From the IMG/VR virus record IMGVR_UViG_3300020045_006707, positions 1 through 29,733 of that record: a stretch of 29,733 bases of DNA. One strand, 5' to 3'. The DNA is from a virus (Duplodnaviria > Caudoviricetes). This document shows positions 1-29,733 of the stretch, piece by piece; positions within the stretch are counted from its first letter, which is position 1; each line of letters begins with the position of its first letter. A program made the position numbers and the translations under genes. The notes beneath the pieces were generated by a model that was not told the DNA's origin, did no database searches, and saw only the letters and a program-made list of their open reading frames with translations.

Positions 1-384
1 AGTATTTGTAGTTGTTGTGGTTACTGTAGTCTGATATAATTCGGTGATTCCAGTTGATGAAAATACAGCAGATGCCGATCCAGAAATTGAACCAAGTTGG
101 TCTAAATCATCTAATGATGCAGCATCGGTAACAACAATAGATTTTGTTCCAGTTGTGTATGTTCCCCCTGGAATAGATAATGTCATACTTGCAAATCCAA
201 CAGAATCTGTGTATACAGTTGTTCCTGAATTTACAAGATGATTCACATTATCAGTATCAAAAAATACATTCAGGGCCGTATTTGGTCTTGCATCTGTCAA
301 AGACAACGTAAGAACAATTGGGCGAATGAATGCAATTGATTGAAGACTAACAAGATTTCGGGTTGATTCTGTACGGGTTACCAT
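1..384 (-). CDS. Virion structural protein, C-terminal half of a DUF4815/VrlC-like protein (runs off the window's left edge; not in the ORF track)
   Basis: My translation from ATG at 384 is open to base 1: MVTRTESTRNLVSLQSIAFIRPIVLTLSLTDARPNTALNVFFDTDNVNHL... The 'FIRP..L....RPNT.L.VFFD...V' pattern resembles the second half of T4-like DUF4815 proteins. A GTTAAATA box lies at 414-407. Confidence 0.7.
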   Translation of the reverse strand, partial: MVTRTESTRNLVSLQSIAFIRPIVLTLSLTDARPNTALNVFFDTDNVNHLVNSGTTVYTDSVGFASMTLSIPGGTYTTGTKSIVVTDAASLDDLDQLGSISGSASAVFSSTGITELYQTTVTTTTTNT

Positions 385-409
385 AGTGTTTTCTTTAAAG
401 TTTTATTAT

Positions 410-3400
410 TTAACCAAACGTATTACCTAGACCACTAAGTCCACCAGCACTATTATTGGTTTCGCCAGATGGCGCGTTTCCATCATTTGTACTTCCCATG
501 GTTCCAAACCCATCATTAAGACCAATTAATCCACTTAATGCATCTTGAGTAGTACCCAACGTACCCCATCCATCATTAAGACCAATTAATCCAGTAATCC
601 CATCCATTACCGCCTGTTGATCAGTAAATCCCTGATTAAATGACCCATTAGAACCCCCAAAATTTGTTGTATCAGGGGGGGTAACCCAACGATTGACCAC
701 AACTGTTTCTGTCACTTCATTAAAAATACTTGGTAGATCAATCATATCAACCCAATAATCATTATTTGGGGTACATGTCAAAATACCATTCCATTTAATG
801 ATCAAGAATGGATTGATGTTCGTTACCCTTGATGACAATGGTTGTTGGGCATAAACTACTTCTGAATATGGTAATGAAAGTTTACCATTTGTATTCATAT
901 AATGATTAGACAATCCAGTATTCAAAGTAACAACACAATCCATTTTTTCCATTGCTGGCATCAAATACCCCTTATCAAAAGTAGCTTTGAATTGGTTTGA
1001 ATTTGCATCTGCAATTTGGAATGGGGTATCAAAATTTTCAACCAAATATCCAGTTTTATACCTTGATAATCCAGTTGCAGCATCAAGAACTTCCAGATTA
1101 ACAACGGTAGATTCAACTGCATTCAAAGTTGAATATTCTTCTAATGTTGTGATGCGATTGGACAATGCAGCAATGTCTTTCATTGTATAACGATCAACCG
1201 CTAATCTATATCGACGTATATCAGAAACTGATGCAGTATAAGCAGGAACAAAGAAATATTCTGTTGCCAAGGCATTCACGGGCGTAACAGGAACCTTTGG
1301 GGTTTCCGATGGGGTTCCTTGGATGACAGAAAGAACGCCATTCTTATTCAGGGTTACTAAATCATATCTTGGAACGTAATATTGAACTGATGATGAAAAT
1401 AGTTCATCCCCAACCAAAATATCAATCAGGGAAGTAGCATTGGTGAAATTACTATCCCCATAGTTACTTGATGGTCTTGCATCAACACAATTAGTTAGGT
1501 CAAATACAGTACCCGATGAAATACTCTTATACGATAAGGTAAAATCTTCATACCCAACATTGTTCTTGTATGAATCCACCGTAAAGAAATCACCTCCCCC
1601 ATGGACAAAATACTTACCAATGACAGTAATGTTTCCAGTTGGGGTTGGGGCATTAGTCTTTAGGGTTAATGTTCCCCGATTGTATGAATAATCAGTCTGT
1701 CCATTGTTTACAACATAATGGGATAGAAAATCTACATTTAACGAATCCTTAATCGATGTAATTGTATAGATATCAGTAAATGGTAGGGTAACAACAGTTC
1801 TTGCTGGACTTGAAATAAGTTCATTTAAATCAGTCAAAGTTTTTGTTTTTGCTGGAACTGCATCTTTATCAACAATAGCAAAACATGTAATGTTTGTCGA
1901 TAGAAAATTTCCTTGTCCATCAAATGATAAAGTATTTGACCCGAGTACATCAAACAATGTACTTGGAACTACCCCATTTGAGTCAAACGCTAAGAAAGTT
2001 CCAACATTAATTGCCCGTAAAGTCCCAGTCGTACTAACAGAACCGATTCCTGAACTGTTTGTTGTCAAAGTCAATTCTTTCCAGACAGTATAACTTGAAT
2101 CGACAACATTTGATCCATTAGTCAATGATTTTGTGTTAGAAACCGGAATTGGGAAAATGGCAATTGGGGTTCCTGTTGAAAAATAGGTCAATCTATTCTT
2201 GACAATCGTTGAAACAGATGTTCCAGTATCAACAATCAAATCCCCTGATCTTGGGGTAGATTTTGTCGAATCACTTTTGTGAACATACAATTCTCCCATG
2301 ATATAATCCCAATACCTGATTGATGCTTTTCTGGTTGGGGAACCAGATGCCCCAACATAAACGGTATTATCAGCAACAAGATCAGATGTAACCGTAAATG
2401 AACCAGAACCCAAGGGAGCATTTAGAATTTGACAAACGATAGCAGTAATACCAGATGCTCGGATTCCCCCAACATCATCCATCGTAAATGTCGCATCAAA
2501 AACTACATCAGTAACCCAAAGTTTATAAATTGTTTTATGTAAATTTGGAGCCCCAATATGATAATCAATCGCCTGAACCCTTGCTGTTCCAATCTTATCT
2601 CCCCCAGTAGTGGATGATACATTCCAAAGGTCAATAGATTGTTTTGTTCTAATGGAAAGATTGCCTGTTAGATCAGAAATCAAGATATAACGACCAAATG
2701 TTGGGCGCATATCAATGTATTTTACTTTGGTATGTTCAGCAGTTCTTGCTTTAGGAAGAACAACATCAGTCTGGGCTAATTTTTCAGTTTCGAATCCCCC
2801 AACGTATGCTTTTCCAGATGAAACAGAAAGTACAAAGTTTGATCTTGAACCAGATGCGGTCAATCCCCCATTACCCCGTTCTTTAAGATGTTCTCTTGCT
2901 TTTCCAACCAATCCAGAAACAACGTAATCCCCAGATTCATCATATGTTCTTCGGGCCAAACTTTTTTCTAATTCATTGTATTTTGGGGTTCTTGCATGTT
3001 CTTCAATAACCCCCAGATTCAACCGCATGATTTCAACATAATCATCCGTGATTACTGAATCATATGGTAAAGTAGTCAGAGTCAAAGAAATCTTTAGACG
3101 ATCTGAACCGGGGGCAGCAAAGTTATATGAACCTTGGGCTGGATCAAGAAGACTTGCATCAGAATCAGACGTAACAAATGTTTCGCTAATTTGTAACAAA
3201 ACTTTACATGATGGGGTATTGCTATACTTACTAATGATGATAGTCTGTTTAGAAACAGAAACAAATGTTCCATTCACATAATAAACCCCATCATTGATAT
3301 GAACCAATGAACCAAGACCCTTTGTCGCCATTACAAATGTTTTAAGAACTGTCCCAACAGAATCTTGAATCTGAATAGATTCCCCAATCTGAAATTCATT

Positions 3401-3799
3401 GAACCCTGTTGGTTCATCAGCAATGATACCCCCCGAAATATAATTCAGATATAATGTATCAGGTTCAGTTAGGGTTAATGTTGCTGACGCTTTGACAATC
3501 GCCTTTACCCCTGATGTTACCCCATATGCAATTTTACCAACCACATTCGAAAGATCAACTGTTGGATTCAGGGTAATATATGGAACTGATAATTCAGCCA
3601 TAGAATTACCAGGAATGACAATTGATCCTTGTTGAAAAACATGATTCCCAAATTTAGCAATCTGATTCTTCAGAATAGATTGAACTTGGGTTAGTTCTCT
3701 TGCTTGAACAGACGTACCCGGACGAAACAAAATCTGATGATAGTTTTTAAATTCATCAAAATCATCATAATAAGGGGCAACATTTAAATTTTTTGTCAT
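410..3799 (-). CDS. Large virion structural protein, DUF4815/VrlC-like (N-terminal part)
   Basis: Hallmark motifs NLNVAPYYDDFD, ILFRPG.SVQARELTQ.QSIL, APGSDRLKI, LARRTYDESGDY, YKTGYLVENF and NINPF. It lies directly downstream of gp8. Confidence 0.85.
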   Translation of the reverse strand: MTKNLNVAPYYDDFDEFKNYHQILFRPGTSVQARELTQVQSILKNQIAKFGNHVFQQGSIVIPGNSMAELSVPYITLNPTVDLSNVVGKIAYGVTSGVKAIVKASATLTLTEPDTLYLNYISGGIIADEPTGFNEFQIGESIQIQDSVGTVLKTFVMATKGLGSLVHINDGVYYVNGTFVSVSKQTIIISKYSNTPSCKVLLQISETFVTSDSDASLLDPAQGSYNFAAPGSDRLKISLTLTTLPYDSVITDDYVEIMRLNLGVIEEHARTPKYNELEKSLARRTYDESGDYVVSGLVGKAREHLKERGNGGLTASGSRSNFVLSVSSGKAYVGGFETEKLAQTDVVLPKARTAEHTKVKYIDMRPTFGRYILISDLTGNLSIRTKQSIDLWNVSSTTGGDKIGTARVQAIDYHIGAPNLHKTIYKLWVTDVVFDATFTMDDVGGIRASGITAIVCQILNAPLGSGSFTVTSDLVADNTVYVGASGSPTRKASIRYWDYIMGELYVHKSDSTKSTPRSGDLIVDTGTSVSTIVKNRLTYFSTGTPIAIFPIPVSNTKSLTNGSNVVDSSYTVWKELTLTTNSSGIGSVSTTGTLRAINVGTFLAFDSNGVVPSTLFDVLGSNTLSFDGQGNFLSTNITCFAIVDKDAVPAKTKTLTDLNELISSPARTVVTLPFTDIYTITSIKDSLNVDFLSHYVVNNGQTDYSYNRGTLTLKTNAPTPTGNITVIGKYFVHGGGDFFTVDSYKNNVGYEDFTLSYKSISSGTVFDLTNCVDARPSSNYGDSNFTNATSLIDILVGDELFSSSVQYYVPRYDLVTLNKNGVLSVIQGTPSETPKVPVTPVNALATEYFFVPAYTASVSDIRRYRLAVDRYTMKDIAALSNRITTLEEYSTLNAVESTVVNLEVLDAATGLSRYKTGYLVENFDTPFQIADANSNQFKATFDKGYLMPAMEKMDCVVTLNTGLSNHYMNTNGKLSLPYSEVVYAQQPLSSRVTNINPFLIIKWNGILTCTPNNDYWVDMIDLPSIFNEVTETVVVNRWVTPPDTTNFGGSNGSFNQGFTDQQAVMDGITGLIGLNDGWGTLGTTQDALSGLIGLNDGFGTMGSTNDGNAPSGETNNSAGGLSGLGNTFG
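510..593 (-). repeat. 24-bp direct repeat with 60-bp period in the low-complexity C-terminal tail
   Basis: ccatcattaagaccaattaatcca occurs at 510-533 and 570-593, encoding GLIGLNDG twice. Confidence 0.9.
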
Positions 3800-3801
3800 T
3801 T

Positions 3802-5646
3802 TTAGAACCGAATGAAAGTTTTAACAGTAATACCTTGAACATTTGAAAATACGAACGGGGGTTCATTTGAAATATACAAAAGATCACCACTATACTTATT
3901 TAGAATAGGATTTGAAAGTACAGAAGATACGATATATGTTCTTCCTGAATTATCCGTTGCTGTTAATGTACCTGATGGAATATGATAATTAGAATTCATT
4001 TGTTGAAGATGTACTGTATTACCTTCAAAATACACCACCCGATAAACATAAGTTCCAATCATCAGAATTTCGTCAACGATCATTCCAATCGTATTATTAA
4101 GAACAACTTCAAACACATTGAAATCATAATCTGCGGTTGAAATCTTATCGGTTCCGATATTAGATGGTTGATGTATCAATCCAAACTGTCTAAAGTCTTG
4201 ACTGTATCTTGTCAGGAGATTATCTGTTCTCAAAGACGAAACCATTCCAATCGTGTCACAGTACAATTCAGCAACAGCATCAAAACCATGACCTTTATAA
4301 GGAGGAAATATTGCATATGCAGCAGCATTTTCGTATCCCATTAAATCTGATCTTGTCGAATCAGTAATGATGATAGATGCATATGTGTAATTCTGACCAT
4401 ATTGACCAACATTCATTGTAATCTTTGTGATCATACCATCAAGAACAGTGGCTGTTGCAACAGCCCCGTTACCATCCCCAACAATCTGAACTGTAGTCAT
4501 ATTGGTGTAACCAGTTCCAGCATTGGTCATTTTGATGGAATAGATAGCCCCAGCAACACAATTCTGCTCAACAATTGATTGATCAGAAATTATTTCTGAT
4601 GCAGCATAAACAGGATAAAGAATCGCCCCCGATCCAGAACCAATTGCGGTGATTTCCATGTTGGTATAACCTGACCCCACTTCATCAACAACAACATCAA
4701 CAATAGCCCCAGAAGTGTCTATAACAGGGCTTAGAACAGTCCCAGAACCGTCCCCAGTCACTTGAATTACGGTGCTGGTATCATAGGGGTAACCAACCCC
4801 AGGATCACGAACTAAGACCCGTTTAATCGATCCTGCATCTACTACTGCTTCCAAGATTGCAGAAGAATTTCCAGAATATAATCCATCAACAACAGTTCCC
4901 AATGGAACATTTATTGAAATTGTGGTAGAATTATTATATCCGGTTCCAGCATCTTCAATGTAAACATCTACAATAGAACCAGTTGATCTTGAAATTTTCG
5001 GAATCAGAATTGCCCCCGTTCCAATACCAGAAACAGAAAGGGTAGTTTCAGCAAGATCAACATAACCTGAACCAGATTCCAAAACAGAAACAGAATCAAT
5101 CGACCCATTATTATAAAATGAATCGGTCATTGCTTTCTGAACAGGAATATAATTGGTTGTGGAAAATCTATTGACTTTGAAATTTGGAATCTCATACATA
5201 TACTTCCAAATATACCCATCAGCAAGAACAATTGGATCAAGAGAATTTCCGGTTGGTTTAATTAATGAAATTGATGGGGCGATATTATTAGAATTATTGC
5301 TTAGACATTTATAAACTTTATTTTCATCAGTAACCACATAGAAATTAGTTCCTTTCATTTCAAGGGTATCATCCCATTGGGTATATGTTGTCGTTGAAAC
5401 CCAATCAAATCTTGGAATAACTAATGTGACATCATTAGGAAGAATCTTTTTACAATAAACTACGTTATTCCTAGTAGCAGTATCATGTTCATATGTAGTT
5501 GGAATCAGATCGGGGATTTCGCTTGAATTCCATTCTTCTAACTTACCAAGAAAGTAATAGTAATTTGATTTCTTATACTGAATATCCTTTAGAATCGTTG
5601 ATGCTAAAGATTTTCGGAATTGGGGGCGAATTGAATGAATGGACAT
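3802..5646 (-). CDS. gp8: Baseplate wedge protein (T4 gp8-like) with inserted GxGY beta repeats
   Basis: Motifs FYVVTDENKVYKCLSN, DGYIWKYMY, GHGFDAVAEL, DFRQFGLI and KYSGDLLYISN, plus several GSGY/GTGY repeats. Confidence 0.9.
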   Translation of the reverse strand: MSIHSIRPQFRKSLASTILKDIQYKKSNYYYFLGKLEEWNSSEIPDLIPTTYEHDTATRNNVVYCKKILPNDVTLVIPRFDWVSTTTYTQWDDTLEMKGTNFYVVTDENKVYKCLSNNSNNIAPSISLIKPTGNSLDPIVLADGYIWKYMYEIPNFKVNRFSTTNYIPVQKAMTDSFYNNGSIDSVSVLESGSGYVDLAETTLSVSGIGTGAILIPKISRSTGSIVDVYIEDAGTGYNNSTTISINVPLGTVVDGLYSGNSSAILEAVVDAGSIKRVLVRDPGVGYPYDTSTVIQVTGDGSGTVLSPVIDTSGAIVDVVVDEVGSGYTNMEITAIGSGSGAILYPVYAASEIISDQSIVEQNCVAGAIYSIKMTNAGTGYTNMTTVQIVGDGNGAVATATVLDGMITKITMNVGQYGQNYTYASIIITDSTRSDLMGYENAAAYAIFPPYKGHGFDAVAELYCDTIGMVSSLRTDNLLTRYSQDFRQFGLIHQPSNIGTDKISTADYDFNVFEVVLNNTIGMIVDEILMIGTYVYRVVYFEGNTVHLQQMNSNYHIPSGTLTATDNSGRTYIVSSVLSNPILNKYSGDLLYISNEPPFVFSNVQGITVKTFIRF

Positions 5647-5669
5647 ATTTTTATGGTAGATTGTTGATC

Positions 5670-5692
5670 TATTTAGGGAAGTTTACTAAATA
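5670..5692. promoter_or_regulatory. Back-to-back late promoter boxes for gp8 (minus) and phoH (plus)
   Basis: CCTAAATA on minus at 5677-5670 and ACTAAATA on plus at 5685-5692. Both resemble the T4 late box TATAAATA. Confidence 0.7.
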
Positions 5693-5766
5693 CAATTAAG
5701 AAGACTTCAAAACTTCTGTTCCCAATGGTATACCATTGGTTCTTATTTACAACAAGGAAATTATAA

Positions 5767-6642
5767 ATGCTTAAAAAATCTAAAATTCTGGCGCGTCGTA
5801 CAAGTAGTTCTCGTAATGTAAAGCCAATTTTGGAAGATTTCGATTCAGATACTATTAATAAATTGAATCAGTTGAATAGATTGGATAGGAAGAAGAAGCA
5901 GATTGTTAAGAAGGGGATTGGCCTCACAAATGTGACTGATCTCATTGTTCCTAAGAATAGGCAGAAAACAATTAATCTAACCGATATGAAGGATATCAAA
6001 CCCCTAACTAATACCCAACAAGAAGTTTTTGATGCATGGAAAGATAATTGGGCAACTGCATATGTTTTGCACGGAAGTGCTGGAACCGGAAAATCAATGG
6101 TTTCAACGGCATTGGCCCTGAAAGAAGTATTGCGTAAAGATAGTGAATATGACAAAGTTATTATTATCCGCGCAATTAATAGTATCAGAGATCTAGGTGC
6201 CCTTCCTGGCTCTTTGGAAGAACGTACTTTATTGTGGACAATCCCAATTGTTGATATTTGTTCTGATCTTTTTGGGTTCAAAGGGGCTTATGATAAGTTG
6301 GTTGAACAAGGAAAGATTGAATTCATGACAACATCGGTACTGAGAGGGTTATCCTTCCATCGGGCAATTGTCATCCTCGAAGAATTTCAGTGCCTTAACT
6401 GGTCTGAAATTAATACCGTTATGGGGAGAATTGGCTCAGGGACAAAAATCTTCATTAATGGTGATTTTTTACAGAATGATTTGGTAGTAAAGAAGAACGA
6501 TGTTAGTGGATATGATGATTTTATGGCAGTAGCAAAAAATATTCCCGAAATCAAAATGTTCAAGTTTACTCCGGAAGATTGCGTTAGGTCAGGTTTTGCG
6601 AGATCGTGGCTGAAAAGTTGTGAGTCTTTGGGTATCATTTAA
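5767..6642 (+). CDS. phoH: PhoH family ATPase
   Basis: Walker A GSAGTGKS, LGALPGSLEE, LRGLSF, EEFQ, GRIG.GTKI..NGD..Q.DL and EDCVRSG. SD AAGGA upstream. Confidence 0.93.
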   Translation: MLKKSKILARRTSSSRNVKPILEDFDSDTINKLNQLNRLDRKKKQIVKKGIGLTNVTDLIVPKNRQKTINLTDMKDIKPLTNTQQEVFDAWKDNWATAYVLHGSAGTGKSMVSTALALKEVLRKDSEYDKVIIIRAINSIRDLGALPGSLEERTLLWTIPIVDICSDLFGFKGAYDKLVEQGKIEFMTTSVLRGLSFHRAIVILEEFQCLNWSEINTVMGRIGSGTKIFINGDFLQNDLVVKKNDVSGYDDFMAVAKNIPEIKMFKFTPEDCVRSGFARSWLKSCESLGII

Positions 6643-6700
6643 TAAATATTTCATAAGACACCATTCTGATCAGAATGGTGTCGCAGGTGTTGGGAAGCAA

Positions 6701-6731
6701 ACTAAATATATGTATATAAACTACATATATT
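6701..6731 (+). promoter_or_regulatory. Late promoter overlapping a hairpin over the translation initiation region
   Basis: ACTAAATA at 6701-6708. A 10-bp stem pairs 6705-6714 with 6722-6731 and ends 3 nt before the ATG at 6735. Confidence 0.65.
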
Positions 6732-6734
6732 AAC

Positions 6735-7991
6735 ATGAAATACACTAATGACGAATTCACAAAACTTTTAGCATCATCTGAACGAAATCGCAAAAAGAAG
6801 AAATGCTTTCCCGATTTTTGGCTAAAAAGAAATTATCTACCAGAACGGGCAACTGAACTAGCATTTAAGTTTTTCACAAATACGATCACCCCCGAAGAAC
6901 TATCAATGACTCTTGTAGCGCAATGTACAAAAATTGAATTTTGGATAATACGGGGATATTCGGAAAAAGACTCTATCCAAATGGTAAGCAACATACAAAC
7001 ACAAAATTCATATAAGTATGTGAATAAGTATTCTAAAGAGGAACGAAAAGAAAAGAATCACACTTGTATAGAATATTATCTGTCTAAAAATTATTCATTA
7101 GAAGAAGCTACCAGTATATTATCAGAACGCCAATCTACGTTTTCATTGGAAAAATGTATTTCGCGTTATGGTATAGAAGAAGGAACAACAGTCTTCAACA
7201 ATCGTCAAGTGCTATGGCAAAACACATTAAAAGCAAAACCACAAGAAGAAATTGATTTGATCAATGCATCTAAAGCTGTTTCATTAGAAGGACTTTGTAA
7301 TAAATATGGAGTGGAACAAGGTACAGTAAAATATAATGCGTGGTGTGATGCGCATAGATTTACATTTGAATATTGTAAACAAGTTTATGGTGAAGAAATT
7401 GGTTTAGAAAAATATAATGCCCTTAAACTAAAATTGAGTGTGTCATTGGATGGTTTCATACAAAAATATGGGAAAGAACAAGGGACAATACGACATAATG
7501 AATACAAAAATAAAGCAGGACATTCGCTTGATAAATATATAGCGAGATATGGTGATATAGAAGGAACACTAAAGTACGAAGATTATATCGTAAGCCGAAG
7601 CAGATTCTATTCTGATGAATCACTAAAATATTTTAGAACATTCATACCACAAGATATTTTATCAATGTCAAAATATGGGGAAAATGAACTATTATTATGG
7701 GATAAAAGTGAATCGATACATAGAATATTTTTCTATGATTTTACCTTCAAAGATGTTATTGTTGAATATCATGGGCATATGTTTCATGCAAATCCAAAAT
7801 TACCAATTGAAAAATTAATGGAATGGAAAAATCCATTCAACAAAAATATAACATATACAGAATCTATTGCACTTGATGAAAGAAAAAGAAAAAATGCGAT
7901 CAATCATGGGTATAAATATTTTGAAATTTACAGCAATGATAGCGAAGATTACAATTCAATCATCAAACAACAAATTTTAGATGCGTTTTAA
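6735..7991 (+). CDS. Putative free-standing homing endonuclease with a C-terminal Vsr/DUF559-like nuclease domain and repeated helical motifs
   Basis: C-terminal YDF....VIVEYHG..FHANP...DERK...A..HGY..FEIY. Five SL......YG.E.G-type repeats. It appears more AT-rich than its neighbours. Confidence 0.7.
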   Translation: MKYTNDEFTKLLASSERNRKKKKCFPDFWLKRNYLPERATELAFKFFTNTITPEELSMTLVAQCTKIEFWIIRGYSEKDSIQMVSNIQTQNSYKYVNKYSKEERKEKNHTCIEYYLSKNYSLEEATSILSERQSTFSLEKCISRYGIEEGTTVFNNRQVLWQNTLKAKPQEEIDLINASKAVSLEGLCNKYGVEQGTVKYNAWCDAHRFTFEYCKQVYGEEIGLEKYNALKLKLSVSLDGFIQKYGKEQGTIRHNEYKNKAGHSLDKYIARYGDIEGTLKYEDYIVSRSRFYSDESLKYFRTFIPQDILSMSKYGENELLLWDKSESIHRIFFYDFTFKDVIVEYHGHMFHANPKLPIEKLMEWKNPFNKNITYTESIALDERKRKNAINHGYKYFEIYSNDSEDYNSIIKQQILDAF

Positions 7992-7997
7992 CAAAAC

Positions 7998-8027
7998 TTC
8001 ATTCATTCCCCAAAACCATGTTATAAT
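7998..8027 (+). promoter_or_regulatory. Sigma70-like early promoter with extended -10
   Basis: TG-T-TATAAT at 8019-8027, with TTCATT 18 bp upstream of the -10 hexamer. Confidence 0.5.
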
Positions 8028-8060
8028 CTCCCCACAACAAAATTCCTTGTTGTCTTTACT

Positions 8061-8306
8061 ATGGAACTAAAAATGACCAAACCTTCTTCTAAAACTTCAA
8101 AATTCCTTTCTGCTTTGTCTTCTGGTCGTACTATCACCCGAAAACAAGCACGGGCTATGTTTAAACTTTCTAATCCTTCATCTGCCATTCATACGTTCAT
8201 TGAACGCGGTCATGAAGTAGATCGGGAATACACTGTTAAGACTACAAAAAAGAAAGCTACTGGTAAGAAGGTGACTACTCGTACAGTTCGGTATAACTTT
8301 GTCTAA
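8061..8306 (+). CDS. Small basic winged-HTH DNA-binding protein (start may be 8073)
   Basis: FLSALSSGRTITRKQARAMFKLSNPSSAIHTFIERGHEV fits a small wHTH pattern, followed by a Lys-rich wing. Confidence 0.6.
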   Translation: MELKMTKPSSKTSKFLSALSSGRTITRKQARAMFKLSNPSSAIHTFIERGHEVDREYTVKTTKKKATGKKVTTRTVRYNFV

Positions 8307-8314
8307 GGACGAAA

Positions 8315-8635
8315 ATGGCTTATGCAACTATGACCCTTACTAATGGTATGGAAACTAAGAAGGTTCCTTTGGGATTTTCTTGGACAACTGCGTTTTGGGG
8401 TGGCATTCCAGCGTTAATTCGTCAAGATTGGATTTGGGGCATCTGTATTGTGATTTCCTGTATGGCAACTTATGGTCTTGCTGGAATTGTTGCAGCATTC
8501 TTTTACAACAAAGTCTATGCGAAGAATCTTTTCGACAAAGGTTTCAAAGTACAAGAACTTCCATCCGGTTATACTGAATCTCATGTAAAAGAATATCTTG
8601 GATTCACGAATCTACCGTTTGCTGATCGGGCTTAA
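8315..8635 (+). CDS. Small membrane protein, HrgC/DUF2628-like
   Basis: K.VPLGFSWTT.FWG..PAL.R.DW, two hydrophobic segments, then FFYNK.Y...L...GF. SD AAGGA. Confidence 0.7.
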   Translation: MAYATMTLTNGMETKKVPLGFSWTTAFWGGIPALIRQDWIWGICIVISCMATYGLAGIVAAFFYNKVYAKNLFDKGFKVQELPSGYTESHVKEYLGFTNLPFADRA

Positions 8636-8647
8636 TCGGGCTTTAGC

Positions 8648-8686
8648 CCTAAATAGAAAGGATTCAAGTTGTTTTGAATCCTTTCT
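8648..8686 (+). promoter_or_regulatory. Late promoter abutting a 13-bp hairpin (possible terminator of upstream transcripts)
   Basis: CCTAAATA at 8648-8655. Stem agaaaggattcaa (8655-8667) pairs with ttgaatcctttct (8674-8686) and is followed by TTATTT. Confidence 0.6.
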
Positions 8687-8700
8687 TTATTTGGAGTTCT

Positions 8701-10263
8701 ATGGAAAAAACTTGTCCTGATTGTGGTTCTGAATCAATCATCAAAAAAGGTACTCAGACTACTTCTGATGGTACTACCAAACAACGGTTCAAATGTATAG
8801 ATTGTTCTAAACATTTTATGGAAACGATTGAATCTGTTGATCCTATTGAACCCGAAAAATATTGCGAAGAACCAACTTGGGATTCTGTTGATGAAACCAT
8901 TCCCAATGATAATTCTTCTATCAAACGGTATGTGATTACTGCATGTCAGAATGATACTGAAATCAACCTGAAGTTTCTTTCTACCCTAGAATCATATTGC
9001 GAAAAGCATTCTGCTGAACTTCTGATTGTTCCTATGATCTATCAGAAGGCTGAAGATTATGAATTCAATATTCCAGATTCGCTAAAACATAAGTTTGTTA
9101 TGAACAAACTGAAGATTCACGATGAAATTTTTGTCATGGGATCATTTAACTTCAATCCAACGGCAATTAATCCTTTGTCTGGTTTAGAATCCATTTCAAG
9201 AGGGGATACGCTGATTGTACCATCTCCTCAAATTCGTATGAAATCTTTAGCAGTTTCTGCAACAAGACATCCAGCAATTCTTCATACTACGGGGGCTATT
9301 TCTAAACCAAATTATCTAAGTAGTAAAGTTGGGGAACGGGCTAAGTTCAACCATACGTTTGCTGCTGTCTTGGTTGAAATTGATCTTGATAATGATTTTC
9401 ATATTCGTACTTTGTTATCAGATGAATCAGGTTCATTCTATGATATTGGGACATTCTATTCAGGAAAAGAATCTACTTTTGAAGGTATTGAAGCATTAGT
9501 GACTGGGGATGAACATGCGTTTGTTGCTTGTCCTGATGTGATGAATGCAACTTATTTGAATACTGATTCTGTTGTTAATACGTTGAAACCTAAGTATGTT
9601 ATCCGTCATGACGTGTTAGATTTTTTCAGCGGAAACCCCCACACAAAGAATGATACTATTCGGAATATTGGTAAGGCTATCTTTGGGACTAATAATGTCG
9701 AAGATGAATTAAAATTGACAGTTGATTACATTAGAAAAACTTCTAATGGGTCATTCCAGAACATTATGGTTGCATCAAATCATACAGACCATTTGTATCA
9801 GTATTTGAGTTCAATAGATATCAGAACCCAACCTTGGAATGCAAAATTTTATTTCAAGTATATGCACAAAATTATTGAATCAATGGAAAAAACTGCAATT
9901 GGAGTAAACCATATTGATGTGTTTGAAGAATACTGTAAAGATTCTGGTTTGCTTGATATTAGGTTTCTGAAACGGGATGAATCATTCATGATCGGGGATG
10001 TTGAGCTTAGTCATCATTCTGATAAAGGGGCTAATGGTTCTCGGGGAAGCATCAATCAGTTTTCTAATCTTTGCGATAAGTCGGTGATTGGGCACAGCCA
10101 CACCCCTGGAATCATCGGAAATGCCTATCAGGTCGGAACAAGTTCTTTATTGAAACTTGATTATACAACTGGAATTTCCAGTTGGATGAATTCACATTGC
10201 CTCATTATGAAAAAAGGACATCGCCAGATGATCAATATTATTAATAAAAAATGGAAAGCTTAA
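8701..10263 (+). CDS. T5 A1-like protein (metallophosphoesterase-fold nuclease) with an N-terminal zinc ribbon
   Basis: RYVITACQNDT, HTTGAIS.PNY, KAKFNH-like ERAKFNH, VTGDEH, RHDVLD, SNHTDHL, HHSDKGANGSRGS and IGHSHTP. ATG 8701 has SD GGAG; the ORF-track start at 8674 is a TTG inside a hairpin. Confidence 0.75.
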   Translation: MEKTCPDCGSESIIKKGTQTTSDGTTKQRFKCIDCSKHFMETIESVDPIEPEKYCEEPTWDSVDETIPNDNSSIKRYVITACQNDTEINLKFLSTLESYCEKHSAELLIVPMIYQKAEDYEFNIPDSLKHKFVMNKLKIHDEIFVMGSFNFNPTAINPLSGLESISRGDTLIVPSPQIRMKSLAVSATRHPAILHTTGAISKPNYLSSKVGERAKFNHTFAAVLVEIDLDNDFHIRTLLSDESGSFYDIGTFYSGKESTFEGIEALVTGDEHAFVACPDVMNATYLNTDSVVNTLKPKYVIRHDVLDFFSGNPHTKNDTIRNIGKAIFGTNNVEDELKLTVDYIRKTSNGSFQNIMVASNHTDHLYQYLSSIDIRTQPWNAKFYFKYMHKIIESMEKTAIGVNHIDVFEEYCKDSGLLDIRFLKRDESFMIGDVELSHHSDKGANGSRGSINQFSNLCDKSVIGHSHTPGIIGNAYQVGTSSLLKLDYTTGISSWMNSHCLIMKKGHRQMINIINKKWKA

Positions 10264-10499
10264 AAATGAAAAATCCTTTTGAACCAGACAAAATTGAAGT
10301 GGGGCAACATGTATTTGTTGATAATCACTTTGGTAAAATCCTTAAAATTGAAAAGATTGATTCTAAAGATCAATATACTATTCGATTTACCCACAAGTAT
10401 ACTAAATGCAGAAATGCTACTACAAGGGAAACCACAATTGTAAAAAGCCCCGTTAGGAGCTTTATTAAATTAACTTTTGATGAACCAGTGTTAGCGTAG
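10251..10499 (+). CDS. Hypothetical protein, possibly an SH3/KOW-like beta barrel (start may be 10266)
   Basis: Translationally coupled to the A1-like stop codon. Contains IEVGQHVFV...FGKILKI. Confidence 0.55.
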   Translation: MESLKMKNPFEPDKIEVGQHVFVDNHFGKILKIEKIDSKDQYTIRFTHKYTKCRNATTRETTIVKSPVRSFIKLTFDEPVLA

Positions 10500-11132
10500 A
10501 TCAGAAATCAAATCAACAATGTTATACTTCAGGGCATCATCAATCGAAAAGAAGTGATCATGATTACTGAGTAATTCAGTCTTGATATATTCCTTTTCCA
10601 ATCCGGTACATTGTTGATAAAGTAGAATCATCTTTTCGAAATACTGATCGAATTCCAGAACTGCATTCTTGATAACATGTAAAGGCCCATCAACGCACGT
10701 AGAGAACTGATGGGACAATAAAGTGGTGAATGGGGTTACTACCCTTTGATGGCCCGCCATAAGCAAGCATAGGGCTGCTGATGCTGCTTCCCCAAGGGCA
10801 ATACAACGAATCGGAATACATGATCCCCGAATGATATTGATTGTAGAAAATGCTGCTACCATATCACCACCCGAAGACGAAATCAAAAGATTGATAACAT
10901 CTACTTTGTCTTCCATGCAAATATCACCATCTTCATCCTCATAGAATTCATCTTGATTTAGTTCAAGAATAGCCCCGATAATGTCAGCACATTTTTCGGT
11001 CGAAATTTCCCCATGAAGGTAAAGAAAGGCTTGTTTTACATCTGGGTTTCCTGGAAAAAAGTGTTCATTGATTTTCGACATCATCTTGTTTGATTTCTTA
11101 ATAACCAAAACGGAATCTTCATCTTTTTCCAT
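10491..11132 (-). CDS. clpP: ClpP-like serine protease
   Basis: LYLHGEI, INLLISSSGG, GEAASAA (catalytic Ser), LLSHQ (His) and HDHFFS..DAL.YN.VD (Asp). SD AAGGAG. Confidence 0.85.
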   Translation of the reverse strand: MEKDEDSVLVIKKSNKMMSKINEHFFPGNPDVKQAFLYLHGEISTEKCADIIGAILELNQDEFYEDEDGDICMEDKVDVINLLISSSGGDMVAAFSTINIIRGSCIPIRCIALGEAASAALCLLMAGHQRVVTPFTTLLSHQFSTCVDGPLHVIKNAVLEFDQYFEKMILLYQQCTGLEKEYIKTELLSNHDHFFSIDDALKYNIVDLISDLR

Positions 11133-11173
11133 ATATAATATACTCCTTAGTTGTTGATTATTTAATGACTAGA

Positions 11174-11806
11174 TTAATTTCCGGTTGACCATTCATGCCC
11201 ATTTGGGAAGTATTGGTTATACAATGGATTTTTCTTCGCTTGCGTCTGAACAGAATAATCCGGGTCTTTTGCAAGTCTGAATAATTGCATCTTAGTTACT
11301 TTTGGGGAAAGGGCAAACTTTTGTTTTGCCCCGTAATACTTATATTGAGCAGGGGAATCTAAAAATGCTTGAATATGTTCGCTTGTGATATTTGGATTTC
11401 TAGATGCCGATAATTGCATCGTTTGATCCTTACTTTGAAGGGCATCAGAAATAACCTTACTTGATGCTTTTGGATGGCTTAATGCTGATAACACAACATT
11501 TCTATTAGTATCATTAAATGCAGTTTCAACATCAGATTCTGTTACATTAGGACTTTTTGCCAATGTCATTTCCCGAACAAATCCATTTGCATGGGTTAAT
11601 CCCCGTTCAAGTTGTTCCCTTGTTGCATCTTTATGACTTGCTGCGGGAATAAATTCATCAAAATCATCAGACTTCATTCCTGCTTCAATATGCTCAGGTT
11701 TAATATCAGAATTTGGATGTTTTAGAAATGCCGATAAAGAATCCTTTGGTCCAAAATGCCCCAAAGATGGATCAGTGAAATCTAACAAAAATCTTTCGTT
11801 AACCAT
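11174..11806 (-). CDS. Helical-repeat (HEAT/LRV-like) protein
   Basis: Repeated '(A)L.(H/N/S)P.....l..al.d' units that resemble the C-terminal repeats of ORF 14109-16352. Confidence 0.65.
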   Translation of the reverse strand: MVNERFLLDFTDPSLGHFGPKDSLSAFLKHPNSDIKPEHIEAGMKSDDFDEFIPAASHKDATREQLERGLTHANGFVREMTLAKSPNVTESDVETAFNDTNRNVVLSALSHPKASSKVISDALQSKDQTMQLSASRNPNITSEHIQAFLDSPAQYKYYGAKQKFALSPKVTKMQLFRLAKDPDYSVQTQAKKNPLYNQYFPNGHEWSTGN

Positions 11807-12396
11807 TATAGATACGGGAGAATTGCGTGTTCCGCTGCTTGGGCAGAATTAAACATTTGTTTATCAATAATCTTACCGTCTACTGTTCGAAGCATAGCAA
11901 AATATTCGCCTTCTTTTTCAATAGTGATAATCTGACCACCCTTACCTGTTTGACGGAAAATTTCTTCCCCTTTTGATTCATGAACTTCTGATTCTTCATC
12001 ATGTTCTTCAGTAACAATACCTTCAGATTCAGCTTTATTATCGTGCATCAAATTTTCGGCGGATAATTCGTCCACAGAACCATCATTCATCTTAATGGTA
12101 TAGTGACCTTCAGTTTGACCTAAAGACATCACCTTACCATGTTTAGACGCATGGGGGGCATAGTTATCTGACACTTGAACTGGATCACCTTCAGAATACT
12201 TGGTAACAACCAAAGTTTTGTCTGAATTTTCAATAAGATACTTTACCAATTCTTTACGTTCAAATGCTTCAACAATTGGTAAAGTCTTGATGTAGGTCAT
12301 CAAATCTGATTCAGACAGATTTTTCGGGACAGATTTTAAGATTGAAGAAAATTTAGCATCCTTCAATTTTTGGAACATTTCTTTAGCATTTTTCAT
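11806..12396 (-). CDS. Hypothetical acidic protein with a KOW/SH3-like segment, possibly head-associated
   Basis: YSEGDPVQV....HGKVMSL....HYTIKMNDG followed by a Glu-rich linker. Overlaps both neighbours, indicating an operon. Confidence 0.6.
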   Translation of the reverse strand: MKNAKEMFQKLKDAKFSSILKSVPKNLSESDLMTYIKTLPIVEAFERKELVKYLIENSDKTLVVTKYSEGDPVQVSDNYAPHASKHGKVMSLGQTEGHYTIKMNDGSVDELSAENLMHDNKAESEGIVTEEHDEESEVHESKGEEIFRQTGKGGQIITIEKEGEYFAMLRTVDGKIIDKQMFNSAQAAEHAILPYL

Positions 12397-13193
12397 TCAG
12401 TTCTTCCTGGTAAGTTTTCGCCATGTAATAGTTGTCTTGGATTTTCAGACCAAGCCTTGTGTAGACTTGGTTTAATTGAAGCAAAGTCTGCATCAGATAT
12501 TTTATCATCATTTGAATCCATAAAATCGCCAGACGCTGGATGATATTGAAATAAAGCCCCATCAGTTTTACGATGTACTGCAAAAAGGGGGCCATCTTGA
12601 TTATATTGGTTGTATCGGCAATTAGTATTCCAAGCAGTACACCATTTAGTTACGGGGGCACCATATGCTTTTTGGGATGATGCTTCGTTACCAACATGCT
12701 TAATAGTGATATGTTCATCATCATACATGGTATGAATACCGGGCAAGTCTTTGTTTACTGAACGTCTTGCTGCTAATGTATTTGCTTGATTCAGATATGG
12801 GGCAGTTGCATGTTCAAGTTCAGTGATAGTTTTGTACTTACCAAAATCCCTTGATTCAATCGGCATCATTGATTTCTTGGATTCGAAATTCTGTAAAGCG
12901 GAAGAAACCCTTGGGGCATCTTCTTGTTTAAACTTACCAGCATGATACATCTGAACAAGTTTTTGGGTATGGAGTTTCTTTTCGGTTGGATCAACAGTTG
13001 CTAAAAAGTCAATCACATCAGATGCTTTACGATGTACTGCATAACCATCATGACTTGTATTGATTTCTGGATATTTGTTTTTCAGAAAGTCAATCTTTGC
13101 ATTTTCTGTTAGAAGTTCTTCATACAAGATTGTACTTGTCTTAGATTCATATAAGGCTGCATATGCCTTACCGATTGCGTCATAATTCTGCAT
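12393..13193 (-). CDS. WCT-motif phage protein, paralog of the N-terminal part of 14109-16352
   Basis: TSHD, DPT..K..TQ and TKWCTAW......Y...GPLF. SD AAGGA and an ATTAAATA box at 13219-13212. Confidence 0.7.
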   Translation of the reverse strand: MQNYDAIGKAYAALYESKTSTILYEELLTENAKIDFLKNKYPEINTSHDGYAVHRKASDVIDFLATVDPTEKKLHTQKLVQMYHAGKFKQEDAPRVSSALQNFESKKSMMPIESRDFGKYKTITELEHATAPYLNQANTLAARRSVNKDLPGIHTMYDDEHITIKHVGNEASSQKAYGAPVTKWCTAWNTNCRYNQYNQDGPLFAVHRKTDGALFQYHPASGDFMDSNDDKISDADFASIKPSLHKAWSENPRQLLHGENLPGRTE

Positions 13194-13218
13194 TATAGGT
13201 TTCCTTTGTCTTATTTAA

Positions 13219-14106
13219 TCAATCAATGATTTGTTCATTATCCCGATTGTTATAATGAATCGGCTGAGCTTTATTCATGATGTGATGAATCAACATCCCT
13301 TTTTCTGAAGAATCTACCATATGGGTATTATCGTCGTCTTCGTCTGCAGTTGTTCCATGATCGAAAGTAAACAAAGTTGGGGAATGCCTTTTGAAATTTG
13401 AAATCGAATTATATTCAGAAGAAGTCTTTATATGATGTTCATATTTCTTTGATGCTTCTTCAGTTGACAAACTGGTTGTGAATGCTTTATGCCCAATACC
13501 CCCAGAAATCGAAGTATGTTTCCCGACAAATGCTGGATTGTAATCGGGATGATCAATGATGTGTTTAGCTTGCATCAATAATTTTATTGGATGATTTCCC
13601 GGAAATTTCTTCCTAACTAAATTCATAGTATGATCAGATACTTGTCGATCATGAAATTCGAGTTTAGATTCAAGATTTGAACTATGCCCATTTTCAGGAA
13701 CCCCATCCATATTAAATGGAATATGAATAGATGCAACATGTTTATCATTCTTATCAAAAATATGATAATTATTGAATGCATCCCCATGGTCGGTAAAGTT
13801 GGTTGAATCAAACTTAGTCTTTACTGGGTCAGGCATGTCAACATCATTAATCATTTCTTCATACTTGTCCCCAATCTTTTGATGTATATCATTTTCATCA
13901 TATTGTTTTGATGAATGCCCAAAACCTTTGTATGTCAATGATGAAGTCTGACCGGGATATAATTGTTGCATCACTGGATGCCATTTAATATTCTTGTATG
14001 TATATGCCCCGATCTTTTCCGCAGTAGCAACAGGATCACCCGTAGTAGTATCAGAAAATAATACTTTGTTTCCTTCGATATCTTTTTTATCTAATTCAAT
14101 AGTCAT
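13219..14106 (-). CDS. Hypothetical His-rich protein
   Basis: 295-aa ORF packed tightly in the operon with SD AAGGA. No family recognised. Confidence 0.7.
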   Translation of the reverse strand: MTIELDKKDIEGNKVLFSDTTTGDPVATAEKIGAYTYKNIKWHPVMQQLYPGQTSSLTYKGFGHSSKQYDENDIHQKIGDKYEEMINDVDMPDPVKTKFDSTNFTDHGDAFNNYHIFDKNDKHVASIHIPFNMDGVPENGHSSNLESKLEFHDRQVSDHTMNLVRKKFPGNHPIKLLMQAKHIIDHPDYNPAFVGKHTSISGGIGHKAFTTSLSTEEASKKYEHHIKTSSEYNSISNFKRHSPTLFTFDHGTTADEDDDNTHMVDSSEKGMLIHHIMNKAQPIHYNNRDNEQIID

Positions 14107-14108
14107 TT

Positions 14109-16352
14109 TTAATCCTTAATTAACCGTTGCTTAGCAGCAATTGATACTGATGGTTCATGATCATGTTGCAAAATTTGTAATGTTTTTTCTTCGGTTGATG
14201 GATTCTTAGCCAATGCTTCCCGAACATGGGAAAACGGCGATGATACCAACGAATGAAGAATTGATGGAGGAGTTCTTTCATTTTTAGAAAGGAACCCATG
14301 AAATCTTGGGTTTCCCTTTACAATATCAAAGCTTGATAATTGAGAACTTGGGTGATTCAGGGCTTCAATCTTTGCATGAAACAGGGCTGTTGAATTTGAA
14401 ATCAGATTAGAAATATGGTTCGCGTTAATAAGTTTAGGGGGCGCATCAGCAATCATTTTGGTTTGGGTGTCTAACGCTGATCTTTCCCCCTTTTCGATCG
14501 TCTTATCCATTATCTGGTCAATATGTTTTGACGTAGCTGTCTTTGCGGATAAAATCGAACCAACATGATGCACATTTGATGTTGAGAATCCTGGATGATT
14601 AATAATCTTTGTCAGGTCATCTGCTTTTACTTTTGGATTATCAGTAATGGAAACATCATATTTATCAAGATTCATCATACCTATTTTTGGATGACTAATG
14701 ATAGCATCAATCGCTTCTTTTGGGAGTTTTCTATTTGCTAACCAACCTGTCGATTGAGGGGAAATTGTGCCTCCTAAAACGTGTCTTGTATATGTATCAG
14801 CGTCAAATGGAGTAATATCTTTTCTGTCTAATACGGCATCAAAATTAGAAACCCGAATTGGATCATCTGTTGTTCCTGAAGTCAAAATACGATGAACATC
14901 TTCTTTTGGGGTTTTTGGATTTGAATACAGATTACTTTGAACGTTCCTTCTTAAATTTGGTTGTTTAGAAATCTTTGAAAGAATTTCTGAAGGGGTAAAT
15001 TTATTGGATGCAAGTTCGGGGAAAGATGCATTTTTGCCAGCATCAATATACTCATGATAATATTCAATCGGAACGTGAGGGGATTTCGTATTACTTATTG
15101 CATGAATTTTATAATCTTCCCCAGTATTGTTTATGATTCTTTGAAAATGTTCAGGTTTCATACTTGGAGAATTAATCAAACGTTTCAAATCTTCATGTTT
15201 TTGGTGGACATCAGTATCCGCTAATATATGACCAATCATCGTATGCATAATATCAGGGGATAAATTATCTTGAGCAACCAATTTTGGTAACAAACCATGG
15301 GCTTCAATAATATGATGACGTTGAGATTCGGTCAAACTTGGATTTCCTGCAGTATGATCAGTATAATCACGATCTGTTGCATGACCAAGGGGTAATTTTT
15401 TAAGGGTTTCAAAGTCTTCGTCTGAAATAGGAAGGGCATGATGTTGTAGGGTTTGTCTTACTTTGTATGCATTATCAACCCCTCTACCCTGAACAAATTC
15501 AGAATCATGTTCCTTCAACATCTTACTTACTGCGTCAGGACTTTGTTTTTTAAACTGTTGTTCTAAATCAGAAGTTCCGGGGGCATACCCTTCAAGTTTT
15601 GCAGTATGACTAACGAAATCAGAAATTTCATCTGCATGTTTTGAAAAATTTGTTGCTGGATCAGGATTTTTGGGGTCAATACTAATCATTTGATTTTGTT
15701 CATTATTCAATTGATTAGATTTATGGTGCAAATGAAGTATTTGGTTATCTGGAAGATGAAGGGTATATTTACCCCCTTTATACCCCTCAAAGTGACCATT
15801 ACCGGGCGATGCTGTACACCAACGGGCTTTGCAAATTTTTCCAGATGGGCCATAGTTATGAACCATTGTTTCTACATTAGGAACTTTAAAACCAGTTGCC
15901 CCATTCTGGTCAAAAACTTTTTCTAATGGTTGAACCCCGCTTGCGACTGCTTCTGCTCTTGGGCGAACAGGGGCCAACAAATCCTTCATGTGATCCAAAG
16001 ACTTAATCTTAGTAATATCTCTAATTTCTAAGTTTGGTTTGTTTTCATGAAACGCTTGTAAAGTATCTTTTACTTTGTCTGCATCACCCAAAGTAAAATC
16101 TTTGTTTTCGGCATAAGATTTAGCAAGAAACTGGGTATTCGCTTTGTTTGGGGTTGGGTCCATTTCTGCAATTTTATCAATCACTTCATGGGGATGCATA
16201 CCAGATGCTTTTGGGTCATGACTTGTATCAATCTTCTTACCAAACATCTGCTTGATCGTATCAATTCTTGATTCCAAAAGAAATTCCAATTGACTTTCTG
16301 ATAGAATATCAAGTCGTTCTTCTAATAGGTATTCTACTTGTTCTTTATTCAT
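14109..16352 (-). CDS. WCT-motif domain fused to a long helical-repeat (HEAT/LRV-like) region
   Basis: The N-terminal ~250 aa align with 12393-13193 (ARWCTAS). The C-terminus carries repeats such as VREALAKNPSTEEKTLQIL. Confidence 0.7.
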   Translation of the reverse strand: MNKEQVEYLLEERLDILSESQLEFLLESRIDTIKQMFGKKIDTSHDPKASGMHPHEVIDKIAEMDPTPNKANTQFLAKSYAENKDFTLGDADKVKDTLQAFHENKPNLEIRDITKIKSLDHMKDLLAPVRPRAEAVASGVQPLEKVFDQNGATGFKVPNVETMVHNYGPSGKICKARWCTASPGNGHFEGYKGGKYTLHLPDNQILHLHHKSNQLNNEQNQMISIDPKNPDPATNFSKHADEISDFVSHTAKLEGYAPGTSDLEQQFKKQSPDAVSKMLKEHDSEFVQGRGVDNAYKVRQTLQHHALPISDEDFETLKKLPLGHATDRDYTDHTAGNPSLTESQRHHIIEAHGLLPKLVAQDNLSPDIMHTMIGHILADTDVHQKHEDLKRLINSPSMKPEHFQRIINNTGEDYKIHAISNTKSPHVPIEYYHEYIDAGKNASFPELASNKFTPSEILSKISKQPNLRRNVQSNLYSNPKTPKEDVHRILTSGTTDDPIRVSNFDAVLDRKDITPFDADTYTRHVLGGTISPQSTGWLANRKLPKEAIDAIISHPKIGMMNLDKYDVSITDNPKVKADDLTKIINHPGFSTSNVHHVGSILSAKTATSKHIDQIMDKTIEKGERSALDTQTKMIADAPPKLINANHISNLISNSTALFHAKIEALNHPSSQLSSFDIVKGNPRFHGFLSKNERTPPSILHSLVSSPFSHVREALAKNPSTEEKTLQILQHDHEPSVSIAAKQRLIKD

Positions 16353-16360
16353 ATTTTTCC

Positions 16361-17026
16361 TTAGTTTCCAAATGGGTTTGATTCATCAAAATTCAGAACT
16401 GCATCAGCAGCAGTTTGAATATCAGTATTTGTGAAGAAGTCGCGTTTAGCTGGGTTCGCTTCTGGAACCAGTTTATCTTTAATATCAAATGTCATGTCCA
16501 AAGCAATTTGATTCAGTTCGGTAATATCAGTTTCAATGCGTTCAGAAGAATATTGAAATAGTTCTACTTTTAGTTTATATACATACAATCTACCAATTTG
16601 ATAGAATGGATTCTGATGTTCCACAAACTTGATTTCGAATAAACCAGATGTTTTTGGGAAGTATAGTAAATCCCCTTCGGTTGGTCTTTCAGGAAGCAAT
16701 GATGTTCCAAAATCCCCAACTAAAGTTTTCCATCTTGCCCTTGAAATAGTAATTTGGGCTTGTTCTTCAATGAACATACCAAACTTAGATGCAAAAGCGC
16801 CTTGACCAGCAAATCCATCTGCATTATCAATATACCCTTCAATTGGATAAGCATCATTGAACTTCGAAAGGGAATCTTCCCCAAGAATAGTATCAAGGGC
16901 AACTAATGTTCGGGGAACATAGAAGAAGTCTTGACCATATTGACGTATTGATTCAATGATCAGGGATTCAACCAAATCCTGTTCTGAAGTTGTTCCCCTT
17001 GGAAATAATGAGTTTAAAGTTGACAT
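16361..17026 (-). CDS. gp14: Neck protein (T4 gp14-like)
   Basis: EQDLVESLIIESI..YG.D..YVPR, SKFG, RPTEGDLLYFP, FEIKFVEH..PFYQ.G and C-terminal FDESNPFG. Confidence 0.93.
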   Translation of the reverse strand: MSTLNSLFPRGTTSEQDLVESLIIESIRQYGQDFFYVPRTLVALDTILGEDSLSKFNDAYPIEGYIDNADGFAGQGAFASKFGMFIEEQAQITISRARWKTLVGDFGTSLLPERPTEGDLLYFPKTSGLFEIKFVEHQNPFYQIGRLYVYKLKVELFQYSSERIETDITELNQIALDMTFDIKDKLVPEANPAKRDFFTNTDIQTAADAVLNFDESNPFGN

Positions 17027-17048
17027 CGTATTAAATATAGTTATTGTA

Positions 17049-17085
17049 TATTTAGGGAAGATAGCGTTTGCCTAAATAGATGATA
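17049..17085. promoter_or_regulatory. Back-to-back late promoter boxes for gp14 (minus) and ORF 17111 (plus)
   Basis: CCTAAATA on minus at 17056-17049 and on plus at 17071-17078. Confidence 0.7.
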
Positions 17086-17110
17086 GAATTATCTTTAAAG
17101 GAAAAATAAA

Positions 17111-17635
17111 ATGGGTCAAGCACTATGGGGTATTAAATCTGGGAATGAGGTCATGCCAAATTGGTTAAAACCAGAAGAAAAAGAACGTTGCTTTGCAACT
17201 AATGCTGGTTGGGTTCTTCGTCATAACAATGGTATCGATGAAGTTTTGGTTGCTATTGCAAATCTAAAAACTAAACTTGGGGCTGCGTCAATCACTGAAG
17301 TAAAATTTGCAACTGGTACTTATACAGCCGGGACTACTAAGACTGTTCGGGTTACATTCAACGAAAAGGTTACTGTTACTGGAACCCCATCCATTGTTCT
17401 GAATGATGGCGTTGGTACTATTCCAGCAAGTTATACATCAACCGCAGGTCAAGGTAACGTTTTGGTGTTTAGCTTTACTGTACCAGTAGCTGCAACCACT
17501 TTGTCTATTGGGGCGCAATTGATTACCCTTGCGGGGGGTACTATTGTTGAAACTGATGTTAGTCCAACTGTGAATGCCGACTTGACTATTTCAACCGAAA
17601 TTGCTGCTGCCGCTGGAACTAAAGTAACTGTCTAA
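17111..17635 (+). CDS. Virion structural/decoration protein with an Ig-like C-terminal domain
   Basis: The N-terminal ALWG...AGWV...EVLVAI pattern resembles small T4-like virion proteins. VTFNEKVTVTGTP...LVFSFTV is Ig-like. It has a late promoter and its own terminator. Confidence 0.65.
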   Translation: MGQALWGIKSGNEVMPNWLKPEEKERCFATNAGWVLRHNNGIDEVLVAIANLKTKLGAASITEVKFATGTYTAGTTKTVRVTFNEKVTVTGTPSIVLNDGVGTIPASYTSTAGQGNVLVFSFTVPVAATTLSIGAQLITLAGGTIVETDVSPTVNADLTISTEIAAAAGTKVTV

Positions 17636-17653
17636 GTTTACTTAGCTTAATTA

Positions 17654-17678
17654 AAAAGGGACTTCATTAGTCCCTTTT
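17654..17678. terminator. Bidirectional rho-independent terminator
   Basis: aaaagggact-tcatt-agtccctttt lies between convergent genes, with A and T tracts on the two sides. Confidence 0.8.
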
Positions 17679-17679
17679 C

Positions 17680-18453
17680 TTATTTTGTCGTTCTTTTTGC
17701 TGCCCAAATAAATAATTTTTGATTCTTCTTGGGGTCAAAATGAATTTCTGGATCGGGATTAACTGTTAGTTTCATATTCCTTGGGGAAATATGTTCTCGT
17801 TGCCCAAATGGACTCAAATCTTCATTATTCCCAATATACAATCCCGTTGACCCCTTTGGATGAGAAATTTTCAGAATATGTCTTTCGGTGAATTCGCCCC
17901 CAAAATGAGGTTTAGTATAAGCAAACGCAACATTTCTTTTTGTTGATGAAGAAGTATAAGCAGGAAGTAATAATTTGTTTCGGTGATCCAAAATAGTTCT
18001 TGGGTCAAATCCCAATCCTGAATATGTAGTCAGGGCATGTTCTAAATGATTCTGTTTCAGGGCATCATCCAAATCATCAGTATTCAGGGTCTTTAATGGT
18101 TGTCCTGTTTTATGATCCGTTCCATAATGATGTACCGTTTCATGGGGTTTCTTGTCATAATGACGGTCAATTAGATGTCGATTCAATAATTTAGAACCAG
18201 TTTCCCCGACTTCCAAACCCCCTGTAATATAAGCATCAACCGCAGTATAATGTTTCTGATTGAGATTAGATGCATGTTCTTTTTCCAATGGTTCCAAAGA
18301 ATCAGAAATATCATTAGCCCGTTCATCCATCTGCCATGTTGCAATAGATTCTTCTATCTTTTTTGAACGATGATGAGAAATATCTGCAACTGGTAAATCC
18401 TTATCGAATTTTTCTGTTAGCATTTGAATGTAGGCTTGTCTAATTGGTTCCAT
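17680..18453 (-). CDS. ADP-ribosyltransferase, VIP2/C3/Alt-like fold
   Basis: AY.....S..LNRHL, TYSGLG (normally YRG), AYTSSS, ILKI..PKG..GLYI and QREHISPRN. Confidence 0.8.
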   Translation of the reverse strand: MEPIRQAYIQMLTEKFDKDLPVADISHHRSKKIEESIATWQMDERANDISDSLEPLEKEHASNLNQKHYTAVDAYITGGLEVGETGSKLLNRHLIDRHYDKKPHETVHHYGTDHKTGQPLKTLNTDDLDDALKQNHLEHALTTYSGLGFDPRTILDHRNKLLLPAYTSSSTKRNVAFAYTKPHFGGEFTERHILKISHPKGSTGLYIGNNEDLSPFGQREHISPRNMKLTVNPDPEIHFDPKKNQKLFIWAAKRTTK

Positions 18454-18463
18454 TATGTTTTCC

Positions 18464-19246
18464 TTATACTAATTTCTTCCAACCAACAAAAACGCTTGGT
18501 TGCGCCCCCCCACCACTTTCCAATCCATAATGGGACTTAGTAAACGATTCAGTTCCAGTTTGGGCAGAATATGCTTTACCTTCATGAACTGAAACGATAT
18601 CAGAAATCTTAATTGGATGGGGAATCCCTACTTCATGTTCCCCTGTTCCGGCAATTTTTACGCCCGTGCCCGGATTCTTTACCCCAACCACATAAACATT
18701 ATGCTTTCCTGAAGCTTTGAATTGCATTGGGGCAAACGAATGGGCATATGATTGGGCTGAAGAAGGATCAGTTGAATAATAGGTCAATCCTTCTTGTCCC
18801 CCCATATTGAATTCGCCTTTAGAATGAATCTGTCCAGTATTTTTAAGATCATGAAATTCTTCGTGAGACATTCCCCGATAGATCACGTTCGGGGTTTCTT
18901 TTTCTTGAATGGTTTGTTTATATTCAGAATCTGGTTTCAAACTTGCCATGTTTCTTGCAAATGGTTCTTCTGCATTATGAAGTTTCAATTCAGACATTTT
19001 TGGATCATACCAACCGTGCGATGACCTATCAGGATACTTTGGTTGGGATAGATAATCTAATGCCCCTTCTGGTTTCTTTGCGTTATAAAGAATATCAAAT
19101 GACGTATAATGTCTTGAATCATCCTTTTTGATTTTAGTAATGTCAAATCTTCCTGTTGATGTAATCTTATCAATATGGGGTTGAAGACTTGGTTCGTTGA
19201 CTTCTTCAGTCAACATTTTGGTATAGGCTTGGCGAATGGGTTCCAC
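18464..19246 (-). CDS. Second putative ADP-ribosyltransferase (R-S-E clade), nested in-frame in the 763-aa ORF, GTG start, 260 aa
   Basis: Begins VEPIRQAYTKMLTE, compared with MEPIRQAYIQMLTE in the next gene. ACTAAATA box at 19276-19269. Motifs IYRGMS, YYSTDPSSAQSYA and GEHEV. Confidence 0.65.
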   Translation of the reverse strand: MEPIRQAYTKMLTEEVNEPSLQPHIDKITSTGRFDITKIKKDDSRHYTSFDILYNAKKPEGALDYLSQPKYPDRSSHGWYDPKMSELKLHNAEEPFARNMASLKPDSEYKQTIQEKETPNVIYRGMSHEEFHDLKNTGQIHSKGEFNMGGQEGLTYYSTDPSSAQSYAHSFAPMQFKASGKHNVYVVGVKNPGTGVKIAGTGEHEVGIPHPIKISDIVSVHEGKAYSAQTGTESFTKSHYGLESGGGAQPSVFVGWKKLV

Positions 19247-20755
19247 AGGTTCTTTCTGTTGTTCTTCATATTTAGTGATTATATAGAACATTCCTTGAGT
19301 CATATTTTTCTTAGTTACAAAGGGGCTTGCAACCATCATACTTCTATATTCACATACACTATACGGCAATAAATTCAACGAATCGGCATAATTGATATAT
19401 AAATTATATGTTGGTGCAGACTGATATTTACCGTCTTTTAATGTATCAACAAAAGAACTAACAGAACAATATTCGCCGGATGATATCAAAATATCGTTGA
19501 ATTCATAATTATGAAAATATGTATCAGAAATTAAGACTGCACTGACTGCATCCATACAAAAAACATTGGTTTCTTCTACTTCTTGGGTCAAATTTCTTAT
19601 TGACAATCGCATCATACTTTGGTACAATGTGTTACCTGACATACTAAAAATGATATCTTCTTGAGAAAATTTAAGGATATTTTTCATGTATGCAGATAAC
19701 ACTGAACTTGGGTTCAAAGCACTTTCAAACACAAAATTACATTTATCTAGATGGCTATTAACCCCATGACAGTTATGAGGAATTAATTCACAATTATCAT
19801 CCAATTTAGAATCATCAGATTTGTTCCGCAATAGAATATATTTTTGTTCCCCAATACGTTCCTTTGTATAATCACGAAATTTATCTAATCGTTCTGGGTA
19901 TTTCCCATTTTTACATTTTGTATGATGATAAATAAGGTCATCATTCATGGTAGATGCATGAAAAATAACTGGTCGATCATGTTTTTCAAATTCCCTATCA
20001 TACTTGATAGTTGCCCCATGTGTTTTCAGGAGAATGCCCATTGGGGTAGTATGAAATGCTGCCGAATAAACATAGACAGATTTATACAGTTCCAAAATAG
20101 AAAAATCAAGACATCCAAAAATATTAATCTTGTCTGCTTGATTTTCCAGTAAACTATTATAATTTGTTGTAGATAGATGTTTGATGAAACTTCTATTTTC
20201 AATTTTAGTCATTAGCTGATAGTTAATCAAATCTGACTTCAGGCCAGTTTTTCTAATATCAACTTCGACAAATCCATTTTCTTCATTTGTTTTTCGGAAA
20301 TACGGGGATAAATCAGGGGAAACGATTGAAAATGTAGTATCTGTTGATTGAATATGGGAAATAGTTTCTGACCAGTATGGAACGGGGGCTTCATCAAAGA
20401 TTAATCTAAACTTAGAAAGGGTATCCTTAGAAATCCCTTTATGATCAATCATCTTGAATGCTTCATGAGTGATGCATATGACGGTGGTATCAAGAAGTCG
20501 GGAAATGAAATCTTTTCCTACTGTTTGACCTTCTTTATTACCTTCACTATTGATGATAGCAAAGTCTGGATATGAAACACCATCTTTTATTAGATGGGCT
20601 TGATATTCTTTTTGAAGGGGAATAGAGGCGACAACAAGAATAGCTTTGTCTTGATTCTGGACATATGTCTTAATCTTTTCCCGACATTTTGTTGATTTAT
20701 AGTTTCCTGCGCCGGATGAGTCGCATGTGATTTTTAATTGTGATAATAGTGTCAT
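18464..20755 (-). CDS. SF2 helicase-like/origin-binding-like protein (first ~500 aa) reading through into the ART-like domain
   Basis: Degenerate Walker A SSGAGNYKST, ILVVASIPLQKEY, ICITH, IFDEAP, YSAAF, HGVN and YQSMMRLSIR. Confidence 0.6.
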   Translation of the reverse strand: MTLLSQLKITCDSSGAGNYKSTKCREKIKTYVQNQDKAILVVASIPLQKEYQAHLIKDGVSYPDFAIINSEGNKEGQTVGKDFISRLLDTTVICITHEAFKMIDHKGISKDTLSKFRLIFDEAPVPYWSETISHIQSTDTTFSIVSPDLSPYFRKTNEENGFVEVDIRKTGLKSDLINYQLMTKIENRSFIKHLSTTNYNSLLENQADKINIFGCLDFSILELYKSVYVYSAAFHTTPMGILLKTHGATIKYDREFEKHDRPVIFHASTMNDDLIYHHTKCKNGKYPERLDKFRDYTKERIGEQKYILLRNKSDDSKLDDNCELIPHNCHGVNSHLDKCNFVFESALNPSSVLSAYMKNILKFSQEDIIFSMSGNTLYQSMMRLSIRNLTQEVEETNVFCMDAVSAVLISDTYFHNYEFNDILISSGEYCSVSSFVDTLKDGKYQSAPTYNLYINYADSLNLLPYSVCEYRSMMVASPFVTKKNMTQGMFYIITKYEEQQKEPVEPIRQAYTKMLTEEVNEPSLQPHIDKITSTGRFDITKIKKDDSRHYTSFDILYNAKKPEGALDYLSQPKYPDRSSHGWYDPKMSELKLHNAEEPFARNMASLKPDSEYKQTIQEKETPNVIYRGMSHEEFHDLKNTGQIHSKGEFNMGGQEGLTYYSTDPSSAQSYAHSFAPMQFKASGKHNVYVVGVKNPGTGVKIAGTGEHEVGIPHPIKISDIVSVHEGKAYSAQTGTESFTKSHYGLESGGGAQPSVFVGWKKLV

Positions 20756-20795
20756 TGAGTGAATGGTTAAAAGTTAAAATGTTTTTCGGGTTCAT
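20697..20795 (-). CDS. 32-aa upstream ORF/leader peptide overlapping the helicase-like start
   Basis: SD GAGGA (20807-20803) then ATG at 20795. Translation is MNPKNILTFNHSLNDTIITIKNHMRLIRRRKL*. Confidence 0.45.
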   Translation of the reverse strand: MNPKNILTFNHSLNDTIITIKNHMRLIRRRKL

Positions 20796-20814
20796 ATAAG
20801 TTTCCTCTGTTTTA

Positions 20815-20998
20815 CTTCCGGGTCTAACGCAGAAGGGGGTTTATTAATCAGTTTTAGTCTATGGGGTAACATTTCCGCGCCTCCACTTACAGCGCCCAAA
20901 CCATAAGGGGTTAGACTTCCCTTATAATCCCCAAGAACCCCATAGACTAAAACTGACTAACCATAATAAATGTAGACATAAACTTTAACGCCTACATT
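20815..20998 (-). ncRNA. Structured cis-regulatory RNA candidate (multi-stem with kissing loops)
   Basis: A 20-bp perfect stem pairs 20848-20867 with 20937-20956. Hairpins lie at 20969-20998, 20903-20925 and 20815-20835. Stem mismatches are G-U pairs on the minus strand. Confidence 0.6.
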
Positions 20999-20999
20999 C

Positions 21000-21019
21000 T
21001 ATTTAGGGTAATTGTAACA
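21000..21019 (-). promoter_or_regulatory. Tandem extended -10 (TGTTACAAT) and late box (CCTAAATA) upstream of the structured leader
   Basis: Minus-strand TGTTACAAT at 21019-21011 and CCTAAATA at 21007-21000. Confidence 0.55.
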
Positions 21020-21177
21020 TAGGAACCCGTGTTTTTGGGTCTTTTTTGAAGAAAGATGAAAATATATTTTCGGGCTTGGATTTTGCGCTCACCGATTAAA
21101 AGAAATCATGGAGAGACACATTATTGTTAAAGACTATCTCCATGTTTTAGAAGTCTGTATCCTAAACAAAAATAAAT

Positions 21178-21570
21178 AACAACTGAGTCTAGTAGGAACG
21201 TTCTGACGTAGGAAGAACTTCCTGTTCCCGTAGGGAACTCATAGAACAACTAAGGCGGTTTAGAAATTTATTTTGTAACGTATAAATATTTTCTAATCAT
21301 TATAGAAGTGTTTAAAGGTCTTAGAACCATCTACAATCGTTTTAAATGGTTTCTAATACATTGTATCTAATTATAATTTCTAAACGATTCTAAACAGGTT
21401 TAAATGGATTCTAGAACTATTATAAACCATTATAGAAAAGTAAATTTCGATCATGAAGTTACTTTGAAATCGTATAAAGAAAATTTCTAAACAAAACGCA
21501 GTTGTACCCTTTAGCCCTAACGGGCAAGGTGGTCTTCCTTCGTCAGACACACCTACTAGACTTAGTTGTT
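21178..21570. repeat. ~400-bp imperfect palindrome with an AT-rich core
   Basis: Nested complementary blocks: 21178-21196/21552-21570, 21202-21216/21533-21547, 21246-21251/21500-21505, 21258-21269/21481-21492 and 21335-21342/21382-21389. Confidence 0.85.
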
Positions 21571-21689
21571 TTTAAACAGTTTTTGTTGTAAATAAACAAC
21601 ATCTAAGTTCAACTGAGTTTCCCCCCCTTAGAACAACTTCAACCCTGTTGAGTGCATTTTCGTGATACAATAGAACCATCTAAATTCAA

Positions 21690-21944
21690 ATGAATATCAT
21701 GAAACTAAACATTAGGGCATACACAAGCAAAATACAGGGTTCCAGAGGAAGGGAAACGCCAATCTATACTTCAAACACTGATGATTGGAAGACTGCAACA
21801 TTGGTAGCAAGACAGTTAGCTAAGGAATATGGGACTTGTGTTGTCGAAGATACAAATTCTGGTCAACGGGTATGGGTTGAAGCATATGAAGTGATTATGG
21901 CAGAACGGGTTGAAGAAGAATTGCGAAAAAGGAACTTATCATGA
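21690..21944 (+). CDS. Hypothetical protein
   Basis: Preceded by extended -10 TGATACAAT at 21663-21671. Overlaps the next ORF by ATGA. Confidence 0.6.
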   Translation: MNIMKLNIRAYTSKIQGSRGRETPIYTSNTDDWKTATLVARQLAKEYGTCVVEDTNSGQRVWVEAYEVIMAERVEEELRKRNLS

Positions 21945-22207
21945 TCTACAAAATTTTCTACGAATTCAAGAATGCATCAAACAAGACCACATTTGATACT
22001 TCTTCCTTGATCATTGCATCCAACCCAAAAGAAGCTTTGGAATCATGGGCATTACATAAGACTGATTTTGTCAAGAAGAATTTGACTAATTTGGGAGTTC
22101 ATGAACTTCAGAGGGATTATTATGGAAGATACAACAAAGTTTATACTGTTCTGAACGATGATGAGACTATGGAAATTATTCAGGAATTCAGGAAAAGTTT
22201 GATATAA
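21941..22207 (+). CDS. Hypothetical protein
   Basis: SD AAGGA and an ATGA overlap with the previous ORF. Confidence 0.65.
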   Translation: MIYKIFYEFKNASNKTTFDTSSLIIASNPKEALESWALHKTDFVKKNLTNLGVHELQRDYYGRYNKVYTVLNDDETMEIIQEFRKSLI

Positions 22208-22217
22208 TAAAGATATT

Positions 22218-22294
22218 GGGTTTATCGTCTAATTGGTTAAGACCCAGCCCTCATAAGACTGAGAATTTCAGATCATACCTGAATGAACCCACCA
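22218..22294 (+). tRNA. tRNA-CAT (Met or Ile2)
   Basis: Acceptor GGGTTTA/TGAACCC plus ACCA, D stem GTCT/AGAC, anticodon loop CTCATAA, T stem TTCAG/CTGAA with atypical loop ATCATAC. TGATATAAT lies at 22200-22208. Confidence 0.8.
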
Positions 22295-22350
22295 TAAAAT
22301 TGATCTTAAATAGATCAATGCTTGATAGTTGCATTAGAACCTATCAATTT

Positions 22351-22426
22351 CTCCGATTAATATAGTCTGGTAGTATCCATGCTTTGGGAGCATGTAGCGT
22401 AGGTTCAAATCCTACATTGGAGACCA
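22351..22426 (+). tRNA. tRNA-Pro(TGG)
   Basis: Acceptor CTCCGAT/ATTGGAG plus ACCA, anticodon arm CATGC-TTTGGGA-GCATG, T arm GTAGG-TTCAAAT-CCTAC. Confidence 0.92.
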
Positions 22427-22439
22427 AGAATTCTTAGGT

Positions 22440-22512
22440 GTGACTATAGCTTAATGGTAAAGTCAAGGATTGTGATTCCTTTTATCTGAGTTCAATTCTC
22501 AGTAGTCACCCC
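22440..22512 (+). tRNA. tRNA-His(GTG)
   Basis: Acceptor GTGACTA/TAGTCAC with C73, anticodon arm AAGGA-TTGTGAT-TCCTT, T arm CTGAG-TTCAATT-CTCAG. Confidence 0.88.
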
Positions 22513-22577
22513 TAAGAAATTTAAATGTATCATAAATCACCCATTAACCCTTTAATGTAACTTTAATGACCCATTAA

Positions 22578-24212
22578 TCAAAACACATACAAGTCTTGGC
22601 CTTCCCCCCATTCCTGCCAAACATCATTCCCAATCACCATTGTTTCTAATTCTTTAGATGAATCTCCCCGATTCACATATCCCAATGGCAACATCTGTTC
22701 ATCAATATCCTGAAGTTGTCTTTTGTACAATTGTTCCCTTAAAGAATAATCAAATAAGTCTTTGAACACGGGTTGGGTTGTCAGATAAGCAAACATAACA
22801 TGGGTCATGACCATATCATCATGTTTCTGATCATCAGCACAATATGATTTACCCTTTCTAATAAATGTTGAAAATTCTGTAATAGTTTCAGCATCATTCA
22901 CCATCAAAGAATCATTTTCGATTAATCCTTTCAGGATATCACAACCAACAGCTTTTGTTCTTGTTGTGGTTCTACAACCGGGGGCAGAATTCTTCCCGCC
23001 CCCTTCTTTGATTTCTTCTTTGACTGTCATATAGACATTTTCATATTCTAAGTCATAGAATAAAGTATCAGCAACTTGTTGCCCAAGATCATTAGTTTCA
23101 ATCAGAACAAAAGCTGCATTATATTTGGTTGCTGATTTGAAAATGATTTCAGGAAATACTAAAGTTGAAATTGTGTTATCCCTAAAAGTAGAAACAACTT
23201 CATAAGGCATGGTTGATATATCAAAAATAGTGAAAGTAGAATAATCAAGATTTGCGCCCCTTGAAACATCTACAGTCATGACATATTGATGATCGGGAAT
23301 GGGATTGAAATATTCTTTTAGGTTAGGAAGGGTTCTTATTGGATTAATTGAGACTAAGGAAGCTATTTTGGAACCTTGTACAAGGGTGTTTGATGAAGAA
23401 TTGAAATTCGTCATTACTTCTTGTTGAAATTTTAATTCCCCAAGTTCAGCCCGTTGATTATCTAGCCATGCTTGATCCCGACCTGGATTTTCATACCATT
23501 CAGCATTTACTTTAGCAAAACCATTTTTACCACTTTCGGCATCAATATAAATTTTAGCAAAGTGGTTCAATCCTTTAGGAGTAGATACAATAATTAATTT
23601 TGCAGTATCAGAGGAAGAAATTGTTGGGAATACTGATGCAATAAATTCGTCTGCAAGATTGGATGACAGATGCGCAAATTCATCGCAAAAAATGGCGTCC
23701 AAACTGAAGCCACGGATGGCAGATGGGGATGTTGCAGAACAGAAAACCGTTGATCCATTTTCTAATGTTAATGAAGTTTTATTCCATTCCGCAACACCTT
23801 GTTGTAACCACTTAGGACAATTTTCGATGATAAATTGAACACGGGAAAAAATTTCTTTTGCAACTGCCATTTTATTAGCAAGAATAGCAGAATGTGTATT
23901 CTTTCCCCCAAATAAAACAAACCAAGCAAAATATCCCGCAACAATCTGAGACTTGCCCATTTGTCTTCCGATTTTCCCGATAATTTTCCTATTATTTAGG
24001 ATAGCATGGATCATTCGCTTTTGATAAACAAATAGTTTAAATGGAACTACACCTTTACCAACTGCAACGATCTTACCATAATTTTCTAAAAAGTAAATTG
24101 GGTCTTGAGAACACTTAGCATATTCTTGAACTTGATGTTCGGTGAAATATAACTTTTCCCCAATCTGTTTTAGATTTTGATTTCCCCGAAATGCATTTCT
24201 TGATGTTGCCAT
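22578..24212 (-). CDS. gp17: Terminase large subunit (T4 gp17-like)
   Basis: KC..DPIYF..NY, RQMGKS (Walker A), ILANK...AKEI, FCDEFAH, IIVSTPKG.NHF, TVDVSRG...DYS and HDDMVM. Confidence 0.96.
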   Translation of the reverse strand: MATSRNAFRGNQNLKQIGEKLYFTEHQVQEYAKCSQDPIYFLENYGKIVAVGKGVVPFKLFVYQKRMIHAILNNRKIIGKIGRQMGKSQIVAGYFAWFVLFGGKNTHSAILANKMAVAKEIFSRVQFIIENCPKWLQQGVAEWNKTSLTLENGSTVFCSATSPSAIRGFSLDAIFCDEFAHLSSNLADEFIASVFPTISSSDTAKLIIVSTPKGLNHFAKIYIDAESGKNGFAKVNAEWYENPGRDQAWLDNQRAELGELKFQQEVMTNFNSSSNTLVQGSKIASLVSINPIRTLPNLKEYFNPIPDHQYVMTVDVSRGANLDYSTFTIFDISTMPYEVVSTFRDNTISTLVFPEIIFKSATKYNAAFVLIETNDLGQQVADTLFYDLEYENVYMTVKEEIKEGGGKNSAPGCRTTTRTKAVGCDILKGLIENDSLMVNDAETITEFSTFIRKGKSYCADDQKHDDMVMTHVMFAYLTTQPVFKDLFDYSLREQLYKRQLQDIDEQMLPLGYVNRGDSSKELETMVIGNDVWQEWGEGQDLYVF

Positions 24213-24214
24213 TT

Positions 24215-24244
24215 TATTCCTATAATATTATAGGAATATTTAAT
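24215..24244 (-). promoter_or_regulatory. 24-bp palindrome sequestering the gp17 RBS, overlapped by a late promoter box
   Basis: tattcctataatattataggaata (24215-24238) contains the minus-strand AGGA. ATTAAATA lies at 24244-24237. Confidence 0.7.
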
Positions 24245-24245
24245 A

Positions 24246-24728
24246 TTACTTTGATTTTGTGTTCTGTCTATTGTGTAATGCAGTCTTTGCATCATCTAAA
24301 GACATACCTTGATTGATAAAATATTCAATCTTAGTATTATTTGTTTCTGGGGAATTCAATTTTGCTAATGAAATATTTTCGGATACAATCTTTATTTTGC
24401 GTTCTATTTCTAATTCGGTTAAACCAAGATACCCAACGAAATTTTTGTTCAACGCACTGTACTTTCCCCCATGACCTGCTGCTGGATTATTTTCCCCGGA
24501 AAATTTTAACTTCTTGTCAGGACAAACACACATAAAGTTTAAACATTCTTCTTTTGATAGTTTATGAACTTTTTGAAAATGCCCTGATAAATCACGTCCA
24601 CGAAATCTACAAATATGACATTCGACCCAATTGATGTTACGTTCATCTTCATTACAATATTTTTCGATTGATTCTTTGCGACGTTTTTCTTGGGCGTTCT
24701 TAGCGTTTTGTTCAACATTTCTTGCCAT
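24246..24728 (-). CDS. C2H2 zinc-finger protein resembling the N-terminal, nuclease-less part of a homing endonuclease (possible remnant)
   Basis: SD AAGGA before ATG 24728. Contains CHIC......L..H...H and SGENNP. NTKIEYFINQGMSLDDAKTALHNRQNT matches HTCIEYYLSKNYSLEEATSILSERQST in ORF 6735, then the ORF stops. Confidence 0.6.
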   Translation of the reverse strand: MARNVEQNAKNAQEKRRKESIEKYCNEDERNINWVECHICRFRGRDLSGHFQKVHKLSKEECLNFMCVCPDKKLKFSGENNPAAGHGGKYSALNKNFVGYLGLTELEIERKIKIVSENISLAKLNSPETNNTKIEYFINQGMSLDDAKTALHNRQNTKSK

Positions 24729-24777
24729 GGGGATTCCTTTAAGTATAAGTAAATAAGGCATTATACATCAAAACCAA

Positions 24778-24797
24778 GTTTGCCTAAATAGATGATA
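24778..24797 (+). promoter_or_regulatory. Late promoter of the tail sheath operon
   Basis: CCTAAATA at 24783-24790, within a 20-mer identical to 17066-17085. Confidence 0.7.
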
Positions 24798-24820
24798 AAG
24801 ATATTTTTAAAGGATTTAAT

Positions 24821-26743
24821 ATGGCAGATTTACTGAGCGCAGGTGTATATTTTACGGAAACCGACAAAACGATTGGAACTACCGCAGTAGCTTCTAATGT
24901 TGCAGCATTCGCAGGTGTTTTCGAATGGGGTCCAGTTTTGGATGTTACCCAAGTAACCAATGAACCAACTTTAGTTGAACGATTTGGTAAACCAAATGAT
25001 GTTACTTATGCATCATTCTTTTCGGCAAAAAACTTTTTGGATTATTCAAATAATCTGATGTTAGTTCGGGTTGCTGTTGCTGCCCAAAAGAATGCAGTTT
25101 CAACTGGTACAGCTATTGCAATTAATAACATGGCTGATTATGAGGCTACATATGCCGATGGAAGCGCTGCTGTTGGTATGTTTGCTGCTAAGTACCCCGG
25201 AGCTATGGGTAACTCATTAAAAGTCAGCATGGCCGATTCTGATACGTTCAGTAAGACTTTGACTGGCACTATTGCAGTTGCATCAGCATCAAATGTTCTG
25301 ACTGGTACTGGTACTGCATTTGATACCCAATTGGCAGTTGGTTCTTTTGTAACATTGACTGTTGGGGGTTCTGTTGTAACTAAACAAGTGACTGCTATTA
25401 CTTCAGCAACTGTTGCAACGGTCGATTCTGTTTATTCTGCTGTTGGAACTGGTTTAACTGGCGTTGCTAAATGGGAATATTATTCTTATTTCGGTTCTGC
25501 CCCAGTAGATTCAAATAAAGCCCTTGATATGGGGGCATCTAAAGATGGTCTTCATATGGTTGTAGTAGATGAAGATGGGGTATTTTCGGGGGCTGTTGGT
25601 TCTATTCTCGAAACCTTTGAAAATGTATCCAAAGCATCTAATGCTATGAAGGATGATGGTTCTTCTGGTTATTACAAAACAGTGCTGAATAATGGTAAGT
25701 ATGTCTATTGGATGGATCATCCTGATACTGCCGATATGACAGGAACTGCTTTGGCATCTGCTTTTGGTTCTGCTATTACATCTGGGGCAATCTATGATAC
25801 CCTGAAGAAACCAGTTTCCCGTTCTCTGGTTTCGGGCGTATCAGCATCTACAGTAACCAATGGGGAACTTCAACTTGGATTTGATATTTTTGCAAATACC
25901 GAAAAATATGATGTTCGCTTGATCTTCACGGGCAAGGCAGATAAAGATGTTTCCCGTTATGTTGTTCAATCTATTGCTGAAACCCGTTTGAATTCTGTTG
26001 CATATGTTTCCCCAAGTAAAGTTGCTGACGGAACCCCATTGGTTGGGGATACTTCAGATACGTTGGATGAAATCATTGCTTGGTATGAAAGCGTTAATAT
26101 TTCTTCTTCATATGGGTTCTGTGATTCTGGTTACAAATATCAATATGACAAATACAATGATGTATATCGTTGGATTCCTTTGAATGCTGATATTGCCGGT
26201 CTTGCTGCCCGTACATCAGATCAAGCTGAAGCATGGTTTAGTCCTGCTGGTTTGAATCGCGGTCAGATTAAGAATGTAACCCGTTTGGGATACAATCCCG
26301 ACAAACCAGCAAGGGACGAATTGTTTAAACGCAATATCAATCCAGTTGTATCATTTCCAGGGGAAGGAACAGTTTTGTTCGGGGACAAGACAATGCTGCG
26401 TCGTCCATCAGCATTTGATGCCCATGGTGTTCGTATGCTGTTCATTGGTTTAGAAATGTCAATTGCATCAATGTCAAAATTCTATTTGTTTGAACAGAAT
26501 ACACCATTAACCCGTCAATTGTTTGCTGGTTCTATTACTCCTCTGCTACGGGATGTAAAGGGTCGCCAGGGTATTACTGATTTCTTTGTTGATGTTGGTT
26601 CTACTGTGAATACGCCTGATACTATTGATGCTGGCGAACTTCGCGCTAATATTTTCATTAAACCAGTTCGGTCTATTCGGTTTATTCGACTTTCTTTTGT
26701 TGCCACCAGAAGTTCGGCCTCATTTTCTGAATTAGTAGTCTAA
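24821..26743 (+). CDS. gp18: Tail sheath protein (T4 gp18-like)
   Basis: LLSAGVYFTETD, AGVFEWGP, AKYPGAMGNSLKV, YKYQYDKYNDVYRWIP, WFSPAGLNRG and FIKP.RSI.FI.L.FVATR. Confidence 0.96.
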   Translation: MADLLSAGVYFTETDKTIGTTAVASNVAAFAGVFEWGPVLDVTQVTNEPTLVERFGKPNDVTYASFFSAKNFLDYSNNLMLVRVAVAAQKNAVSTGTAIAINNMADYEATYADGSAAVGMFAAKYPGAMGNSLKVSMADSDTFSKTLTGTIAVASASNVLTGTGTAFDTQLAVGSFVTLTVGGSVVTKQVTAITSATVATVDSVYSAVGTGLTGVAKWEYYSYFGSAPVDSNKALDMGASKDGLHMVVVDEDGVFSGAVGSILETFENVSKASNAMKDDGSSGYYKTVLNNGKYVYWMDHPDTADMTGTALASAFGSAITSGAIYDTLKKPVSRSLVSGVSASTVTNGELQLGFDIFANTEKYDVRLIFTGKADKDVSRYVVQSIAETRLNSVAYVSPSKVADGTPLVGDTSDTLDEIIAWYESVNISSSYGFCDSGYKYQYDKYNDVYRWIPLNADIAGLAARTSDQAEAWFSPAGLNRGQIKNVTRLGYNPDKPARDELFKRNINPVVSFPGEGTVLFGDKTMLRRPSAFDAHGVRMLFIGLEMSIASMSKFYLFEQNTPLTRQLFAGSITPLLRDVKGRQGITDFFVDVGSTVNTPDTIDAGELRANIFIKPVRSIRFIRLSFVATRSSASFSELVV

Positions 26744-26752
26744 TATTATATC

Positions 26753-26784
26753 ATTTAGGAAGACATAAAACATCTTCCTAAATA
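26753..26784 (+). promoter_or_regulatory. Late promoter of gp19 embedded in an 11-bp inverted repeat
   Basis: atttaggaaga (26753-26763) pairs with tcttcctaaat (26773-26783). CCTAAATA lies at 26777-26784. Confidence 0.6.
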
Positions 26785-26818
26785 GTATTAATAAACAATA
26801 AGTTTAAGGATAAAATAA

Positions 26819-27352
26819 ATGAGCGATATTAATGGGTTCAAATCATCAATTGCAACTGGGGTAGCCCGTGCTAATCAGTTTCAAGTTGATCTATCATTTC
26901 CAAATTTTGTAACTGGGGGTACTGTTGCAGCAACATTGGGTCAATTCCATTGTCGTTCAGCTTCCCTTCCAGCATCAACATTTCAACCAGTACCTGTATT
27001 CTATATGGGTCGTTCGATCAATGTAGCGGGCGAACGTGATTTCCAACCATGGACAGTTGCTATCTACAATGAAAACTTCTTGATTCGGGATGCCTTAATG
27101 AAATGGTCTCATGGTATCAATAATATTTCCAACAACACTGGTAATATTCTTCCTGCCCAATATCAAGCTGATCTGATCGTAAAACATCTTGATCGTAATG
27201 GTACTGTCATCAAGACCATTAAGATTGTTGATGCAATGCCAGTAGATGTTGGGGCAATTGAATTAGCATGGGACTTAAATAATCAAGTTGAAGTATTTCA
27301 GGTAATGTTTGCCTACAACTACTTTGAAGATTTTTCTGTCAATCCATCTTAA
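26819..27352 (+). CDS. gp19: Tail tube protein (T4 gp19-like)
   Basis: ARANQFQV, C..ASLP, GR.INVAGER.F.PWTV, LDR.G and P..VGAIEL.WD. Confidence 0.95.
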   Translation: MSDINGFKSSIATGVARANQFQVDLSFPNFVTGGTVAATLGQFHCRSASLPASTFQPVPVFYMGRSINVAGERDFQPWTVAIYNENFLIRDALMKWSHGINNISNNTGNILPAQYQADLIVKHLDRNGTVIKTIKIVDAMPVDVGAIELAWDLNNQVEVFQVMFAYNYFEDFSVNPS

Positions 27353-27367
27353 TTAACTTTCTATATA

Positions 27368-28717
27368 ATGTCGTACAATATTTTCGGTTTTGAAATCCGT
27401 AAGGCGGCGATTAATCCCGCCCTTACTTCCCCAACAACTAATGATGGGGCAGTTGAACATGACGTTTCTGGTTCATCTGCGGGGGCATATGGGGTATATC
27501 TTGACCTGAATAAACGTATTGTTAATGAAGTTGATCTCATTAACAAGTATCGGGCAATGGCAAATTATCCAGAAATTGATAATGCCATTGAAGATATTGT
27601 AGATGAAGCTATTGTATCAGAAGATGACAAAGCCCCAGTGTCAATCAATTTTCGGACAATGGGGGACGAAATTCCCCTGAATATTCAACAATTGATTTCT
27701 GCTGAATTTGAAACCATTTTGTCATTATATGACTTTCGGGCAGAAGGTCATGATATTTTTAGACAATGGTATGTTGATGGTAGATACTATTCCCAAATCA
27801 TCGTTGATGAAACCAATCTGAAACTTGGCATTCAAGAAATTCGTAATCTTGATCCAAGAAAAACTAAGAAGGTTCGGGAACTAACGAAAACTAAAGGGCC
27901 GGGAGGGGTTGATGTAGTTACTGATGTTCAAGAATACTTTATCTATGGGGATACTGGAACCGCAAATACATCAACTGGGGTGAAGTTATCACCTGATACC
28001 ATTATTCATGCTACATCAGGAAGAACTGATGAATATGGGAATACGGTTAGTTATCTCAATAAATGCATAAAACCCTCAAATCAATTGAGGTATATGGAAG
28101 ATGCTGCTTTGATTTATACATTATCGAGGGCACCATCAAGAAGGGTATTCTATATTGATATTGCTGATATGCCAAAGCAAAAAGCAGATCAGTATATGCA
28201 GAATATCATGACTAAGTTTAAAAATAAGGTAATATACAACAATTCGACCGGAGAAATTTCTGATGACAGAGTTCATCAGACATTAATGGATGACTACTGG
28301 TTACCCAGAAGGTCCGGGGGGAGGTCCACGGAAATTCAACAATTGCCATCTGAAAACATCACTGGTCAAATTGAAAACATCATGTACTTTCTGAACAAAG
28401 TATATGGAGCTTTGAATATTCCCCAAAGTCGGGTAAAACAAGATGCTGGATTTTCATTGGGTCGTTCCCAAGAAATTACAAGGGATGAACTTAAATTTTC
28501 TAAGTTCATTGATCGATTAAGAAACAAGTTTTCTGATATTTTCCTTCAGGCATTAAGGGTTCAATTGGTTCTAAAGGGAATCATCACCCCCGAAGATTGG
28601 GATTTCATCAAATCAAGAATCGCGTTTGATTATCAACGAGATAACTATTTTACTGAACTGAAAGAATCAGAAATTCTAACCAATCTTCCCCAACATATGT
28701 ATAACCATTCTTTTTAG
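27368..28717 (+). CDS. gp20: Portal vertex protein (T4 gp20-like), C-terminally truncated at ~28685
   Basis: YR.MA.YPEID.AIEDIV, FRQWYVDGR, SRAP.RRVFYID, DYWLPRR and EITRDELKF.KFI.RLR. Similarity stops after YFTELKESEILTN. Confidence 0.93.
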   Translation: MSYNIFGFEIRKAAINPALTSPTTNDGAVEHDVSGSSAGAYGVYLDLNKRIVNEVDLINKYRAMANYPEIDNAIEDIVDEAIVSEDDKAPVSINFRTMGDEIPLNIQQLISAEFETILSLYDFRAEGHDIFRQWYVDGRYYSQIIVDETNLKLGIQEIRNLDPRKTKKVRELTKTKGPGGVDVVTDVQEYFIYGDTGTANTSTGVKLSPDTIIHATSGRTDEYGNTVSYLNKCIKPSNQLRYMEDAALIYTLSRAPSRRVFYIDIADMPKQKADQYMQNIMTKFKNKVIYNNSTGEISDDRVHQTLMDDYWLPRRSGGRSTEIQQLPSENITGQIENIMYFLNKVYGALNIPQSRVKQDAGFSLGRSQEITRDELKFSKFIDRLRNKFSDIFLQALRVQLVLKGIITPEDWDFIKSRIAFDYQRDNYFTELKESEILTNLPQHMYNHSF

Positions 28718-29114
28718 TAACCGACCCTGCACCTCTTGATGAAACGCCAAATTTGACACCATCATCAATTAATGATTCGAGTAATTTTCCGAGGGGGCTA
28801 GACAAAACTTTGGCCTTGCCGTTCCAATACTTACCTTCTTTGATGACTTCCGTTGTGAGAATACATGCCCGTTCTGGATCAATAGATAAAGAAGCAGAAT
28901 GATTTAATTCTCCCAATGCCCGATTCTCATTAATATATTCTTTGATATACTTATTAACTGCTTTATCCATTACTTTTTCTGGATAGATACGGTTATTCTG
29001 ATTTGGTTTATCAAACATCAAGAATGGCCCCGCGATATACATTCGCTTGGTGCCTTCTTTGGTTCCTTCAATCAATACTTCAGTATCAATTGTTTTTTCG
29101 ATTAGAAATTTCAT
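28650..29114 (-). CDS. gp21: Prohead core protease (T4 gp21-like), C-terminally truncated at ~28682
   Basis: YIAGPF, N.N.RIYP, RALGELNH, GKAKVL..P.G and GVSSRG.GS. It ends at VGED without the expected downstream D.V..PS motif. Confidence 0.9.
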   Translation of the reverse strand: MKFLIEKTIDTEVLIEGTKEGTKRMYIAGPFLMFDKPNQNNRIYPEKVMDKAVNKYIKEYINENRALGELNHSASLSIDPERACILTTEVIKEGKYWNGKAKVLSSPLGKLLESLIDDGVKFGVSSRGAGSVTKKNGYTYVGEDWLEFLILSVQ

Positions 29115-29503
29115 GGTTCAATGCCTTGTTCTGGTCTAAATAATGGACGATATCCTTGTAGTTTCAATAATCTAAAATATACAGTACATGCGCCCGTAGT
29201 AGCCACGCCAATATCAAATGTGTTATTGGTAGAATCTGCCCCATATTCCATTGGCATTTGTTGGGTGTTTTCAAATAGATTCATATTCAAAACTGCATTA
29301 CGGGTTACGCTAACAACAGAATTATTTGAAATAGCAGAATCAATTGCTCCAATATTAACTTTTGGGGTAGCCCCATCCAATTCTTCGTTGGATTTCAATA
29401 AGTCGGTAGCTAGCCCAATCGTAATACTTCCCGCAGCATCAGCAACTACTTTGATCACAGATTCAATGTGACTTAGTTTAATAATAGTTTTAGAAATTGC
29501 CAT
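29111..29503 (-). CDS. Conserved head-cluster structural protein of T4-like phages (upstream of gp21)
   Basis: 130 aa, SD GAGG, ATGA overlap with gp21. The function is inferred from position only. Confidence 0.6.
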   Translation of the reverse strand: MAISKTIIKLSHIESVIKVVADAAGSITIGLATDLLKSNEELDGATPKVNIGAIDSAISNNSVVSVTRNAVLNMNLFENTQQMPMEYGADSTNNTFDIGVATTGACTVYFRLLKLQGYRPLFRPEQGIEP

Positions 29504-29733
29504 TTACTGCCTCAATAATTTGTTTAAAGTTTTGGTAATCAGAAGCCATAAAAACTTCTAATTCGTTTCTATCTATATTTAGGGTAGATAGTTTCTTCAT
29601 AGTTTCTTCTGAAACCATTACTTGGGATTTATCATTCAAAACGAAAGGTAACTTATTCAGGACAGAATCTTTTGCTTTGTATGCAATGACGATTGGATCA
29701 AGGGAAAACGTTTCTTGATCAATACATTCAACA
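29490..29733 (-). CDS. Partial prohead-cluster protein (starts beyond the window; not in the ORF track)
   Basis: Open frame ...VECIDQETFSLDPIVIAYKAKDSVLNKLPFVLNDKSQVMVSEETMKKL...FKQIIEAVNGNF* overlapping the next start codon. Confidence 0.65.
   Translation of the reverse strand, partial: VECIDQETFSLDPIVIAYKAKDSVLNKLPFVLNDKSQVMVSEETMKKLSTLNIDRNELEVFMASDYQNFKQIIEAVNGNF

Follow-up and report, generated by a model that had tools for sequence, protein, structure and literature searches.

Probable replication origin and probable derived initiator-type helicase gene in an uncultured T4-like phage

Does a helicase gene that lies head to head with a long palindrome, behind a structured leader RNA and a short upstream reading frame (uORF), form with that palindrome a replication initiator and its origin, and is the initiator controlled through its RNA? 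The locus lies in a 29,733-nucleotide stretch of phage DNA, here called the window, which covers 18% of the genome. Initiator, origin and RNA-level control had all been proposed in an earlier note on positions 18464..21570, and the four elements described there (helicase-like ORF, uORF, leader and palindrome) are present. Four things set out below were missing from that account: late-promoter-like motifs, a P-loop that is altered, TAGAA words, and the joining of the helicase to a virion-type gene. The features of the region, and the evidence for each, are these:

17680..18453, minus strand: ART-like neighbour gene with the common N-terminal leader (Pfam ADPrib_exo_Tox at E 1.4e-4, which falls short of the curated cut-off)
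18464-20755, minus: ORF of 763 aa in two parts, helicase and then an in-frame probable virion gene
18464..19246, minus: probable separate virion-protein gene with GTG start, an ART-like fold being a lead (N-terminal similarity, TAAATA motif, Atlas)
19267..19276, minus: late-promoter-like motif at the fusion junction, the same as before structural genes
19271..20755, minus: YonV-like / phrog_2467 SF2 helicase, residues 1-495 (PHROG profile, Atlas, motifs, fold search)
20697..20795, minus: uORF of 32 aa, in another frame than the helicase, whose start it overlaps by 59 nt (ORF list; SD at about 20803-20808)
20815..20999, minus: structured leader, with a 5' hairpin (20968-20999), a long stem (20844-20867 / 20937-20960) enclosing two hairpins, and a 3' hairpin (20815-20835)
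20999..21007, minus: late-promoter-like motif CCTAAATAG, immediately before the leader (motif scan)
21175..21573, no strand: imperfect palindrome, candidate origin, with arms of about 100 nt and a 195-nt AT-rich centre containing many TAGAA words

The locus likely holds an origin and a derived initiator-type helicase.

A YonV-like helicase that runs on into a virion-type gene

The ORF had been described as SF2-helicase-like; the identity holds, but for residues 1 to about 495 only. Residues 16-420 match the PHROG profile phrog_2467 (E 6.3e-28) across the two-domain core and so belong to this family of YonV-like SF2 helicases; comparison with the YonV_C clusters gave an Atlas score of 0.97 and TM values of 0.6-0.7, and in a fold search with the helicase model members of the family ranked top. 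A single-sequence fold was unusable (pLDDT 33). Motifs II, V and VI are intact, the protein retaining DEAP (the Walker B DE), HGVN ((H)GxN) and QxxxRxxxR. Its P-loop, GAGNYKST, has no GK[TS], whereas GKT is found in 31 of 31 relatives, and its tail lacks the basic character seen in 30 of the 31: K+R is 0.10 and the net charge 0, where theirs is K+R 0.19-0.31. The window copy may have lower ATPase activity, and be a binder more than a motor. Its altered look, and the want of a near relative to set beside it, give it less weight here than the family: searches of phage records (at E 1e-3), IMG/VR, a protein collection, metagenome contigs, plasmids and PDB sequences returned no close relative, though the nearest subfamily may be missed, and the family relatives were reached only through weak tblastn matches, then confirmed by PHROG. 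No profile match identified the protein as UvsW.

A predicted helicase family of T4-like phages and SPbeta (pVOG1685 / pVOG9714), fused to AEP primases and with one subgroup closest to UL9, is described in section 17 of PMC5862659. It is presumably the same as phrog_2467; it and Pfam YonV_C (PF27199) resemble the window's family in host range, remote SF2 likeness and primase fusions. That section draws no link to palindromic DNA, and the window copy differs in lacking GKT and the basic tail and in being fused to a virion-type gene.

The helicase frame continues into that gene through a linker of 83 codons without stops, a run matched in 14 of 20000 shuffles. What follows is probably a virion gene in its own right, read through from the helicase: over its first 18 residues its product shares 61% identity with the beginning of the neighbouring gene (17680-18453), and a TAAATA motif lies 28 nt upstream of its GTG, the SD there being only -0.9. 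An Atlas score of 0.87 to a HYD1-type ART serves as a lead only. The simplest account of the junction is a lost stop codon; with that stop the protein would finish at about residue 495, a length typical of the family. The fusion is known from one contig. N-terminal leaders similar to that of the 18464..19246 product also occur in L004.

Leader RNA, upstream reading frame and timing

The uORF and leader stand as first described. The SD at the uORF start scores -6.0 kcal/mol against +2.0 at the helicase, which has none; an overlapping short ORF with such an SD occurs at 9 of 1166 background positions, while a poor SD is not unusual, 8 of 26 other called genes scoring 0.2 or worse. The 185-nt leader folds better on the sense (minus) strand (z -6.7, G-U in 11 of 62 pairs) than on the plus strand (z -5.4, 1 of 50); the arms of its main stem, 24 nt each, are 96% complementary. 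A complementarity of 7 nt (-8.3 kcal/mol) might let loop 20910-20916 pair with loop 20822-20828, the chance of such a match being 0.0016 per given loop pair and, by estimate, about 1% over all pairs. The helicase start codon lies in a 4-bp hairpin only. With the SD missing, the leader folded and an overlapping uORF likely to draw ribosomes away, helicase output would be low.

Neither leader nor the rest of the locus matched Rfam, and blastn of 20700-21700, covering leader and palindrome, gave chance matches only. A search for the loop-hairpin pattern found 24 viral loci, with the partner word downstream in 1; the 5 that were folded lacked this architecture, and one lay in a tRNA array. Scanning z-scores along the whole window with 6 shuffles gave values too noisy for use. 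A tRNA remnant in the leader was rejected, and so was a frameshift joining uORF to helicase: the first strand and the P-loop region are already encoded in the main frame and would be missing from such a product.

Does the leader then act as in plasmid ColIb-P9, where a pseudoknot that forms when the leader peptide is translated frees the ribosome site of the initiator, with an antisense RNA acting as the block? The parts of PMC4705826 on repY/repZ and Inc describe a similar short upstream ORF with an SD, and loop-mediated pairing; here too a leader peptide with its own SD, of a rare kind, precedes a candidate initiator, and the loops are complementary. But the loop partner 20822-20828 sits 67 nt from the start of the helicase and upstream of the uORF, rather than next to an initiator SD; there is no such SD to mask, nor a stem holding the leader stop, and the uORF runs 59 nt into the gene before it ends; and the overlapping SD-bearing uORF is kept in 0 of 8 stand-alone relatives. 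No antisense gene was found, and no sigma70-like promoter on the plus strand between 19815 and 22199; the 11/12 match at 19600 is no more than chance predicts (13 such sites against 21.7 expected), and a weak plus-strand terminator-like site lies at 21025-21040. The protein is of a different family, and a lytic phage has no obvious need of copy-number control. We therefore regard a switch of this type, which the note had drawn from IncI plasmids, as very improbable.

A late-promoter-like TAAATA motif lies 24-40 nt ahead of the sheath, tube, neck, wedge and terminase genes of the window, and the leader starts directly after such a motif; since the motif marks structural genes in this phage, the helicase gene looks late. 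In RSL1-like phages a rare upstream TAAATA motif is common to the helicase gene and those for DnaB, primase, clamp loader, SSB and ligase; among 30 ORFs scanned with it 11 are of DNA metabolism and none structural.

The palindrome and the relatives of the helicase

A palindrome of about 400 bp with an AT-rich centre is present as claimed, but imperfect: its arms (21175-21277 and 21473-21573) align over 104 columns with only 70% matched (E 1.8e-10; fold z -10.3). It contains 14 TAGAA words against 2.15 expected. We hold tentatively, at not quite an even chance, that the YonV-like helicase gene and the palindrome facing it are an initiator-origin pair, in which the helicase would bind the TAGAA repeats and assist in opening the AT-rich centre to the replisome of the phage.

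It is the helicase's relatives that suggest an origin function for the palindrome. DNA upstream of the gene is strongly palindromic in 6 of the 7 relatives' regions folded (z -3.4 to -9.0; HM1, at -0.8, is the exception), and in Atu_ph07 on both sides of it; when perfect stems are ranked genome-wide, DNA beside the gene takes place 1 or 2 in 5 of 9 genomes, and the adjacent non-coding gap ranks 1 among such gaps in 4 of the 6 where one is called. Upstream of the PhiXhv-12 gene there are 8 TAGAAAT words (0.04 expected), and the Atu_ph07 member carries a C-terminal primase-like domain (E 8e-5). In nine T4-type relatives, on the other hand, the gene lies before gene 55, together with nrdH and 55.2, and is coupled to the gene upstream of it, without leader or upstream palindrome.

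The proposed skew check shows no switch within the window. Among the relatives, 5 of 9 genomes, all of them RSL1-like jumbo phages related to one another, have the AT-skew minimum at a distance of 127-1295 nt from the 5' end of the gene. Skew partly follows gene strand; after coding-strand correction the coincidence ranks first or within the top 3% for RSL1 and BCSR5 and within the top 6% for BcepSauron, is weak in Motura and gone in PhiXhv-12. It is absent in J2-1, Atu_ph07, Cronus and Aeromonas 31. With palindromic DNA, skew switch, replication-gene co-regulation and primase-like fusion all found among relatives, the initiator-origin half of the original proposal gains support at family level; its IncI-type half does not.

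Known initiators offer partial parallels. HSV-1 oriS is laid out as boxes with an AT spacer. With its origin-binding protein UL9 (PMC12543377), it resembles the window locus in joining an SF2 helicase to a palindromic AT-centred site with repeated short words, a likeness that is one of sequence; on the protein side PF02399 (UL9-type) matched neither the window protein nor five relatives at E 0.05, no UL9-type C-terminal domain was recognised, and in a fold search of predicted viral structures (model pLDDT 58) the herpes origin-binding protein came at rank 33, TM 0.20. D2 of phage T5 is likewise a phage SF2 helicase proposed as replication initiator, but as described in the D2 portion of PMC3632103 it carries PF02399 and an HTH outside the core; the window protein has no match to PF02399 and is about half its size. 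T4 itself, in the origin passages of PMC3016281, uses R-loops from middle promoters at oriF and oriG and has an iteron cluster of unproven role at oriE; that cluster, origins near transcription switches and a late helicase regulating origins are points of likeness to this T4-like locus.

If the family does pair with adjacent palindromes, a testable origin and initiator can be named in the cultured phages RSL1 (ORF295), BCSR5, Motura, PhiXhv-12 and BcepSauron, and protein-directed initiation would be shown in a group for which the R-loop model of T4 is the customary description. Our literature search, largely short of subscription papers, found neither a paper mapping origins or initiators in these jumbo and T4-like phages nor a description of the gene-palindrome link.

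Other accounts of the locus

Several observations on the window copy could also mean that it no longer functions: the family would be an origin-associated helicase, and this member a decaying relic in a block that came to lie among structural genes, its P-loop glycine, basic tail and stop codon lost. We consider this unlikely, though the most serious of the alternatives. This copy alone lacks GKT and has a neutral tail, it has no SD of its own and runs on into a virion-type gene, no close relative was found in the databases searched, and L002, a relative whose terminase is 70% identical, does not have the module at the corresponding site; the intact motifs II, V and VI, the stop-free linker and the well-paired leader and palindrome speak against decay. 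The protein might instead be made late and act at the palindrome after initiation, shutting off origin firing as UvsW does in T4, or processing branched DNA for recombination or packaging. The motif ahead of the leader favours late action, as does the precedent of UvsW, which by the UvsW passages of PMC3016281 has a late promoter and unwinds the R-loops at origins, and BcepSauron copy 1 and the J2-1 gene end less than 1 kb from the AT-skew maximum. The grouping with replisome genes in RSL1-like phages, the place before gene 55 with nrdH and 55.2, and the primase-like fusion, which fits initiation, make it improbable all the same.

The run-on, too, could be selected rather than accidental, a late helicase joined to a head-targeted protein being packed in the virion and delivered to open the origin at the next infection. 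This would suit the late-type promoter, the open linker and a C-terminal part that starts with the leader common to the next gene and similar to those in L004, but we doubt it strongly, since the leader would be internal rather than N-terminal, the downstream gene retains its own motif and GTG, one base at the junction explains the fusion, and a single contig shows it. Just as doubtful is its widest form: that YonV-like helicases are unrecognised initiators of many large myophages, each with its own repeat word in an adjacent palindrome, and that here the protein would be produced late, behind a leader with a pseudoknot and joined to a head-targeted partner; carried in the virion and arriving with the genome, it would fire the origin ahead of all phage gene expression. 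A further view, that the gene and the hairpins flanking it form a mobile block of a selfish kind, we think scarcely credible: neighbouring genes do differ among the jumbo-phage members, and the L002 site lacks the module, but profile searches found no nuclease or recombinase in the block, the place before gene 55 is fixed in the nine T4-type phages, and the family gene is single-copy in 9 of 10 genomes searched.

The locus and its product

The four elements proposed in the earlier note are genuine and lie where it placed them, the 763-aa and 32-aa frames both being real:

18464-20755, minus strand, SF2-helicase-like ORF (763 aa)
20697-20795, minus strand, 32-aa uORF overlapping the helicase start
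20815-20999, minus strand, structured leader
21175-21573, palindrome with an AT-rich centre

Residues 16-420 of the large frame match phrog_2467, and YonV_C clusters were matched as well. A fold search, whose query model was built from 18 sequences (pLDDT 58), returned family members first, including those of Atu_ph07 and RSL1, with the herpesvirus origin-binding protein at rank 33. The relevant part of PMC5862659 describes a predicted helicase family in T4-like phages and SPbeta, with AEP primase fusions and one subgroup nearest UL9; passages of PMC3632103 relate T5 D2 to UL9 and suggest a role in initiation, and in PMC3322345 a Campylobacter phage protein carries the annotation origin-binding helicase. 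No report linking the YonV-like family to adjoining palindromes was found in literature that covered subscription journals thinly.

The palindrome arms are 70% matched over 104 columns and hold 14 TAGAA words where 2.15 are expected. The leader folds strongly on the minus strand (z -6.7). G-U pairs number 11 of 62 there and 1 of 50 for the plus strand, an excess that argues for a structure formed single-stranded, on the mRNA strand. Two of its loops (20820-20830 and 20905-20925) share 7-nt complementarity and resemble tRNA T-loops with A replacing C56; one hit of a search with the loop-hairpin pattern fell within a tRNA array at another locus. An SD is present at the uORF and absent at the helicase start, the latter alone being weakly informative because the same is true of 8 of the 26 other called genes. 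Directly before the first leader hairpin, at 21005, is a promoter-like motif identical in type to that marking structural genes in this phage, which makes a late transcript covering leader, uORF and helicase likely. A 37-nt near-duplicate (17066-17102 and 24778-24814) also carries the late-promoter motif, with an SD, before two plus-strand genes.

The window copy is derived, and possibly damaged: alone among 32 sequences it lacks the P-loop GKT, and the basic tail that 30 of 31 relatives carry is missing as well. A second, separate part of the frame begins at residue 504, where 11 of 18 positions are identical to the start of the next gene, and small genes in a related contig open with similar leaders, presumably head-targeting ones. 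As a lead, with a score under 0.9, this part may be ART-like. Its GTG follows a TAAATA motif by 28 nt, within the 24-40 nt that separate the motif from neck, wedge, terminase, sheath and tube genes, at several of which it ends in TAG. Such an ending here would stop the helicase after residue 495, near the family's usual 473-492, so that a single base could account for the fusion to a probable virion gene. The near-absence of an SD at the GTG and the stop-free linker (odds 14 in 20000) make some read-through product plausible.

Flanking structure and skew among relatives

No close relative of the window protein was found in phage records, IMG/VR, the protein collection or metagenome contigs; relatives were gathered as weak matches, confirmed as family members, and the set then extended. 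They show two layouts. In nine T4-type phages the gene is coupled to the one upstream and followed by gene 55, and the leader is absent; downstream of it lie a strong palindrome in Aeromonas 31 (z -8.2) and, judged by eye, short hairpins in three other T4-type phages. S13, Cronus and Muldoon share, between helicase stop and gene 55, a short AT-centred inverted repeat and a GCGTAGC hairpin; a repeat is annotated at the corresponding place in Aeromonas 31. Among stand-alone members, 6 of the 7 upstream regions folded are structured, and 5 of 8 starts examined show little or no SD. The Atu_ph07 gene has structured DNA on both flanks, and its product ends in a primase-like domain. TAGAAAT is repeated upstream of the PhiXhv-12 gene, as in the window; the repeated words of other relatives differ.

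When nine genomes were ranked for perfect stems (Motura without its final 1431 nt, J2-1 without its final 295), the gene flank came first in J2-1, Motura and PhiXhv-12, second in RSL1 and Aeromonas 31, and lower in BcepSauron (6 and 25 for its two copies), Cronus (18), Atu_ph07 (69) and BCSR5 (78). When the ranking took in non-coding gaps only, in the six genomes having a called gap beside the gene, that gap headed the list in four (Motura, PhiXhv-12, BCSR5, Aeromonas 31) and stood eighth in two (J2-1, Atu_ph07).

The AT-skew minimum falls 127-1295 nt from the gene 5' end in RSL1, Motura, PhiXhv-12, BCSR5 and BcepSauron (copy 2); in the remaining four of the nine genomes the distance is 42-92 kb. 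After strand correction the coincidence is kept in RSL1, BCSR5 and BcepSauron, weak in Motura and lost in PhiXhv-12; these five being kin, they are not five independent tests. BcepSauron has two copies 124 kb apart (109748-111656 and 233869-235749), of which one begins where AT skew is lowest and the other ends where it is highest. In the five kin, TAAATA stands before the gene and is a rare motif there, found ahead of just 3-6% of ORFs; among 30 scanned of the 52 others so preceded, 11 concern DNA metabolism, 6 carry other names, 13 carry none, and no structural gene is among them.

A probable initiator-origin pair and its rivals

The locus is likely, judging from these comparisons, to be an initiator-origin pair of a predicted, uncharacterised helicase family; the RNA-switch part of the proposal is unsupported. 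Tentatively, we favour a family protein that would bind the repeat words of the adjoining palindrome and help to open its AT-rich centre, much as UL9 acts at oriS, though it lies outside PF02399. Its output would be held low by poor translation signals, which in the window copy would be the folded leader and overlapping uORF. IncI-type control, for which parts of PMC4705826 supplied the ColIb-P9 features compared with the leader, has the loop complementarity on its side; an overlapping SD-bearing uORF was found at none of the 8 stand-alone starts, and we consider such control very improbable.

For the window copy there are two serious rivals. That it is a relic, as the missing GKT and tail might suggest, is a substantial minority prospect. 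A late, UvsW-like role would suit the promoter-like motif at 21005 (origins, oriE iterons and late UvsW of T4 are treated in part of PMC3016281); against it, TAAATA groups the gene with DNA-metabolism genes in the kin, and we consider it rather unlikely. Delivery of the fusion in the virion, to which the leader shared with the next gene lends itself and which a one-base origin of the fusion does not demand, is improbable, and a mobile block, set against a gene that keeps its place before gene 55 in nine T4-type phages, very much so.

The phage

The window is 29.7 kb, an estimated 18% of the complete genome of a T4-like phage. Profile matches identify terminase, sheath, tube, portal, prohead protease, neck, wedge and PhoH genes, the best terminase match among phage records being 52% identical. 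The three tRNAs (Met, Pro and His, 22218-22512) are 0.65 kb past the palindrome. Portal (plus strand, just 449 aa) and prohead protease (minus) are convergent and overlap at 28650-28717, an order different from T4. The proteins of unknown function encoded at 12393-13193 and 14109-16352 are paralogous, sharing 29% over about 190 aa; their N-termini are acidic and rich in LxE, and they are likely head-internal. Two further ORFs of unknown function, 6735-7991 and 24246-24761, share a 32-residue motif, and the former contains 81-nt repeats.
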